Below, in pieces: positions 1 to 64,000 of a stretch of DNA of 64,000 nucleotides; positions within the stretch are counted from its first letter, which is position 1, and each line of letters opens with the position of its first letter. The translations under genes were made by a program, and so were the position numbers. The stretch is from Alkalispirochaeta sp. (lineage in GTDB: Bacteria > Spirochaetota > Spirochaetia > DSM-27196 > Alkalispirochaetaceae). The DNA is taken from NCBI GenBank assembly GCA_965242725.1, contig CBDESZ010000034.1, positions 1 through 64,000 of the forward strand, in the 5' to 3' direction. The notes beneath the pieces are model-generated. The model was not told the origin of the DNA, did no database searches, and saw nothing but the letters and a program-made list of their open reading frames with translations.

Positions 1-90
1 GCCGACGGATCATATGACACACATATTCCAGCTATACTCGCCGCAGTCGTCGCCCACCGGAAACGCATCGGCGCGGCAGATACACAATAA
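1..90 (+). CDS. oadG: 3' end of Na+-translocating oxaloacetate decarboxylase gamma subunit (partial)
   Basis: Frame 1 reads ADGSYDTHIPAILAAVVAHRKRIGAADTQ*. The 'AILAAV..H' tail is typical of OadG C-termini and lies directly upstream of oadA-oadB. Confidence 0.7.
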   Translation, partial: ADGSYDTHIPAILAAVVAHRKRIGAADTQ

Positions 91-106
91 TCCTAAGGAG
101 CCCCCT

Positions 107-2014
107 GTGAAACGCAAGATAAATGTAATGGTAACCGCCTTTCGGGACGGTTTTCAGTCGGTATTTGGTGCCCGTGTATTGACCAAAGATTTCCTTCCCG
201 CCCTGGAGGCTGCCAGGGATGCAGGTCTCACCCACTTTGAGATCGGCGGAGGAGCCCGCTTTCAGTCCCTTTACTTCTACTGCAATGAGGACGCCTTTGA
301 CATGATGGACGCGGCCCGTGAAGTCGTCGGTCCCGACGCCAATCTGCAAACACTCTCCAGGGGCGTAAACGTCGTCGGACTCGAAAGTCAGTCTTCGGAT
401 ATGATCAAGATGCACGCGGAACTCTTCAAAAAGCACGGCATTACGACGATCCGGAACTTTGACGCTCTCAATGACATCGATAACCTCGACTACTCGGGCC
501 GCTGCATTGCCGAGGCGGGTCTCCACCACGAAGTTGCAGTCACTCTCATGGGACTCCCCCCGGGACTCTCAGGCGCACATACCGCGGACTATTACATTGA
601 GCGGGTCAAAGCGATTATGGATGCGGAGATTCCCTTCCACTCCCTCGTTCTCAAGGACGCATCGGGTACGGCAATTCCCCAGGTCGTATATGAGGCGGTA
701 AAGGGCGCTAAAAAACTTCTTCCCTCGGACATTCCCCTTCGATTCCACACCCATGACACCGCCGGCACCGGCGTTGCCACCTACACCGCGGCCATTGAAG
801 CGGGCGTCGACGGAATCGACCTTTCCATGGCACCCGTTTCCGGCGGCACCTCACAGCCTGACATTATCGTCATGTGGCACGCCCTGCGGGATACGGACTA
901 CGAGCTGGACATCGATATCACCAAGGTCATGGAGGCGGAAGAGGTCTTCAAGGACGCCATGAAAGACTACTTTTTCCCGCCGGAAGCGTTACGGACCGAG
1001 CCGCTCATCCCCTTTTCACCGATGCCCGGCGGCGCGCTCACCGCAAACACACAGATGATGCGGGACCACAACGTTCTCGATCGCTTCCCCGACGTCATCG
1101 CCGCGATGCGTGAAGTCGTCGAACGGGGAGGTTTCGGGACGTCGGTGACGCCGGTATCTCAATTCTACGTTCAGCAGGCCTTCAATAACGCCATCATCGG
1201 ACCGTGGAAGAAGATCGCCGAAGGGTACGGCATGATGGTTCTTGGATACTTCGGCAAGACGCCGACCAAACCGGACCCGGAAATCGTGAAACTCGCGGCG
1301 GAACAGCTCCAGATGGAACCCACCACGGAGAGCCCCCGGATGATGAACGACAAGGATCCATCAAAGGGTCGCGCCGCGGCGGAAAAGCGGCTCAAGGAAG
1401 AAAACCTTCCCGTCTCGGATGAAAACGTCTTCATCGCGGCGACGTGCAAGGATCGGGGAATATCCTTTCTGAAGGGAGAAGGCCGCGTCCAGGTACGGAA
1501 GTTGACCGGCGAAGGCGAAAATGCGGACGCGGCGACGTCGGGCTCGGCTTCCGGCTCGACCTCAGGCGCCCCAGCCGCTCAGGCCACCGGCGACGCCGAG
1601 GCGTATACGGTCACCGTCGAGGGACGGAGCTACCACGTCACCGTCCAGAACGGTCACGCCGAGATCGCCGGCCATTCCTATCCCCTCCCTGGTGCAGGAA
1701 CACCGGCGTCGGGAGGACCCGGCGGCGGACCCGGTACGGCCGCCCCGGCGCAGCAACCGGCACAGGCCGCCCCCGCACCCGCCCCCGCGGCGGGAGGACA
1801 GGCGTCGGAAGTAAAGGCACCCATGCCCGGCGTCGTCCTTCGTTCCCTTGTACGCCAGGGTGACGCAGTAAAGGCGGGACAGGCGGTGATGATCATGGAA
1901 TGCATGAAAATGGAAATGCAGGTCGAGGCGGAAACGGACGGCACCGTCGCGCAGGTTCACGTCTCCGACGGCCAATCCGTTGAAGCCGACGCGGTACTGG
2001 TGTCGATCTCATGA
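107..2014 (+). CDS. oadA: Oxaloacetate decarboxylase alpha subunit (carboxyltransferase plus biotinyl domain)
   Basis: [15 protein letters not shown] and HTHDT carboxyltransferase motifs; Ala/Pro/Gly linker; biotin motif ECMKME. GTG at 107 is preceded by AAGGAG. Confidence 0.92.
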
Positions 2015-3150
2015 ATCTTGCCCAATCCTTTGCCAACCTCTGGCTATCCACCGGAATAACCTCCATTTCCGGTGGACAACTGGTCATGATCGGAATCAGT
2101 CTCGTCCTGATCTATCTGGCGATATCCAAAGGGTTTGAGCCGCTCCTCCTCCTCCCCATCGGCTTCGGGGGGATCCTGGCAAACATACCCATTGCGGCAA
2201 TCGCGGGCCCTGAAGGGTTTCTGGGTATGATCAACGTCGTCGGCCTCGAGACGGGGATATTTCCGCTGCTCATTTTCATGGGCGTCGGCGCCATGACCGA
2301 CTTCGGACCGCTCCTCGCAAATCCGCGGACGGCCCTCCTCGGCGCGGCGGCGCAGTTCGGCATCTTTGCCACCCTCATCGGCGCGCTGGCACTGACGGAG
2401 TACCTTGGATTTGACTTCTCCATCCAGGACGCCGCCTCGATAGGGATCATCGGTGGTGCCGACGGTCCCACGGCAATCTTCCTCTCATCCAAGCTTTCAC
2501 CCGATCTGGTGGGAGCCATCGCGGTGGCGGCGTACAGCTACATGGCGCTGGTACCCATCATACAGCCGCCGATTATGCGCATGCTCACCACGGCGGAACA
2601 GCGCAAAATGGTGATGAAGCAGCTCCGCCCCGTCTCCAAGCGGGAACGCATACTCTTTCCCCTCGTCGTTCTCGGCCTCTGTATCGCCCTCCTGCCCACG
2701 GCGACACCCCTCATCGGTGCGCTCATGTTCGGCAACATCATCAAGGAGTCGGGCGTCACGGAGCGGCTCAACAAGACGCTCCAGAGCGCCTTCATCGACA
2801 GCGTCACGATTCTGCTGGGTCTCGTCGTCGGCTCGAAGCTCCAGGCTGAATACTTCCTGCGCATCGAGACGATCGGAATCCTCCTCCTGGGGCTGATCGC
2901 CTTCTCAATCGGAACGATGGCGGGCATCCTTCTCGCCCAGCTTATGAACAAGGTCTCCAGGATGCAGATCAACCCCCTCATCGGTGCCGCCGGCGTCTCC
3001 GCCGTCCCCATGGCCGCGCGGGTGGTCAACAAGGTAGGCCTGGAAAGCAACCCCCGCAACTTCCTCCTCATGCACGCAATGGGACCCAACGTCGCCGGCG
3101 TCATCGGATCTGCCGTTGCGGCGGGTGTCCTGCTTGCGATGTTCGGATGA
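2011..3150 (+). CDS. oadB: Na+-translocating decarboxylase beta subunit
   Basis: [33 protein letters not shown] and [17 protein letters not shown] motifs; 4-bp overlap with oadA. Confidence 0.96.
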
Positions 3151-3184
3151 TTATAGACTGAACTTCGTTCTGCCGGGATTCGCA

Positions 3185-3226
3185 CCCCATCGGTCGGTTC
3201 AAACCGGCTCGATGGGGGTTTTTTTT
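3185..3226 (+). terminator. Rho-independent terminator of oadGAB
   Basis: CCCCATCG-GTCGGT-TCAA-ACCGGCT-CGATGGGG hairpin followed by T8. Confidence 0.85.
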
Positions 3227-3284
3227 GCCCTTTCCGTCACCGCCCGCGCCCCCCGCGCGCCCCGCCGCCGAACCGACGGGAAGG

Positions 3285-3313
3285 AAAAAAAGGGACGCCC
3301 TCAGGCGTCCCTT
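3285..3313 (-). terminator. Rho-independent terminator of the choline/betaine-binding protein gene
   Basis: GGGACGCC-CTCA-GGCGTCCC stem preceded by A7 on + (U-tract on -). Confidence 0.85.
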
Positions 3314-3333
3314 CGCGTTGGTGTGGTGGTTCC

Positions 3334-4323
3334 TCAAATGCCGAGGGCATCCTGCGCCACCGGAAGTGCCGGTTCGCCGTCAACCGTTTCAACGCCTTCC
3401 AGCCATTCCGCGAGAATCGCCGGATTTTCCTGCAGCCACGCTCTGGCCGCTTCCCGTGCATCGGCGCCTTCACCGATTTCACCCATGATCGCACCCTCCA
3501 TTTCCAGAGTGAAATAGAGATTGTTAAAGAACTGCGCCAGATTGGGATACTCCTCAAGGAATCCGACCCGGAAGTTGGTATAGACCGTCGCGGCACCGTA
3601 GTCGGGACCGAAGTAGTCATCACCGCCTGAGAGGTATTCCATATCCAGATAGTTGTTCATCGGATGGGGAGCCCAGCCGAGAAAGACGATCGGTTCTTCA
3701 TCGGGAAATCGTGCCTGAGCTTCCGCGAGCATGCCCGCTTCACTTGAGGCGGCGACTTCAAATTCTCCGAGACCAAAGGCGTCCTCATTGATCATCTGCC
3801 AGATGAGCTGATTTCCGTCGTTCCCCGCCTCGATACCGTGGATTGTGTACTCCAGCTCCTCACCGAATTCGGCAATGTCGGAAAAATCGGTCAGGCCCGC
3901 ATTGTATAGATAGGACGGAACGGCGAGGGTGTATTTGGCGCCTTCAAGGTTGACGGGGCCCTGTTTCACCGTACCTTCATCAAAGTACTGATTGGCGATC
4001 GTTCCCATGGAGGGCATCCAGTTTCCGAGAAAAACGTCGACGTCACCACCCGCCATACCTTCATACGCCATCGGAACGGCGACGGATACCGACGTTGTCT
4101 CATAGCCGATCGCCTCCAGTACGAGCCGTGTCGTCGCGGTGGTGGCAATGATGTCGGTCCAGGCCACTTCCGCAAAATCAACGGTCGTTGCCTCGGGAGT
4201 CATCTCCTCCTGTGCGGGAGCTGCGGCTTCCGCCTCCGCCTCGCCCTGACCACCGGCAAGCACAAGTCCTGACAGGGCAATGAATAAGGTCATCACCATC
4301 AATAGTTTTCTTGTTGCGTTCAT
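3334..4323 (-). CDS. Choline/glycine-betaine ABC transporter substrate-binding protein (ChoX/OpuAC family)
   Basis: WTDIIATT, DVFLGNWMPS, GAKYTLAVP, GIEAGNDGN and VFLGWAPHPMN motifs. AGGAGGA lies 10 nt upstream of ATG 4323. Confidence 0.9.
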   Translation of the reverse strand: MNATRKLLMVMTLFIALSGLVLAGGQGEAEAEAAAPAQEEMTPEATTVDFAEVAWTDIIATTATTRLVLEAIGYETTSVSVAVPMAYEGMAGGDVDVFLGNWMPSMGTIANQYFDEGTVKQGPVNLEGAKYTLAVPSYLYNAGLTDFSDIAEFGEELEYTIHGIEAGNDGNQLIWQMINEDAFGLGEFEVAASSEAGMLAEAQARFPDEEPIVFLGWAPHPMNNYLDMEYLSGGDDYFGPDYGAATVYTNFRVGFLEEYPNLAQFFNNLYFTLEMEGAIMGEIGEGADAREAARAWLQENPAILAEWLEGVETVDGEPALPVAQDALGI

Positions 4324-4508
4324 AATCAACATATCCTCCTCTATTGTTTATTGTACTAAATATTACCCCCATATAACGGTATATTCAAGGGTAATTATTG
4401 CGTCATAAAAACTTTTTTGACTCGGATTCTCCGCGAAGTAACGTGTTTCGTAATCGAGTATTCCCGTAAATATCTATATAGTTGGTATTTACAACGGAGT
4501 CGACGGGC

Positions 4509-4541
4509 TTGCGCTGCGATCAAAAATACTGTACAGTATTT
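4509..4541 (+). promoter_or_regulatory. Sigma70-type promoter of the SDR-betB operon overlapped by a perfect 18-bp palindrome
   Basis: TTGCGC(4509)-17 nt-TACAGT(4532); AAATACTGTACAGTATTT at 4524-4541 is self-complementary. Confidence 0.7.
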
Positions 4542-4635
4542 AAACTTGTTCCGCTAAAGTTTATGGCACTACACGTAATTTGCGAAATAGCGGGAATTGT
4601 ATCAGAAATCTATTTTTAAAAGAGAGGAACGAGAT

Positions 4636-5472
4636 ATGAGTGAACAGTACTTGAAAGGTCGAGTTGCGATGGTAACCGGCGGCGCATCGGGAATGGGACG
4701 CGCCATGGCGCTTGCTTTTGCCCAGGCCGGAGCCGACGTCGGTATCGGCTCCCTTCTCAGCGACGCTCCCGCCAAGAACGCCGAAGGCGAACTGGTAAAC
4801 CGACCGGGGCGGGCGGAACTTGAGAAGACAAAGAAGGATATAGAATCATGCGGTGTACGTTGTGTCGCCGTCGATCTTGACGTCACCAACACTGAAAGCG
4901 TTAAAAAATTTCACAAGGCCGTCGTCGACGGACTTGGCGAGGTGGACATCCTTGCCAATGCGGCAGGCATCACGGCGGAACAGACGGTCACCGGTCATAC
5001 CGAGTCGCTGTGGCTCAAGGTCATGGACGTCAACGCCAACGGCGTGTACCGCGTTACCCGTGAAGTACTACCCGGCATGATAGAGCGACGCTGGGGTCGG
5101 GTTATCAACATCGCCTCCACCGCTGCAAGCGTCGGGGCGCCGATGTCGCCTGCGTACTGCGCAAGCAAGGCGGCCGTGGCCGGCTTCACCCGCGCCATCG
5201 CACAGGAAGGGGCGGAAGCGCTCGTCACCGCCAACAGCATCAGCCCCGGATGGGTGGAAACGACGTTCGGCGTTGAATGGCTCAGTGATATCGCGGAAAA
5301 GCAGATGCACACAAAGGGTGACCTCTTTATCCAGCAGCAGAAGGCGGAAAACCCCCAGAAGCGGATGATTCAGCCCCTTGAAATCGGCGCACTTGCCGCA
5401 TTTCTCTGTCGCGATGAAGCGGTCGGCATAACCGGTCAGGATCTCACCGTTTCCGCCGGTTCCCTCTGGTAA
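4636..5472 (+). CDS. Short-chain dehydrogenase/reductase (classical SDR)
   Basis: TGGASGMG, NAAG, YCASK and ISPGWVET motifs; GAGG RBS before ATG 4636. Confidence 0.92.
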   Translation: MSEQYLKGRVAMVTGGASGMGRAMALAFAQAGADVGIGSLLSDAPAKNAEGELVNRPGRAELEKTKKDIESCGVRCVAVDLDVTNTESVKKFHKAVVDGLGEVDILANAAGITAEQTVTGHTESLWLKVMDVNANGVYRVTREVLPGMIERRWGRVINIASTAASVGAPMSPAYCASKAAVAGFTRAIAQEGAEALVTANSISPGWVETTFGVEWLSDIAEKQMHTKGDLFIQQQKAENPQKRMIQPLEIGALAAFLCRDEAVGITGQDLTVSAGSLW

Positions 5473-5490
5473 TCGTACGGGGAGGAGCGT

Positions 5491-6993
5491 ATGGAGAAAT
5501 ATCTGAAGAAAAACAGAACGGGAAAGATGTACATCGACGGAGAGTGGCGGGAAGCCGCTTCCGGTAAAACGAGAGATATCATCTATCCCTTTGACCAGCG
5601 CCACATCGCCACCGTAACCGACGGTGACGTCGCGGATGCCCGGGCGGCAATTGCCGCCGCCCGTCGCGCATTTGACTCTGGTGAATGGGCCAACACCCCG
5701 GCCGGCGAGCGAGGCGCCCTTGTCGGAAAGCTGGCGGACCTTATAGAACGGGATGCGGAAGAGCTGGCGGCCCTTGAAAGCTGGGACACCGCAAAGACGA
5801 TGGAAGAGAGCCGTTGGGATATGGCGGATATCGCGGGAATCTTCCGCTACTACGCGGGCCTGGCCGACAAGGACGGCGGCGAGGTCATCGCGACGCCCAT
5901 TGCCAACACATCAAGCCGACTTGTCCGTGAGCCCGTCGGTGTGTGCGGACAGATCTCCCCGTGGAACTATCCCCTTCTTCAGGCGTCTTGGAAGATGGCC
6001 CCCGCCCTCGCCGCGGGAAATACAATCGTCATGAAGCCAAGTGAAGACACTCCACTGACGACGATTAAGGTCACCGAGCTTGCCGAGGAGGCGGGGTTTC
6101 CCAAAGGTGTCGTCAACCTCGTGCTCGGCCCAGGCTCGACGGTGGGCAACGAACTTGCGGAAAGCGTCGATGTAGATCTCATCAGTTTTACCGGCGGTAT
6201 CCAGACGGGCCGCTCCATCATGAAAGCCGCCACGGGAAACATGAAGAAGATCGCCTTTGAACTGGGTGGCAAGAACCCAAACATCATCTTTGCCGACACC
6301 GATTTTGAACTTGCCGTGGACTACGTCCTCAACGGCATCTTCTTTCACGCCGGACAGGTGTGCTCGGCAGGGGCACGCCTCATCGTGGAGGACTCCCTTC
6401 ACGACAGGCTCATCGCGGCGGTGGTGGAACGGGCAAAGAAGATCCGTATGGGAGACGCCTTTGACCCCGAAACGGAGATGGGGCCCCTCATTTCCGAGAA
6501 ACACCGCGCCAAAGTGGAGAACTACATCAAAATCGGCAAGGAAGAGGGAGCAAAACTCGTCCTCGGCGGAGAACGCCCCAGCGACAAGGCGCTGCAAAAG
6601 GGATTTTTCGTCATGCCGACGATTTTCACCGACTGCGACACCTCGATGCGCATCGTCCAGGAAGAGGTTTTCGGACCGGTCCTGACGGTTGAACGCTTCA
6701 AGACGGAAGAAGAGGCTATAAAAATCGCCAACGATACGACCTACGGACTCTCAGGCGCGGTATGGACCCGCGACCAGGATCGGGCCCACCGCGTATCGTC
6801 GGCCCTCCGCATGGGCACCGTCTGGATCAACGATTTCAATATCTACTTTGCCCAGGCGCCGTGGGGCGGATACAAGCAGTCAGGTATCGGTCGCGAGCTT
6901 GGCGCGATGGGACTTGAAGAGTATACGGAAGTGAAACATGTCTACCAGAATCACGCCACCAAACCGGTCGGCTGGTTCGGCAAAGGCAGCTGA
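5491..6993 (+). CDS. betB: Betaine aldehyde dehydrogenase (GbsA/BetB-like ALDH)
   Basis: PWNYPLLQASWK, FELGGKNP, HAGQVCSAG, EEVFGPV and APWGGYKQSG motifs. Resembles GbsA-type BADH and sits next to a choline-binding protein gene. Confidence 0.85.
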   Translation: MEKYLKKNRTGKMYIDGEWREAASGKTRDIIYPFDQRHIATVTDGDVADARAAIAAARRAFDSGEWANTPAGERGALVGKLADLIERDAEELAALESWDTAKTMEESRWDMADIAGIFRYYAGLADKDGGEVIATPIANTSSRLVREPVGVCGQISPWNYPLLQASWKMAPALAAGNTIVMKPSEDTPLTTIKVTELAEEAGFPKGVVNLVLGPGSTVGNELAESVDVDLISFTGGIQTGRSIMKAATGNMKKIAFELGGKNPNIIFADTDFELAVDYVLNGIFFHAGQVCSAGARLIVEDSLHDRLIAAVVERAKKIRMGDAFDPETEMGPLISEKHRAKVENYIKIGKEEGAKLVLGGERPSDKALQKGFFVMPTIFTDCDTSMRIVQEEVFGPVLTVERFKTEEEAIKIANDTTYGLSGAVWTRDQDRAHRVSSALRMGTVWINDFNIYFAQAPWGGYKQSGIGRELGAMGLEEYTEVKHVYQNHATKPVGWFGKGS

Positions 6994-7013
6994 TCCGACG
7001 GATCGGCATCATG

Positions 7014-7040
7014 GCGCGTCTTCGGACGCGTTTTTTTTTT
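7014..7040 (+). terminator. Rho-independent terminator after betB
   Basis: GCGCGTC-TTCG-GACGCG followed by T10. Confidence 0.9.
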
Positions 7041-7080
7041 GCGCCCCCGGGATCTCCGGAGGAATCCATGCCGGACAAAT

Positions 7081-8406
7081 CTATACGCCGGAACGAGTCC
7101 ACCTGTCCTGGAGGGCGACCTCATAGATCGTGTTGTACCGTGCGGTCTGAAAGGCGATGACCCCGGATATCCCCGCGGGAACGCCAAAGGACGGCGCAAA
7201 CACCTCCATCGCCAGAATCGCCGCCGCCAGCGGAACGTTTACCGTACTTGCGAGAGTACCTGCAAAACCGGCGACGACAAGAGAGGTATAGGCGTGGCCG
7301 CCCGCGGGAAATCCGAAGAACAGCGCAATTGCGGCCCCGGTGAACATGCCGATGAGTGCCGCAGGGCCCGTGAATCCGGCGCTCATACCCGAGGCGACGG
7401 TAAAACAGGTGGCAACCATTTTTGCCAGGAGGAACACAACCAGTAACAGTCCCCCTGACAGGGGAAGCCATCGGATCGCGAGACCGTCAATGTCCCCGAT
7501 ACTTACAAAAATGGATAGACGAGCGGAGGTGCCGTAGATAAGCGGATGAATAGACAGTCCGACAAGCGCCGCAACCGCCATACCTGCGGCGAGACGCAGA
7601 ATGACATACCTGTTTTTTCTCCTTCCCAGATGATGTGCCATTCCGCGGTAGAGGGCGGTGTACAGACGACCGACGAGACCGCTAGCAAGACCGACGACGA
7701 CGATAGGACCAAACTCCAGCGCCTCCGGTGCGTAGGCGGTGACGGCGATCTGAAAGGGCGCGGTCCACCCCAGAATCTCCATGAGAAAGACCGCCGTGGA
7801 AGACGAAAGAATCGCAGGAAAGAGCTGATGATATCGCAGTTGATCCCGCTGAATCACTTCAACGGAGAAGACCGCTCCCGCAATGGGCGCACCGAAAACC
7901 GCCGCAACGGCGGCGGCCATTCCGACGATGGCCGCCGTTGTCGGCGCGTAGTAGTGTGTCTCATGCTCCTCACTGTCGACGAACAGGGACGGAATGAGTT
8001 TTTGAAGGAATATCGTGATCGACTGGGATATGCCGGCGCTGACCCGACCCAGGGGGGCGACCATTCCCCCGCTCCCCCAGAAACCGAGGGACGCAAGTGC
8101 GGCGGGATACTTGATGAGCGTATCCTTTAACGGTAATACGCCGTCCCTGTCTCCGATTGCATCGAGGTACGCCGGAATTCCTTCACCGGCCGCACCGGGA
8201 GCCAGTCGGTACAGGACGAGTCCCACCAGGAGGGCACTCAGAATCGCGTCGACGACGGGATGCACAAGTGCAACGGAGCGGTATGCAGGCAGAAAGGAGA
8301 GAAAAAAGTCGAAGGATCGTACGAGAATCGCCCCGCATGTCCCGGCGACCACGCCCTGAACCGCCCACCTGAGGAGGAACTTGCCGCCGATGGAGTTACC
8401 CTTCAT
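7081..8406 (-). CDS. CLC-family anion channel/transporter
   Basis: GEGIP, FGAPIAGAVFSVEV, SGMSAGFTGP, NVPLAAAIL and TIYE motifs; multiple TM helices. Confidence 0.88.
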   Translation of the reverse strand: MKGNSIGGKFLLRWAVQGVVAGTCGAILVRSFDFFLSFLPAYRSVALVHPVVDAILSALLVGLVLYRLAPGAAGEGIPAYLDAIGDRDGVLPLKDTLIKYPAALASLGFWGSGGMVAPLGRVSAGISQSITIFLQKLIPSLFVDSEEHETHYYAPTTAAIVGMAAAVAAVFGAPIAGAVFSVEVIQRDQLRYHQLFPAILSSSTAVFLMEILGWTAPFQIAVTAYAPEALEFGPIVVVGLASGLVGRLYTALYRGMAHHLGRRKNRYVILRLAAGMAVAALVGLSIHPLIYGTSARLSIFVSIGDIDGLAIRWLPLSGGLLLVVFLLAKMVATCFTVASGMSAGFTGPAALIGMFTGAAIALFFGFPAGGHAYTSLVVAGFAGTLASTVNVPLAAAILAMEVFAPSFGVPAGISGVIAFQTARYNTIYEVALQDRWTRSGV

Positions 8407-8457
8407 AACGAACCACAGTATACGTCGATTGATCCGAATCGTGCCAATTGCGTCAAT

Positions 8458-9492
8458 TCAGAGAGGAACGGTAATTGTCACAATCGTTCCGTCGTCACTG
8501 TGATACTCCACCGTCCCGTCCAGGCGCTCCACCAGAAAGCGGACGATCGTTGTTCCCAGTCCCGTCGATGCGGAACTCCGAGAATCGAATCCGTCGGGAA
8601 GGCCTATTCCATTATCCCTGATGACGAGCACAAGATGATCCGAACGATTCCGCAATTGCAGGTGCAGTTCCGGTCGCCGGACGCCTTCAAAGGCATAGAA
8701 GAGGGTGTTCGTCATCAGCTCGTTGGCCACCATTCCCAGTGTTCCGAGGGTGCTCGCCGGAATCGTCCGATCATCTACAGTGACGTTCAATTCGACCGGA
8801 GGATCGGGATCAAAGGTCTCGATAATCGCGGCTACCAGGGATGAGAAGTACGCCAGAGGCGAAAGGTTGTCGTGGTCGTCGGTGACGGCGAGCCGTTCAT
8901 GAAGCAGCTCAATCGCCCGTATGCGGCTGACCGCCTCGTGAAGGTACGCCGAGAGGCTCATGTTGTTGCTGTCCTGCGCCTGCAGCGACAGGAGGGAGGT
9001 GACCGTCTGGAGGCTGTTTTTCATGCGATGATGGGTTTCCCGTTCCCGCATTTCATGAGTCGCAGTCTGCGTGTGGAGGGCACTGATTTCCCGCTCCATC
9101 GCCATCACCGTCTTCAGGTGGTGGCCGGCGAATTCGGTCAGCGGGATATCCGCCACGTCGGGGAGAGCCGCGTCTCCAAGGAGGAGATGTCCGAACAGTA
9201 CTTCCTCACAGAAAATGGGAAGCACAAAGGTCCCTCCGATGATGGAGCCTTTTTCGACCCCGTCGGAAGCCGGACGGGGCTGTGTGTGAAGTCGAGCCGT
9301 GAGGGAGTAGCCGAGCGTCCGTTCTATCTCCGTCAACGGGGTGGGCAGCGATTTCTCCACGCCCGAGGGATAGAACGCCGGCGTACCGCTCTTGCGATCT
9401 GAATATACATGTATCGCACACACCGCAGCCCCGGCGGCTGCACGAACCACACCTGCTGTGGTGCGGTACGTGTCGGCAAAACACGACTCCAT
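8458..9492 (-). CDS. Cytoplasmic sensor histidine kinase (HisKA_2/HWE-like), GAF-like N-terminus
   Basis: ETHHRMKNSLQ H-box, NELMTN N-box, RDNGIG and GLGTTIV G-boxes; no TM segments. Confidence 0.85.
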   Translation of the reverse strand: MESCFADTYRTTAGVVRAAAGAAVCAIHVYSDRKSGTPAFYPSGVEKSLPTPLTEIERTLGYSLTARLHTQPRPASDGVEKGSIIGGTFVLPIFCEEVLFGHLLLGDAALPDVADIPLTEFAGHHLKTVMAMEREISALHTQTATHEMRERETHHRMKNSLQTVTSLLSLQAQDSNNMSLSAYLHEAVSRIRAIELLHERLAVTDDHDNLSPLAYFSSLVAAIIETFDPDPPVELNVTVDDRTIPASTLGTLGMVANELMTNTLFYAFEGVRRPELHLQLRNRSDHLVLVIRDNGIGLPDGFDSRSSASTGLGTTIVRFLVERLDGTVEYHSDDGTIVTITVPL

Positions 9493-9745
9493 AAGGGATC
9501 TTCCTTTGGTTAATTTTTGTACTTTTTGATAAAAACGAGAACGTTGTTGTTATTCTATAATTGCCGGTTTCAATGTTTTTATCGTCCCCGGCCCGATAAG
9601 TATAGCACGACTACGGGGGCACGCAAGAACGATTAGCTCCCCATGATGTGGAGAAAGGTATTCACAATGGCGGCCGATCGTCGAGGTGCATTCCTCCACG
9701 ACCGGTCGCGCTCAATGTGACGCACGTTCAATTCAGATAACGAAA

Positions 9746-10993
9746 CTATGCCACATATCGTCGGAAGACGAGAACGCCGTTGTGTCCGCCGAATCCGAGG
9801 GAGTTGCTCATGACGACGTTCACCGGCACGGACCGTCCCTTGTTGGGGACGTAGTCAAGGTCGCACCCCTCGCCGGCTTCTTCAAAGTTGATCGTCGGGG
9901 GTATGAAATTGTCGTGTATCGCCATCACCGATGCGATCGCCTCTATGCCGCCGGCGGCGCCGAGGCAGTGTCCCGTGACGGACTTGGTGGACGATACGGC
10001 GAGGCGGTCGGCGTGTTCACCGAAGGCGAGTCGAATTGCCTTGGTCTCGGTGGGATCGTTTATCGGCGTCGATGTTCCATGGGCGTTGATGTAGTCAACA
10101 TCGGAGGGCTCCAGCCCGGCATCCCTGAGCGCCATTTTCATCGCCTTTGCGGCACCCAATCCTTCCGGGTGGGGCGCCGTGAGGTGATTTGCATCGTTTG
10201 TAAATCCGTTGCCCGCCACTTCGCCGTAGATGGTGGCGTTCCGCGCCAGGGCGTGTTCCAGGCTTTCCAGGACAAGGAGGCCCGCTCCCTCACCCATGAG
10301 GAAGCCGTCACGGTTTTTGTCGAACGGACGGGACGCTTTTGTCGGATCGTCGGTGTAACGGCTGCTCAATGCCTGTATGACGTTAAATCCCGAAATCCCG
10401 AGCGGGGTGACCGGCGCTTCCGCACCGCCGGCGATCATGACGTCCGCAAGCCCCTCCCGGATGTGGCGCATGGCGTTTCCGATTGCGTCGGTCGCGCTGG
10501 CGCAGGCGGTGGTGATCGTGTAGACCGGACCGAAGGCACGAAGCCGTATTGCAATATGGGCGGGACCGATGTTGGAGATCATCTTCGGTACCGTCATGGG
10601 CGGCACGCGGTCGGGCCCCTTTGCGTTGAGGGCGGCGATCGATTCTTCAATCGTCTCAAAACCGCCGATACCGACGCCGAGGACGACACCGAAACGGTCG
10701 GGATCGTATGCGTCGTCCCGGTCCAGGAGGCCCGCCTGTTCAAATGCCTCGATTGCGGCGTAGACGGAGTACTGGGAAAAGCGGTCCATCTTTCGCGCTT
10801 CCCGTCGGTCGATTCTGTCCTTGGGATCGAAGTCCTTCACTTCCGCGGCGTACTTCGTGAGAAAACTTGACGTGTCAAAGCGCGTGATCGGTCCGGCTCC
10901 GCTTGTGCCCGACTTTACGGCGTTCCAGAAGGTTTGCGTATTATTTCCTACGGGACTTACCGTTCCCATTCCCGTTATTACTACTCGTTTCAT
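9746..10993 (-). CDS. fabF: 3-oxoacyl-ACP synthase II
   Basis: TACASA (Cys), INAHGTST, KSVTGHCLGAAG and SNSLGFGGHN motifs. Confidence 0.96.
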   Translation of the reverse strand: MKRVVITGMGTVSPVGNNTQTFWNAVKSGTSGAGPITRFDTSSFLTKYAAEVKDFDPKDRIDRREARKMDRFSQYSVYAAIEAFEQAGLLDRDDAYDPDRFGVVLGVGIGGFETIEESIAALNAKGPDRVPPMTVPKMISNIGPAHIAIRLRAFGPVYTITTACASATDAIGNAMRHIREGLADVMIAGGAEAPVTPLGISGFNVIQALSSRYTDDPTKASRPFDKNRDGFLMGEGAGLLVLESLEHALARNATIYGEVAGNGFTNDANHLTAPHPEGLGAAKAMKMALRDAGLEPSDVDYINAHGTSTPINDPTETKAIRLAFGEHADRLAVSSTKSVTGHCLGAAGGIEAIASVMAIHDNFIPPTINFEEAGEGCDLDYVPNKGRSVPVNVVMSNSLGFGGHNGVLVFRRYVA

Positions 10994-11067
10994 CTTTACT
11001 CCCTTGTTTGATAGCGGCGTCCAATCTGCCGGGCGTCACGGCGTCTACCGTGACTGCGGCTCGCCCC

Positions 11068-11805
11068 CTACATCGCCAGTCCACCGCCCACGGTAACGAC
11101 CTCACCGGTGACATAGGAAGCCATTTCCGATGCGAGAAAGAGGCAGACCTGGGCCACTTCTTCCGCCGTTCCGATGCGTCCAAGCGGTATTTGTGAAGCC
11201 AGTGTCGTCCGCTGCTGTTCATTGAGCCGGTCGGTCATTTCCGTTTCTATAAATCCGGGGGCGATCGCATTCACCCGGACGTTTCTTCCGGCAACTTCCC
11301 GGGCGAGACTCTTTGTCAATCCGATGAGTCCCGCTTTGCTTGCCGCGTAATTTGCCTGTCCGGCGTTGCCTATCTTCCCGACCACGGAGGTGATATTGAT
11401 TATGGATCCCGAGCGACGCTTGATCATATGCCGGGTGAGGGCCTTACTCGTATAGAACGCGCTGGCAAGGTTGATGTCCAGCACCGTTTTCCAGTCTTCC
11501 GCGGACATGCGCATGATCAGTCCATCCCTGGTAACGCCGGCGTTATTCACGAGGATATCCACACCACCGCTGATCTCTATCACCTTTTCTATGCCGCCGA
11601 TGACGGCATTCTCGTCGGAAACATCGACAATGTGATGAAATACCCGGTCCTTGTCGTAACGGGACTGCAACTCACCGAGCGTTTCTCCTTCACTGCGGGA
11701 GAAAAAATGGACCGTCGCACCGTTTGCGAGAAAGGTCTCAACGATCTGTCTGCCGATACCGCGGGATCCGCCGGTGACAACGGCGACTTTTCCATCAATG
11801 AGCAT
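11068..11805 (-). CDS. fabG: 3-oxoacyl-ACP reductase
   Basis: TGGSRGIG, NNAGVTRD and GQANYAASK motifs; located between fabD and fabF. Confidence 0.95.
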   Translation of the reverse strand: MLIDGKVAVVTGGSRGIGRQIVETFLANGATVHFFSRSEGETLGELQSRYDKDRVFHHIVDVSDENAVIGGIEKVIEISGGVDILVNNAGVTRDGLIMRMSAEDWKTVLDINLASAFYTSKALTRHMIKRRSGSIINITSVVGKIGNAGQANYAASKAGLIGLTKSLAREVAGRNVRVNAIAPGFIETEMTDRLNEQQRTTLASQIPLGRIGTAEEVAQVCLFLASEMASYVTGEVVTVGGGLAM

Positions 11806-12790
11806 GCTGAATCTCCTTAGCTATCGCTTCTATCTCTTCAATCGTTCCGGCGGTGCGAAAGCGATCAACCGGCCAGGTGTCGTCGACCTTGCCGAGGGCG
11901 TTCCACAACCCCTGAAGTACGGAACCGGGACCCACCTCCAGGTAGAGAACCTTTTCAACATCTCCGCCGGCGTCGGCAACGCTTTCTTCACGAATGTTCC
12001 GTTCTTCGCTCGTCCACATCACCGTCGTGACCAGCTGCCGGAGACAGAGCTCTCTGGCGTCTTCGCCGGACCGAATGCGTGTTCCCTCAACGTTGGAATA
12101 GGTCGGGTGGGTGGGCTCGCGAAAGGCGATGTCACCGACGATCTCGGCAAACCGCTCCCGTGCCGGCGCCATGAGGGGGGTATGAAATGGACCAGACACC
12201 TTCAGCGGCACGACCCGACGGACTCCCGCATCCTTCAGCGCCATGGACGCCTCGTTGAGGGCGGCCGCCCGTCCCCCGATAACCGTCTGGGCCGGGCTGT
12301 TGTACAGCGAGGGATAGACATCGGCTATGGCGGCGGAGGCGAGAATTTCCTGCACCTCCGGCATATCCTTGCCCATGACTGCACTCATACCCGCCGGACC
12401 GTCATCCCCGTCCAGGGTGCGGCTGACCTGCTCCATGATCGATCCGCGATGGAGCACGAGGGTAAAGGCGTCTTCCGGCGTCAACACACCGGTATTCACG
12501 AGGGCGGCGTACTCTCCGAGGCTGAATCCACCGGTACGGCTCGGAAGGACGTGAAACTCCTGGAGAACCGTGCGGGCGGCAAGATTTGCGAGGGTGATGG
12601 CAATCTGCGTGTTATCCGTCTGTTTCAGCTCCTCTTCCGTACCGTCGAAGAGAAGTTTCTCCATCGACTTGTGCACCCGTTGGGAGGCAAGCTCAAAGAG
12701 CTCCCGAACGGCGGAGCTGTGGTCATACAGGTCCCTGGCCATACCGGGAAATTGAGCGCCCTGTCCGGGAAAGAGGAATACAACGTTCAT
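11795..12790 (-). CDS. fabD: Malonyl-CoA:ACP transacylase
   Basis: FPGQGAQ, GFSLGEY and LKVSGPFH motifs. Confidence 0.93.
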   Translation of the reverse strand: MNVVFLFPGQGAQFPGMARDLYDHSSAVRELFELASQRVHKSMEKLLFDGTEEELKQTDNTQIAITLANLAARTVLQEFHVLPSRTGGFSLGEYAALVNTGVLTPEDAFTLVLHRGSIMEQVSRTLDGDDGPAGMSAVMGKDMPEVQEILASAAIADVYPSLYNSPAQTVIGGRAAALNEASMALKDAGVRRVVPLKVSGPFHTPLMAPARERFAEIVGDIAFREPTHPTYSNVEGTRIRSGEDARELCLRQLVTTVMWTSEERNIREESVADAGGDVEKVLYLEVGPGSVLQGLWNALGKVDDTWPVDRFRTAGTIEEIEAIAKEIQHAH

Positions 12791-12891
12791 TCCACAACGT
12801 TATCACAACGGGAAAAGGTGCTCAAGATGTCGGTTCCCGACCGATATTGGCACCGGCGCCCGGTTCTGTTATTTTTATGGAAAGGAATACG

Positions 12892-13908
12892 ATGACATAC
12901 GCAAGGATCGCTTCCGTGGGAGCCCACGTGCCCGCACGAAGAATGCATAATGACGAACTGGCCAAAATCGTGGACACATCAGATGAGTGGATATTTTCTC
13001 ATACCGGGATTCGCTACCGCCACATTGCGGCGGAAAACGAATCCGCCGCCGACCTTGCCGTTCCGGCGGGGCGTCAGGCGATTGAGCGTGCCGGAATCAC
13101 CCCTGATGATATCGATCTCGTCCTTCTGGCAACCAGCACCCCCGACTACGTCGGACTCCCCTCCACTGCGTGCGTCGTCCAGGATAAACTTGGAATTCGC
13201 GACGCCGGCGCCATGGACCTCACCGCCGCATGCAGCGGATTCGTCTATGGACTGGAGACGGCGCGCGTCTTCATTGAGGCAGGTGCGGCCAGGAATGTCC
13301 TGCTTATCGGCTCGGAGGTCTACAGCAAGATCATCAACTGGCAGGATCGGCGCAGCTGCGTTCTCTTTGGCGACGGCGCAGGTGCCGCCGTCATTCAGGC
13401 GATTGACGGGAACGGGGCGTCGGCCGGCGACGACGGGGAAAGGGCGCCGCGGATTCTCCCCGGAATTCTCGGATCCCAGGGTTCCGGTGCGGAAACGCTT
13501 TTTCGGTCCCATGGCGGGACACGACACACCTACGTGCCCGGAGAAACGGACGATCAGGATCTGAAATTGAAGATGGAGGGACGGAAGGTCTATAATTTCG
13601 CCGTCTCCGCGGTGGGTTATGTGATACACGAGCTCCTCACGCGCAACGACACGCCCTTTGAAGATATTCACTGGGTCGTTCCCCATCAGGCAAATAAACG
13701 AATCCTTTCGGCGGCCGCCAATCGGGGCGGGTGGAATTTTGACCGTTTTTACATGAATATCGCCGAGTACGCCAACACGTCCGCCGCGTCCATTCCCATC
13801 GCCCTGAATGAGATGTACGAGAACGGAGAATTGCAGCGCGGAAGGGCCTATCTCACCGTGGGATTCGGGAGCGGTCTGACCTACGGCGGGACGATCTTCT
13901 ACTATTAG
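12892..13908 (+). CDS. fabH: 3-oxoacyl-ACP synthase III
   Basis: AACSGF, LFGDGAGA, PHQAN and YANTSAAS motifs; AAAGGA RBS. Confidence 0.95.
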   Translation: MTYARIASVGAHVPARRMHNDELAKIVDTSDEWIFSHTGIRYRHIAAENESAADLAVPAGRQAIERAGITPDDIDLVLLATSTPDYVGLPSTACVVQDKLGIRDAGAMDLTAACSGFVYGLETARVFIEAGAARNVLLIGSEVYSKIINWQDRRSCVLFGDGAGAAVIQAIDGNGASAGDDGERAPRILPGILGSQGSGAETLFRSHGGTRHTYVPGETDDQDLKLKMEGRKVYNFAVSAVGYVIHELLTRNDTPFEDIHWVVPHQANKRILSAAANRGGWNFDRFYMNIAEYANTSAASIPIALNEMYENGELQRGRAYLTVGFGSGLTYGGTIFYY

Positions 13909-13968
13909 CCTGGCGGCTATCGGCTATTGGCGGCCGTGCCGCCGCCCGAAACAGGGCGTTCTCCCGTA

Positions 13969-16900
13969 TTACCTGCCGTCCGACAACAGCTGCTCCAGGT
14001 CGACAAGGTAGTCATCGAGTTCTTCCGACAATTGAACGCTCCGGCCGTGTCTGAGGTAATAGAGTGTCGTAGTTACCGGCTTTCCGAAAATTTCCTGTGC
14101 CGCCCTCCGGTATACCGCCAGTTGGGGCCGATACCGATCGGGATTGACCTCCATATCGGTCTTGTAATCGATGACATGCACCTCCTCCCTTCCCTCGGCG
14201 ACAAGGTCCATCGTACCCCGCAGCAGAAAAGATCGTTCGTCTTCCCAATTGAGAATGAAGGGCATCTCCCGGTGTACGGCAATGACGTCACCGGAAGTCA
14301 CCTGTTGAAAGAGCGGTGAGGCAAGAAAATCACGGGCCATCCGTCGGGACTCCCGGCACAATCGTTCCCGTTCGTCCCGGGAATCGATATGACCGACGAC
14401 AGGAATCACGTCGGGATGAACGGGCGTCCACCCTTCCGCCTCGACGTCACCGCCTGCGACAGCGGTGCGTTCAAGCAGCCGGTGCGTCAGCGTCCCGAGG
14501 GTGGCGGCGTGGAGCTCTTCATCCGCAGGGAAGAGCTCTCCCTGCCCTCCCTCGACAGTGCCCAATCGTGTCGATTCAGCGTTTCGAGATATCCCATCCT
14601 CCGCGGAGCGATCAAAAAAATCATTGAGGAACGTCGGGGTATACTCGATTCTCCGGGCTGTCCGCGTCGTGACCGATGCATCATGAAGGAGCGATCGGGC
14701 ATCCCTGCGCCGTCGACGGGCCCCCTGCGGGATCGCCGCACGGCGCAATTCATCTTCCGTTACCGGTGGTATCGCGATGATACTGACCATGTTCGCGCAC
14801 GACGCCCCCGTCGTGCGCGCATCCACATCCAATTGCATCGCATCCCGGAGAAGCCTGAAAAACGAGGCACCCCTGTCGCTTTTTCGAATGGCAGCCGAGA
14901 AGTAAAGCCGTTCTTCCGCCCGCGTCGCCGCGACATACAGAAGACGTTTCAACTCCGCCTCCGAGCGGAGCAGTTCTTCAGTGCGTGCGTGGGCCTCTAT
15001 GACGTTTACCGTCGTCTCCCCCGGAGTATCCGAGGGAAGACGGATCGTCACGCCCAACTCAGGATCATCCCAGATCAGTTCACTCCGTGGCAGGAGTTGG
15101 CGATCGCAATCCGCAACAAAGACGACGGGAAACTCCAGACCTTTTGATTTGTGTACCGTCATCAGCTGAACCACGTTTTCTTTCTGGCCGCTCTCAAGTT
15201 CATCAAGCTTGTCGGTACCCCCCATCTGTTCCCGCAGGAAGTCGACAAATTCGACGGCAGGTCGATCACTGAACTGAAGCGCCAGGGCGAAGAGATAGTC
15301 GTAGTGTTCAAGATAGGAGTGATCGCTCGCCCGATGCAGCACGGCATAGCGGTATCCCCCCTCATCCCAGATTGTGCGAACCACATCGTGGAGAGGCTCG
15401 CGGTCCAGTTGTGCTCCTACCTGATTGTACAGCTCTTCGGCGCGCTTCAGCTTTTCCCGGTCCTCCGCCTCCAGCTCCGCGGGGGCGGTAAACAGTCCGA
15501 CCGGTCCGTTTTCATCTCCGGCTCGGCGGAGGTTCAACACCCGAACCAACGCCGCGTCGGAAAGCATCACCAGGGGGCTTCGCAAATAGGATACCAGAGC
15601 CTCATCGTCGGCGGGATGAAAATGGAGCTGCAGAAGGGCGTAAAGGTCGTGTGCAGGCGCCTCGGTGAACAATGATCGAACCGCCTGCGTCTGGTAGGGA
15701 ACACCGCGGCGACGGAGCATACGTTCGTACGCCTGCTGCCCGGCACTCGATCGGAGGAGGATTGCCACGTCGCCATAGGCGTACCCGTCCTCGGCTACAA
15801 GACGTGCAATCTCATCGGCTATCCACGCACCCTCTGCAAGCTCATCCCGTGCGTACTCTGCGGCGTCGCGCTCCCCGTCGGCACCGCGTTCTTTGTCTTC
15901 TCCGGCGACCCACGCAACGGTCACGCCGTTCCTTCCCGACGGAATACTCCCCGGTGACTCCTCGTCGGCTCCGGCACGAAGGGGCGCGAACTCCGCCTCG
16001 TAGTCTTCCGCGGCTTCGCCGAATACCGACGGGAAGAGAGCGTTGAAAAAATCAATGAGGCGTCTGCTGCTGCGATAGTTGGTCGAGAGATGTATGCGTG
16101 CCTGTTCCCGCGCTCCGCCGGCGAGGGATCGGGCGATCTCGCCCTCCAGATTCCGGAAAACCGCAACATCGGCTCCGCGAAAGCGGTAAATCGACTGCTT
16201 CTGGTCTCCCACGAAAAAGAGCTTTCCCGTATCGATATCCGTCACCTCGTCGCTGCCTTCGGAGACACCGGCGTCGGCAAGGAGAAAGAGCAGGTCCCGT
16301 TGGGTCTGATTGTTATCCTGGAACTCGTCGATCATTATGTACCGGTACTGCCCCGCGTACATGCGCCGGAGATCCCCGTCCTCCTGAAGGAGGCGTACCG
16401 AAAGCTCCATCACCTCCTGATGGCCGAGAAGCCCGGAGCTCCGACGCTCTTTCAATGCCTGATGACGAAGTGTATCCAGCAGTCCGAAGAGGTGCTCCCG
16501 TTCGGCCGACTGCATCCAGGTGCGCCGAATTTGCTCCCACTCCACAAGATACCCAGACGGTCGTCCTCCGCCCGCCTTGTCAAAGAGGGTGTTGAGCATT
16601 TCCTTGAGCGTTTCGCTGTCGCCTTTCTTTCCAAACGTCTTACGAAGGCCCGCCATGAAGTCGTGGAGCGCCTCCAGATCGGCCCGCCGGTCAAGACATC
16701 CCTGAAGGGCGGCGACGCCAGAGGGGGATCCGGGCTCCAAACCGGCAATACCGTTCAAGACTTCCTGAATCTTCTCTTCAAGATGCGCTTTCCGACGCTC
16801 CAGCCACCGCTGCTGCCTGTGAAAATCGTCGAGAAAGCTTCCACCCCGGGACAGGTGGACGTGCCCGGTGATGAGGGGAATCAGAAGTTCGTCGGTCGTG

Positions 16901-17364
16901 CCTCTGACGCCGTACTGGCGGATAAATTTCGCGAGGATCGGGTCGTCGTGATGATCGAGGAGAAAAGAGAGGGCAAGGCGGTCGGCTTCCCTGACAAATC
17001 GGCGATCATCGCTCTCCACCCGTGAAGGAAGTCCGAAGGACGCCAGTCCGTCACGAAGAATACCGAGACAAAAACTGTCAATCGTTGAAATTCTCGCTTC
17101 GTCAAAGCGCGCAAGTTCCCGCTGCAGGGTCGGTGCCGTTCCCGCTTCATCGTTCAGGAAGGTGTATATCCGTCCGAACATCTCCGCCGCCGCCTTTCTC
17201 GTAAAGGTGAGGGCGAGTATCTCCGGAACCGTCGCTTCTCCGTTCCGCAGGAGTTGCATATACCGTTCCGCAAGGACACGGGTCTTGCCGCTTCCCGCCC
17301 CTGCGGAGACAACCACATTGTGACGGACCTCGACTGCCTGTCTTTGTTCATTATCAAGTACCAT
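13969..17364 (-). CDS. addA: ATP-dependent helicase/nuclease subunit A (UvrD helicase plus PD-(D/E)XK nuclease)
   Basis: AGAGSGKT, LTFTRKAA, DEFQD, VGDQKQSIYRFRGAD, TVHKSKGLEF and C-terminal GTMDL..IDYKT..QL motifs. Confidence 0.9.
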   Translation of the reverse strand: MVLDNEQRQAVEVRHNVVVSAGAGSGKTRVLAERYMQLLRNGEATVPEILALTFTRKAAAEMFGRIYTFLNDEAGTAPTLQRELARFDEARISTIDSFCLGILRDGLASFGLPSRVESDDRRFVREADRLALSFLLDHHDDPILAKFIRQYGVRGTTDELLIPLITGHVHLSRGGSFLDDFHRQQRWLERRKAHLEEKIQEVLNGIAGLEPGSPSGVAALQGCLDRRADLEALHDFMAGLRKTFGKKGDSETLKEMLNTLFDKAGGGRPSGYLVEWEQIRRTWMQSAEREHLFGLLDTLRHQALKERRSSGLLGHQEVMELSVRLLQEDGDLRRMYAGQYRYIMIDEFQDNNQTQRDLLFLLADAGVSEGSDEVTDIDTGKLFFVGDQKQSIYRFRGADVAVFRNLEGEIARSLAGGAREQARIHLSTNYRSSRRLIDFFNALFPSVFGEAAEDYEAEFAPLRAGADEESPGSIPSGRNGVTVAWVAGEDKERGADGERDAAEYARDELAEGAWIADEIARLVAEDGYAYGDVAILLRSSAGQQAYERMLRRRGVPYQTQAVRSLFTEAPAHDLYALLQLHFHPADDEALVSYLRSPLVMLSDAALVRVLNLRRAGDENGPVGLFTAPAELEAEDREKLKRAEELYNQVGAQLDREPLHDVVRTIWDEGGYRYAVLHRASDHSYLEHYDYLFALALQFSDRPAVEFVDFLREQMGGTDKLDELESGQKENVVQLMTVHKSKGLEFPVVFVADCDRQLLPRSELIWDDPELGVTIRLPSDTPGETTVNVIEAHARTEELLRSEAELKRLLYVAATRAEERLYFSAAIRKSDRGASFFRLLRDAMQLDVDARTTGASCANMVSIIAIPPVTEDELRRAAIPQGARRRRRDARSLLHDASVTTRTARRIEYTPTFLNDFFDRSAEDGISRNAESTRLGTVEGGQGELFPADEELHAATLGTLTHRLLERTAVAGGDVEAEGWTPVHPDVIPVVGHIDSRDERERLCRESRRMARDFLASPLFQQVTSGDVIAVHREMPFILNWEDERSFLLRGTMDLVAEGREEVHVIDYKTDMEVNPDRYRPQLAVYRRAAQEIFGKPVTTTLYYLRHGRSVQLSEELDDYLVDLEQLLSDGR

Positions 17365-20026
17365 CGGTAAATCTCCGCGTAATAAAACAGGAGCGGCACA
17401 TACCCTTAACCCGACAGCTTGAACAGTCAGGTTCTTCATCACATTGCATGCGCCCTTCCGCAACGGCGTTCACGACGCGCCCAAGATAGGCGGGCAGTCG
17501 TTCAACGACCTCCTCCATTCGTGACCACCCGTCGGCATTCCGCTTGTTTCCATGGCGGTCCGCGATGACCTTTACATTCGCCGCGGTGATGTCCACATAG
17601 ACGAGACGGGATACGTCCCGTCCCGAATGACGGCGATAGAGCAGCGCGTATATCGGCAGTTGCAGTGTCGTCGCCGATCTGAGATTCTCCACGTCTTCAG
17701 GCAGAACCTTCGATGCCGCGTGGACCGCTCCGAGACGGGTCTTGTAGTCGATAATGGTATCACCTTCCGGCGATGAAATAATGCGGTCCGCCGTACCCGT
17801 CATCGCCACACCGTCTACCTCTTCGGCAATCCTGAACTCGAGATGGTGATGGTGATCGTCCTGCCTCTTTGCGTTGAGAAGTTCATTCTCAAGGAGGGCG
17901 TTAATAGCGGAGGTGAAATAGTGAATCCGACCCTTCGCCCCGATCCGGGGAAGATAGAGTCGTCCTTCAAGGCTATTGAACTGTTCCTCCACGATGCCGG
18001 CAATGCTCCGGGAATCCAACGCGCCATCGGGCTGCGATGCCGCAGATCGGAGTACGGCATGGAGCAGATTCCCCAGGACCCGGGGATTTCCGGGTGTATA
18101 CCCCCAGACCCGTCCCGTCTCGACGCCCAGGGCGTGGCGCAGAAAGAAGGAATAGGGGCATTGATTGAAGAGATCGATCGTTTTCGGTGACCACTCCGAT
18201 GGAATCCGCAGGAGGGGAATGAGTTCCGGAAAAACCGCGACGGAGCGGAAGTCCGACGTGACCGGTGAGAGCGTTGTGGAAAGCGCCCTTGAGAGGCCCG
18301 CCGCCTGCCGTGGATAGAGCGTCTGCGGTGCCGGCTCTTCCCCGTGGCCCCACCAGCGACGTTCCCGCTCCCATAGATCGGTAACGGGCCTCGACGCTTC
18401 CCGCGGCCATGGCAACTCCGGTGCCGGCACGTGGCGCCCCGTCGGTGTATCCAGGGAGCAGGAACAGACAGTATTCCCCATGGCACCGCCGTAGGCGGCG
18501 AGAAACGCCGCCGATCGGTCGGCGTGTGGACCGAAGAGCTGTGCCGCTTCATCGGAGCGAAGACCGATCGGCGGCATCCGCCGCACCCGGGTAGTGCCCT
18601 GGGAAAGACCGATGACGTAATGCCTCTGTGTCGGCGTACCCGCGGCAACGCGGTACGGATAGACCGTCACCCCCTCCGTCTCATGGGGAAGGACGTACTG
18701 CTCTTCAGAAAGGAGTGTAAGAAAGAATCGCCAGGGCACCGGAACGGTCAGCCCCAGACTCTCCAGGCCTTCCATGCGTTCCATGAGACGCAACGCCGTA
18801 GAGTAGACCCGCTCCACCTTCCAACGGGAGTCATCGGCCCACCGTGGGCTTCCCGGCGGGGCAATGTGGTGATCAGCAAAACGCCTGTATGCCCGACGCA
18901 ACTCGACGGATGTGGAGGCGCGAAGAATATCGCGAACGTCCCTTTCAATCGCACGAAAGTGTCTCATGACGGAACCGAATCGGCTTACGCCGTTCCCTCC
19001 CGGGGCTTCACCGATTATATCGAACGCTTCGTACCATTGCGCCCGATTGTAGCAGTGTGTCTCATATCCGAACTGGATGAGCCGATAGTTTTCAGTTTCG
19101 TTTTTCCAGGGAACTGCACGGTCAAGCAGAAGTGATGCAATGGCGCGAACGTCATAGTTGTCCCTGCCGACCTCATCAAGTCGCTGAAAAATCGTTCCTC
19201 CCGGCTGATTCGATACGGGCTGTCCGTCGGCATACCGCAACGGTATGTCCCGACGTCGTGCCCCCTCCGTCAGCCACGGCCGCATCCCATCGATGTCGGA
19301 GACCGTAACCGCGATTTCGTGGGCTTCCGTTCCCGCCGCAAGATCATTTTCTATAGCGTCAAAAAGGGCCCCCGTCTCATCGCGACTCGTCTCGAATACC
19401 TTCGTCTCCGCCGGGGTTCCCTGCGGCAGGGGTTCCACCTCGACATAAGGGTCAAGTATTTCCCGGTATTCGCCGTAATCCTCAAGAAGTTCGGGCCAGA
19501 AGATCACCGGCTTCCCCGGCAGGCCGTCCAGCCTGACCTGATTCCGGAGCTCCCAGTTCGGTTCAAAAAGATGGTGGTCCCCCAGGAACGCCCGATACCG
19601 GCCATAGATCTCGCCGATGTCCGCCGCCATGGCATCACGAAGGCGGTGGGATTCCGTATCAAGGATCGGCAGCTGCGGCAATAGACGGGTCAACCCGCCT
19701 GCCACATTGGGCTTCTCCCGGGCGAATCGGGGATCGATCATTCCCCGTAAAAAAGGCGCCCTGCTGTTCTCCTCGACGATGGTATGGGCGAAGACCATTC
19801 TGGCCTCCCGTGAAGCGGGGCGGGCATCCCGCTTCACGGAAATTGCGCGCTCCTTGAAGCGGTCCCACGATATGAGCCGGTCCGTCCGTATCGCCTTCGG
19901 ACCGTCGGCTGTCGTTACAAAGGCGCGCTGCCACGACTGGGCAACCACTTCCGAGGGAAAGACAAAGAGGGTGTTCCCGTCGGTACTCCGCTTCAGGAGA
20001 CGCTGGAGGTACAATGAAGGAGCCAT
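17354..20026 (-). CDS. addB: AddB-like subunit (inactive helicase plus Fe-S PD-(D/E)XK nuclease)
   Basis: QCPY, GTADRI..IIDYKT..QLPIY and CSSCRVKGMC Fe-S cysteines; overlaps the addA start. Start codon uncertain (20026 or 20044). Confidence 0.82.
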   Translation of the reverse strand: MAPSLYLQRLLKRSTDGNTLFVFPSEVVAQSWQRAFVTTADGPKAIRTDRLISWDRFKERAISVKRDARPASREARMVFAHTIVEENSRAPFLRGMIDPRFAREKPNVAGGLTRLLPQLPILDTESHRLRDAMAADIGEIYGRYRAFLGDHHLFEPNWELRNQVRLDGLPGKPVIFWPELLEDYGEYREILDPYVEVEPLPQGTPAETKVFETSRDETGALFDAIENDLAAGTEAHEIAVTVSDIDGMRPWLTEGARRRDIPLRYADGQPVSNQPGGTIFQRLDEVGRDNYDVRAIASLLLDRAVPWKNETENYRLIQFGYETHCYNRAQWYEAFDIIGEAPGGNGVSRFGSVMRHFRAIERDVRDILRASTSVELRRAYRRFADHHIAPPGSPRWADDSRWKVERVYSTALRLMERMEGLESLGLTVPVPWRFFLTLLSEEQYVLPHETEGVTVYPYRVAAGTPTQRHYVIGLSQGTTRVRRMPPIGLRSDEAAQLFGPHADRSAAFLAAYGGAMGNTVCSCSLDTPTGRHVPAPELPWPREASRPVTDLWERERRWWGHGEEPAPQTLYPRQAAGLSRALSTTLSPVTSDFRSVAVFPELIPLLRIPSEWSPKTIDLFNQCPYSFFLRHALGVETGRVWGYTPGNPRVLGNLLHAVLRSAASQPDGALDSRSIAGIVEEQFNSLEGRLYLPRIGAKGRIHYFTSAINALLENELLNAKRQDDHHHHLEFRIAEEVDGVAMTGTADRIISSPEGDTIIDYKTRLGAVHAASKVLPEDVENLRSATTLQLPIYALLYRRHSGRDVSRLVYVDITAANVKVIADRHGNKRNADGWSRMEEVVERLPAYLGRVVNAVAEGRMQCDEEPDCSSCRVKGMCRSCFITRRFTDGT

Positions 20027-20105
20027 ATGGAACGAGTATTGCATAGTATAGTGAGAGATTCGATAGACTTGCAGAATTACCCGCGCCGATATACTCTTCT
20101 TTTCT

Positions 20106-21521
20106 GTGGCTGGCAAAAAAGTTGTACCCTTCAAGATTTTCGTGAACCAGTATCCTTCTGCACTGAAAGAGCTTCTCCGGCGGCAGGAAAACGTCATATG
20201 TCGCAATAAACAGACCGGACGTATTAAGAATATTCAGCTCCGGGCGCTCTTCCGCAACAACCGCTCCTTCTGGATGCAGGAGGAGACGTGGGAATATTAC
20301 CTGGATCGTGCGGTCGTCGACCGGATGGTTGAAGCGGCGCGAAGACCGCAGACAGCCGGCGCAGAGGACGCAGCGGAGCCGTCAGGCGGCGAAGAGGGCC
20401 GTGAAGAGGGCGGTGAAAGAAAACCCGAAGGCCCGCCGAATTTCGGCGCCCTCTATCATCACATGAAAGAGCTGGAAGTCCCCGAGCGGGTTGACGCGAT
20501 CGTGGAGTCCACCCAGAAGCTGGACGAGCTACTGCGACAGGAACACCCCCAGCGAGACGAAATCGCCCAGACCCTCGTCAATGCGACGGAAGTCACAACG
20601 ACGGCGAATCGCGCCACCCTTCTCGAAGCCCTTCGTCTCGGCAACGACCAGGCAAAGGCGTACACCCAGGATGTCGTCAAGGAGACGCACCGTATGGTTC
20701 GTTCGACGATAAACCTGGTGGATGCCGACCTCTACGATGATGAGCTTGTCCGGGCGGTGATGGAACGTTCCAACGGAACGGTTGTGCAGCACATGACCCG
20801 CGTCTTTCTGGGGGGCCTGGAGTTTCTCCTCTACTACAACAAGCAGGTCATGGCCAAGGGTATCGCAAACCGCATTCGTATCAGATTTGCCCGGAATTAC
20901 AAGGAATTCTATCGCAACCTGCTCCCCCACCTCCACGATGATTATTTGACGCTGGAACACATATTTTACGGCGGCATGAAGTCCCTCAATGAGGTGGAAA
21001 TCAACAAGTTCGCGACGGGATTTCTCGTGCACGATGTCGGTAAGGCGGAAGACATCGAATATCACGAAGGCGACGCCGGGTATGACAGGGAAACGGTGGA
21101 GCGTCATGTAAAGATCGGGTACAAGGCGGTCATGGACAAGACAAGCTATCCCCGGGAAGCAGGATTGATAACCGGATATCACCACGAGTATTACGGCCAC
21201 CCCGGAGGATACGGTTATTTCCGCGAGTTTCTTGAAAACTACAAACGAAGCAACCCCGCCGCCGTCCAGGACTATGTCATGTCCTATACGATGGAACCCC
21301 TCATTGACTATCAGGTTCTCGCCTATTTCCCCGCGAAGATGCTGGAAATCGTCGACGTCTTCGATTCACTGACCGATCCAAACCGGAAATACCGCAGCCC
21401 CCTCACACCGGAGGAGGCGTTGAAGCTGATGACCACCGAATTCGTTGAAAATAACGGAAAGATCGACCCGATCCTTTTCGATCTCTATTGCGATTTTCTC
21501 GAAGAAAAAGAGGGCCGCTGA
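20106..21521 (+). CDS. HD-GYP-like metal-dependent phosphohydrolase
   Basis: VHDVGK, HVKIG, HHEYYGHPGGYG and IVDVFDSLT..RKYR motifs. Confidence 0.85.
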   Translation: MAGKKVVPFKIFVNQYPSALKELLRRQENVICRNKQTGRIKNIQLRALFRNNRSFWMQEETWEYYLDRAVVDRMVEAARRPQTAGAEDAAEPSGGEEGREEGGERKPEGPPNFGALYHHMKELEVPERVDAIVESTQKLDELLRQEHPQRDEIAQTLVNATEVTTTANRATLLEALRLGNDQAKAYTQDVVKETHRMVRSTINLVDADLYDDELVRAVMERSNGTVVQHMTRVFLGGLEFLLYYNKQVMAKGIANRIRIRFARNYKEFYRNLLPHLHDDYLTLEHIFYGGMKSLNEVEINKFATGFLVHDVGKAEDIEYHEGDAGYDRETVERHVKIGYKAVMDKTSYPREAGLITGYHHEYYGHPGGYGYFREFLENYKRSNPAAVQDYVMSYTMEPLIDYQVLAYFPAKMLEIVDVFDSLTDPNRKYRSPLTPEEALKLMTTEFVENNGKIDPILFDLYCDFLEEKEGR

Positions 21522-21532
21522 GTCAGCGGCCC
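21512..21532. terminator. GC hairpin between convergent genes
   Basis: GGGCCGCTG-AGT-CAGCGGCCC overlapping the stop codon; no clear U-tract. Confidence 0.4.
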
Positions 21533-21566
21533 CGTATTCTGCAGATCATATAATCGAGGTCGCTTC

Positions 21567-22628
21567 CTACCGTCCCAGGACCATCCCGTCGAAATAGGAT
21601 CGCATGGCGGCGACAAATTTCCTGCTGACGGCGGTTTCTATGTCCCGGTAGGCAAAGGCCCGCGCCGCTTCTTCACTGATACCTGACGCGCGGTTCTCTT
21701 CGTCGAAGTTCACAAGACTCCGTCCGTCACGGGTCGTCATTTCGAGCCGGAGCGTCCAGCGAACCGATTCAAAATCCGGATTGGACGCGATCGGCTCAAT
21801 ACGAACAGCCCCGGCAACGCTCAGGACTGCGTTGTTCTCCACCATGGGAAGACGTTCTTCGCTCAGTGCCTGTCGGAGGATCGCGACAATCCTCCCCTGA
21901 CTGTCGCCGTCGACGGAAACGCTGACCGTCATGTTCGCCGAAAGGTCCGCCTTGCGCTGAACGACCCTGTCGTAAACATAGGGCAGCTGTACCGTCTGGC
22001 CCATGCCGGGGGCGATAATGTTGAGCTGGTCCAGAAGAATTTCATTGCGCTCCGCAATGACCGTGGCGGCGCTCACATAGGCATAACGGCGGATAATGTC
22101 ATCACTTCCGTCGGCCTCGTTCAGGAAACGCCCCACCTGCTGACCGTTTCTTCCGATAAGGTCACGGTAAACCCGCGCCGTCGGAAGGCGTTCCAGATAG
22201 GCGATGACATGGACACGTCCCGTCTCATCAACGGCGGCTTCACCGAACTGGACGTTCAGGAGCGTCTGGTTTGACTTGACGCTTGAGTCCTGGGCAAGAC
22301 GAATTTCAGTCTCCGACATCGTACCCTGGGAACTCATGAGTTCCCGATAGCGTTCACTTTGACGGCTGTCCACGGAAATCCTGGCTTCAAAAATCTGGGA
22401 AAGTCCCGAGAGAGCCTGTTCTTCCGCTCCCCGCCGCGAGTCCCCGGTACCGATTGCGGTGAGGTATGTGTCGTCGGGGTAGACGCTTTGGGGATTGAGA
22501 AACCATTCGGGATAGTCGCCGCCGTCGCGCTCCGCCGTCGGGGGCACGGTCACACATCCGGCGAGCAGGAGGGAGATGACTCCGACCGACAAGACGGTCA
22601 ATACCAATCCATATCTCTTCGTACCCAT
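21567..22628 (-). CDS. LPP20-family lipoprotein
   Basis: LLAG-C lipobox; YPEWF...YLTAIGTG...AEEQALSGLSQIF pattern typical of LPP20 domains. Confidence 0.75.
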   Translation of the reverse strand: MGTKRYGLVLTVLSVGVISLLLAGCVTVPPTAERDGGDYPEWFLNPQSVYPDDTYLTAIGTGDSRRGAEEQALSGLSQIFEARISVDSRQSERYRELMSSQGTMSETEIRLAQDSSVKSNQTLLNVQFGEAAVDETGRVHVIAYLERLPTARVYRDLIGRNGQQVGRFLNEADGSDDIIRRYAYVSAATVIAERNEILLDQLNIIAPGMGQTVQLPYVYDRVVQRKADLSANMTVSVSVDGDSQGRIVAILRQALSEERLPMVENNAVLSVAGAVRIEPIASNPDFESVRWTLRLEMTTRDGRSLVNFDEENRASGISEEAARAFAYRDIETAVSRKFVAAMRSYFDGMVLGR

Positions 22629-22647
22629 TCAATACTCCTCACGACGA

Positions 22648-24066
22648 TCAGTTATTGTAGAAGGAACTTACCAGGTTGAGACCCTGCGCTCCCACCTCGA
22701 CGGGCCCGATCTCTTCGACCCATAACAGCCCGTCCCGTCCGAAATACTCGACGGAAATTTCGTAGGTTCCCGGATCCAGTTCCCATTCACCCACATAGGT
22801 ATAGGCAGGGAAATATCGGGATACCCTCACATCGGCCTGCTCGCTCGCGTCGACGGCGACATCGGTCGCTATGGAACCGATCAACCCCGCGGCGAGTCCG
22901 AGCGCGCTGCCCGAACTTTCCCCTGCAGCCTGCATCTGTTCCTTGCCTTTTTGCGCGACGATACCCTTGACGATCGTCCGCGTCACCGTCTTCAGGAATA
23001 TGATCGGTTTCTTGATCTGGAAGGTATCCATGGCGACACGCTCCATATCCTCCAGCAGCTGGAGCTCTCCGATCGGCATATCATCGGCAACAACGCGAAT
23101 TCGGTCTACGTCGCTGCCCCGCGCTTCCATGCGGGGCAGCTGAAATTTGAAACGGTAGCCGCCCTCCACTCCCGGGTAGTAAAACGACGTATACTGCTCG
23201 GGAATGAGTATCCCCGCGTCACCCTCGCCGGCATAGATGATCTCCACCCGGTTGTCGAAGGTCACAACGTAGAGCGTCTCCGCCCGTTTCAGCGGTGCCT
23301 CCCCGATGAGAGAAAGGACACTCAGGCGTCCCTGCTCCGTCGGTTCGATGACTGAGGCATCAAGGGGATTGGGGAAATGATAGATGTTTCCCTGCCGGGC
23401 AAAGGCCTCCTGAATGTATTGCCAGTCGATACGGGCGCCGTCAAAGTCACCCTGCCCGCGGTACATAAGCAGACTGAGATACCGGCCCAGGGCGCTGTTG
23501 TAGAAACGACTTTCCCCGACTTCTATGTCCACCGCCGAATCTTCCGCCTCGTTATAGCGTGCGGCCAGCCCCTGATACTTGTCTTCCAGGAAATTGAGTT
23601 TGTCGTTGATACGTCGGACTTCAACAAATGCGGCGGATTGGTTCCCCTGCTCGAGGAATGCCAGCGCCTTGAAGACATTGAGGTAGATATCTTCAAAATC
23701 CTCGCCGGCATAGTCGATCTGGTTATCATTCAGGAGAAAACTCGCCGCCGCCTGACTGACGCTTCTCGTGTAATACTCTTCTATGAGACGTTCCGCCTCT
23801 TCAAACCGCTGAATACTCGTAGCGTAGTCGCGGTTGTAGAGATGGAGCATTCCGCTGTCGAGATAATAGAGGACGCCGTCGCGATTTCCGTAGAGGGAGT
23901 CACTGTTCTCTTCAAGTACGGAGACTGCCGTACCGTAGTCACCGCTTCGGGCCGCCTCATCGATCTCCACAAATTGAAGATTTCTGGTGGTCATGCACGA
24001 AGAAAGGATGACCGAGGCGACGACAATCGCCGCCTGCAAAGAAATAGTCCGGGAGTTACGGCCCAT
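22648..24066 (-). CDS. COG3014-like TPR lipoprotein
   Basis: LSS-C lipobox; LYYLDSGML, YAGEDFE, AFVEVRR and ADVR..P motifs; directly downstream of lpoB. Confidence 0.72.
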   Translation of the reverse strand: MGRNSRTISLQAAIVVASVILSSCMTTRNLQFVEIDEAARSGDYGTAVSVLEENSDSLYGNRDGVLYYLDSGMLHLYNRDYATSIQRFEEAERLIEEYYTRSVSQAAASFLLNDNQIDYAGEDFEDIYLNVFKALAFLEQGNQSAAFVEVRRINDKLNFLEDKYQGLAARYNEAEDSAVDIEVGESRFYNSALGRYLSLLMYRGQGDFDGARIDWQYIQEAFARQGNIYHFPNPLDASVIEPTEQGRLSVLSLIGEAPLKRAETLYVVTFDNRVEIIYAGEGDAGILIPEQYTSFYYPGVEGGYRFKFQLPRMEARGSDVDRIRVVADDMPIGELQLLEDMERVAMDTFQIKKPIIFLKTVTRTIVKGIVAQKGKEQMQAAGESSGSALGLAAGLIGSIATDVAVDASEQADVRVSRYFPAYTYVGEWELDPGTYEISVEYFGRDGLLWVEEIGPVEVGAQGLNLVSSFYNN

Positions 24067-24078
24067 GAAATCCTCCTC

Positions 24079-24687
24079 CTACCAGCGGCGTCGGCTCTGT
24101 TCGATGATTTTCTTTATCTCTTTTTGACCGAGCCAGACCTTTTCACTCGTTTCGATATTTATGAGTTCCAGATCCACCTGGTAGAAGACTGCCCGCTGGC
24201 CTTCCACCGCGTCGACGATGGAAGAGATACTGCCCTGGAGCATGAAGTCCGCCCCCGTCTCGGCACCAAGACGGGAAATCGTTTCCTGTGTCGCCTGGGT
24301 CTGCTGGTCCATACGCTCCGCACGCAGTTCCGCGCGCTGCTCCGCCGCGGCTACAAACCGCACCATACCGCTGTTTACCAGCTCCCGCTCCATATCGTTT
24401 ATGAAGGTGTCGGTATTTATATGTTCCGAGCTCAAGTTACGCACCGTTCCGACGATGACAACCGGTTCCCGGTCGGTACGGGAGGAAAACCTGCTCAGCC
24501 ACGGTCGCTGCAGGAGATCGTCAATCATCTCTTCCGCAACGAGTCGCGAATCCGTATCGTTCCAGCGTCCGCTGAGATCGGTCTGGGTGTCCGCCGCCGT
24601 CCTCTGGACGGTCCTGCTCGGTGTGGCGCAGGCCGTGACATAAAGGGCGGCCAGTGCTATCAGAACTACACGCGCCGTGATCTTCAT
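24079..24687 (-). CDS. lpoB: Penicillin-binding protein activator LpoB-family lipoprotein
   Basis: VTA-C lipobox; DLSGRWNDTD, RNLSSEHI, GADFMLQGSI and YQVDLEL..KVW...IKK motifs; GAGGAGG RBS. Confidence 0.85.
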   Translation of the reverse strand: MKITARVVLIALAALYVTACATPSRTVQRTAADTQTDLSGRWNDTDSRLVAEEMIDDLLQRPWLSRFSSRTDREPVVIVGTVRNLSSEHINTDTFINDMERELVNSGMVRFVAAAEQRAELRAERMDQQTQATQETISRLGAETGADFMLQGSISSIVDAVEGQRAVFYQVDLELINIETSEKVWLGQKEIKKIIEQSRRRW

Positions 24688-24750
24688 TCCTTCCTCCTCA
24701 ATTCGTGAAAACATTGTGATCTTCACCGTTCAAGTTATACTATATTGGTC

Positions 24751-25575
24751 ATGATAAAACCAATTCGAGGTGCCCTCATCGTCGTATCGGCACTCCTGCT
24801 GAGTGCGATCGGCTGTGCAACCCCGCCTTCACAAACAATATCACATGGAGACGACGAGATGTCACCTGCCGGTACGGATATTCAACAACGAGATATGATA
24901 CCTCAACTTGCCGGTGATCTCAGGGGGTACCGCGGCAATCCTCTCTTTCTTGGCGTATCCCCTCGCCTGAGAGACCGAACCGACGAGCGTGATGCCGCAA
25001 TCCTCCACGTGGCGGAACAGGCGTCCCGATACGTACGATTCTTTGCGCAATACCGATACATCGTCGCGTCCAACGGAGGCGACATCGGATATGTCGACGA
25101 TATTTCCGGGTCATGGGACGATGAATATGCCGATTCACTCGTCGACAGCGTTGAAGTGATCAGGGAGTTGCAGGACGGCGAAGCGACCTACGTCGTGGCA
25201 TACGTCCCGGGGCTGCCGACGCCGCCGAACATCCCCGATTGGCGCTCCTCACCAGACGGTTCTCCCCGCTGGATAGAACGGCCGCCGGATGTTCCGGGAT
25301 ATATCACTGCGGTCGGCCTCTCTACACCGAGCCGTCGGATTCGGAACAGCATCGACCGCGCCGATCAGGCTGCGCTTCAGCAGATCCTTCTTAACGCGGG
25401 GACCACGGTGCGCATGATTCAGGATGTGGTCGACCGGCAACGTCACGGCACGCAGGCGACGACGACATCCGCCCAGGAGGCGGCGGCGACGCTGCGACAT
25501 TTTTACGTTGTCGCCCGGTATATTTCGCCCGATGGGCGATACTTTTACAGTCTCGCCGTAGCGAGGGAGGAATAG
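24751..25575 (+). CDS. Lipoprotein with a C-terminal LPP20-like domain
   Basis: AIG-C lipobox; PRWIERPP...YITAVG...ADQAAL pattern. Confidence 0.65.
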   Translation: MIKPIRGALIVVSALLLSAIGCATPPSQTISHGDDEMSPAGTDIQQRDMIPQLAGDLRGYRGNPLFLGVSPRLRDRTDERDAAILHVAEQASRYVRFFAQYRYIVASNGGDIGYVDDISGSWDDEYADSLVDSVEVIRELQDGEATYVVAYVPGLPTPPNIPDWRSSPDGSPRWIERPPDVPGYITAVGLSTPSRRIRNSIDRADQAALQQILLNAGTTVRMIQDVVDRQRHGTQATTTSAQEAAATLRHFYVVARYISPDGRYFYSLAVAREE

Positions 25576-25578
25576 GAT

Positions 25579-26658
25579 ATGTCGAGAGCAACAATGGTGC
25601 TGTTCTGCGCATTTTTCGTCGCGGCCGGTGCCGCATTCGGCCAGGATATCGGTCGGGTCGTCTACACGGAAGGGGAGGTCGAGCTTGTTCGGGACGATCG
25701 CATCCTCGCGTTTCCCGACCTTGATGCCGGTCTGGTCATACGGGAAATGGATTTCATTCAGACCGGAGGTGACGGATACGCCGAAATTGAACTGACGGGA
25801 AGCACGGCCGCCCTGATTCGCGTCACTGAAAACAGCGCCTACTACCTCACCGTCGAGGAACGGGACGGAACAACCTCGGCACGGGTAAAGCTCCTGAGCG
25901 GTACCGTCCAGGTTGCCGCAAATCGCATGAGCCGCCAGTCCCGGCTGGATGTCGAGACACGCACCGCCGTGTTCGGCGTCAGGGGAACGGAGTTCGACGT
26001 ATTGACCGCGCCCGATGAGGCTTCACTCCTGGGCGTCCGTGAGGGAACCGTATCGGCCGGATTCAACGGTTCGGACCGGAACGTCCAGGCGGGGTACGCC
26101 GCGGAAATCGCCCCGGACAGCCCATTGAGAACGGAAGCGGTTCCGGACGGAGATTTTCAGGAATACTATGCGCGCTGGAACGAAATCCGGCTTGCCGCAT
26201 TTCGCAGCGGCGCCCCGACGTTTGTATCCGCCTACATGAGACGGTACCTCGATACCCGGGGAGATTTTACCCGCACCTACCGGGACCTCGCCCGATTCAA
26301 AGGGCGCCTTCAGGATGCGGTGTCGAATACCGGCTCTCTCGGTTCAGACATGCTCCTGCGGCGGGAGGTGAGCCCCGCGATAATCCAAATGCGCAGCATC
26401 CTGCCCATTTTCGAGAATACGGTCTATCGCCTGCGGGAATTACGCAGGTACCATGAGGACGGTATTGGACGGACGACCGTGGACGGCCAGAGTTCGGGAC
26501 AGTTTTTCCGCGATTTCTCGCGTCAGGAACGGGATCATATCCGCCAGCTTGGTGAGGTGCGTACCATTTTCGCACTGTACAACCAGGTGGAACGACGCAG
26601 TTTCGGCGGTCTCCCCGGCGGCGGCTCGGACTTTCTCAACAACCGCCCTTCATTTTAG
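25579..26658 (+). CDS. Exported FecR-domain protein
   Basis: Signal peptide; YTEGEV, IQTGGDG, L.SG and TRTAVFGVRGTEF FecR-like motifs; GGAGG RBS. Confidence 0.8.
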   Translation: MSRATMVLFCAFFVAAGAAFGQDIGRVVYTEGEVELVRDDRILAFPDLDAGLVIREMDFIQTGGDGYAEIELTGSTAALIRVTENSAYYLTVEERDGTTSARVKLLSGTVQVAANRMSRQSRLDVETRTAVFGVRGTEFDVLTAPDEASLLGVREGTVSAGFNGSDRNVQAGYAAEIAPDSPLRTEAVPDGDFQEYYARWNEIRLAAFRSGAPTFVSAYMRRYLDTRGDFTRTYRDLARFKGRLQDAVSNTGSLGSDMLLRREVSPAIIQMRSILPIFENTVYRLRELRRYHEDGIGRTTVDGQSSGQFFRDFSRQERDHIRQLGEVRTIFALYNQVERRSFGGLPGGGSDFLNNRPSF

Positions 26659-26678
26659 GATCGCGTTACAGGGAAAAT

Positions 26679-28178
26679 TCAGAGGGGATGATCCCGTCGG
26701 ATCAGGTCGGCGGTGATCTTCCCCCCGAGCACCACCAGCGGCATGCCGCCGCCGGGATGGACGCTTCCCCCGACGTGATACAGCCCCCTGTACCGGCGGG
26801 AGCGATTGGGATGTCTCAGAAATGCGGCCGTTGTTGAGTTGGATGCGATACCGTAGAGACTTCCCCGGTAGGATCCCGTATTCGCCGCGATGTCTCCGGG
26901 AGTCATGACACCTTCCTCTTCGATTTCCCCTTCAAGGTCGACCTGCAGTTCCGCCTTCAGCCGACGCAGTACCGCTTCACGGACCCTGGCTACTTCTACG
27001 CTCCAGTCCTGACCGTAGTCCGCCGGAGCATTCACGAGGACGAACCAGTTCTCGCCGTCCCTCGGCGCGTCCCCGGGTGACCCCGCCTTGCTTGTTATGT
27101 TTATATAGATCGTCGGATCTTCTGGAGCGGTGAGATCGTGAAATATTCGACGAAACTCTCCGCGATAGTCGTCCGAAAAAAAGACATTGTGGAGACCGAG
27201 CTCCGGAAACAAACGCCTGACGCCCCAATAGAAGACAATTCCCGAGCTGGACGGCTCCTGTTTGCGGTAGCGTCGATATCCCGGCGCCTCCGTATCGTCC
27301 AGCAACCGTTCGTAGTTCGTAGTGACGTCCACATTGGAGACGACGATCTGAGCCGGGAAAAAGCGGCCATCCCCCCGGACACCTCTCACCGCTCCGCCGC
27401 CGTTCCGGTCGGTGACAATCGCATCGGCCCGCGTCCCGTACTCAAAACGGACGCCCAGCTCCCTTGCGACGCGCTCCATCGCCAGGGGTATTTGATACAC
27501 TCCCCCTTCAACAGACCACGCACCGATCCCGTATTCGACGTGAGGGATGATGTGAAGCGTTCCCGGCGTCCTGAAGGGATCGGAGCCGTTGTAGGTGGCG
27601 TACCGATTAAAAAACTGCCGTACCCGGGGATCCCTGAAGAAATGTTCGGTTGCGCCGTTCATCGTTCGCAGCGCATCGATATGGGGAAGTCTCACCAGGG
27701 ACTTCCAGAAGCCCCGCTGCAAATAGGTTCTCCGGTCATGGAGACTCCGCTCCAGGAACAGACGGGCGGTGATATCGTAAATACGCCGTGAATGGGCGAG
27801 AAAGCGAAGCACCCTCTCACGGGGCTCACCCGTTGCGGCCTCAAGGATCGCCGCCAGGGATTCTCCGTTTCCGGGAGCGGAGAAGCGCGTTCCGTCCCGC
27901 CAGAAGTAATTACAGATTCGGTCGAGGGGCGTCACCGTCACGTAGTCGTCAAATCGGGCGCCCCCGGCGGCAAAGAGATCGTCAAATACACCCTTGAGGG
28001 TGAGCAGGCTCGGTCCGGTATCAAAACGATACCTTCCGAACTGTGCCGTATACGCTTTTCCGCCCGGTCCCGTACGGCTTTCCAGCACCGTTACGTCGTA
28101 ACCCATCCCGGCAAGTCTGATTGCCGTTGCCAGGCCGCCCAAACCGGCGCCAACGACGACCACCGTCGATGTATTCAT
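26679..28178 (-). CDS. Phytoene desaturase family (CrtI/CrtD/CrtP-like) FAD oxidoreductase
   Basis: VVGAGLGGL, FDTGPS, YATYNGSDP and LYHVGGSVHPGGGMPLV motifs. Confidence 0.88.
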   Translation of the reverse strand: MNTSTVVVVGAGLGGLATAIRLAGMGYDVTVLESRTGPGGKAYTAQFGRYRFDTGPSLLTLKGVFDDLFAAGGARFDDYVTVTPLDRICNYFWRDGTRFSAPGNGESLAAILEAATGEPRERVLRFLAHSRRIYDITARLFLERSLHDRRTYLQRGFWKSLVRLPHIDALRTMNGATEHFFRDPRVRQFFNRYATYNGSDPFRTPGTLHIIPHVEYGIGAWSVEGGVYQIPLAMERVARELGVRFEYGTRADAIVTDRNGGGAVRGVRGDGRFFPAQIVVSNVDVTTNYERLLDDTEAPGYRRYRKQEPSSSGIVFYWGVRRLFPELGLHNVFFSDDYRGEFRRIFHDLTAPEDPTIYINITSKAGSPGDAPRDGENWFVLVNAPADYGQDWSVEVARVREAVLRRLKAELQVDLEGEIEEEGVMTPGDIAANTGSYRGSLYGIASNSTTAAFLRHPNRSRRYRGLYHVGGSVHPGGGMPLVVLGGKITADLIRRDHPL

Positions 28179-28194
28179 GAATGGAACATACCGC

Positions 28195-30687
28195 TCACCG
28201 CGACGGGAGGGAAGGACCGTCGTGCTTCACCGTCTCTCCCGGCCTGATGTGAACCGTCTCATCGTCGATCGTCACCTCTATGGTCGCGGAGTTCTCTTTC
28301 CCCGCCGTGACGGACGTCGTGGTCAAACCGTCGGCGGACGTCGTGATCTCTACGGAGAGCTTCGCTTTGCGAAACTCAAGGGGAAATGTGACCCGCTCCC
28401 ACTCCGCCGGAAGACGGGGAGCAAACGAGATACCGTCATCGGAGACCGACATTCCCGCGAAGCCGTGCACGACAATCTGCCACGCCACACCACACGCTGC
28501 GGTGTGGATACCTCCTATGAAGGTACCGCCGCTGACCGCCTTGTTGTCGTTGTACAGATCGATTGTACATGACTTCATGAAGTACCGGTACGCGTCATCG
28601 AGACGGCCGATCCACGCCGCCACAATCGCGTACACTGCGGGACTCAATGATGAGCCGTGCTGGGTACGTTTTTCATAGTACTCCCAGTTCTTTTGCATAA
28701 TCTCCCGGGTATATGCCTCGGGGTGCAGCATGAACAGTTGGGTCACGTCGGCCTGCTTTGTCACCTGGGTTTCCAGGGCGATGCCGTTGGGCCATCCCCA
28801 GTATTCGCCGCCTTCGATGAGGCGTTCCTTCAGCTCGCGGGGCGTAATGTCTTCGTACTGAAAATATCCCGAAAACTGCTCAATGAGTCCCGTCGTCTTC
28901 GAAGGTTCCGGTACGTACATTTTTTCGGCGGTCTGCCGCCACCGTTCCACTTCCCCCGCATCAAGCTTGATCTTCCCGGAAACCGCTTTCAGCGCCTCGG
29001 GATCACGTTCGCCCAACCAGTCAAAAACTTCAGCCCCGTACGCCAGGGCGAAGCGCGCCTGATAATTGGTGAAGAAGTTGTTGTCCACGTTTTCATGGTA
29101 TTCATCCGGACCGAGGACCCGAATGATCTCATAGCGATCGCGGTCGGGACGGTAGAGGGACCGGGAATAGAGAAAACGGGCCACTTCAAATACGATCTCC
29201 CCGCCGTACCATTTCAGGAACTCCTCATCACCGGTGATCGCGACATACCGGGAGATGGTATAGGAAATATCGGGAGAGATATGTATCTGCCAATCATTGA
29301 AATGGTTGCGGATTTTTCGACCGGATATCACATCCCGAAAGAAGTAGGCAGGGCAGATCTCCTCTCCGCTGTCACCGCTGATCCACGGGTAGAATGCTCC
29401 GTGGTACCCGAGGTCCCGCGCCTTTCTGCGCGCCCCGTCGAGGGTACGATAGCGGTACACAAGGATATTCCTGGCAACATCGGGCGCGGTAAAGATGAAC
29501 ATGGGAAGATTGAATATCTCCTGGTCCCAGAACGCTGCGCCCTGATACGCCTGACACGACAGGCCCCGGGCGCCGATGGGGAGATGGTCCGTATGGACAG
29601 GTGTGGCGATGATGTTGTGATAGATGTTGTAGCGGAGGACCGTCGCCGCGCGGTCATCGCCGGCAATTTCGATATCCGAATGCTCCCACCAGCGATCCCA
29701 TCTCTCCCGGTGACGACGGCGGACCGTTTCCCATCCCCTCTGTTGCGCCTCGTGGATAACCGCCGTCGCGGCGGTCCGCAGCTCCGCCTCCGTCGGTTTG
29801 TTGAGGTCATTGACGGGGGGTTGTTCCTTCCGGAATCGGGCGGCGGACCGGGCGGGATCAAGGGTTCCCGTCTCGGCGGGGAGCGCGGGAACGTGCACGA
29901 CCGTATGGGGATTTTGTCCCCGGCGCAGATCATTGGTACTGTAGAGGGCGACGTACTTTGTGAGAACGATCGATTGGCCCCGGTCCAGGGAGCATTCCAG
30001 ACGTCTGAGCTGACTGCCGCCGTCATGATCGGTCAAGTGCTCATCGGTATGAGGTACGGGTTCACCGGCGGGACCGGTGAGCGTTGCATGCTCCTGCACG
30101 ACGATTTCGTATCCGTGTTCTTGTGTCACCCCGACGATTTCACTGATTCCTTCGCGAATATCACCGCGGAGCGCACGGAAGTGATTCCCGTTGAGACTCC
30201 AGATATCGGCGTCGATACCGGTGACGATCGTCATCTCCGCCGACCGGTGAGCGGTAATCGTGGTACGGGAGGTGAGAAGGTGAATATCCTCGGCCGAGGC
30301 GAAGCGCGTTTCGGCAACGGAGATACCGCGCTTTTTCCACGTCGCCTCACCGCTCCACTCGCCGTAGCGGAAGTTCAGCGTCCGCCGGTATTGCTGGGTA
30401 TCCGCCCCGGACCATCGCAGGGGTGTACCGTTCACCATGAGCGTTGTGTAAAGACCGTTGGGAACGGTCGCCAGCTCCTTCCAGACGCCGTCGGCGTTGT
30501 CATACGTATCGGTCAGGACACAGGCGACGTATTCCGCCCGGGTATCGTCGGCGAAGGTACCACGATAGCCGCAGTATCCGTTACCTATCATGTAGTTGCT
30601 TCCCGTCGTGACGACCTGATCCGACCGGAATTCGTCCTCGTAGATCTCCCAGGTCGTGTCGGTATGTGCATTATTTCCGAGGTCCAT
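28195..30687 (-). CDS. Glycoside hydrolase family 65 (alpha-glucoside phosphorylase)
   Basis: GNGYCGYRG, GARGL....FWD.E, GPDEYHE, KQADV and QHGSSLS motifs. Confidence 0.92.
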   Translation of the reverse strand: MDLGNNAHTDTTWEIYEDEFRSDQVVTTGSNYMIGNGYCGYRGTFADDTRAEYVACVLTDTYDNADGVWKELATVPNGLYTTLMVNGTPLRWSGADTQQYRRTLNFRYGEWSGEATWKKRGISVAETRFASAEDIHLLTSRTTITAHRSAEMTIVTGIDADIWSLNGNHFRALRGDIREGISEIVGVTQEHGYEIVVQEHATLTGPAGEPVPHTDEHLTDHDGGSQLRRLECSLDRGQSIVLTKYVALYSTNDLRRGQNPHTVVHVPALPAETGTLDPARSAARFRKEQPPVNDLNKPTEAELRTAATAVIHEAQQRGWETVRRRHRERWDRWWEHSDIEIAGDDRAATVLRYNIYHNIIATPVHTDHLPIGARGLSCQAYQGAAFWDQEIFNLPMFIFTAPDVARNILVYRYRTLDGARRKARDLGYHGAFYPWISGDSGEEICPAYFFRDVISGRKIRNHFNDWQIHISPDISYTISRYVAITGDEEFLKWYGGEIVFEVARFLYSRSLYRPDRDRYEIIRVLGPDEYHENVDNNFFTNYQARFALAYGAEVFDWLGERDPEALKAVSGKIKLDAGEVERWRQTAEKMYVPEPSKTTGLIEQFSGYFQYEDITPRELKERLIEGGEYWGWPNGIALETQVTKQADVTQLFMLHPEAYTREIMQKNWEYYEKRTQHGSSLSPAVYAIVAAWIGRLDDAYRYFMKSCTIDLYNDNKAVSGGTFIGGIHTAACGVAWQIVVHGFAGMSVSDDGISFAPRLPAEWERVTFPLEFRKAKLSVEITTSADGLTTTSVTAGKENSATIEVTIDDETVHIRPGETVKHDGPSLPSR

Positions 30688-30711
30688 AGGTATCCTTTAC
30701 ATTGCAGTCAT

Positions 30712-30742
30712 AAAAAAGGCGGTAATCCGTGGGATCACCGCC
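30712..30742 (-). terminator. Terminator-like hairpin between the permease gene and GH65
   Basis: GGCGGT.ATCC-GTG-GGAT.ACCGCC stem with A6 on + (U6 on -). Confidence 0.65.
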
Positions 30743-30765
30743 CGTTGGTGTACGCCCAGGCAAAA

Positions 30766-31653
30766 CTACCCTTTTACGGAGCCCGCCATCATGCCGCGCA
30801 CAAAATACCGCTGCAGTCCGAAGAAGACGACCAGCGGCATGGTCATCGTCAGAAATGCACCGGAGGTCAAAACATACCAGTCCTGCCCGCGGGACCCTAC
30901 CATCTCCGCGAGACGGGTCGTCACCACGGCAACGTTGATATTCGTACCGAGAAATACCAACGCCACAAGCAGGTCATTCCATACCCAGAGGAACTGGAAT
31001 ATCGCAAACGATGCGATCGCCGGCACCGACAGGGGAACGACGAGATAGATGAATTTCGTCATAGGCGTCGTTCCATCCACCTCCGCGGCCTCTATGAGGT
31101 CCCTCGGAATTTGCGAGATGTAGCCGTACAGGAGATAGGTGGCGAGGGGGAGTCCGAATCCCGTATGGGCCAGCCAGATTCCCAGATAGGTACCGTTCAG
31201 CCTGGCGTTATTGTAGAGCCGGAAGAGCGGAAGCAATGACGTCTGAAGGGGCACCACCATGAGACCGACCACAAGGACAAACATGAGGCGTCGCCCCTTG
31301 AACTCCATCCAGGCGAGGCCATACGCCGCAAAGGCGGCGATGGTGATCGGAATGACCGTGGCGGGTATGGTTACCAGGAGGCTGTTCAGAAAGGCGTTCC
31401 CCATTCCGTCTTCACCAAGGACAAAGATATAGTTTTCAAGTGTCCAGAATCCCTGGGAAAAGGGCTGGAAGACCGCTGTCCACCATCCCGTTGTGTTGAT
31501 CGCCTGGGGTTCCCTGAAGGAGCTCACCAGCAGCCCCAGCGTCGGAATCGTCCAGACCAGAACGATAAGAATGATGGCGGCGTTCAGGAAAATTCGCCCA
31601 AAAATCTCTTTGGATGTTTTTTTTCGTTTCTGTATGACTAACGTATCGGACAT
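30766..31653 (-). CDS. Carbohydrate ABC permease (AglG/GgtD-like)
   Basis: EAA loop (LIEAAEVDG); FQFLWVWNDLLVAL and LQRYFVRG motifs. Confidence 0.92.
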   Translation of the reverse strand: MSDTLVIQKRKKTSKEIFGRIFLNAAIILIVLVWTIPTLGLLVSSFREPQAINTTGWWTAVFQPFSQGFWTLENYIFVLGEDGMGNAFLNSLLVTIPATVIPITIAAFAAYGLAWMEFKGRRLMFVLVVGLMVVPLQTSLLPLFRLYNNARLNGTYLGIWLAHTGFGLPLATYLLYGYISQIPRDLIEAAEVDGTTPMTKFIYLVVPLSVPAIASFAIFQFLWVWNDLLVALVFLGTNINVAVVTTRLAEMVGSRGQDWYVLTSGAFLTMTMPLVVFFGLQRYFVRGMMAGSVKG

Positions 31654-31664
31654 AGCACTTCTCC

Positions 31665-32744
31665 TCACGCCTTATTGAGACTGCGGATGTTTCTGATCAT
31701 TACCGGCGTAACCGCTATGAAAATGATTACCGCCAGTGCCGCTCCGCGACCGTACTGTCCCCGGGTGAACATCTGGTTGTACATCATGTTGGCAACGACG
31801 TCGGTGTTGAATCGGCCGCTGGTCATGACAAAAACGACATCGAATATCTTGAGAACCAGGATGACGATCGTCGTCGTTACGGTAAGGATCGTCCCGCTCA
31901 CATAGGGAATGATGACCTGGAAAAAGATCCGAAACTCTCCCGCGCCGTCGATGCGGGCAGCTTCCAGGAGGCTTGAGGGGACACCCTTCACCGCGGAGGA
32001 AAGGATCACCATGGCAAAGCCCGTTTGCAGCCAGATCATGATCACGATGAGGAAAAAATTGTTCCACGGCTCTATACGCAGCCATCCGACGGGATCGCCG
32101 CCAAGACCGACGACTATGGCGTTCAAGAGACCGATCTGCTGTCCGTAGGTTGCGTAGTAATAGACAAACCGCCAGATGACCGACGCACCGACGAAGGATA
32201 TTGCCATCGGCAGAAACACGAGAGACTTGGCATACTTCTCCCATTTCACCCGGTCAACGAGCACCGCGATAACGAGACCGAAGGATACCGAGAAAAGGGG
32301 AACAAATATGAGCCAGAGAATATTGTTCCGAATTGCGATGAGGAGCGCCGGATCCTGAAACGCGGCGACATAGTTCTGCAACCCGAAGTTTGTAGGGGAA
32401 CCGCCGCGGGTATAGTCGAAGAAACTCACCCCTACGGTGCGTACCGTGGGATAGATGATGTAGACCAGAAGGATGAGAAATGCGGGGATGATAAATACGT
32501 AGGGTCTCAGAAAGTCGCGGATACGGATGGGTAACTGGTTGACGAGGTTATCCACCGTCAGGTACAACGCCCATATTCCGCCGACACCCACAATCAGCGC
32601 CACAATGGCGATAACGAGTCTCGGCGCGTCTCCGGCGCGCATGAAACTGAAACTCCACGCAAATATCACGAAGAGAACCGCCGCAATTGCAAGGGAAATC
32701 ACCACTTGCACAGGTCTGTTTTTCACTATACCGGCATCACTCAT
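31665..32744 (-). CDS. Carbohydrate ABC permease (AglF/GgtC-like)
   Basis: LPMAISFVGA, IWLQTGFAMVILS and LEAARIDGA motifs. Confidence 0.92.
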   Translation of the reverse strand: MSDAGIVKNRPVQVVISLAIAAVLFVIFAWSFSFMRAGDAPRLVIAIVALIVGVGGIWALYLTVDNLVNQLPIRIRDFLRPYVFIIPAFLILLVYIIYPTVRTVGVSFFDYTRGGSPTNFGLQNYVAAFQDPALLIAIRNNILWLIFVPLFSVSFGLVIAVLVDRVKWEKYAKSLVFLPMAISFVGASVIWRFVYYYATYGQQIGLLNAIVVGLGGDPVGWLRIEPWNNFFLIVIMIWLQTGFAMVILSSAVKGVPSSLLEAARIDGAGEFRIFFQVIIPYVSGTILTVTTTIVILVLKIFDVVFVMTSGRFNTDVVANMMYNQMFTRGQYGRGAALAVIIFIAVTPVMIRNIRSLNKA

Positions 32745-32770
32745 AACACCCCCGAAGGAAAATTCATACA

Positions 32771-32801
32771 AGAAAGGCAGGGAGGCGAAAGCCCCCCTGC
32801 C
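32771..32801 (-). terminator. Intercistronic hairpin after the binding-protein gene
   Basis: GGCAGGGAGGC-GAAA-GCCCCCCTGCC with short U-rich tail on -; typical mRNA-stabilising or attenuating stem in ABC operons. Confidence 0.6.
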
Positions 32802-32821
32802 GAAGGGTTATACACACCCGA

Positions 32822-34171
32822 TTAGGGCCAGCTGTTATCGATGTTCTGCAGAAGGTTGTCCAAATCTGCGTCTTCGTCGTTCACATAGGCGGTAATTTCC
32901 GTCCAGAACGTACCTGCACCGACGGGGCCGGGCATCAAGTCGGAGGCATCAAACCTGAAGGTCGTCGCATTCTGGAGAATCTCCGCGATACCGCGATCGG
33001 TAACGGTCGGATACCAGTCGAGGGGCACGTCGTTGTGCGGTGCGACAAAGCCGCCTGATTCCAGCCATGCCTTGGTGGAAAGGCCTGTTGCGAGGTAGCG
33101 CATCGTCGCGCGTACTTCAGGGCGATCCTGCATCGGGCTGAAGAGGTCCCCGGCACCGAGAACCGGATTACCCAGAGACTCGTCGATGGGCGGTAGATAG
33201 AAGAATCCGATTGTGTCGCCCACTTCAGCGCCCTCTTCAGGGAAGAATGCGGTAATAAAGGACGCCTGGCGATGCATGAGCGCCGCAGGAGGATCCGCCG
33301 TCATCGGCGTGGGTGCGTCACCGAATGGTGTAAGCACGATACCTTCCCGGCCACCAAGTACATAGTCTTCGTTGAACCAGATCTCCGTCAGATAATCGAG
33401 AGCCTCCCGGAACTCGGGACTGTCAAATTTGACCTCTCCCGCAACCCATCGGTCATATACTTCCGGGGGATGAATGCGAAGCATGATGTCTTCGATCCAG
33501 TCCGTGGCTACCCATCCCGTTGCACCGGAGCTCTCAATACCGATCGTCCATGGGGTGTGCCCGTCGGCGACCATCTGATCGCTCAGCGCGAGCATTTCAT
33601 CCCACGTCTCGGGGATTTCGTAACCCTCTTCTTCAAAAACGGGAATATTGTACCAGACAAGGCTCTTCACGCTGGCGCGATACCAGACTCCCGCCTGGAT
33701 GTCGCCGATATCGGCAAGTTCAATCCACGCGTCGTTGTACTGTTCCTGGAGATAATCCATACCAAGCCAGTCCGCAACGTCATAGATATAGTCGCCGTTC
33801 ACGAGATCCGCCGCAAGTCCGGGCTGGGGAAAGACCGCGATGTCCGGGGGACTGCCGCCCTCGGCACGGACGGTAATCAGTGTTTCAAAGTCGCCGCTTC
33901 CCTCATACACAATGTCTATGCCCGTCGCTTCTTCAAAGGGAATCATCGACTCATTGAAGCGTCGCGCGTCCTCGTCGACAAAGGCACCGAAGATATTCAC
34001 CGTCGTTCCCGACAGGTCCTCACCTTCGGTATAGGGGTTATCGGTATAATCGACACCCGATTCTTCCGCCATTGCAGTCTCACTCTCCTCGCCGTCACCC
34101 TGACCGCCACATGCGATCAAGACCAGGGCAAGAAGGGAAACCAGAAAAAGCAATAGTAGCTTTCGAAACAT
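32822..34171 (-). CDS. Alpha-glucoside ABC substrate-binding lipoprotein (AglE/GgtB-like)
   Basis: LIA-C lipobox; PPDIAVFPQPG, KSLVWYN, ATGWVATDW, HRQASF and FRFDASDLMP motifs; AGGAGG RBS. Confidence 0.9.
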   Translation of the reverse strand: MFRKLLLLFLVSLLALVLIACGGQGDGEESETAMAEESGVDYTDNPYTEGEDLSGTTVNIFGAFVDEDARRFNESMIPFEEATGIDIVYEGSGDFETLITVRAEGGSPPDIAVFPQPGLAADLVNGDYIYDVADWLGMDYLQEQYNDAWIELADIGDIQAGVWYRASVKSLVWYNIPVFEEEGYEIPETWDEMLALSDQMVADGHTPWTIGIESSGATGWVATDWIEDIMLRIHPPEVYDRWVAGEVKFDSPEFREALDYLTEIWFNEDYVLGGREGIVLTPFGDAPTPMTADPPAALMHRQASFITAFFPEEGAEVGDTIGFFYLPPIDESLGNPVLGAGDLFSPMQDRPEVRATMRYLATGLSTKAWLESGGFVAPHNDVPLDWYPTVTDRGIAEILQNATTFRFDASDLMPGPVGAGTFWTEITAYVNDEDADLDNLLQNIDNSWP

Positions 34172-34202
34172 AGTTCCTCCTCTTTTTTGGTCGAACAGTC
34201 TA

Positions 34203-34256
34203 TTAGTTGTATTGCACAACCAACTAAACAGTAGCATGAGAAATTTCCACTGTCAA
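34203..34256 (-). promoter_or_regulatory. ABC operon promoter with a ROK-type operator
   Basis: TTGACA(34256)-17-TGcTACTGT; operator TTAGTTG-N11-CAACTAA at 34203-34227 immediately downstream. Confidence 0.8.
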
Positions 34257-34316
34257 ACAAAAATTGTCCCGACGATTTCCCCTGGAGGTGGGGCACCGAC
34301 GCGGTTGGATATCTTT

Positions 34317-34364
34317 TTGACAGGAATGAACAGTCGGTGTAGATTGGTTGTAGCAACCAACTTT
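34317..34364 (+). promoter_or_regulatory. ROK regulator promoter with a second operator
   Basis: TTGACA(34317)-17-TAGATT; TTGGTTG-TAG-CAACCAA at 34344-34360. Confidence 0.78.
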
Positions 34365-35546
34365 ATGGCAAACTACATTAGTGAAGTAAACATTACGAGG
34401 GTTCTTCGCACCGTATACCTGAATCACGGGTTAAGCCGGGTAGAAATATCTAAACGACTGGGTCTCAACAAGTCAACCGTTTCAAAGATCGTCGGCTATC
34501 TCGAGGAAATCGGCATCGTGGAAACCGCGTCCGTCGGCGACGCAGGACCTACCGGCGGCCGGCGACCGATACAGCTCCAGATACGTTCCAATTGGGGCTG
34601 TATTATGGGGGTTGAAATCCAGACGGAGGCGTTTACCGTTGTCGGCATCAATCTGCACGGCGATGTTTTCTTTTCCCATACCGAGATGCTGGATCTCAGG
34701 GGGAAGGACGTAGTTGAGGTTTTTGTGGAGATCGTCCGCCGCTTTCTCCCCAGCCTGGAGAACACGGGGATGCCCCTCATCGGTATCGGTGTTTCCCTTC
34801 CCGGTTTCGTCGATCCCGAACGTGGCGTCCTGCGCGCCTCCCGTCCTCTGGAAGTGTACCGGGAAGTCTCATTCGTGGTGAACGCACGGGCGCGCCTGGG
34901 TCTTTCCATCCCCATACTCATAGACAACGACGCCAACTGCGGGTGCTGGGGTGAACTTGCTTTTAAGCACAGCGATCGACCGCAAAACTTCCTCTTCGTC
35001 CTCGGCGAACTTCGAAAACATACGATCGAAATGGACGACTATCGGATCATGGCGGTAGGACTCGGTCTCGTTCTGAATGGAAGCGTTCATCATGGACACG
35101 AGTTTTCTGCCGGCGAGTTTCGCAGCATCAACTACAGCCCCGGCACGGTCAATCAGTTTGCGGTAACCGACGATGAGGCACGGGAGTTTTTACAGAACCC
35201 GAAAGTTGACACCATTATCATCGATCAGCTCGCCCGCCACATCGCTTTTCTCGTCAATGTATTGAATCTGGCCAAAGTAGTTATCGGCGGACCGATGGAA
35301 GTGCTCGCGGACGAACTGACCGAGGCAATACAGCACCACATCCGGGTAAACTGGGCGTACCCCAATCCCGTAAAATGCCAGGTTGCCGTGTCACGCCTGG
35401 GGGAGCAGGCGGCAGCGTACGGAGCGGCGGGAATGTTCCTGGAACATCTCATTGAAGTTCCACGGGTCGACGCCCACGGGGGCAACGGTATACGCCGATT
35501 CGGCATTGATCTGCTGGAAGGTCTGATGCCGAGACTGCAGGAATAG
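34365..35546 (+). CDS. ROK-family transcriptional repressor (XylR/NagC-like)
   Basis: N-terminal HTH SRVEISKRLGLNKSTVS; GGRRP, GIGVSLPG, DNDAN and AGEF motifs. Confidence 0.92.
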   Translation: MANYISEVNITRVLRTVYLNHGLSRVEISKRLGLNKSTVSKIVGYLEEIGIVETASVGDAGPTGGRRPIQLQIRSNWGCIMGVEIQTEAFTVVGINLHGDVFFSHTEMLDLRGKDVVEVFVEIVRRFLPSLENTGMPLIGIGVSLPGFVDPERGVLRASRPLEVYREVSFVVNARARLGLSIPILIDNDANCGCWGELAFKHSDRPQNFLFVLGELRKHTIEMDDYRIMAVGLGLVLNGSVHHGHEFSAGEFRSINYSPGTVNQFAVTDDEAREFLQNPKVDTIIIDQLARHIAFLVNVLNLAKVVIGGPMEVLADELTEAIQHHIRVNWAYPNPVKCQVAVSRLGEQAAAYGAAGMFLEHLIEVPRVDAHGGNGIRRFGIDLLEGLMPRLQE

Positions 35547-35597
35547 CCGACGGAGACGGCCTCGGCGAGGCGTGTCACACTCCACCATTTCCGAAAA

Positions 35598-37124
35598 TCA
35601 GCGGGCGCTTCTGCGCAGGATCTCTTCAACGACCGATCTGTGCGCCGGATTTCCAAGCGTCGTGGTGGGAGGAGTGAAATTGACGGGCCGGGCGTACAAC
35701 GGCGTGCTTCCGCCCTGGGTATAGACAACTTCCCATTCGGCGTGACCATCGTCGACGAGAGCAGGGACGCCTATGAGCCCCCGTTTCACCTTGAGTTCGA
35801 GAATTCGGCGAACAGAGCGATCGATGCGTTCCATTGAAACACGCCCTTCGCGGATCGCATTGAGCAGCGATGCATGGGCGCCCCTGGCGTTTTCCGGCCG
35901 CAACAGGACGTCCGCTCCCGCTTCTACCGCCCGGAGAGGAACCTCTCCGGGTTCATAGTACAGCGTCAGCGCCGCCATATTGAGCGCATCCGTAATGATA
36001 AGCCCGTCAAACCCAAGTTCCTCCCGCAGAAGGACGTCCGTCAGAAGGGGACTGAGCGACGCCGGCGTATAGTCTCCCGTTACGGCGGGAACGCTTATGT
36101 GCCCGATAAGGACCGCATCACTTCCGGCGGCTATTCCCCTTTGAAATGGAATAAACTCCACCGCCCGGAGGCGATCTATGTCATGGGGAAAGACCGCCAT
36201 TTCAACGTGCGAATCTTCCACCGTGTCGCCGTGACCGGGAAAGTGCTTTAACGCCGCGCTTACTCCGCCGTTCTGCAGCCCCCTCACCGTCGATTCAACC
36301 ATGGCCGAGACCGTCTCAACGTCGGAACCGAATGCCCGGGTGCCGATGACGGGGTTCCCGGGATTCGTCAGGATATCGGCGACAGGGGCGAGGTTCATGG
36401 TAATTCCGAGGCTGCGAAGCTCCCGCGCCATGACGCCCGCAAGCTCATAGGCGAGATCGGGATCTCCGACGCGGCCGACCCGGGAAGCCGCGGGTATGTG
36501 CGTCGCCGGCATCTCTTCAGTCGGGACGATGCGCCTGACAACGCCTCCTTCCTGATCGACACTCACGATGAGGGGTAATTCCGAAGCTTCCTGCATCGCT
36601 TCGATAAGTGTTCTGACCTGATCGGGCGATGCGATGTTTTCAGCGAAGAGAAGAAACCCGCCGGGCGTGACATCGACGAGGAGACGTCTCAGCTCTTCAT
36701 TGAAGTCCGTTACCGCCGCACCATTCCCGTCGACAAGGAGAGCCGGCATAATCATCTGACCGACCTTTTCTTCGGTGGTCATATCCGCCATGATTGTCCC
36801 CACCGTAACCTTCCGGAGCTCCTCCGGCGAAACTGCCCGCCCCGGCTGGAGGGGGTCCAGTGACGCGATCCTGTCACCGTCTTCCGCGAAATCGTCCTCC
36901 CCCATCGGGGGGGAATTCTCATCCTGATCGACAGGCGGGGTCGTCGGTTCAGTTCCGGATGAATCGAAACGATTCCGACCCTGTTGATCCACCGGATGAA
37001 CCGGTTGTTCCGGAGGCGACGGCGATGAGGGGGATGCGCAACCCGAAAGGAACACGAGCATTCCGCCGCAGAAAATAAGGGACACTATTAATTTTCGAAT
37101 ACTCTTGTATCCTTTTTTATACAT
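35598..37124 (-). CDS. nagZ: GH3 beta-N-acetylhexosaminidase lipoprotein
   Basis: LSG-C lipobox; VDQEGG, KHFPGHGD...DSH and ITDALNM motifs. Confidence 0.85.
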   Translation of the reverse strand: MYKKGYKSIRKLIVSLIFCGGMLVFLSGCASPSSPSPPEQPVHPVDQQGRNRFDSSGTEPTTPPVDQDENSPPMGEDDFAEDGDRIASLDPLQPGRAVSPEELRKVTVGTIMADMTTEEKVGQMIMPALLVDGNGAAVTDFNEELRRLLVDVTPGGFLLFAENIASPDQVRTLIEAMQEASELPLIVSVDQEGGVVRRIVPTEEMPATHIPAASRVGRVGDPDLAYELAGVMARELRSLGITMNLAPVADILTNPGNPVIGTRAFGSDVETVSAMVESTVRGLQNGGVSAALKHFPGHGDTVEDSHVEMAVFPHDIDRLRAVEFIPFQRGIAAGSDAVLIGHISVPAVTGDYTPASLSPLLTDVLLREELGFDGLIITDALNMAALTLYYEPGEVPLRAVEAGADVLLRPENARGAHASLLNAIREGRVSMERIDRSVRRILELKVKRGLIGVPALVDDGHAEWEVVYTQGGSTPLYARPVNFTPPTTTLGNPAHRSVVEEILRRSAR

Positions 37125-37243
37125 TTACCGTCCCCACGATTTTCGCAGTCGGGAAGTTTCGTATTAATTCTTTATAATAATGAGAGTTATGCATCCCATA
37201 AATATCTCCGTCGCATGGCATGGAAATTGCAAGTAAATAACCG

Positions 37244-37858
37244 ATGGAACAAGTTCTACTGCGACAGTTAACACGCGACGTTACACGTGACATACAGACA
37301 GAATTAATAAGGAAATCCATTCATCTTTCAATAGCACTGGTGCCCGGGGTTGCGCAATTAATCGGCACTCCCGTTACACTGGCTCTTCTGTCTCTCGGTA
37401 CGTTACTGTATACCTACACGGAGGTCCAGAGAAACGCGGGAAATCGCGTGCCCGTTATCTCCAGAATAACAGAAATGGCGTCGCGGCAACGGGACTTGAA
37501 CCGGTTTGTCCTTGGACCGGTGACGCTTGGTATCGGCGCGATGCTCGCCCTCCTCCTGTACCCCGACCCTGCGGCGAGCATCGCCATTTATGCCCTTGCC
37601 TTCGGCGACGGATTCGCAAGTCTCGTCGGTCGGATAGTGGGATCAATACGCGTTCCCGCGACAGGCGGCAAGACTGTTGAGGGCAGTGTGGCGTGCGCCG
37701 CCGCCGTTGCAGTCAGCACGTACACAATCGTGCCGTCCCCCGCCGTGATCGCGACCGCGGCAATTTCAGCAACCCTGCTGGAAGTCCTTCCCAGCGGTGA
37801 CGCAGACAATCTGATTCTTCCGGTGGGAGTCGGCCTCGCCGTCTCGTTCCTCGTCTGA
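37244..37858 (+). CDS. CTP-dependent polyprenol/diacylglycerol kinase (dolichol/phytol kinase-like) membrane protein
   Basis: RKSIH, FGDGFASLVG, KTVEGS and DNLILP motifs. Confidence 0.82.
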   Translation: MEQVLLRQLTRDVTRDIQTELIRKSIHLSIALVPGVAQLIGTPVTLALLSLGTLLYTYTEVQRNAGNRVPVISRITEMASRQRDLNRFVLGPVTLGIGAMLALLLYPDPAASIAIYALAFGDGFASLVGRIVGSIRVPATGGKTVEGSVACAAAVAVSTYTIVPSPAVIATAAISATLLEVLPSGDADNLILPVGVGLAVSFLV

Positions 37859-37905
37859 CACTCCCGTCCCGGTACTTGTTCGGTCCGGCGGCAATCGGAA
37901 CGTAT

Positions 37906-38688
37906 TCAGGAGACGAGAAAATCCCTGTAGTACTGCCCGGTAAAGACCACACCTCCGAATATCACCGCGCCGATACCGACAATGATCCACAGGGGATCAA
38001 CAAGAAAAAAGAGCAGCTCCCGACCAGCCGCAAGAAGAACCACGGACAACGCGGTCACCAGCATACGGGGATTGCGATTGCTGATGGAAGCCTGAATAAA
38101 ATTCAACACCGCCAGAACCTGAATCACAATCAGCGACGCCTGAAACGATTCGCGCACACCTGCAGGGTATACCAGATTGTCCGGGAGGAATGTGGTATCC
38201 ACCGGGAGGGACCAACTGAGACTGAAGGCGATGAGCAGACCTACAAAGACCACCGTACCGTGACGTTGCATTCGTATCCCCCCGGCGTATAAACCCGCCG
38301 CAAAAAGGGAAAGCACTCCCACTACATGGGCGAAAATAGATACCCGCCCCAGAATCAGCGAGAGATGTTGAGAACTGCCCGACGCGACAACAATCTGGGC
38401 CAGCTTCGTCGCATCCAGGGTCATGGACAGAAAAAAAAGGGTCATGAAGAATACCGGGATCGATGGACTGCGACGAAACAACCGGCTGTAGGTCCCGGCA
38501 AAAAGAAAACCCAGCACCATTGATGCAGCGGCCCCTGCAATCGCAAACAGATGGGTGAGGCGTATGTCGTGTATTCCCTCACCGCCGGACCGATTCCACG
38601 AGAAAAAGAGATATCCCACTGTCAATGCACTGGCGACACACAAAGCAAGGCCGCTTCGTACGGTGATATTTCGCCCGGTTAAGGTCAT
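37906..38688 (-). CDS. Hypothetical multi-pass membrane protein
   Basis: About 8 hydrophobic segments; ORF fills the gap between flanking genes. Confidence 0.7.
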   Translation of the reverse strand: MTLTGRNITVRSGLALCVASALTVGYLFFSWNRSGGEGIHDIRLTHLFAIAGAAASMVLGFLFAGTYSRLFRRSPSIPVFFMTLFFLSMTLDATKLAQIVVASGSSQHLSLILGRVSIFAHVVGVLSLFAAGLYAGGIRMQRHGTVVFVGLLIAFSLSWSLPVDTTFLPDNLVYPAGVRESFQASLIVIQVLAVLNFIQASISNRNPRMLVTALSVVLLAAGRELLFFLVDPLWIIVGIGAVIFGGVVFTGQYYRDFLVS

Positions 38689-38768
38689 CCCTTCCACTAT
38701 ACCGGTTTTTGGAAAATACTTCAGCACACCCGCCAATTGGACGATACAATAGAAAGAGGAAAGGACCC

Positions 38769-39467
38769 ATGGTGCACAAGAAGACACATCTCGTCGTAGT
38801 GACAATATTTCTTGCGATTACCGGTGTCACGTTTGCCGGTGACGCTGCCCGATTTGTGAATCTCGGGTTTTCCCGGGACTCCCGGGTATTTGTATTTGGC
38901 CAATACGGCATTACCTACGAGGAAAACCTTCCATTTGCGGAAATCTTTGCCGTCGACGTACCGAGAAACGTCTTTGTCCAGGATGGAGTCTTTTCCAGGA
39001 CATTCCAGACGACGATCGGTCCCGGACAGGACGGAATCGGCGCGCTCTACAATCTCCTTCCCGATGCGGAGAAGGTTATTCAACGATATGGCGTGGATCA
39101 CCTCAACCAGGGTCGATTGATTTACCTTCTCGTGAATGGGGCGGCGGTCCGGGAACAAATTGAGTTTCGTGATTTTGAAACCGGTAACTCCTACACAATC
39201 AAACTCGTTCAGAGCCGTCGGACCAACGGAGAACACGTCCAGGCCGCTTTCTATCTCGACGTGACGACCCGCCTCGCCGACGGCTCGGTCGTCAACCATC
39301 GCGTAGGTCGTCCCGACTATTTCCGCGACGATATCGACCGCTACCGAATAAAACAGATTGTCGCCAGTCCGAATGAGCGTTCCGTCGTGGCGGTGATTGA
39401 GCGCATTCGGGAAACGGGTGAAGGAATGCGCATCCGCTACATGGTTGAAACCGTTCAGCTTCGGTAA
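38769..39467 (+). CDS. DUF2259-like secreted protein
   Basis: Signal peptide ending FA-GD; NLGFS.D..FVFGQYG and RYMVET motifs; AAAGGA RBS. Confidence 0.75.
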   Translation: MVHKKTHLVVVTIFLAITGVTFAGDAARFVNLGFSRDSRVFVFGQYGITYEENLPFAEIFAVDVPRNVFVQDGVFSRTFQTTIGPGQDGIGALYNLLPDAEKVIQRYGVDHLNQGRLIYLLVNGAAVREQIEFRDFETGNSYTIKLVQSRRTNGEHVQAAFYLDVTTRLADGSVVNHRVGRPDYFRDDIDRYRIKQIVASPNERSVVAVIERIRETGEGMRIRYMVETVQLR

Positions 39468-39472
39468 GTCGC

Positions 39473-40773
39473 TACTGTCCACAACCGTGCGGATGGCAAC
39501 GTCCTATTCCATGCAGTAACCGGGAGTTAATCGTCCGTTGATGCGATTCTCCCGCTCCGGCGTCCCCATCATCCCCATCCATACCACCCGAAGCGTGTGA
39601 TTCAATCTGCTTCGGGTGAGAAATGTTCGGCGTGTCAGCATCCTCCGGCGCACCCGCCGCAGTCGATCACTCCCGATTCCTGCCGCCTCGCCGTGACGCA
39701 GTACATTCCGCGGTGAGATTCGGTACTCCTTGTCCACGTTGTGCCACACCAGGTAGATCCACATCCGGGCGGTGCTCAGCGCCGCATTCCGGGCAAAACA
39801 GACCGTCTCCCGGTGGTGCTCGGCCAGATCCTTCCGGATCTCCCGATCAAGATAGTTCACCGCGAACAGGGGATTGGTCGCAGTTCGCGGTCGTCTCGAG
39901 GAAATCGTCATCTGGCGAATCCCGTCCGACTGCCACTGGCGAAGACACCGCTGGTAGGTCGGGTGTTCGTCACTGCGAAGAATCCGTCTCTCCGGTACCA
40001 CAGGGTGCCAGACCCGCACTGCCTCATGGATGAGTTCATGAAACGATCGGGCAAGTGCCCCGGGGTCAGGCGGTTCATGCACCTCGATGAGCGCCCGTTT
40101 CCGCCGTTGCCGCGCGGTCATCCTCCCGCTTCGCCGCAGGGTAACTGACGTCATTGCAAAGAGATATTGCGAGTCGGCTCCGGCAAGGAGGTTGAAGGAA
40201 TTCGGATGGTACTGGCTGACCCAGAAGCTCTGAAAGCCGTCAACCACGAGGTCTTCGGCGGGAACGACGTCCTCGGTAAGCGCTCCGTGGACGGCGATAC
40301 TCTGGCGGGCAAGCATCATGATCCGGTGGGTGATGGTGGTGGGAGAGACGAACAACTGCCGGGCGGCGGCACGGATGGAACAGCCGCTGACCAGCAGATT
40401 CCGCAGCCGGGAGAGGCTGATGTGCTTTTTGGTGAAGTACTCGAGGGAGAAGGTTGATGCACTGAAGTGACGTCCGCAGGTAGTACAGCGAAAGCGTTGA
40501 ACGATCCCGAGCCGCCGGGAGCGATAGGTTCCGTCACGAATCCACCATGCAGATGGGAGAGACGGGTCGGGAAGGAGGGGATGTACGGAAGCGCCGCGCC
40601 AGTGTTCGGCGCAGCGGGGATTCGGACAGAATGGAGGGTGGTCCATGGGCAGCTCCTGTACTGGGGGAGATTCCGAAACGGCAAACGGCGGTTCGGTCCC
40701 CTGACAGATACAGTGGATTTCTATCTTTCTGCTTCAGAAGTGACGATCTTCATCCGCACGGTTGTGGACAGTA
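39473..40773. mobile_element. Insertion-sequence-like element bounded by perfect 23-bp inverted repeats
   Basis: TACTGTCCACAACCGTGCGGATG (39473-39495) and its exact reverse complement (40751-40773) enclose a single transposase-like ORF. Confidence 0.82.
39504..40646 (-). CDS. IS1-like transposase (Zn ribbon, HTH, RNase H-like domain)
   Basis: CPNPRC...QRFRCTTC zinc ribbon; [31 protein letters not shown] and R.TVCFAR catalytic-region motifs. Confidence 0.75.
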
Positions 40774-40781
40774 AACAAAAC

Positions 40782-40810
40782 TTGACCTCCAGGCATTTTG
40801 CCCATAAACT
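40782..40810 (+). promoter_or_regulatory. proS promoter
   Basis: TTGACC-17-TAAACT, 13 nt before the ATG. Confidence 0.65.
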
Positions 40811-40823
40811 CCAGCAGAATATT

Positions 40824-42260
40824 ATGGCAGAAAGAATTACGCCCCGTGACACAAATTACTCCGATTGGTACATCGACATCGTACTCCAGGCACAACTTGC
40901 GGATTACAGCCCCGTAAAGGGCAGCATGGTGATCCGTCCCAGGGGATACGCCCTCTGGGAACGCATCCAACGCGGGCTGGACGACATGTTCAAGGAGACG
41001 GGACACACCAATGCCTATTTTCCCCTTCTCATACCCGAAAGCTTCCTGAAAAAGGAAGCCGAACACATTGAAGGATTCGCTCCCGAGCTTGCCGTCGTGA
41101 CCCATGGAGGCGGCGAGGAGTTGGAAGAGCCCCTGGTCATTCGACCGACTTCGGAGACGATCATCTGGAGCATGTACAAGAAGTGGATACAGTCCTACCG
41201 TGACCTGCCGTTGCTCATCAATCAATGGGCCAACGTCATGCGATGGGAAAAACGGACCCGACTCTTCCTCAGGACAACAGAGTTCCTCTGGCAGGAAGGG
41301 CACACCGCACACGAGACTGAAAAGGAAGCACGTGAAGAAACGCTGCGAATGTTGGAGGTGTATAAGACGTTCGCGGAAGACTATATGGCGCTTCCCGTCC
41401 TCACCGGCGTGAAATCGGAATCCGAAAAGTTTGCCGGTGCGGTAAGCACGTACGCCATTGAGGCGATGATGCAGGACCGCAAGGCTCTCCAGGCGGGGAC
41501 TTCCCACTTTCTCGGCCAGAATTTCGCCAAAGCTTTCGATGTTCAGTTTCAGTCCCGGGAGAGCTCTCTCGAGTATGTCTGGGCGACCAGCTGGGGAGTC
41601 TCGACCCGTCTCATCGGTGCCCTGATCATGGCCCACTCCGACGACAAGGGGCTGGTCATTCCGCCGCGCCTTGCACCGACCGAGGTTGCCCTGGTGCCGA
41701 TTTTTCGTTCCAACAACAAAGAAGATGTCCTGCCGAAAGCGCAATCGTTATACGATGAACTGCGACGGGAATTTCGTATCGAACTCGACGACGACGAAAA
41801 CAATTCACCGGGCTGGAAGTTTGCCGAATGGGAACTACGGGGCGTCCCCGTCCGCATTGAGATGGGGCCCCGGGACATTCAGAACGGCCAGGTTGTTCTG
41901 GCGAGAAGGGACACCGGCGAGAAGGAAACAGTCTCCCTTGATCGGGTACGGGAGCGCATCCGGACACTGCTTGAGGAAATTCAATCGAGCCTTTTCACCC
42001 GTGCAAAGACTTTTCGCGAGGAGAATACGGTGCGGCCGGAGTCGTACGAGGAGTTTGTCTCATTCTTCAACGAAGGCGCCGGCGGATTTGCCGTCGCGCC
42101 GTGGGACGGAGATCCCGCAACGGAAGGGCGAATCAAAGAAGAGACAAAGGCGACCATACGGGTTCTGCCCTTCGGCAATGAAGAAGAAGCAAAGGGAAAG
42201 AGCTGCATCGCCAGCGGGAAGGCCGCAAAATACATGGCCGTTTTTGCAAAGAGTTACTAA
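40824..42260 (+). CDS. proS: Proline--tRNA ligase (eukaryote/archaeal type)
   Basis: [32 protein letters not shown] and SWGVSTR motifs; C-terminal AKSY; no INS editing domain. Confidence 0.97.
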
Positions 42261-42320
42261 GAGAAATCCATTCACCCGATCCGACGGAAAACTCACGCCG
42301 GCGTGTGATATGCTGTCATC

Positions 42321-43052
42321 GTGAAGGTCACAACCTACCGGCCGGAGAGATTCCGGCCTCTTCCGCACCTGTGCTTCATCCTCGTGCTGATCGGCGGGGT
42401 CTCCCTGGAAGCACAGAACGCACGACAACCAACGCCAAATGTCTTTCTCACCGGCGGTCCTCTCTGGATGTACAACGGCTTTACCACCACTTCGGCGGGA
42501 GAGAGCGTGCAGGGAAGCGATGTGAGCCCTCTCAAGACGTCTCTCGGTGCGGGAGTCGAGGTTCCCCTGACGGCGGTCATTTCCGTTGAACCTGAAGGGT
42601 GGCTTTTCATGCAGGAGTACATCGCGCTGAAGGCGTATCCCAAGACGGTGCCCACCCAGATCGAGACGGGCGCAGCCGTCGGTGATATTGCATCGACCCT
42701 CGGCGTCGGGTTGTCTCTTCCCCTGACTTTTTCGTGGCAATCGACCCGGCTGGATCGCTGGTCCATCGGCGCTCGGGGCGGTGTCGGATTGGTCTTTCGA
42801 ATCCCCCTCTCCGGTATCGACGGAACCGATCCAGGCGCGGTAGGGCGGTACTGGATTACCGGGAGATTCGTCTATCCCCAGGTGGGAATTGCGATGGATT
42901 ATCGCCTTAACGACGACGTTCTGATCGGCGCCGTGTGTGACTGGTTGATCCCCCTGTACAACAGCTGGGACAGTGATGTTTCCACACCCTTCCTTGACGA
43001 GACGATGATCCGCGCAGGCGTACGCCTGCGTCTGACCAAAAGCGAACGGTAG
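42321..43052 (+). CDS. Hypothetical exported protein, possible outer-membrane beta-barrel
   Basis: Signal peptide (LEA-Q); alternating amphipathic strands; C-terminal IRAGVRLRL strand. Confidence 0.6.
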   Translation: MKVTTYRPERFRPLPHLCFILVLIGGVSLEAQNARQPTPNVFLTGGPLWMYNGFTTTSAGESVQGSDVSPLKTSLGAGVEVPLTAVISVEPEGWLFMQEYIALKAYPKTVPTQIETGAAVGDIASTLGVGLSLPLTFSWQSTRLDRWSIGARGGVGLVFRIPLSGIDGTDPGAVGRYWITGRFVYPQVGIAMDYRLNDDVLIGAVCDWLIPLYNSWDSDVSTPFLDETMIRAGVRLRLTKSER

Positions 43053-43097
43053 GCACGGACCGAACTCTGAGAGTGCCGCACCGATGTCGTCGGCGCC

Positions 43098-44648
43098 CTA
43101 CTCCCCCGTCCACTCAACCTGATAGAGGTCCAGCCGGCGATCGCGGTAGTTGGTTACCTGTCCTTCGGCACGCAATTCCTTCAGTTTGTCCAGATCGAGA
43201 TCTACCAGCAGGGTCATTTCCGTATTTGGCGTGCTCTCAGCCATGATTGCGTCGTGGGGAAAGGAAAAATCGGATGGGGAGAAAACCGCGGACTGACTGT
43301 ACTGAATGTCCACATTGTCAACTCTGGGAAGGTTGCCCACGCTGCCTGTTATGGCCACGTAGCATTCGTTTTCGATCGCCCGTGACTGGGAGGTACGACG
43401 GACACGGAGATAACCGTTCTTTGTATCGGTCCAGAAGGGAACGAAGAGAATCTCCAGACCGCGATCACTCATTATTCTCGCTGGCTCGGGAAATTCGACG
43501 TCATAACAGATGAGAATTCCCACCTTTCCCGCGTCGGTATCAAAGACTCTCAGGGCGTTCCCTCCTTGAATGCCCCAGCTGATACGCTCCTGAGGAGTGA
43601 TATGGAGCTTGTACTGCCATTCAATGCGCCCGTCCCGGTGAAAGAGATATGCAACATTATACAGTTCACCGTCGTCCCACACGGGCATACTGCCCCCGAC
43701 GACGTTGATGTTGTAGGTGACGGCCATGTGAGAAATGGCGTCCCGCAACGCCGGAGTGTACTCCGCGAGGCCGCGCACGGCGGAAATGCTTGTCTCCTGA
43801 TCCGTCAGTTCCATGAGGGGGGCGTTGAAGAACTCGGGAAAGACACAAAAATCACCCTGGTAGTCCGAAATCGCATCGATGAAAAATTCGACCTGCTCGA
43901 GGAGATCCTCCAGGGACGACACCTTTCGCATCTGCCACTGTACGAGTCCGACACGGACATGTCGCTTCGGCGCGGTAACCGCAGACTGCTGCCTTCTCTG
44001 GTAGTATATATTCACCCACTCAAGGAGCGTGGCGTTACCACGGGACTTCCGGTCCTCCGGGATGTAATCCTCCAGAACCCGCTTTACCTGAAAATCGTTG
44101 TTCAGCTGAAATGTCAAAATGGGATCGTATATGTCCCGTCGCTTCACCCGCTCGATATACTCGTGAGGCGAAAACTCCGATGCATGCTTGTAATAACCTG
44201 GTATTCGACCGCCCGCGATAATCGCCCGGAAATTGAGCTCCCGACAGAGTTCTTTTCGGGCGTCATAGAGACGACGACCCAGACGGAAACCGCGGTATTC
44301 GGGATCAACGAAAATGTCCAGACCGTACATGGCGTCCCCGTCGGGGTGGTGTACGACGGCGTCATTGCCTTCCAGCAGTTCGTCATAGGTGTGGGCATTT
44401 GAGAATGCGGCGTAGTCGACTCGCACGGTGAGGGCAACGGCAACGATGACTCCGTTGTCCTCGATACCGAACTGCGCTTCCGGGAAGCGACGCAGGAGAC
44501 TTGCAATGACTTTCTTGGGCCACGCGCCGTCAAGGTCCACGTAGACCTTGTCCATGAGCGTCTTGATCTGGGGATAATCCTCCATGTGCAGATTGCGCAA
44601 CTGAAGATGGTGGAGATCGTTGGTTCCGTCGTGTGTTTCGTTGTTCAT
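43098..44648 (-). CDS. Bifunctional GNAT acetyltransferase / carbon-nitrogen hydrolase
   Basis: VDPEYRGFRLG GNAT motif; FPE, YKLH and ICYDVEFPE nitrilase triad motifs. Confidence 0.92.
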   Translation of the reverse strand: MNNETHDGTNDLHHLQLRNLHMEDYPQIKTLMDKVYVDLDGAWPKKVIASLLRRFPEAQFGIEDNGVIVAVALTVRVDYAAFSNAHTYDELLEGNDAVVHHPDGDAMYGLDIFVDPEYRGFRLGRRLYDARKELCRELNFRAIIAGGRIPGYYKHASEFSPHEYIERVKRRDIYDPILTFQLNNDFQVKRVLEDYIPEDRKSRGNATLLEWVNIYYQRRQQSAVTAPKRHVRVGLVQWQMRKVSSLEDLLEQVEFFIDAISDYQGDFCVFPEFFNAPLMELTDQETSISAVRGLAEYTPALRDAISHMAVTYNINVVGGSMPVWDDGELYNVAYLFHRDGRIEWQYKLHITPQERISWGIQGGNALRVFDTDAGKVGILICYDVEFPEPARIMSDRGLEILFVPFWTDTKNGYLRVRRTSQSRAIENECYVAITGSVGNLPRVDNVDIQYSQSAVFSPSDFSFPHDAIMAESTPNTEMTLLVDLDLDKLKELRAEGQVTNYRDRRLDLYQVEWTGE

Positions 44649-44696
44649 ACGGTCTTTGACCGTACCACGTTTTCAAGGGTATCTTACAGAGAAACT

Positions 44697-45782
44697 ATGA
44701 CTATTTCACAAATATTCTTACGCGTCGCCGGTGAGCGGGCCGCGGGAGCCGTGTCCTATTTCGACGGATCAAATCTGCATATTTCCGCCGCCGGTATCGG
44801 TCCGGGAACATATGAGGAACGGGCCTTTGTCACCATGTCCCGGGAACGGCTGGATCACGCCGCCCGCTCCGACGATCCCCTCTCGGAAATCCTGCACGAT
44901 CCCGACGGCGGCTCGGGTTTGCTTCCTCCGGGGATAGAGACACTCCTCCATTACCTCATGCCGCAGAGCTACGTCGTCCACGTGCGTTCACCGCAGATTG
45001 CGGGTCTTCTGGCGGGCACGGAGGGGGAGCGCCACGTATCCGCCCTGTTTGGCGGGGACGCTCTCTGGGTCGCGACGACACCGCCCACCAATGAGCTCTT
45101 TCACACCGTCAAAGCGGCGATTTCAGCGTCTGAAAAGACAGACCCGCCGTGCCCGTACCTTTTTATGCAGAATCACGGACTCCTCGTCGGCGCCGATTCG
45201 CCGGAAGGTATCGAAAGAGCGTGCCGGAAGGTGGAGGAAGCCGTTCATGCGGCGATCGGACGTCACCCGCGCCTTTCGCCAATGCGTCGCGACACCCATG
45301 ACCTCATGGAATTCAACGAGGCGGTTCGGCGCGCCTTCGCGGACACCCGTGCCGCCCACGGTTTCGCGTTGAATGCCCCCGTGACGACGGCATGCGCCAA
45401 TCCGGAAATTGACCTGCGCGCCGAATCGGAGGAACGTTTTCGCCCCGTTTCACGCGCCCTTCTCGGCAGGTACGCGTCACACCTCGGCCGGGCGCTCTGT
45501 TTTGTCCCCCGGCACAGCGACCTTACATCCCCCCAGGCGCTCCTGGCCGACGTGCTTCACAGCATTCACGATTTTTCAGATTCCCATGACGCTGCACCGC
45601 GGGTCGTCGTCATTCAGGGCGGCGGGGCGGTCATCGTAGGAGACACGGAAGAAGAACTTGCCAAGTTGTGTTCGGCCTTTTCCGCGACGCTGGAAACGGC
45701 GTGTTACGCTGAGAGCTTTGGTGGCGCCGGCGGACTCTCAGATCAGTACTTTGAAGCCCTGATCGAAGCGTCCGGACGATAG
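44697..45782 (+). CDS. Class II aldolase/adducin-fold protein (degenerate metal site)
   Basis: PGIETLLH, VVHVRS and FMQNHGL match the RhaD/FucA-like fold. Confidence 0.7.
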   Translation: MTISQIFLRVAGERAAGAVSYFDGSNLHISAAGIGPGTYEERAFVTMSRERLDHAARSDDPLSEILHDPDGGSGLLPPGIETLLHYLMPQSYVVHVRSPQIAGLLAGTEGERHVSALFGGDALWVATTPPTNELFHTVKAAISASEKTDPPCPYLFMQNHGLLVGADSPEGIERACRKVEEAVHAAIGRHPRLSPMRRDTHDLMEFNEAVRRAFADTRAAHGFALNAPVTTACANPEIDLRAESEERFRPVSRALLGRYASHLGRALCFVPRHSDLTSPQALLADVLHSIHDFSDSHDAAPRVVVIQGGGAVIVGDTEEELAKLCSAFSATLETACYAESFGGAGGLSDQYFEALIEASGR

Positions 45783-45814
45783 AGCGATTCCCGTCGATCC
45801 AAGATTGCCGGCTA

Positions 45815-47076
45815 TTACGACGAGCGCCTGGTAAGACGCCCCGATCTGATCTGATTTCTTCCGTTTTTCTTGGCGGAGTACAGTGCTTTGTCCGCGGCCT
45901 TGAGAACAGCCTCAAGGGGCTGGCCTGTATCGGTGCGAACGGCAAAGCCGATGCTGCAGGTGACGGGAATGTTTTTCCCCCTGTGAACCACCGGCTTCTG
46001 CTCCAGCCCAGGCGTACCCGTTCCAGAAGAGGACGGGCCCGCTTGTGGTCATAGCGTGGAATGATGACAAAGAGCTCTTCTCCGCCGAAGCGGCCTACCA
46101 TTCCGTCGGGTACGATTTTCGCCCTGATGCGCTGCGCCGCGTCCCTGAGCACCGCATCTCCCGCGTCATGACCGTATGTGTCGTTGACCTTCTTGAAATG
46201 GTCAAGATCAATGAGCGCGATGGCGCAGGGCGGTCGGGTATCAAGGGCACTCTGGTCCCGAAGGACACGCTCACACCACTCCCGGTTATAGATCCGAAGG
46301 AGCGGGTCGTAGGAGGCGCGGTTTTCGAGGCGCCGAAACCAGTGAATCAACGTCCCGGCGGCGACGGGAAACGGCAGCGCCGTCATCACGATACCGTGAA
46401 GGACCGGATCGTTTTCCGCGAGGAGCCACCCCAGGGAGAGAAGCACGACCGAACCGGCGTGAATGCCGCCTATCCCGAGGCTGTGGGACTCCGTGAAGAG
46501 GGAGAGAAATATCACCGCCGCCGCAACACTGCTTAACCCCCAGAACGCCGTCGACTGAAAGTTACCCGCCCGGGCCAGCTGAAGTGCCAGAAAACGGCGG
46601 AGTACCGGTACGGATATCCCGACGACAAACCATACGACGATGATCCCCACGATTACCACCGTCATTCTCCGGGTGAAATGGTACCCCAGGTATTCAGGCA
46701 CGATGACGGTAATGAGAAATACAAAGAGAAAAGAGAGATAGGCAAGCAAGACGGTGGCTGAGAAATACTCCCCGGGATCGCCGGTGCCGATATTCGGCAA
46801 CAGCATGAAAAAGATAATCGATACCACGCTCGTTACGGCCACGCCCAACCCCATGGCGTAGACCTTGAAATTGTGGACCCGGGGGTATGACGCGTATCCG
46901 AACCACCCGGCGGACAGCGCGCCGACCGCTCCGACGAGGTAAAAGAGCCGTTCCCTGAGAATCGTCTCGGCGGTGAAATCCATCCTCTGCCGCAGAGAAA
47001 TGACGAACACCGTCAAAATCAGCGCAATGACGAATTGCAGGAATCCCCAAGTGTTCCGTTCGTGTTGAAGTGCCAT
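45815..47076 (-). pseudogene. Membrane-bound diguanylate cyclase with a 1-nt frameshift near 46007-46010
   Basis: About 8 TM segments, then DPLLRIYNR, DLDHFK.VND.YGH..GD and RFGGEEL. The expected C-terminus (VTCSIG...AADKALYSAKKNGRNQ, stop at 45815) is in a different frame. Confidence 0.85.
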
Positions 47077-47098
47077 CACTGTCTCCGCGTTTCGGCGA

Positions 47099-48394
47099 TC
47101 ACCCTGCCCGGTGACGCCAGATATTTTTTACCTCGTGGGCGATAATTTCTATGCCCCGTTTTACGTCTTCCGGCTCCTGGCCGTAGTTAATGCGAATACA
47201 TTCCCCCTTGTGTCTCCACTGCGCGATTTCTTCATTTCCGAAAAAGAAGTATTCGCCGGGTACGACAAGAACGTCCCGCTTTTTCAGCCGTTCATAGAGC
47301 TGCACCGTTGGGACGGGAAGATCGGGCATCCACAACCACAGGAAGATGGATCCCTCCAGTCGGTGAATCGAATACGGCACATCATCGCCGAAGGAGTCGG
47401 CGACGTGGCACTGCGCATTGTACGCTCGTTTCCGGTAAAACGGCAGGATCGTATCCCTGGAGAGGCTGATGATCGACCGATCCCTGACCATCGGCTCGAC
47501 GATATATTGACCGACCGTCGCATTTGCCAGACTGATCACCGCATTCGCCCTGGACAGGGCGGTGATAATTTCCTCCGAGGCTACAATGATGCCGGTACGG
47601 GTGCCGGGCAATCCGATCTTGGAAAGGCTCATTCCGAGAACGGTGTTCTCGTTCCACATCGGCTGGGCGCCACCCTCCACCACGTCGTCAAAAATAATGT
47701 GAGGAAATGGCATTCCGTAGGCGTTGTCGATAAGTAACGGCACGTTGTAACGCCGTGCCAGTTGATCGAGCCTGGCGACCTCGTCATCGGTAAGGACGTT
47801 GCCCGACGGGTTTGTCGGTCGGGAGACGCATATCGCGCCTATGCCGGCTCTTCCGTCGCGACCGCTTTCTGCAAGCACCCGTTCCACCGCCTCAAAATCG
47901 ACGTGGTATTTGTGGGTATGTTCATCGAGACGTTCGATTCTCGGCTTTACGGCGACCAGAGTGTCCGGATCTATGCCCTGGTCGGCATATCCGATGTATT
48001 CCGGCAGGAGCGGAAAGAGAATTCTTTCGGGTCCGCTGAACATGTTCAGAAGCATGAAAAAGGCCGTCTGACTGCCGTTGGTAATGGCGATATTTTCGGG
48101 TCCGACGCTCCACTGATACTCACTCTGAAACATATCCGCCAGGGCCGCCAGAAAGCTGGGCTGCCCCTGGGGGGTATCATAGCGACCGAGCATCTGTTCG
48201 ATTCCGCGCTCGTCCACCAGAAGATCCTGCAACCGTCTTCGCCACACAGCTTCCATCGCGGGAATCGATGCGGGATTTCCGCCACCGAGCATGTATTTTT
48301 TTTCGCTCCCCGCCAGGGCGCGTCCCATGTCATCCATGAGATCCATGATTCCCGTATGACCGGAAAACTTCTCGCCGAATCGTGACAGTCGCAT
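47099..48394 (-). CDS. avtA: Valine--pyruvate aminotransferase
   Basis: MLGGGNP, TNGSQ, PEYIGY, SRPTNPSGNV, DNAYG and SLSKIGLPG motifs. True start M at 48394; the longer ORF overlaps serA. Confidence 0.92.
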   Translation of the reverse strand: MRLSRFGEKFSGHTGIMDLMDDMGRALAGSEKKYMLGGGNPASIPAMEAVWRRRLQDLLVDERGIEQMLGRYDTPQGQPSFLAALADMFQSEYQWSVGPENIAITNGSQTAFFMLLNMFSGPERILFPLLPEYIGYADQGIDPDTLVAVKPRIERLDEHTHKYHVDFEAVERVLAESGRDGRAGIGAICVSRPTNPSGNVLTDDEVARLDQLARRYNVPLLIDNAYGMPFPHIIFDDVVEGGAQPMWNENTVLGMSLSKIGLPGTRTGIIVASEEIITALSRANAVISLANATVGQYIVEPMVRDRSIISLSRDTILPFYRKRAYNAQCHVADSFGDDVPYSIHRLEGSIFLWLWMPDLPVPTVQLYERLKKRDVLVVPGEYFFFGNEEIAQWRHKGECIRINYGQEPEDVKRGIEIIAHEVKNIWRHRAG

Positions 48395-48463
48395 ATGTCG
48401 TGAGTATATCCGATGAATGACGACGTTGAAACTGCCGTCTGAAGCGGTGTAGCCTGCCCAATC

Positions 48464-49642
48464 ATGGCAAACATCAAAACCTACAACAAGATCGCCCCCG
48501 AAGGGATCGCCATTCTCACCGACCGCGGTCACACAGTCGGCCCTGACGTGGATAATCCGGAGGGCATCCTCGTGCGAAGCGCCTCGCTTCAGGATGTACC
48601 GTTCTCCTCCCGTCTCGCCGCGATCGCAAGAGCCGGCGCCGGTGTGAACAACATCCCCGTCGAACGTTGTACACAATCGGGTATCGTGGTCTTCAACACC
48701 CCCGGATCCAACGCAAACAGCGTCAAGGAACTGGTCATTGCCGGTTTGATGATATCCAGTCGCAGAATTATCGAAGGGTGCACGTGGGTCGGCGGCCTCG
48801 ATCCCCGCTCCGTCGATATCGCGAAAGAGGTGGAACAGAACAAGAATTCCTTTGTCGGTCCCGAACTGGCAGGAAAAAAACTTGGTGTTGTAGGTTTGGG
48901 AAAGATAGGCGTCATGGTTGCCAACGCCGGGGAGGCGCTGGAAATGTCCGTCATGGGTTACGATCCCTACCTCTCCGTTGAAAATGCGTGGGGCCTCTCC
49001 CGTTCGGTGTCCCGTGCGGAAAGCCTGGAACACCTCCTCAATGAAGTTGACTACCTGACGCTCCACGCACCGCTGAACGACGGCACGCGGCACATGATCA
49101 ATAAGAACACTCTCAAACGGGCAAAAACGGGTATCCGTATCCTCAACTTCGCCCGGGGCGCCCTGGTTGATACCGCGGCGGTCGTTGAGGCGCTGCACGG
49201 AGGAAGAGTGAGCCGATATGTGACCGATTTTCCCGAGCCTGAGATCATCGGTGTACCCGGCGTCATCGCCATACCCCATCTCGGTGCGTCCACACCCGAG
49301 GCGGAAACAAACTCGGCAGTGATGGCGGCTCGACAGCTCGCGAATTACCTCGAGATGGGAGATATCCGCAACTCCGTCAATTATCCCACCTGCGAAATGA
49401 ACCTGGAAACGGAATCGCGTCTCCTCGTGTCAAACAGAAACGTTCCCAACATGGTGGGGCAGATTACCACCGTACTCGCAAGCGCCGGCATCAACATCGC
49501 CGATATGCTCAACCGTCATCGGGGCGACGTGGCATACAACATCATCGATACGGATACCCCCGTTCCCGACGGCGTGATCGACCAACTTCGGGAGATAGAC
49601 GGCATTATCCGTATCAGAACCGTCGAGAGGAAGCGCTCATGA
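48464..49642 (+). CDS. serA: D-3-phosphoglycerate dehydrogenase with ACT domain
   Basis: [20 protein letters not shown] and PHLGAST motifs; C-terminal [11 protein letters not shown] domain. Confidence 0.9.
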
Positions 49643-50700
49643 AATTTTCCATCAGGACGGGACTGCGTATCTTCCTTGCCGCGGTTCTCATCACGGGAGT
49701 GACCTTCATCGCCGTCGGACAGGAATCCTCCGTCACCCCCGACACGCCGGGTTTGTACGCGGAAATAACGACCTCCCGCACCATTTCGGGGGAGAATACG
49801 ATACTCCTGCGTCTCTTCTACAAGCGCGCTCCGATGACGGTGATCAATTTCGTCGGTCTTGCAGAGGGGACGATCCAACACAACCGGAGGCCGGGCACCC
49901 CCTTCTACGACGGCCTCACCTTTCACCGCGTCATCGACGACTTCATGATCCAGGGCGGAGATCCCGAGGGGACCGGTCGCGGCGGACCGGGATACCGCTT
50001 TCCCGATGAAATTCATCCTGAACTGCGCCATGACCGCCCGGGTATACTGTCTATGGCAAATGCCGGGCCCGATACCAACGGCAGCCAGTTTTTTATCACC
50101 CACGGTCCCACTCCGTGGCTTGACGGGAAACACGCCGTATTCGGCGAGGTTGTTTCCGGACAGGCGGTAGTGAACGCAATTCGACAGGGGGATCGCATCG
50201 AAAGGGTGCGCATTCTTCGCGTCGGTGAGGATGCCCGGGCATTTCAGACTGATCAGGACGCCTTTGAAAGGGCCCGGGTCGCCGCCACCGAGGAGGCGGC
50301 TCGCAGGGACGCGGCACGTCGCGAGGCGGCTGTTGGGCAGATTCGCCGCCAGTTCCCCGACGCCGAACGTGGCGAAACCGGTATCTGGACCCGCATCGAC
50401 AGATCGGGGCGCGGAAGGCGTCCGCGTCCCGGATCCACCGTTACCGTGCACTACACAGGAAAGCTCCTCTCAGGACAGGTGTTCGATTCAAGTCGGCAGC
50501 GGGGACCCTTCTCGTTCCCCCTTGGGGCGGGACGGGTCATACGGGGATGGGATCTCGTTGTTGCGGACATGCGTGAGGGAGAACGGCGGACCGTCATACT
50601 CCCCCCGGAACTTGCCTACGGTGACCGCGGCGCCGGCGGCGTTATTCCCCCGGGAGCGCATCTGATCTTCGAAATCGAGCTGCTGGACGCCGGCGAGTAG
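49639..50700 (+). CDS. Exported cyclophilin-FKBP dual peptidyl-prolyl isomerase
   Basis: [13 protein letters not shown] and [13 protein letters not shown] (cyclophilin); VHYTG..FDSS..VIRGWD..LAYG (FKBP). Confidence 0.93.
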
Positions 50701-50806
50701 GACCGGGCGGCGCTGCATCGCTTACGCGGCGCCGGCCGGGCGACGCCGGCGAGGCAGCTCCAGTTTACCCCGCTTCAGTTTACCCACGCCGGTTACGCCG
50801 CGCCGG

Positions 50807-51982
50807 TCAGGAGAGCTCGTCCCATGCGGAGCGCAGGTCCTCCAGATAGCGGGAAATCTCCTTGCTCCTGTTGCGCAGCTCTCCGACGGCTTCATCGTTA
50901 CCGGCGGTCTGACTGCTCCTCGTCCGAGCCACATCGATCTTGAGCTGATTGAGCGCCTGCAACGCACCGGCGACGCGGAGACGAAGTATCTCCTGTTCCG
51001 AAGAGAGCTCGTCATGTGATTTCAACTGATGATCGATCTGTTCCATTCGACGCCGATACTCCTCTTTGAGTCGGTCGTCGGTAGCGGAGTTCAGTTGGCG
51101 TTGAAGGTGTAATTGATCCCTTCGTAGTTCCTCCAGAGGAATGGAACGAAGCAGCTCGCCGACCTCTTCATATGTCGTGTTCAGCGATTCAATCTGGGCG
51201 ATGTATTGATCCAGTACCGATGTAATGTCGCTCCCGAGGGCGCCGGCGACTTCGGGATACTTCTTCACGTCACCGAGAATCGCAGCCTTGAAGGAGCGCG
51301 CTTCCCGGACGGGGTCGGCACCGGTTGCGACCTTTTCCAGACCGTTCCGCTTCCAGCCGACGGGACCATCCAGATGAAAGCCTGACTCGGCGAGGCGGGT
51401 CGTGAGCTCCCGTTCCTGACTGCGATACCGGCCGAAATGGTGAAAGATGCCGACGGCGATGAACCCGGAAGGGATAAACGCCCAGGGAAAACCTCCGCCG
51501 GTCACGACGTTGGTCATCACCAGGAGGGCAATGACCATTCCGTTGCTGCTCAGATGGCCCCACCACCGGCGGCGTACCTTCCACAACTCCCGATGTATAC
51601 GCAACTGCTGCCGTGTCGGTTTGCGTGCCGCCGTCACTTCCCGGTATTCCGCCTCCCTGACGCGTACGGTTGCGCGGTGGGACACATATCCGATGCCCCA
51701 TCCGAAGAGGGGAAAGAGAAACCACGGAAACCCGGCGCCTGTAATCGCCCAGATACCGGTGATAACCGCATTAACCCCGAGAAATGCCGAGGTATGACCC
51801 GCCAGTCCGGACCGTTCCGAGGCGATCCGCCGGGAAAAGGCTTCCCGATAGCTGACGGCAAGCTCTTCATCGGTCAGCTCCCGCCGCTGGAGGAGCTTTT
51901 TCAGACCACCGCCGAGGGAGGTGAGCAGATCCTGTGCGCCGTCCCGGAGCTCATGCTCCATCCGGGATTTCCAGTCGTCCAT
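50807..51982 (-). CDS. Tandem 2TM-domain membrane protein with helical/coiled-coil C-terminus
   Basis: Two 'H...N.....W.....FPW..FP..GWG.G...H'-type repeats; heptad-rich C-terminal region. Confidence 0.72.
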   Translation of the reverse strand: MDDWKSRMEHELRDGAQDLLTSLGGGLKKLLQRRELTDEELAVSYREAFSRRIASERSGLAGHTSAFLGVNAVITGIWAITGAGFPWFLFPLFGWGIGYVSHRATVRVREAEYREVTAARKPTRQQLRIHRELWKVRRRWWGHLSSNGMVIALLVMTNVVTGGGFPWAFIPSGFIAVGIFHHFGRYRSQERELTTRLAESGFHLDGPVGWKRNGLEKVATGADPVREARSFKAAILGDVKKYPEVAGALGSDITSVLDQYIAQIESLNTTYEEVGELLRSIPLEELRRDQLHLQRQLNSATDDRLKEEYRRRMEQIDHQLKSHDELSSEQEILRLRVAGALQALNQLKIDVARTRSSQTAGNDEAVGELRNRSKEISRYLEDLRSAWDELS

Positions 51983-52089
51983 ACCGCCACTGTAGGTATC
52001 GTCATCTTCTTGGTCAAGTTGACGCGACAGGGACACGTCCGCGCCCCCGTGTAGCGTAATGTTTCGCCGGCGGCTACACTCATCGGTAC

Positions 52090-53544
52090 ATGGCAAAGAA
52101 ACGACGTGTTTTTCAGTGTATCGCCTGCGGACATCAGGAACCGAAATGGCTCGGACAATGCCCCGCATGTGAAGAGTGGAATACCCTTGTGGAACGGGAA
52201 ATCAGGGAAACTCCGCCGTCGGGACGGTCCTCACGAGGGGGCGGTTCCGCCGCAGGTGACGGTCTCCGCAGCGGACAATCCGGCGGCGGCCCCGGCGCCC
52301 CGACGGCCGACAACGACGGAAGGGGAAACGCATTTCTCCACAGCGTTCGCCTCTCGGAGGTTGTCGCCGACCACAGTTCCCGCATATCCACCGGAATCGG
52401 CGAGCTCGACCGCGCCCTCGGGGGAGGGCTTGTCGTCGGCTCCACCGTGCTTGTCGGCGGCGAACCGGGCATCGGAAAGTCGACCCTCATGCTTCAAATG
52501 GCCGGAGAGGTGAGCCGCACCGGAACGGTGCTTTACATAAGCGGCGAGGAAAACATCGCGCAAATACGGCGTCGCGCCGAGCGGCTCAACGTCTCGGACA
52601 CGCAGATATCCCTTCTCTGCACGACGTCCATGGATGAAATTCTCGATGAACTGGATGGCCTGCAGCCACGCCTCGTCGTCATCGACAGCGTCCAGACGAT
52701 GATTTCCCCCGACGCCGGCACCGTGCCCGGTACGGTCAACCAGATCAAGTACATAACCCATCAGATCGCCGAGTGGGCGCACCGCTCGGGCGGGACGGTG
52801 ATCATGGTCGCTCACGTGACCAAGGAGGGACAGATCGCCGGTCCCAAGGTGGTGGAGCATCTGGTGGACGCGGTCCTCCTCTTTGAGCATTCCGACGGGG
52901 AACTCCGTTTCCTCAGGGCAACGAAGAACCGCTTCGGCGCCATAGAGGAGTTGGGGATTTTCACGATGGAGTCCAACGGTTTAATTGAACTTCGTGAACC
53001 GGGGCGTCTTTTCCTGGGTACCGCGGAGGGAGAACGGCCCGCGGGGGTTGTGGCGGCGCCGTGCTATGAGGGGTCCCGTGTCCTCCTGGTGGAAATCCAG
53101 GCGCTCACCGTTGCGGCGAAGGGCGCGGTGTCCCGCTCGTTTTCCGAACGGATCGACACGCGCCGGGTGGGTCGTGTCGCGGCGGTCCTTGAAAAACACG
53201 CCGGCGTCCGATTTTCCGACCAGGACGTCTACGTCAACGTTGCCGGGGGGATGCGCATTCAGGACGTCGCCATCGACCTGCCCCTTGCCCTGGCGCTCTA
53301 CTCCGCCCGCACGGGACTGGCCGTACCGGCAGGCATGCTGGCGACGGGGGAGCTGACCCTTGCCGGTGAAGTCCGTCCGGTAACCCACCGGGGTCAGCGC
53401 GAAAAAGCGGCCCTGGACATGGGTTTTACTCGTCTCGTCGGGCCGGAAGGCGCAGCGGGACCGTCAGGTTCGATATGGAGATCCGTGTCGACGATTTCAA
53501 ATGCGATCAAGTCGGTCTTCGGCGCTCCGAAAGGGGTGTCGTGA
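52090..53544 (+). CDS. radA: DNA repair protein RadA/Sms
   Basis: C4 zinc finger, GEPGIGKST, KNRFG motif and Lon-like C-terminal domain. Confidence 0.96.
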   Translation: MAKKRRVFQCIACGHQEPKWLGQCPACEEWNTLVEREIRETPPSGRSSRGGGSAAGDGLRSGQSGGGPGAPTADNDGRGNAFLHSVRLSEVVADHSSRISTGIGELDRALGGGLVVGSTVLVGGEPGIGKSTLMLQMAGEVSRTGTVLYISGEENIAQIRRRAERLNVSDTQISLLCTTSMDEILDELDGLQPRLVVIDSVQTMISPDAGTVPGTVNQIKYITHQIAEWAHRSGGTVIMVAHVTKEGQIAGPKVVEHLVDAVLLFEHSDGELRFLRATKNRFGAIEELGIFTMESNGLIELREPGRLFLGTAEGERPAGVVAAPCYEGSRVLLVEIQALTVAAKGAVSRSFSERIDTRRVGRVAAVLEKHAGVRFSDQDVYVNVAGGMRIQDVAIDLPLALALYSARTGLAVPAGMLATGELTLAGEVRPVTHRGQREKAALDMGFTRLVGPEGAAGPSGSIWRSVSTISNAIKSVFGAPKGVS

Positions 53545-53700
53545 CGGTCGTATACACAATATTGGTGCACCGTCCCGTCTTCATCACGTCATCAAAAGGA
53601 CTCGGATAGTCGCGCCCGAATTACGACGATATTTGGTTATCCCTCCTACGCTTCGGTCCATTTTGCAACACGATGGTGTATACAGCCCCCGTACACCGGA
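53526..53700 (-). ncRNA. Candidate 6S-like structured RNA (strand uncertain)
   Basis: Long irregular closing stem, asymmetric central bubble and apical stem; ends GGTGTACG ... CACGACACC on the - strand. Confidence 0.4.
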
Positions 53701-53705
53701 TGATC

Positions 53706-54932
53706 TCAACCGGGAAAGAGCAGGGGCAGGGCAATAAAGGTACCGACCGCGCTTCCTACCGTTGAAAAGAAGAAGACCAGAAGGATCCGGGTGAGACGAT
53801 TGCGGTAAAAGCCGCGAATGCTGGTGATATCGCTGTTCAGGTTTTCGAAATCCCTTACCCGCGGTTTACGCAGAAACGCCTCAAGGAGGCCCGTCACAAA
53901 TCCCACGCCGACGGTGGGGTTCATGGAGGTGATCGGTGCGGCCGCGAAGGAGGCTATGATCGTGACCGGGTGGGCGAGGGCCGCGATCGCGCCGACGGCG
54001 GAAAGGGTGCCGTTGACGAGAATCCACCGGATCAGGGACTGCACTCCCCCTTCCACTCCCCCGCGAAAGAAGCCCCAGATAATGAGGGCCGCCACGACCG
54101 CAGGGACGACGTAGGGAATAGCCTTCTTGACCGGCCCGGGCGGGGGGATTACCTCGAGAGTCTCCTTATCGACATCGATCGTCCCCCGGGCAAAGGCCGT
54201 CAATTGTCGAACGATTCCCGGCACGTGGCCCGCCCCTACGACGGCGAGGACGCGTTTTCCCTCGGCGTCCCAGATGCTCCGCGCGAGGTACTGATCCCGT
54301 TCGTCAATGAGCACTTCCTTCACCGACGGAAGGTAGTCTGCAAGATCCTGGAGCATCGTCTCCAGTTCGTTCTGTTCCTTCAGTTTTGCAAGATCGTCTT
54401 CCGTGATTTTCTCCCGGGAAAAGGCGGCGGCGATCATGCTGGCGAGGAGCTTGTTTTTTCCCCAGAAGCCGGTTTTTGCCCATGCCCGCCGCAGCGTCGC
54501 CTGGACGGGACGGTCGCCGAAGGTGTACGCCACGCCCCGTTTCTGCGACGCCTTTACCGCGGCAATCATCTCTTCGCCGGGGGTCACCCCGGTACTCTCC
54601 CCCATTCGTCGCTGAAAGGAACTGAGCACAAGGTTGCTCAGGAGGAGAAAGGCCTGCCGCCGGCGAATGATCTGAAAGATGTCGAGCTGGGACCAGTCCT
54701 TTTTCTGGGTCACCGAACGGTACCGGCCGGCGTCAATTTCAATGACCACGTGGTCCACCTCGGCACCGTCTATCGTCGCCTCTACGGCGTGAACGCTGTC
54801 GCGGGATACGTGGGCCGTCCCGAGGAGGTAAAACTCCCGCTCCCCCAGGGTGATCACCTGCACACCGTGGCGGGCGGGATCGTACGCCGCCGTCTGTTCG
54901 TCGTCCTTGAGCTGCTCGTCGGTATTATTCAT
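53706..54932 (-). CDS. TraB/PrgY (pheromone shutdown) family membrane protein
   Basis: GTAHVS, IEID..R, PGEEM, DR...T..RAW, LIDERD and AVVGAGH motifs; C-terminal TM segments. Confidence 0.88.
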   Translation of the reverse strand: MNNTDEQLKDDEQTAAYDPARHGVQVITLGEREFYLLGTAHVSRDSVHAVEATIDGAEVDHVVIEIDAGRYRSVTQKKDWSQLDIFQIIRRRQAFLLLSNLVLSSFQRRMGESTGVTPGEEMIAAVKASQKRGVAYTFGDRPVQATLRRAWAKTGFWGKNKLLASMIAAAFSREKITEDDLAKLKEQNELETMLQDLADYLPSVKEVLIDERDQYLARSIWDAEGKRVLAVVGAGHVPGIVRQLTAFARGTIDVDKETLEVIPPPGPVKKAIPYVVPAVVAALIIWGFFRGGVEGGVQSLIRWILVNGTLSAVGAIAALAHPVTIIASFAAAPITSMNPTVGVGFVTGLLEAFLRKPRVRDFENLNSDITSIRGFYRNRLTRILLVFFFSTVGSAVGTFIALPLLFPG

Positions 54933-55899
54933 CTGTCGTTTCCTTGTCGTAGTCGAGTGCGCCGATAAAGCGCTTGCGGAGTCCCTCATCCCCGGGGTAA
55001 AGGTCCCGAGGTATTGAACCACCGCCCATGTGAATATGACCGCCCCCCGATCCGATTCCCTCGAGGGCGCGATAGAGGACCACATCACAGGGATAGTCGT
55101 TGTCCTCGCTGCGGACGGAAAGACGGTACTCGTCGCGATCGCCGCTTACGACGACGACGAAATGGACTTCCCTGAGGTTGAGAAAAAAGTCCGCAATGAG
55201 CGCCATCACCTCCGCCGTGTATTCGCCCTGAAGAACGATGAAGCTGAAAAACCTGGCAATCACACAGACGTCGATGGCCTGACGGAATGCGGCCAGATCG
55301 CTGAGAGAGAGGGAGTTCTTTAGGAGGCGTGCCGCGAGTTCCCAATTGCCGTGACGGAAGAGGATGTTGAAGGCGTCCAGATCCACCTCCGCCACGCCGC
55401 GGGTCATGAAGGCGGTATCCATCATGAGGCCCATCAGGAGCGCCGTTGAAACCGCCGGTTCCATCGGTTCACCGGCGTCTCGATAGTACTCATAGAGAAT
55501 TGTGGAGCAGGCACCGTAACTCTCCCTGATATCCGCGTATGGACACGTTGCCTCCCAGGGCGGCGGATGGTGGTCTATGACACCGACGATCTCGCCGGAA
55601 GACCCGGACATATTGGTATTACCGGCAAAGCCGTCCACCACAATTACCTGTGTCTCCTCCGTGAGACCAAGCTCCCGTATCGGCTGGATGTCTATTTCCA
55701 GCGCCTTGATGGCGTCCCGAAGAGAATCGCTTTGGATAAGCCCCCCGTACCCGAGTCCGACTTTGAAGTCGCTCCGTCTGAGGAGACGGGAGAGGGCAAA
55801 GGCGGTACCGACGGCGTCGTGGTCGGGGAAGTCATGGGCCTGGACCACGACGGGACGTCTGGCGTCCAGGTGCTCAATCAATCCTTTTATACCATTCAT
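54925..55899 (-). CDS. DHH/DHHA1 phosphoesterase (NrnA-like)
   Basis: HDFPDHDA, VVD, IDHH, GLMMDT, SVRS and GGGH motifs. Confidence 0.88.
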   Translation of the reverse strand: MNGIKGLIEHLDARRPVVVQAHDFPDHDAVGTAFALSRLLRRSDFKVGLGYGGLIQSDSLRDAIKALEIDIQPIRELGLTEETQVIVVDGFAGNTNMSGSSGEIVGVIDHHPPPWEATCPYADIRESYGACSTILYEYYRDAGEPMEPAVSTALLMGLMMDTAFMTRGVAEVDLDAFNILFRHGNWELAARLLKNSLSLSDLAAFRQAIDVCVIARFFSFIVLQGEYTAEVMALIADFFLNLREVHFVVVVSGDRDEYRLSVRSEDNDYPCDVVLYRALEGIGSGGGHIHMGGGSIPRDLYPGDEGLRKRFIGALDYDKETTDE

Positions 55900-55912
55900 T
55901 CCGTTCTCCCTG

Positions 55913-57358
55913 TCAGGGTGCATCGGTAAGGGTGGCGTACCGCCGTCGGGCCGGCAGTTTTTCCGGGGCTCCCCGCAACTCATTGTCCGCCACTTCGCGG
56001 TACAGTGCGCGGGCACTGTGGATTCGGCGGTCCGCCTCGTATTGGCCGGCGAGCAAAAACTTCATGAAAAGCTGCAGACTCCTGTCCTGCTCGTTTTCAA
56101 CGGCCCGGAGTATTCTTCCGTCGTCACCCGCCCGGCCCGACGCCGACCGAGTGAAATAGCGCGCCATTTCATAGTATAGAGAATCCTGTGGCAGGTCACG
56201 CGCGTTTTCCTCAAGGACCTCCGCCGCCCGCCCGTCGTCGCCATTGAGTTTCCAGCTGAGTGCGGTCAACAGGATCAGTCGCGGATCGACGGGGTCCGCC
56301 GGAGCGGCGCTGCGTCGGGCGCGGGTGAAGCTTCGCGCCGCCGTGGCAAAATCTCCTGAGGCAAGGGCAAGCATCCCGTAGGGTTCCAGCGCAGGATGGA
56401 AGTCGGGACGCAGGGCAAGGGCCGACTCGTAGTCCTCGATGGCGGCGGGTACGTTTTCAATTGCCATATAGCCCCGGGCGCGGTGAACATAGGCCATGAA
56501 AATATCCGGCCGCACTTCAATGAACGAGGAAAAATCATCCACCGCTCCGGTGAAATCATTTCGTTCCAATCTGACCAGTCCGCGATCATATCGATGCCAG
56601 GGGTAGTCCGACTCGAGCTCTATGGCCGTGTCGAGGTCTTCTTCCGCCGCCGCGAGTTCATACTGCATAGCCCGAGCGCGGCTGCGGTCGGCATAGGCAA
56701 AGCTGAACTCCGGTGCGATTTCGATCGCACGGGAAAGCGCCTCTTCCGCCTGTTCAGGTTCCTCGGTTCTCAGTTTCACGTTGCCTAGACCGATGAGCGC
56801 CACGAAATGGTCGGGATTCGATTCCAGGGCGGTCGTAAATGCATCTTCCGCTGCGTTATACGCTCTCGCTTGTAGATGCATTTCACCCAACGCGGCGCGA
56901 GCGTCGCTGTGTGACGGATCAACCTCGACCACCTGCTCCAGCAGCATCCGCTCCTCCCGTTCCTCACCCCGGGCACCTGCAATGAGGGAGAGACCGAAAA
57001 GGGCGTCGCCGTTTTCCGGGTCCATCGCGAGGGCGTCGGAAAACGCGTCCTCCGCCGACGCCATGTCACCGGCTGCGAGGTAAAGATTTCCAAGGAGAAC
57101 CTGTGTTTCCGGAGAGTCCGGCGCTTCCCGCTCAGCCTCTTCATACGCGGCGATTGCTTCTTCCGGCCGGCCGAGGGAAACTGCGGCGCCGATCCGCTCG
57201 TAAAGCTCTTCCGCAGGATCGAGAACCGGTCGCTGTTGGGTTGGATCTTCCCGTTCAGGAGATTGTCCTCCGGCGCCGTCATCGGTGACGGAATCGGGCA
57301 ATGAGGCACAGCCGTACAATCCAGCGGTTATGACGGCTACGATGACAAGCGATCGCAT
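55913..57358 (-). CDS. TPR-repeat lipoprotein
   Basis: LYG-C lipobox; many consecutive TPR-like repeats. Confidence 0.85.
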   Translation of the reverse strand: MRSLVIVAVITAGLYGCASLPDSVTDDGAGGQSPEREDPTQQRPVLDPAEELYERIGAAVSLGRPEEAIAAYEEAEREAPDSPETQVLLGNLYLAAGDMASAEDAFSDALAMDPENGDALFGLSLIAGARGEEREERMLLEQVVEVDPSHSDARAALGEMHLQARAYNAAEDAFTTALESNPDHFVALIGLGNVKLRTEEPEQAEEALSRAIEIAPEFSFAYADRSRARAMQYELAAAEEDLDTAIELESDYPWHRYDRGLVRLERNDFTGAVDDFSSFIEVRPDIFMAYVHRARGYMAIENVPAAIEDYESALALRPDFHPALEPYGMLALASGDFATAARSFTRARRSAAPADPVDPRLILLTALSWKLNGDDGRAAEVLEENARDLPQDSLYYEMARYFTRSASGRAGDDGRILRAVENEQDRSLQLFMKFLLAGQYEADRRIHSARALYREVADNELRGAPEKLPARRRYATLTDAP

Positions 57359-57409
57359 AGCGCGGAAGTATAGCAGATCATTTATTTCAGGGGAAAGGAC
57401 GGGGGGCAC

Positions 57410-57442
57410 AAAAAAAAGAGGCCGGAATCAACGTCCGACCTC
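57410..57442 (-). terminator. Rho-independent terminator of dps
   Basis: GAGGTCGGA-loop-TCCGGCCTC followed by T8 on -. Confidence 0.8.
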
Positions 57443-57456
57443 CTGGGGAAAGGGGA

Positions 57457-57927
57457 TTATCCCGCGAAGGCACTCCACATCCATCGTGCTTTTTCATATT
57501 TCTGCAGCATCTGTACACCGAAATCGGCGGTTGCTTCGTCGTTGTGTTCACCGGCGGTTTCGATCAGCTGTCGTACGGCTTTGACCTGATAGTCCAAATC
57601 CGCAAGAACGAGTTTGACCGTCTCGTCGGTGGTGTACTTGCGGCTCGAAAGCTCGTCTAGCGATGACATTTCAAGGTATTCCTTGAATGTCGTGACCGGT
57701 CGTCGCCCGAGCATCAGTATCCGTTCCGCAACTTCATCGATATCTTCCGCCACGCCATCGTACATCTTTTCAAGTTCCTCATGGAGTGTGAAAAAGTTTT
57801 TCCCTTCCAGGTTCCAGTGCAGGGCGTGAAGATGGCCATAAATGACGTGGTAGTCCGCGAGCATGACGTTCAGCTTGTCCGTTACTGCGTCTACCGCACC
57901 TTTTTCCAAATCAGTCTGTGTCATCAT
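57457..57927 (-). CDS. dps: DNA starvation/stationary phase protection protein Dps
   Basis: HWNLEG..FFTLH..LE.MY...DEVAERI ferroxidase signature; AAGGAG RBS. Confidence 0.95.
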   Translation of the reverse strand: MMTQTDLEKGAVDAVTDKLNVMLADYHVIYGHLHALHWNLEGKNFFTLHEELEKMYDGVAEDIDEVAERILMLGRRPVTTFKEYLEMSSLDELSSRKYTTDETVKLVLADLDYQVKAVRQLIETAGEHNDEATADFGVQMLQKYEKARWMWSAFAG

Positions 57928-57958
57928 TGTGAATGCTCCTTGTCGTTCTTATAGCTAT

Positions 57959-58050
57959 ATTGTAATAAAATTCCCCGTCCGGGACAACTTATTAAGAATA
58001 ATTCTTAATAATATCGGGCCATTGGCGAGGGTCGTCGGGGTGGATATACT
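57959..58050. promoter_or_regulatory. Divergent dps/MATE promoters with a Fur/PerR-like palindrome
   Basis: dps: TTGTCC-17-TACAAT (-). MATE: TTGGCG-17-TATACT (+). Perfect TTATTAAGAAT-A-ATTCTTAATAA at 57989-58011. Confidence 0.78.
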
Positions 58051-58057
58051 CCTCCCA

Positions 58058-59569
58058 ATGCCTGACACTGCCGGCGGCTCCTCTTCATTGTTCAGACGGT
58101 TGCGCGTCCTATCCATACCCATCATGCTCACCAACCTGCTGCAAATGACCTACAATTTGGTGGATGCGTGGTTTCTCGGCCGTCTCGGAGCGGCCGCCGT
58201 CTCCGCGCCGGCGCTCTCGTTCAGCTTTATCATGTTTCTTGCCGTGTTCGGGATGGGGTTTTCCATGGCGGGGACGACCCTTGTTGCCCAGGCTAAGGGC
58301 GCTTCTCGCCCGGATCGCGTCAATTTCTACGCCTCCCAGACGGTATCCATTGTCGGTTTGATTGGACTCATGGCGGGTATTATCGGGGTGTCCCTGACGA
58401 CCCCGCTGCTTCATGTGTTGCGCGCTCCCCGGGAGGCGTTCGACTACGCCCAGGTCTACATGCGTATTGTCTTTTCCGGGATACCGGTCATGTTTTTCTT
58501 CTTTATCGTCCAGGCTCTCCTGCACGGAACAGGCGACTCCATGACTCCCCTGCGGATTCAGCTTATTACCGTCGTGATCAACGTAGTTCTGGATCCCCTC
58601 CTTATTTTCGGTTTCGGTCCCATACCGGCGATGGAGGTTGCCGGTGCGGCGACGGCAACGGTCATCAGCCGATCCGCAGCAGCGATATTTTCGTTGATGG
58701 TTCTCATTCGGGGACGACACGGTGTGCGTATTCTTCCGGTCTACATGCGTCCCCGCCGGGAAGCATTCAGTCAGTTTATGGAAATCGGGCTTCCCGCCTC
58801 CCTGGGACAGGGCGTTTCAGCGCTGGGCTTTACCGTTCTGCAGGGGGTGGTGAACAGCTTCGGCGTCTCGGTGGTTGCCGCATTTGGAATTGCCAACCGG
58901 ATAATCGGGCTGTTCAACATGCCCGCCGTCGGTCTGTCCAAGGCCACCGCAGCGATCGTCGGTCAGGAACTGGGCGCCGGACGTCCGGAAATGGCACGAC
59001 ACGCCGTGCGCCTGAGCGTTCTGTCGATGCTGGCTTTGATTATACCGGGAATGACCTTTACGTTTTTTTTCGGCAACGCTATGGTGCGGTTCTTTGTGGA
59101 CGATCCGGAAGTGATCGCCCACGGCGCGCTCCTCTTCCGCATCGTTTCAGTCTCGGTCGTCCCGTTTACCCTCTTTACCGTCATTAACGGCGCCTTTGAA
59201 GGGGGCGGGGTCACCAGGCCGATTATGGTGCTGAGTATTTTCAGGCTCTGGGGTCTCCGCGTTCCCCTGGCGATCATCCTCTCAACCTCCCCCTTTCTTG
59301 GTGCGAACGGAATCTGGATTGCCATGTTCATTTCCAATATCGTCACCGCGACGTGGGGATTTCTCTGGTTACGCAGGGGCAGCTGGTTACGGAGGATTGA
59401 GCTCGTCCCGGGAGACGCCGCAACGGGGAATCGGGCTGACGCGGATTACGGGCCGGCGGATTCTGCAATCCCGAATTCTGCGGTAACTGCTGCCACGGCG
59501 GTCGCCGCTCCCGTGGTCACGCCCGCTGCAACGCCCTCTACTCCGGCGAAACACCCGCCATCTTCTTGA
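58058..59569 (+). CDS. MATE family efflux transporter
   Basis: PIMLTNLLQ..YNLVD, G.GDS.TP, N.VLDPLLIFG and GQ.LGAG motifs; 12 TM segments. Confidence 0.92.
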   Translation: MPDTAGGSSSLFRRLRVLSIPIMLTNLLQMTYNLVDAWFLGRLGAAAVSAPALSFSFIMFLAVFGMGFSMAGTTLVAQAKGASRPDRVNFYASQTVSIVGLIGLMAGIIGVSLTTPLLHVLRAPREAFDYAQVYMRIVFSGIPVMFFFFIVQALLHGTGDSMTPLRIQLITVVINVVLDPLLIFGFGPIPAMEVAGAATATVISRSAAAIFSLMVLIRGRHGVRILPVYMRPRREAFSQFMEIGLPASLGQGVSALGFTVLQGVVNSFGVSVVAAFGIANRIIGLFNMPAVGLSKATAAIVGQELGAGRPEMARHAVRLSVLSMLALIIPGMTFTFFFGNAMVRFFVDDPEVIAHGALLFRIVSVSVVPFTLFTVINGAFEGGGVTRPIMVLSIFRLWGLRVPLAIILSTSPFLGANGIWIAMFISNIVTATWGFLWLRRGSWLRRIELVPGDAATGNRADADYGPADSAIPNSAVTAATAVAAPVVTPAATPSTPAKHPPSS

Positions 59570-60404
59570 GGAGCGCAATTTCCTCGGGCCACTTATCGGT
59601 GTCCGGTGTCTCAAGAATGAAGGGTTTACCGTCCAGACGGGTGTCTTCCATGATGGCACGGAAGCCGTCAAGACTGATGTTGCCTTTTCCGATCGGCTCG
59701 TGGCGGTCCTTGTTGCTTCCCAGCTCACCCTGAGAGTCATTCAGGTGAAGGGCCACAAGCTTTTCCAGTCCCAGCAGTCGATCCACCTCGGTGATGAGCT
59801 CATCCCACCCCTCGGGCGAGGCAATATCATAACCGGCCGCATAGGCGTGACACGTATCGATACAGATCGCCGTTCGATCCGGATGCCTGACCAGTTCGAT
59901 GATCCGGGCGAGTTGCGCAATATTCCGTCCCATCGCAGTACCCTGGCCGGCGGTATTTTCAAGAACCAGCACACCGCCTTCCACCTTTTCCATGACGCGA
60001 TCCATGCCGTCGGCGATGCGGCGCAACGTCTCATCGTCGTCAAGTTCGCCCTTTGAAGTACCGGGGTGAAAGTTGAGCCACCGCAATCCGAGCTGGACCG
60101 TCCGGTCTAGCTCATCGGCAAGACCGGTGATGGACTTGTCCCGCACTTCGTCGCCTGGACTGCCGAGGTTCACCAGGTAACTGGCGTGGGGAATCACGTG
60201 CTGCCAGGAATAGCCGGAATCGTTCATTGCGCCGTGGAAGGCCTGAATGGTCTCTTCCGTATAGGGCTTGGCGTGCCACTGGCGCTGGTTGCGGGTAAAA
60301 AGGGAAAACGCGGTCGCTCCAATCTCCTTCGCATTGCCCGGGGCGTTGTTCACTCCACCTGCGGCGCTTACATGGGCGCCGACAAAAACTGTTCGTGTAC
60401 TCAC
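59538..60404 (-). CDS. nfo: Endonuclease IV
   Basis: GAHVSAAGG, HASYLVNL, FHPG, LENTAGQG, CIDTCH, HLNDS, DRH and ILETP motifs; GTG start. Confidence 0.95.
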   Translation of the reverse strand: MSTRTVFVGAHVSAAGGVNNAPGNAKEIGATAFSLFTRNQRQWHAKPYTEETIQAFHGAMNDSGYSWQHVIPHASYLVNLGSPGDEVRDKSITGLADELDRTVQLGLRWLNFHPGTSKGELDDDETLRRIADGMDRVMEKVEGGVLVLENTAGQGTAMGRNIAQLARIIELVRHPDRTAICIDTCHAYAAGYDIASPEGWDELITEVDRLLGLEKLVALHLNDSQGELGSNKDRHEPIGKGNISLDGFRAIMEDTRLDGKPFILETPDTDKWPEEIALLKKMAGVSPE

Positions 60405-60516
60405 AATTACATTGTGCCCCGTGTTCCCTCTTGTCGCAAGTAAACAGTATTGGAGTTTCCACGCCGAAGTGAGAATATCTATCACATTATTACAGGAGGT
60501 GGTATAATTTCGGCGG

Positions 60517-61947
60517 GTGGGGAACAATTTGGCACGAGATCACACCGATAGTCGCTATGACGTACTCTTTACCGACCCGGACCTCACCTCCGCCTTGCGT
60601 CAGATCGGCGTTTTCGTCTCCAACTACCGCACCGGTGCCAACGTCCCGAGCAACCTCTGGATAGAACAGGGACTGTCGTCGGCGGATACCGGAGAAAATC
60701 TCGCGTGGTTGTCACAGGTTCACATAGACGATTCCCAGCGTGTACGCCGCGCGGTTACCGCCGTCCTGTCCGGTGAAAAAGACTCCTTTGAAGAGATATT
60801 TCGCTTTCGCCGTCCCGACGGATCCTACCGGTGGGTCGTCATTCGCGGTACGGCGATCACCAAGGATGAAAAAGGGCGGGCAGCCTACTTCATCGGCGTG
60901 GATATCGATATCAGCAGCTTCAAATCGGTGGAACAACAGCTTCAGCGACAGAACGACCAGCTGGAGACGCTCCACGATATCGCAACCGTCATCGGCGCGT
61001 CGCTGGATCTTGAGGAGACGGTAAACCGAATTCTTGAGGAAACTCGTCGAATCCTTCCCTATAACACCGCCACCGTCCAGCTTCTCGACGAGGGAAAGTT
61101 ACGGGTTATCGGCTGTTACGGTTTTTCCGATCCGGAACGCATTATGAAATTGACCTTTCCCCATCCCGAGCGGGGAAGTCTGAGTACCGTCGCCATAGAC
61201 AGTCGCCGCCCCTGTTATTCCGGCGACGTGGAACGTGATTTTCCCGCCTTTGTCCAACCGATACCGGACCGGCCGGTCCACTCCTGGCTTGGAATTCCCC
61301 TCATTCGACACGACCAGGTATTTGGCCTCGTCGCGGTGGACAGTTTTGCAAAGGATACCTACACGGAGGAACATGTACGGCTCGCGGCGACGATCGGCGA
61401 CCACATTGCGGTTGCCCTGGAGAACGCCCGCCTCCACGATGAGACGTATCAAATGGCAATGTCCGATTCGTTGACCGGCACGGGGAGTCGACGTCGCTTT
61501 CAGGTGGAAGGACGTCTCCTCTTCGAGACGGCCCAGCGGGAAGGTACGCCCCTCTGCATTCTGATGCTTGATATCGACCACTTCAAGGATGTGAACGATC
61601 GGTTCGGCCACGCCGTCGGTGACGTGATTCTCAAGCGTATCGCCGATCGGTGCAGGAACGAACTGCGGGGAAGCGACCTCTTTGCCAGATATGGAGGTGA
61701 GGAGTTCGTCATTCTCCTGCCCGGGTCTACAGTCGGCGATGGAAAAACGCTGGCTCAGCGGATCTGTTCCACCCTCAGGAGTATTGATCATCCCGAAATT
61801 GACCGGCCGGTGACAATCAGTATCGGTGTGGCATGCGTGACGCCGAACCGTCGGGGAAAACTTGACGCCCTGGTACAGCGCGCAGATACCGCCATGTACC
61901 GGGCCAAGACCCGGGGAAGAGACCAGGTCGTCGTCGCCGACCGGTGA
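60517..61947 (+). CDS. PAS-GAF-GGDEF diguanylate cyclase
   Basis: VHIDD...RRPDGSYRW (PAS/PAC); SWLGIPL..VALENARL (GAF); RGSD I-site with RYGGEEF. Confidence 0.92.
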   Translation: MGNNLARDHTDSRYDVLFTDPDLTSALRQIGVFVSNYRTGANVPSNLWIEQGLSSADTGENLAWLSQVHIDDSQRVRRAVTAVLSGEKDSFEEIFRFRRPDGSYRWVVIRGTAITKDEKGRAAYFIGVDIDISSFKSVEQQLQRQNDQLETLHDIATVIGASLDLEETVNRILEETRRILPYNTATVQLLDEGKLRVIGCYGFSDPERIMKLTFPHPERGSLSTVAIDSRRPCYSGDVERDFPAFVQPIPDRPVHSWLGIPLIRHDQVFGLVAVDSFAKDTYTEEHVRLAATIGDHIAVALENARLHDETYQMAMSDSLTGTGSRRRFQVEGRLLFETAQREGTPLCILMLDIDHFKDVNDRFGHAVGDVILKRIADRCRNELRGSDLFARYGGEEFVILLPGSTVGDGKTLAQRICSTLRSIDHPEIDRPVTISIGVACVTPNRRGKLDALVQRADTAMYRAKTRGRDQVVVADR

Positions 61948-62002
61948 TCTTCAGCGGCCGACGGGTGAGTGTCCCTCTTCCCGGCCGGCCGCCGCGAAGC
62001 GG

Positions 62003-63034
62003 TCAGTCCGTACTTGATGCCGACCAGAGGTTGATATTGCTGTCCACCGCAAAGGAATCTATCCGTTTCAGCTCATCCTCCGTCAGCTCGGGAGCCTCGG
62101 TGGCCGCGACATTTTCTTCAATCTGACGGAGACTGCTCGCACCGATGAGGACGGAGGTGACCTCCTTTCTCCGCAGCACCCACGACAGCGCCATTTGAGC
62201 AAGACTTTGGCCCCGCTCCCGGGCGATATCGTTGAGTCCGCGAATGCGGTCGAGCCGTTCCTTCGTCAGCATCTTCCTGCTCAATGCAGTGCCTTCCCGG
62301 CCGGCCCTGGAGTTTTCGGGAACGCCGTTGAGATACTTGTCCGTAAGCATTCCCTGGGCCAGCGGAGAAAAGGCTATGCATCCGATACCCTCATCGGTCA
62401 GCGCATCAAGAAGACCTTCATCTTCAACCCAGCGGTTCAACATGGAGTAGGACGGTTGATGAATAACGACGGGCGTTCCCATTTTCCGCAGGATCGCCGA
62501 TGCCTCCCGCGTCTTTTCCGCTGAATAGGAAGAGATACCTGCGTACAGCGCCTTGCCCTGTCGTACCGCCGTGTCCAGCGCGGACATCGTCTCTTCAAGC
62601 GGTGTGTCCGGGTCGAAACGATGGGAATAAAAGATATCCACATACTCCAGCCCCATGCGCTGCAGACTCTGATCCAGACTGGCCAGGAGATACTTCCGGG
62701 AACCCCATTCGCCGAAGGGTCCGGGCCACATGAGATAGCCCGCCTTGGTTGAAATAATGAGCTCGTCCCGATACGCCTTCAGATCCTGGGCAAAGATCTT
62801 ACCGAAGTTCTCTTCCGCAGAACCCGGGGGAGGACCGTAGTTGTTGGCCAGGTCAAAATGGTATATGCCCAGATCAAAGGCACCGCGGATCATCGTCCGT
62901 GCGTTATCAATTCGGTCCTCATCTCCGAAGTTGTGCCACAGCCCGAGGGAAACTTCCGGAAGGATGAGTCCGCTCCGCCCGCTTCTTCGTCGACTGCACC
63001 GTTCGTATCGTGATTCATTCGCTTTATATTCCAT
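62003..63034 (-). CDS. Aldo/keto reductase (YghZ/Gpr, L-glyceraldehyde-3-phosphate reductase-like)
   Basis: SLGLWHNFG, FDLANNYGPP.GSAE, STKAGY.MWPGP and DIFYSHR motifs. Confidence 0.92.
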   Translation of the reverse strand: MEYKANESRYERCSRRRSGRSGLILPEVSLGLWHNFGDEDRIDNARTMIRGAFDLGIYHFDLANNYGPPPGSAEENFGKIFAQDLKAYRDELIISTKAGYLMWPGPFGEWGSRKYLLASLDQSLQRMGLEYVDIFYSHRFDPDTPLEETMSALDTAVRQGKALYAGISSYSAEKTREASAILRKMGTPVVIHQPSYSMLNRWVEDEGLLDALTDEGIGCIAFSPLAQGMLTDKYLNGVPENSRAGREGTALSRKMLTKERLDRIRGLNDIARERGQSLAQMALSWVLRRKEVTSVLIGASSLRQIEENVAATEAPELTEDELKRIDSFAVDSNINLWSASSTD

Positions 63035-63124
63035 TGACTCAGTGTAGCGCCATCATCACGATTCCATCAACGGAGCGTCCCGTCGGCGTTACCTTCTATC
63101 ACCGAGGTGTGGTAGAATCGAAAC

Positions 63125-64000
63125 ATGACATCGTGGTTAACCGTAGAATTCTGGCAACCGATTATGCAGAGCGTGGTGGAGTGGTTCGTCCGCGTCGTAC
63201 CAGGCATCGCCCTCATTCTCATCATTGCCCTCGTGGCTTCCCGCCTCATGGGGAAGCTGCTGACCCGCATTTCCGCCACAATCACCCACAACCTGAAGAA
63301 ATCGGCAACCACCGACCCTGCAGAACTTGACAAGCGGGTGAACACCCTTACGGGAATCCTGCACGCCGCATTCCGTCTGATTTTCTGGCTCATTGTGGTC
63401 ATGCTCATACTGCGTCGCCTTGGAATAGACGTCGCCCCGATTATCGCCGGCGCCGGCATTCTGGGTCTCGCCGTTGGTTTCGGTGCCCAGGAGCTGGTCA
63501 GGGACTTCATTTCGGGCTTCTTTATTCTCATGGAGGATCAGATCCGCGTAGGCGACGTGGCGATCGTCAACGGGACGGGCGGCGTTGTAGAGCAGGTCGG
63601 TCTGCGGACGATCGTGCTCCGTGACGTTTCAGGGGTTGTCCACGTCTTTCAGAACGGCAAGGTCAACACGCTGTCCAACATGACCAAGGTGTGGTCGGCG
63701 ATGGTCTTTGACATCGGCGTCGCCTACAAGGAAGACACAGACAGGGTCATTGAGACGATGACCTCCGTCGCCGCGGAACTCCGCAAGGACGAGACTCTCG
63801 GGCCGGACATTCTGGAAGACCTCGAAGTCTTCGGAGTCGACTCCTTCGGCGACAGCGCGGTGGTCATCAAGGCACGGTTAAAGACAAAACCGATCCGTCA
63901 ATGGGCAATCGGACGGGAGTACCGACGTCGCCTGAAATATGCCTTTGATGCGGCAGGTATTGAGATACCGTTTCCCCACCGTACGCTATACTGGGGTAAC
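63125..64000 (+). CDS. mscS: Small-conductance mechanosensitive channel (partial, runs off the window)
   Basis: Not in the ORF track; translates MTSWLTVEFW...AGAGILGLAVGFGAQELVRDFISG..EDQIRVGD...GIEIPFPHR. Confidence 0.92.
   Translation, partial: MTSWLTVEFWQPIMQSVVEWFVRVVPGIALILIIALVASRLMGKLLTRISATITHNLKKSATTDPAELDKRVNTLTGILHAAFRLIFWLIVVMLILRRLGIDVAPIIAGAGILGLAVGFGAQELVRDFISGFFILMEDQIRVGDVAIVNGTGGVVEQVGLRTIVLRDVSGVVHVFQNGKVNTLSNMTKVWSAMVFDIGVAYKEDTDRVIETMTSVAAELRKDETLGPDILEDLEVFGVDSFGDSAVVIKARLKTKPIRQWAIGREYRRRLKYAFDAAGIEIPFPHRTLYWGN

Follow-up and report, generated by a model that had tools for sequence, protein, structure and literature searches.

A betB-linked short-chain dehydrogenase as a candidate choline dehydrogenase in Alkalispirochaeta and other bacteria

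The BetA/BetB system, with ChoXWV or BetT, has its transporter and betaine aldehyde dehydrogenase (BADH) partners, its operon slot and its presumed reaction in common with the locus analyzed here. BetA is a GMC flavoprotein of ~550 aa, whereas the first enzyme here is a 278-aa short-chain dehydrogenase/reductase (SDR), which would do without a flavin or respiratory quinone. The GbsAB system of Bacillus is likewise a soluble, nicotinamide-linked two-gene route, as the present one would be, and the BADH found here is of the Firmicute type; GbsB, however, is an Fe-type alcohol dehydrogenase, whereas the SDR has an unrelated fold and no metal site. In the accessible text of one source (PMC12324868), genomes and metatranscriptomes are scored for choline-to-betaine conversion by betA, gbsB, codA and CMO. 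This substrate pair is within reach of an SDR: ATRR R2, which has the SDR fold, reduces betaine aldehyde to choline according to the accessible part of its report (10.1101/559534). In mycofactocin-linked SDRs, a loop follows strand beta-2 and precedes the second helix (PMC5264612, PMC12985038, accessible portions) and is described there as necessary, not sufficient, for tight NAD binding (PMC12985038). Literature searches for an SDR choline dehydrogenase and for homocholine dehydrogenase, judged by listings and the openings of abstracts and with subscription and older papers outside their scope, turned up no description of such an SDR.

The studied region (positions 3,334 to 7,040) belongs to a 64,000-nt stretch of DNA from Alkalispirochaeta sp. 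(assembly GCA_965242725.1, contig CBDESZ010000034.1), the whole of which we call the window. All three of its open reading frames are real and, together with the hairpins, they confirm the layout proposed in the initial annotation: a ChoX-type gene divergent from a two-gene unit of SDR and betB that ends in a terminator (Table 1). The SDR and betB are 18 bp apart. We place the SDR start at the ATG at 4636, since GAGGA serves it as ribosome site, although the TTG at 4597 is the start that the ORF finder picks. The hairpin that closes SDR-betB spans 7013-7032. When shuffled, none of 200 sequences folds as well as the choX terminator and 2 of 200 fold as well as that of SDR-betB. The putative promoter scores under the threshold of the promoter scanner, and its two boxes are the best-kept blocks among 15 aligned spirochaete intergenic regions. 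Recent transfer of the three genes was considered and rejected, as their GC content (0.56-0.60) matches that of the genome (0.577).

Table 1. Positions of genes and other features in and around the studied region
Feature	Position	Strand	Basis or description
Intrinsic terminator of choX	3289..3314	-	11-bp stem and U-run; -20.1 kcal/mol, z -4.0
ChoX-type choline-binding protein of ABC transporter	3334..4332	-	TIGR03414, PDB 2reg, residues
Putative sigma-70-type promoter of SDR-betB	4509..4537	+	TTGCGC, 17 nt, TACAGT; inference
Classical SDR, 278 aa (P0001), candidate choline dehydrogenase	4636..5472	+	Pfam adh_short, motifs, clade, neighbourhood
Insertion of 17-18 residues after strand beta-2, about residues 41-59	4756..4812	+	G51-E52 and P57 conserved
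Betaine aldehyde dehydrogenase BetB/GbsA, Firmicute-like	5491..6993	+	TIGR01804, S. aureus BetB
Intrinsic terminator of SDR-betB	7013..7041	+	UUCG-loop stem and U-run; -14.6 kcal/mol, z -2.7

The ChoX-type protein has S. meliloti ChoX (2reg) as its best PDB match (E 6e-85) and, by alignment, keeps all seven choline-binding residues described for that protein (W43, D45, W90, Y119, N156, D157, W205; PMC8371380). It scores 375.3 bits against TIGR03414 (cut-off 379.05), a cut-off exceeded by 19 of the 22 ChoX matches in the host's own order, and no permease or ATPase gene adjoins choX in the window. The BADH passes TIGR01804 (706.6 bits, cut-off 668.6), with S. aureus BetB as its closest structures (E 2e-201). 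Its catalytic Cys and Glu are kept, as are Y158, W165, Y450 and W456; in total, 12 of 14 checked active-site residues (set from PMC4427200) are retained, the differences being H448N and P449I.

The SDR carries the TGxxxGxG and NAG motifs along with N133, S161, Y174 and K178, and these place it among the classical SDRs. A domain search finds SDR domains only in the protein, so no GMC_oxred. The predicted model (pLDDT 91.5) is a Rossmann fold with TM scores of 0.8-0.87 to SDRs. The protein falls under the cut-off for all of the best 25 NCBIfam models listed, of which TIGR03971 scores highest (185.9 bits, cut-off 300). PDB searches by sequence and by fold return generic SDRs only, at 38% identity or less and with tied Z-scores, and ESM Atlas matches also bear generic SDR names. 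The closest solved relatives are hydroxybutyrate dehydrogenases (HBDHs) and FabG, with 30-34% identity. The Gln, His, Lys and Gln of hydroxybutyrate dehydrogenase, which we take to be its carboxylate-binding residues, align with T113, A163, S171 and W215 of the SDR, all invariant or nearly so, and both HBDH cut-offs exceed its scores (182 vs 258 and 180 vs 307 bits). An unusual insertion after beta-2 had been noted at about 15 aa; the insertion exists, but it measures 17-18 residues. Alignments with hydroxybutyrate dehydrogenase 6zzq and with cyanobacterial sister SDRs show it as a gap in those proteins. It is conserved at E52 (113/115 homologues) and P57 (115/115), and forms the least confident part of the model (pLDDT 72-77). 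The residue after beta-2 is Leu, not Arg, in 115/115 clade sequences; an Arg at this position in SDRs is a sign of NADP use.

Canonical enzymes are missing from the host genome, which is 92% complete, at the sensitivity searched. No gene matches the GMC domain (PF00732), and neither betA nor choline oxidase was found. Of four Fe-ADH genes, none reaches the gbsB cut-off (NF053866; best 242.7 vs 550 bits), and the best-scoring one adjoins an MdlD-like ALDH, not a BADH. The initial statement that BetA, GbsB and choline oxidase are not encoded thus extends, as far as the cut-offs go, from the locus to the whole genome. Searches of this genome also found no Rieske alpha subunit, MttB, choline kinase or mftC, and CutC matches were far below cut-off; for betaine reductase, no control matched, and that search carries no weight. 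Since the model for GbsB centres on Bacillus, and since incomplete MAGs make up most of the genomes examined, an Fe-type enzyme of distant kinship could have escaped detection.

The SDR belongs to a clade that is well supported in a quick tree and spans at least eight phyla; fragments (L045, L050, L052, L060, L125), repeats (L008, L098, L112, L193) and rows below 39% identity were excluded from this tree. One of its carriers, A. alkalica DSM 8900 (L013), is in culture. In the neighbourhood check that the initial annotation proposed, SDR homologues of different phyla turned out to be linked to both betB and choX. In 38 of 50 clade genome loci, betB is the direct neighbour on the same strand, lying downstream in 27 and upstream in 11, and betB or a quaternary-amine transporter is present at 44. 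The BetB partners fall into two separate lineages about 40% alike, and both gene orders occur. More distant SDRs served as controls and exclude chance linkage: a BADH with 55% identity or more occurs at 0/23 loci of SDRs with 42-55% identity (any marker at three; 2/23 are repeats) and at 0/166 loci of SDRs below 42% (any marker at three). Among 84 genomes of the host's order, 22 have the SDR, 24 BADH, 22 ChoX and 21 both SDR and BADH, while betA is over cut-off in none; the mismatches are accounted for by contig breaks in two cases, by an SDR with an internal deletion in one and by an ALDH under the threshold in another. On metagenome contigs, betB is found at 10 of 38 clade loci and any marker at 24, and BADH is over cut-off in only three of the 13 clade genomes searched for want of a whole adjacent betB. 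Two deltaproteobacteria-type loci have an aldehyde:ferredoxin oxidoreductase beside the SDR instead of BetB. Some clade members are found in methylamine clusters that have no betB; L281-L284, for example, are surrounded by genes for TMAO demethylase and TMA monooxygenase and by glutamine-synthetase-III-like ones.

In an independent lineage, the SDR and betA also exclude each other. In the actinobacterial class of genome G031, 37 of 301 sampled genomes have betB; five of these have the SDR without betA, 32 have betA without the SDR, and none has both. Here the SDR occupies the betA slot behind proW-betB, with proW-betB-SDR at five loci and proW-betB-betA at two. The five SDR genomes are kin (SDR identity 82-84%), so the exclusion may represent one event. 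Across the 50 clade genomes, no betA was found in 47 and no gene passes NF053866. The SDR and betA occur together in two, probably three: Thiohalophilus has SDR-betB-betA-choX in a single run (L027), G136 has betA elsewhere in the genome, and G025 has a partial probable betA whose best PDB match is choline dehydrogenase.

Occupying the choline dehydrogenase slot of many bacteria that lack that enzyme, the SDR probably performs the first step of betaine synthesis, by what would be a previously undescribed route. On these sequence comparisons, we consider it likely to be a soluble NAD-type choline dehydrogenase that displaced BetA or GbsB. The linkage to betB, the missing betA and gbsB, and the exclusion of betA support the initial proposal of a new choline dehydrogenase as a hypothesis; given the two to three genomes that carry betA as well as the SDR, this support falls short of proof. 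For the SDR, we infer the substrate, direction, cofactor and pocket geometry as follows. The locus would import choline and carry out its oxidation to glycine betaine, with neither BetA nor GbsB taking part. ChoX would bind choline and pass it to a ProV/ProW-type permease presumably encoded elsewhere. The S161/Y174/K178 triad would then transfer hydride from the choline CH2OH to NAD+, with W206, F211, W215 and E115 probably holding the trimethylammonium group. Co-transcribed BetB would clear the toxic aldehyde and draw the unfavourable first step forward. The betaine is probably an osmoprotectant in the host spirochaete and would feed betaine demethylation in Acidimicrobiia and others.

It is improbable, though worth considering, that the SDR prefers a choline analogue (N,N-dimethylethanolamine, homocholine, beta-methylcholine, dimethylsulfonioethanol, arsenocholine) or is broad, with BetB finishing the conversion. 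This would account for the betA kept beside the SDR in L027 and elsewhere in G136, where the ChoX adjacent to the SDR has D45 replaced by G, and for the clade members in tertiary-methylamine and DMSP-demethylase clusters. In addition, sister clades adjoin carboxylase-like or enolase-family genes, so the wider SDR family varies in substrate. Against it, the SDR and betA swap one-for-one in the same operon slot, and the adjacent ChoX keeps all seven choline-binding residues in 22 of the 24 ChoX-type rows that come from genome loci of the clade. Ketones are formed from secondary alcohols and are not BetB substrates, which further counts against analogues that are secondary alcohols. The carnitine-like alternative first raised is weakened, as ChoX keeps the residues for the choline hydroxyl, and the residues with which HBDH binds the carboxylate are absent from the SDR. 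For the same reason, and given the unmet HBDH cut-offs, a 3-hydroxybutyrate- or D-carnitine-type dehydrogenase seems very unlikely, even though HBDH and FabG are the closest solved relatives and two sources label homologues 3-hydroxybutyrate dehydrogenase; equally so an SDR unrelated to the bet genes, in view of the distant-SDR controls.

There is also a slim chance that the SDR is a nicotinoprotein, with a non-exchangeable NAD buried by the insertion. This would alter the mechanism and is compatible with choline as substrate; the enzyme would need a co-substrate or external carrier for choline, or would dismutate betaine aldehyde. The insertion sits at the position of the mycofactocin-linked SDR loop, TIGR03971 is the top NCBIfam match, and alignments of the model with five mycofactocin-linked structures extend over 266-272 residues, against mostly 238-262 for other SDRs. 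However, the TIGR03971 score is far below cut-off, structural Z-scores are within 1 of those of hydroxybutyrate dehydrogenases and FabG, and the loop is modelled with the lowest confidence. Moreover, mftC was not found and no conserved carrier gene lies nearby, and the accessible text of PMC12985038 holds such a loop insufficient for tight binding. Finally, we regard it as highly improbable that the SDR works in reverse, reducing betaine aldehyde with NAD(P)H for detoxification or choline supply. ATRR R2 offers a precedent (10.1101/559534, accessible part), and insertion-less relatives with Arg after beta-2 adjoin an A-MT-T-R NRPS-like gene or PKS and sulfotransferase genes (L113, L044). Yet in most clade genomes no betA, and in none an above-cut-off GbsB, was found that would make the aldehyde; the reductase would compete with co-transcribed BetB, and the clade has Leu in place of the Arg.

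Taken more broadly, and with somewhat less assurance than for the choline dehydrogenase itself, we propose a widespread, unrecognised SDR family that forms a further choline-oxidising class beside BetA, choline oxidase, GbsB and choline monooxygenase. Such enzymes would use no flavin, metal, oxygen or quinone, would have displaced betA in at least two lineages, and would partner with BADH or aldehyde:ferredoxin oxidoreductase. They would have started from a hydroxybutyrate-dehydrogenase-like scaffold and acquired an aromatic pocket for the ammonium group as well as a loop that covers the NAD, the boldest form being a nicotinoprotein. If the SDR does perform this step, haloalkaliphilic spirochaetes, some Acidimicrobiia, Chlamydiales, Myxococcota and others have been mis-scored as pathway-less or as having an orphan betB. 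This would also explain choline conversion to betaine in fermentative halophiles that lack a respiratory acceptor, and a small (30-kDa) soluble NAD-linked choline dehydrogenase would be useful for choline assays and betaine engineering.

Three known SDR types provide the nearest comparisons. Fungal ATRR R2, a YdfG-like SDR, is likened to the window SDR by fold and substrate pair alone; as its accessible report describes it, it is reductive, NADPH-linked and fused within an NRPS-like protein, unlike the enzyme here. The D-3-hydroxybutyrate dehydrogenases (PRK12429, TIGR01963) are the closest characterised scaffold, with the PGW motif and the same lid region, whereas the window SDR has a replaced carboxylate site and the insertion. 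The mycofactocin-coupled SDRs (TIGR03971; carveol dehydrogenase) carry theirs in the matching topological position above the adenosine site, but are only 25-29% identical, differ in loop sequence, and end beta-2 with an acidic residue where the window SDR has Ser.

The choX-SDR-betB locus is organized as the initial annotation had described it, with a ChoX-like gene divergent from a terminator-closed SDR-BADH operon; genes, strands and hairpin-U terminators at the ends of both units are confirmed, and the observation is real. Alignment to S. meliloti ChoX shows that the binding protein retains each of the seven choline-contacting positions given in PMC8371380. The aldehyde dehydrogenase, which scores above the BADH equivalog cut-off, retains 12 of 14 active-site residues checked against a list in PMC4427200. 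In a genome-contig scan, the closest relatives were from halo- and alkaliphilic spirochaetes, including Alkalispirochaeta alkalica at 85% identity. A strong terminator-like hairpin (z -3.2) is also present at 3165-3232, behind the upstream gene and facing the choX terminator.

Features of the choX-SDR-betB locus (window positions)
Feature	Positions	Strand	Basis
choX	3334-4332	minus	best likeness to S. meliloti ChoX
SDR	4636-5472	plus	SDR search match
betB	5491-6993	plus	BADH equivalog cut-off passed
flanks: putative oadB-like gene and CLC channel gene			oadB-like label from ORF reading

Three genome-contig scans provided 50 distinct clade loci (SDR identity at least 55%). In a quick tree omitting two fragments, these and the window form one 49-row branch (SH-aLRT 99) labelled Spirochaetota, Pseudomonadota, Actinomycetota, Chlamydiota, Myxococcota, Bdellovibrionota, Thermodesulfobacteriota and Chloroflexota. 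The co-occurrence with betB and choX that the annotation suggested looking for is borne out: betB directly adjoins the SDR at 38 of the 50 loci (downstream in 27, upstream in 11), compared with no BADH of at least 55% identity beside the less similar SDRs that these scans also yielded (0/23 at 42-55% identity, 0/166 below 42%). ChoX, ProX, ProW or BCCT genes occur at 35/50 loci, and betB or such a transporter gene at 44/50. Of the six markerless loci, two lie behind an aldehyde:ferredoxin oxidoreductase and one before a sarcosine oxidase cluster; the other three sit on short contigs or where a contig begins. The BetB partners are Firmicute-like in spirochaetes and of a separate lineage elsewhere; as the two are ~40% alike, the SDR-betB pairing came about, or was re-established, on two or more occasions. 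At two loci in deltaproteobacteria-type genomes with no BADH above cut-off (L035:1808-4650, L038:4105-6837), the SDR immediately follows an aldehyde:ferredoxin oxidoreductase, a candidate for ferredoxin-linked betaine aldehyde oxidation. Myxococcota-labelled and metagenome contigs (L102, L115, L288-L290, L318) carry a Rieske oxygenase-BCCT transporter-SDR run, the Rieske protein having weak likeness to CntA or GbcA.

Among 84 genomes of the same order, the SDR is found in 22, BADH in 24 and ChoX in 22, with SDR and BADH together in 21 and betA above cut-off in none. The four SDR/BADH mismatches reflect two contig ends, one sub-threshold ALDH and an internally deleted SDR in genome G108. In this last case (L278:422-546), the SDR before betB is a 41-codon in-frame remnant joining the N- and C-terminal ends, through either a real deletion or assembly collapse. 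A reverse test was begun from betB in the class of clade genome G031, labelled Acidimicrobiia, where betB occurs in 37 of 301 sampled genomes. Five of these encode the SDR without betA and 32 betA without the SDR (29 over cut-off, three partial, two of these visibly cut by a contig end); in 17 betB-negative genomes searched, the SDR was absent and betA present in two. Gene order is proW-betB-SDR at L379-L382 and L384, and proW-betB-betA at L383 and L387. Since the five SDR genomes are kin, they represent one or few exchange events rather than five.

The claimed absence of BetA, GbsB and choline oxidase held up genome-wide at the cut-offs used. In the source genome (91.8% complete), no GMC domain or Rieske alpha subunit was found, and none of the four Fe-type alcohol dehydrogenases scores above 242.7 bits with the GbsB model, whose cut-off is 550. 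A ProV/ProW system on contig C17 could serve the lone ChoX. As neither MttB nor choline kinase was found in this genome and its CutC match is far below cut-off, osmoprotection is the likeliest use of choline. On contig C5, genes for a ThDP decarboxylase and an aminotransferase share an operon (L409:8108-15079) with those for a ProV/ProW/OsmF-like transporter and an ALDH that scores 513 bits, below cut-off, on the BADH model; the operon is read as an uncharacterised Ehrlich-type catabolic pathway.

A complete route to glycine betaine is the probable reading: ChoX, working with a shared permease, would bring choline in, oxidation by the SDR with NAD+ as acceptor would give betaine aldehyde, and BetB would convert this to glycine betaine. 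Some evidence points the other way. Two of the 50 clade genomes encode betA over cut-off and a third probably does (cut by a contig end); in Thiohalophilus, SDR-betB-betA-choX form one run. GbsB, for which the model is narrow, is above cut-off in 0/50. BADH is above cut-off in only 3 of 13 clade genomes without a whole adjacent betB. This result weighs less because PMC4744692 reports betB as involved but not essential in R. pomeroyi and as patchier than betA in roseobacters (37 and 51 of 52). Among 38 metagenome clade loci, betB occurs at 10, any marker at 24 and betA at none, and a number of these loci have TMAO demethylase, TMA monooxygenase or formaldehyde genes as neighbours. That the SDR prefers a choline analogue is unlikely. 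At L284:3439-8380, the SDR is wedged between TMAO demethylase and trimethylamine monooxygenase, both above cut-off.

The SDR is modelled confidently as a classical SDR (pLDDT 91.5). We take the carboxylate-binding positions of hydroxybutyrate dehydrogenases (HBDHs) to correspond to T113, A163, S171 and W215; alignment against these enzymes places W206 and F211 at adjacent pocket positions. E115, A163, S171, W206, F211 and W215 are invariant in 115/115 homologues, and no alignment row outside the clade keeps W206-F211-W215 as a set. Judged from the alignment, the predicted pocket, aromatic and acidic without basic residues, would suit a cationic substrate lacking a carboxylate. An HBDH-like role is very improbable. 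Strand beta-2 typically ends in Asp in NAD enzymes and Arg in NADP enzymes. Here it ends in Ser-Leu; in most relatives lacking the insertion, Arg occupies this or a neighbouring position. The reported insertion after beta-2 is present, at 17-18 residues by alignment rather than ~15; it contains E52, kept in 113/115, which may fill the role of the Asp. It also occurs in Dongiaceae and Apc-linked sister clades and is thus not unique to the betB-linked clade. According to PMC5264612 and PMC12985038, mycofactocin-linked SDRs bury NAD under a loop, which occupies the position of this insertion, whereas the window SDR falls below the family cut-off and mftC was not found in its genome. A bound-cofactor variant, itself compatible with choline as substrate, is doubtful. 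The paper 10.1101/559534 describes an SDR running the reverse step in fungal ATRR; that the window enzyme is a reductase is hardly to be expected.

Relatives outside the clade have different neighbours. A sister clade at 44-47% identity (L053, L056, L057, L324, L326, L330) lies behind acetophenone-carboxylase-like genes. In many cases the next gene encodes a ProX or ChoX-type binding protein, with six or seven ChoX residues kept in L324, L326 and L330. Speculatively, its substrate might be a secondary quaternary-amine alcohol, e.g. beta-methylcholine, yielding a ketone for carboxylation. Insertion-less relatives with Arg after beta-2 (L113:378-6356, L044:2-10868) lie by an A-MT-T-R NRPS-like gene or PKS and Sulfotransfer_5 genes; L113 could, as speculation, encode an ATRR-like pathway in bacteria that makes choline or choline sulfate by reduction. 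In Dongiaceae and relatives (L047, L048, L059, L114), paired sister-clade SDRs adjoin enolase-superfamily genes, in some cases with a sarcosine/dimethylglycine-methyltransferase-like gene.

Literature searches, covering mainly openly accessible papers, turned up no description of an SDR choline dehydrogenase. The choline-to-betaine pathway itself is known; what is new is a candidate SDR variant of it, which would act like GbsB and BetA yet is a member of neither family.

Follow-up and report, generated by a model that had tools for sequence, protein, structure and literature searches.

IS1 prefers AT-rich targets and its ends follow the consensus GGnnnTG, and to our knowledge a terminal dinucleotide is conserved in nearly all DDE elements. 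In some IS1595 groups, the third catalytic residue is reportedly N or H and not glutamate, as Siguier is said to have described in 2009 and 2015. IS1 produces 8-9-bp duplications and transposes replicatively (PMC12903888), the IS1595 groups and Merlin have a single gene, an N-terminal zinc finger and about 8-bp duplications (PMC8101967), and ISLre2/TnGBS insert 15-17 bp upstream of sigma-A promoters (PMC3942029).

The element considered here (the focal element) is an insertion upstream of proS in a 64,000-nt stretch of DNA, the whole of which is called the window. A sequence-only reading had described it as an unclassified IS1-like element with a TA target. The first part of this description agrees with our data, since the domain order and the alignment are of the IS1 type, yet no protein model reaches its cut-off; the second part had to be replaced by a 9-bp duplication. 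We consider it likely that the focal element is an active autonomous IS of an uncatalogued IS1-related group, which acts with a 9-bp stagger, transposes replicatively and moves MITEs in trans.

The insertion upstream of proS and its relatives

The source genome is denoted G000, and the other G, L and C numbers are the genomes, loci and contigs compared. The perfect 23-nt inverted repeats (IRs) with TA outermost on both sides, from which the sequence-only reading started, are present at 39473-39495 and 40751-40773, and among the 25 longest shown of 104 IR pairs in the segment 38500-42000 this pair is the longest and the only one with 100% identity. The described surroundings were also recovered: the DUF2259 stop codon occupies 39465-39467, leaving 5 nt before 39473, and the TTGACC of the proS promoter-like site (40782-40787) starts 8 nt past 40773. 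The uninterrupted 380-aa ORF was found on the minus strand at 39504-40646 with the motifs quoted for it. The boundaries 39473 and 40773 hold for the IR itself; as the ends of the element they appear to be 2 bp short on each side (Table 1).

Table 1. Positions of the features in the window, with residue numbers for the parts of the transposase
Feature	Position	Strand	Remarks
Whole insertion sequence, 1305 bp	39471-40775	-	Ends set by the 9-bp duplication register of the family (inferred)
Left end	40751-40775	-	21-nt core 40751-40771; 40772-40773, A conserved and T mostly so; dinucleotide 40774-40775 free
Right end	39471-39495	+	Free dinucleotide 39471-39472; TA 39473-39474; 21-nt core 39475-39495
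Transposase ORF, 380 aa, single frame	39504-40646	-
Non-coding leader	40647-40750	-	Ribosome-binding site before ATG, from the sequence; no evidence of structured RNA
9-bp flank, duplication position	39462-39470	+	Holds the DUF2259 stop codon; unlike the opposite flank
9-bp flank, duplication position	40776-40784	+	Fits nAAnnnTTn; includes the first three bases of the proS -35 box
proS promoter-like site, TTGACC-17 nt-TAAACT	40782-40810	+	Present upstream of proS in element-free relatives too
Left neighbour, host gene for a DUF2259 family secreted protein	38769-39467	+	Pfam PF10016, 106 bits (cut-off 25)
Right neighbour, host gene proS, proline-tRNA ligase	40824-42260	+	TIGR00408, 600 bits (cut-off 437)
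MITE, 134 bp, ends of the sister subfamily (C33-type)	53550-53683	.	Insertion relative to orthologues
Transposase, features			Zinc site C7/C12/C54/C57; HTH about 78-114; RNase H-like core 127-324; D136, D226, N264-x-x-D267
Transposase, further features			Basic insertion after strand 3 (R172, G174), conserved; conserved C-terminal region

The search for other copies, which had been proposed as a check, gave two further full copies at unrelated sites of G000, on contigs C25 and C18, with 97.8% and 97.6% identity to the focal element. Only in the focal copy is the IR perfect: at position 21, where the two further copies are different, its left end has the base of the right end. The codons of the three copies differ per pair by 13-18 synonymous against 5-7 non-synonymous changes. 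G000 also contains six full-length relatives with about 32% identity, five of them forming one sister family and one belonging to another, and one fragment.

The start of proS could be anchored in 17 of 19 loci of relatives, and both the element and the IR pair are absent in all 17; an IR pair without the ORF at the orthologous locus, which the sequence-only reading had named as the sign of an older hairpin, was thus not seen there. Since copies are found at unrelated sites and the IR pair is missing from the orthologous locus, the focal element is a real mobile element and not a pre-existing hairpin. Contigs of a run from a second study include the same element end joined to a different flank, as well as a piece across the left end and proS with 11 differences. 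The read and contig records gave no joint skipping the element and no same-species empty site, and complete congeners are too diverged for an empty-site comparison; this is why the boundary of the focal copy, and any deletion beside it, rest on the statistics of the family. No holder of the element was found among the RNA records listed. In G006 (L002), 9 nt of the empty site upstream of proS, immediately ahead of the -35 box, match the start of the IR, as a remnant or by chance.

The leader was supposed by the sequence-only reading to be possibly functional; structured RNA was sought in the leader and in the MITEs and none was found (leader z -0.81; no Rfam match at E<=1). Hypermutation of the leader was rejected, as its 5 differences in about 125 nt are not above the level of synonymous sites.

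Relatives of the transposase are present in 53 of the 99 genomes of the order at E<=1e-40, and they are common in free-living Spirochaetia. The copy number varies from 0 to 14 per genome, with 12-14 copies in each of three complete genomes. The best 80 genome loci are all spirochaete-named except for four short contigs.

Ends, duplicated target and neighbouring genes

An IR search made without any anchor gave ends of the form N-A-(C/G)-T-(G/T), with T, A or G as the outer base, and this motif was then used as an anchor; A at position 4 and T at position 6 are therefore partly built in, being imposed by A-(C/G)-T. The first locus set was reduced by 26 of 80 loci, which were truncated or had no IR, and by 3 duplicates. 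The duplication set was made without 8 of 51 whose anchors were mis-set, without 62 of the 129 new loci and without 14 copies from two subfamilies in which the anchors were uncertain. The 121 elements became 118 (236 ends) after leaving out 3 IS110-interrupted elements, and 56 of 60 fetched MITE regions were kept, the other 4 not being pairs as cut.

At the focal copy there is no 8-9-bp flanking direct repeat, in agreement with the sequence-only reading; the best repeat within the 22-nt flanks is 3 nt long. Several other copies have a direct repeat that is set back from the core, and in these the left gap, the repeat and the right gap always add up to 17. A comparison of the two flanks over outward positions 5-13 gave 9/9 identity for 8 of 121 elements against 0.02 expected from mismatched pairs, and runs of at least 8 matching bases occur at register 17 in 9 elements, at register 16 in one and at the other 14 registers in none. 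The base profile of the 242 flanks is palindromic about position 9 (register 17), its consensus being nAAnnnTTn. The independent set of 56 MITEs includes 9 with at least 8/9 matches (0.13 expected) and 13 with at least 7/9 (0.62 expected), and ten element copies from G025, once re-anchored, added one match of 8/9 and another of 7/9. The family duplicates 9 bp of its target, and not TA.

The sequence-only reading had proposed a TA-duplicating family with 21-bp IRs comparable to IS630/Tc1-mariner. Such a family would agree with the TA that stands beside the core at all six ends of the three G000 copies, with the TA/TA flanks of 61 of the 118 elements and with the top Foldseek row, which is Mos1 at E 8.6e-5 but with a TM of 0.22 and an rmsd of 18. 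We regard it as extremely improbable, since 57 of the 118 elements have no 2-bp repeat there, the sister family of G000 has TT outward at 9 of 10 ends, the true duplication lies 4 nt further out, and the tips, with the TA as IR positions 3-4, travel with the element. When gaps of 0-6 and lengths of 3-14 were scanned, only the 9-bp window with 4/4 gaps and its sub-windows were enriched, and TA duplication and the other short registers were rejected; a variable duplication length produced by partial re-targeting was rejected too, because 4/4 repeats of 4-7 bp are not enriched. This case shows that a true duplication can hide behind an apparent TA.

Since the 9-bp register has gaps of 4/4, the element should extend 4 nt past the core, and 2 nt past the TA, on each side. 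In the same register, the two ends of E. coli IS1A read GG-TG-A-TG and GG-TA-A-TG, and the end of the focal element reads nn-TA-C-TG. The terminal dinucleotide of the family is GG at 13 of 236 ends and all 16 pairs are seen; the two outermost bases vary freely. TG is found at positions 6-7 of 176 of 236 ends, with T fixed by the anchor. The tips are inherited in young subfamilies (identical tip pairs in L249/L252 and in L251/L253; TACC/TACA in 5 MITEs) and yet change more quickly than the interior: for the three G000 copies, the six ends have five different tip pairs; occasional insertions in register 16 (L421) would feed target bases into the tip.

We suppose that, as in IS1, the zinc/HTH region binds the core of roughly 21 bp in each end. 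The fixed register and the free dinucleotide suggest that the 3' ends are nicked at a fixed distance of 4 nt outside the core and that the last two bases hardly matter for it. The ends would then be joined to the AT-rich nAAnnnTTn target with a 9-bp stagger, to which the duplications and the palindromic flank profile testify.

Two side observations concern the ends. In G408, one common 930-bp flank replaces the IR tip at L232, L239 and L240, and the MITE end L429 and L433 show the same junction; at L098, such an end adjoins a 350-aa ORF which by its motifs resembles an IS110-family recombinase, apparently an element that targets the IRs of the focal family. Moreover, all three IR types of the genus (39476-39483 in the window, and the sister ends) hold an 8-mer similar to the presumed DnaA-box consensus, which is probably a coincidence because the IRs of other genera are without it.

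About 90% of the elements, the focal copy included, have no duplication. The flanks of such copies keep the target consensus on both sides, from which it follows that the enzyme joined both ends, though in many cases to separate targets. Flank swapping or mis-assembly was rejected as the main cause, as cross-copy pairing gave 1 pair at register 17 among 1050 same-genome end pairs and none in three complete genomes. The perfect 9-mer shared by the C3-left and C30-right ends of the sister family (G000 C3 129712 and C30 117538) also counts in favour of the 9-bp duplication and would be due to a rearrangement between copies or an assembly swap. Carry-over of a donor 9-mer was rejected as well, as no identical 9-mers are found between copies besides three IS110-interrupted ends.

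The ends often lie close to the signals of neighbouring genes. By the gene calls made in this analysis, 10 of the 12 G000 ends that face the 3' end of a gene are within 5 nt of its stop codon, and for the 6 that face a 5' end, outward position 11 has TTGAC in 4 cases. For other genomes, a stop codon was found within -8 to +5 nt at 50 of 168 ends, compared to 6% of random intergenic points (a null taken over 0-5 nt with the G000 calls). Copies with a duplication are flush with stops in 3 of 16 cases and those without it in 46 of 144, i.e. not clearly less. At sister-family ends on C3, C17, C20 and C30 of G000, the stop codon of the neighbour overlaps the element tip with gaps of -3 to -5, and across the family the commonest stop-to-end gaps are -1 (18 ends) and -5 (9 ends).

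Of the 236 ends, 12 have a TTGAC beginning at outward position 11, and no more than 2 have it at any other of 34 positions; 19 are within one mismatch of TTGACA at position 11, and outward TTG at positions 11-13 occurs in 46 ends versus 18 for its mirror image. Full promoter-like sites with the -35 box at position 11 are present at 11 of 236 ends, compared with 0-5 at positions 5-10 and 12-14, and L061 and L227 have such a site at both ends. These counts would suit true promoter targeting, in which RNA polymerase or the -35 box guides insertion to a fixed distance upstream, as for ISLre2/TnGBS. We consider this explanation quite unlikely, since it fits only about 5% of the ends, the TT is a part of the symmetric target consensus, which appears on either side of the elements (111 of 236 ends), TTGAC at position 11 is found at just 2 of 112 MITE ends, and stop codons are the commoner neighbour.

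Flush ends do not by themselves prove deletion, because the consensus itself favours TAA and TTG and because copies with and without a duplication show no clear difference in this respect. Duplications are lost by simple decay as well, as is shown by many near-matches (7/9 or 8/9, with scattered mismatches) among the elements and the MITEs. For known elements, it is described that the duplications of IS6 are often lost by intramolecular (cis) replicative events (PMC7986276) and that adjacent deletions of IS150 grow stepwise (PMC11708052). By analogy, the missing duplications and the flush ends seem best explained by adjacent deletion of the IS1/IS6 type plus selection. Transposition would most likely be replicative, as in IS1 and IS6, with cis events deleting the neighbouring DNA while one end gains a new target. 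Repeated cis events and selection would leave most copies without a duplication and resting on the nearest indispensable feature; for the focal copy, this may be the DUF2259 stop codon at one end and the proS -35 box at the other.

MITEs and lone cores

The sequence-only reading had suggested a repeat family with the same ends and a search for IR-only MITEs. In G000, 17 pairs measuring 133-136 bp have sister-family ends, and two others of 156-157 bp have the ends of the focal element. The MITE in the window, which is one of the 17, sits between two convergent genes, in a segment of 370 nt which is 183-293 nt long in 8 of 8 orthologues. The interiors of the MITEs are nearly unrelated (mean identity 0.39 versus 0.32 shuffled) and symmetric; counted from either end, there is an A at 32 and, at 45-54, an AT-rich motif. 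By the strict pattern, MITE-type pairs occur in 7 of 16 congeners and in 0 of 82 other genomes, and of 20 such pairs none could be placed near a G000 pair. Sites of one IR type number 125 in G408 and 74 in G494, and those of another number 93 in G027; for both types, the other genomes tested have at most 2; the MITEs and sites of each genome match that genome's own element. The matching ends and the same 9-bp register show that the enzyme also acts in trans on the 129-157-bp MITEs. The family likely accounts for part of the MITE load of spirochaete genomes, a load noted in PMC11602168.

Some MITEs have unusual positions or sizes. A 136-bp MITE (L299:587-722; G000 C17 32486-32621) lies in frame in a variable linker of an unbroken 1326-aa gene, presumably purL, and another (G006 L298) is found in a heparinase-like gene. 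The 44-bp elements L430 and L431 of G408 consist of two IRs alone and are perfect palindromes, one of them with an 8/9 duplication; they may be MITEs that have collapsed, or the smallest unit able to move.

A 129-bp MITE was traced through its interior alone in ten copies. In these, non-consensus bases occupy 3 of 300 core cells (11 of 360 once three variable positions are counted) versus 110 of 890 cells of the interior, and no copy retains a perfect duplication. The end cores are thus about 12-fold more conserved than the interiors: they have stayed intact in situ as the remainder of the MITE decayed.

Similar cores also occur singly, a "lone core" being one with no partner within 1.5 kb. 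Those of the focal-element type number 15, of which 9 lie in predicted genes, and those of the sister types 56, of which 35 lie in genes; the reversed-genome controls gave 0-1 for either. High-scoring coding sites number 8 and 18, compared to 0-2 and 0-1 under synonymous codon shuffles, and a few of the observed ones are MITE ends. The strict pattern is found 22 times in G000, 9, 7, 6 and 2 times in four relatives, once in each of three genomes and never in 91 of 99. The synonymous shuffles and the lack of matches in these 91 genomes led us to reject a chance coding origin for the high-scoring lone cores; some of the weaker lone sites may be due to chance, and the examples are few.

Two G000 lone sites are colinear with an aligned orthologue, and in a sugar-kinase gene of G009 a perfect core replaces eight codons of a variable loop without any indel. 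Three other alignable lone sites lie in stretches with small gaps, and orthologues of several more were sought and not found. A weaker lone site on C5 may be due to chance, as it falls on a V-x-N-P-A motif, where one orthologue matches about 15/21. Two lone sites of a capsule-type locus are common to G000 and G009, at the same positions and with 64-69% flanking identity. No strand bias was found among the lone cores of either type (5/15 and 31/56). Their outward position 1 is C in 8 of 15 and T in 6 of 15, compared with T in 10 of 12 paired ends; since the tip is mostly missing, they resemble sites of preferred binding rather than copies of an end.

A 4.2-kb stretch of the capsule-type cluster (G000 C3 91192-95371) has four lone cores, all in the same strand, two or three of them common to G009, and G006 has sister-type sites nearby. 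In the window, a lone sister-type core of 19.2 bits (56174-56192) is located in a predicted 462-aa gene and may be due to chance at that score.

The in-place conservation of the cores and the lone cores in genes are left unexplained by the model of a replicative IS with mobile MITEs. We tentatively suggest, as a possibility that we hold to be rather doubtful, that the family leaves a putative 19-21-bp binding core fixed in place genome-wide, through rewriting by the enzyme or through host selection. Old MITEs would then keep their cores as their duplications and interiors decay, and lone cores, which follow the IR of the resident element of each lineage, would take the place of host sequence in frame and with no indel where a gene tolerates it. 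In the first case, the enzyme would convert look-alike DNA into its own site by end-directed conversion; in the second, core sites would be retained as decoys or as a co-opted binding network. In the literature searched, neither process is described for an IS. If true, such fixation would be a new way for a transposon to alter host coding sequence without insertion.

The same data bear on domestication, also raised by the sequence-only reading, in which the transposase would be a host DNA-binding protein for genome-wide sites and the IR-flanked copies would be secondary. The cores kept in old MITEs, the excess of lone cores in host genes above the controls and the two positions shared with G009 would be expected from such a protein. 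We nevertheless hold it to be very unlikely, because the copies, three of them in G000, occupy unrelated and species-specific sites and vary in number between genomes, the orthologous site is empty in relatives, the sites of each genome follow the IR of its own element, MITE positions are unshared with G000 in 20 of 20 cases, and no IR-less or N-terminal-only homologue was found in G000.

The transposase and its place among known families

A sequence search of the PDB gave no homologue of the transposase. In the predicted structure (pLDDT 90), the core 127-324 matches retroviral integrases, TnsB, IstA and MuA with Z 11-13 (RNase H-like integrase fold, Z 13.3 and an rmsd of 3.6 over 153 residues), and the Mos1 core has Z about 9. 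D136 lies in strand 1 and D226 closes strand 4, which are the usual DDE places; of 225 full-length relatives, 222 and 224 keep them, respectively. Each of the four cysteines of the zinc site is present in 222-225 of the 225, and HTH matches are located at 81-114. The basic insertion (R172, G174) and the long C-terminal tail (H302, N303, R340, W356), both pointed out by the sequence-only reading, are conserved family-wide among these relatives.

The third catalytic position is non-canonical, as had been suspected, with a carboxylate one helical turn further on. In the catalytic helix 261-273, position 264 is N in 222 relatives, D in 2, K in 1 and E in none, and D267 is kept in 219 of 225 (E in 4); E269 is kept in 176 and R271 in 223. 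The profile alignment with IS1 InsAB' (193 columns, E 0.0018, hhalign probability 15%) keeps the order of the zinc site, the HTH, the second Asp and the R-x-x-L-x4-R-x-T/S-x-x-F motif, and so agrees with the IS1-like domain order claimed earlier; its IS1 side is of little diversity, the first Asp is unaligned and an 11-column gap stands just before the key helix. R271 pairs with IS1 R198, and an ungapped count back places N264 on the catalytic E191 and D267 on N194, a register which we infer, as the alignment program opened its gap there. On the sequences, E-x-x-N of IS1 would have become N-x-x-D in the family.

We suppose that catalysis is carried out by D136 and D226 together with a third position in N264-x-x-D267. 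We lean towards D267 as the supplier of the missing carboxylate; that N264 itself acts as the third catalytic residue is conceivable and less probable, and the use of another acid is improbable. Two departures from the general DDE rule are thus combined in the family, an acid apparently moved by one helical turn and a free terminal dinucleotide, and since both occur in a compact single-gene enzyme, the link between the catalytic helix and tip recognition is directly testable.

No Pfam or NCBIfam model reaches its cut-off for the focal transposase, and the sub-cut-off matches are weak and confined to residues 49-119, besides one at E 0.9. NF050000 is below cut-off for it and is matched weakly by 18 of 56 family members, and the IS1 model NF033558 is matched weakly by 50 of the 56 and exceeds its cut-off in 0 of the 99 genomes of the order. 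DDE_Tnp_IS1595 is not one of the 15 Pfam families to which the 56 members have matches at E<=0.01, and DDE_Tnp_IS240 has no Pfam match in them. In the Atlas, unnamed Spirochaetota clusters score 0.98 and the nearest named cluster is DDE_Tnp_IS1 at 0.93; DDE_Tnp_IS240 is among the nearest named clusters of the core at 0.88, which is a lead only. The HMM search, proposed earlier as a check, thus revealed no described family with these properties. The main texts of the open literature that were searched contain no description of the family. With a profile of the family, 510 clusters were reached at E<=1e-30 and, at the looser E<=0.001, 2254; it is a widespread family missed by current domain libraries, which have no model of its catalytic domain.

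The family may alternatively belong to an ISfinder group whose ends are recorded differently, the IS1 subgroup ISMhu11 or the ISNCY group ISLbi1. ISMhu11 has variable direct repeats of 0-10 bp, which count for membership, and ISLbi1 has 5-bp repeats, which count against it. JGI labels some relatives "IS1 family transposase", and ISLbi1 is a spirochaete (Leptospira) group according to a table in PMC13046281. We judge such membership unlikely, as the IS1 model gives 24.3 bits against a cut-off of 100 and within residues 49-119 only, an even phylum sample gave matches in 7 of 401 genomes (four candidates scored per genome), all in the same class, and the plasmid and phage records gave no matching relative.

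With IS630/Tc1-mariner, the focal family has only the RNase H fold in common, and it differs in the lack of TA duplication, in domain order and in motifs. IS6/IS26 resemble it by the DDE_Tnp_IS240 Atlas score (a lead only) and by the frequent loss of duplications, whereas the focal element and its protein are longer, the protein has a zinc finger, the repeat is of 9 bp and not 8 bp, the ends are different and a Pfam match is lacking. ISLre2/TnGBS and ISKra4 (p-MULT) are likewise enriched for -35 boxes at a set distance from their ends; however, theirs are Mutator-type enzymes and the distance is 13-17 bp in a large share of sites (PMC3942029), while in the focal family about 5% of the ends are concerned and the -35 box overlaps the duplicated 9-mer. 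The IS1595 groups (ISPna2, IS1595, ISSod11) and Merlin are similar in their single transposase gene and N-terminal zinc finger, and the focal family differs from IS1595 by the lack of DDE_Tnp_IS1595 matches in its 56 members, by ends without a GG start and by the 9-bp duplication.

The closest system is IS1, represented by E. coli IS1A and InsAB'. A zinc finger and HTH followed by the RNase H core stand in the same order, TG is at IR positions 6-7 and TA at positions 3-4 of one IS1A end, and the duplication is of the 8-9-bp class (9 bp at the family level and absent at the focal copy). In contrast to IS1, there is one 380-aa frame with no insA/insB frameshift, open in the focal copy and without an internal stop in all but one of the matches listed; the elements are 1.2-1.45 kb long versus 768 bp; N-x-x-D stands for E-x-x-N; terminal GG is not conserved; and the protein has the conserved basic insertion and about 90 extra C-terminal residues and falls far below the curated cut-off. 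Our verdict, for which ISMhu11 and ISLbi1 were compared by description only, is a new group of the IS1 kind: three defining features of IS1, namely Glu as the third residue, terminal GG and a model score above the cut-off, are absent from it, and by analogy it appears to work like IS1 in its domain order, 9-bp stagger, end register and probable replicative mode.
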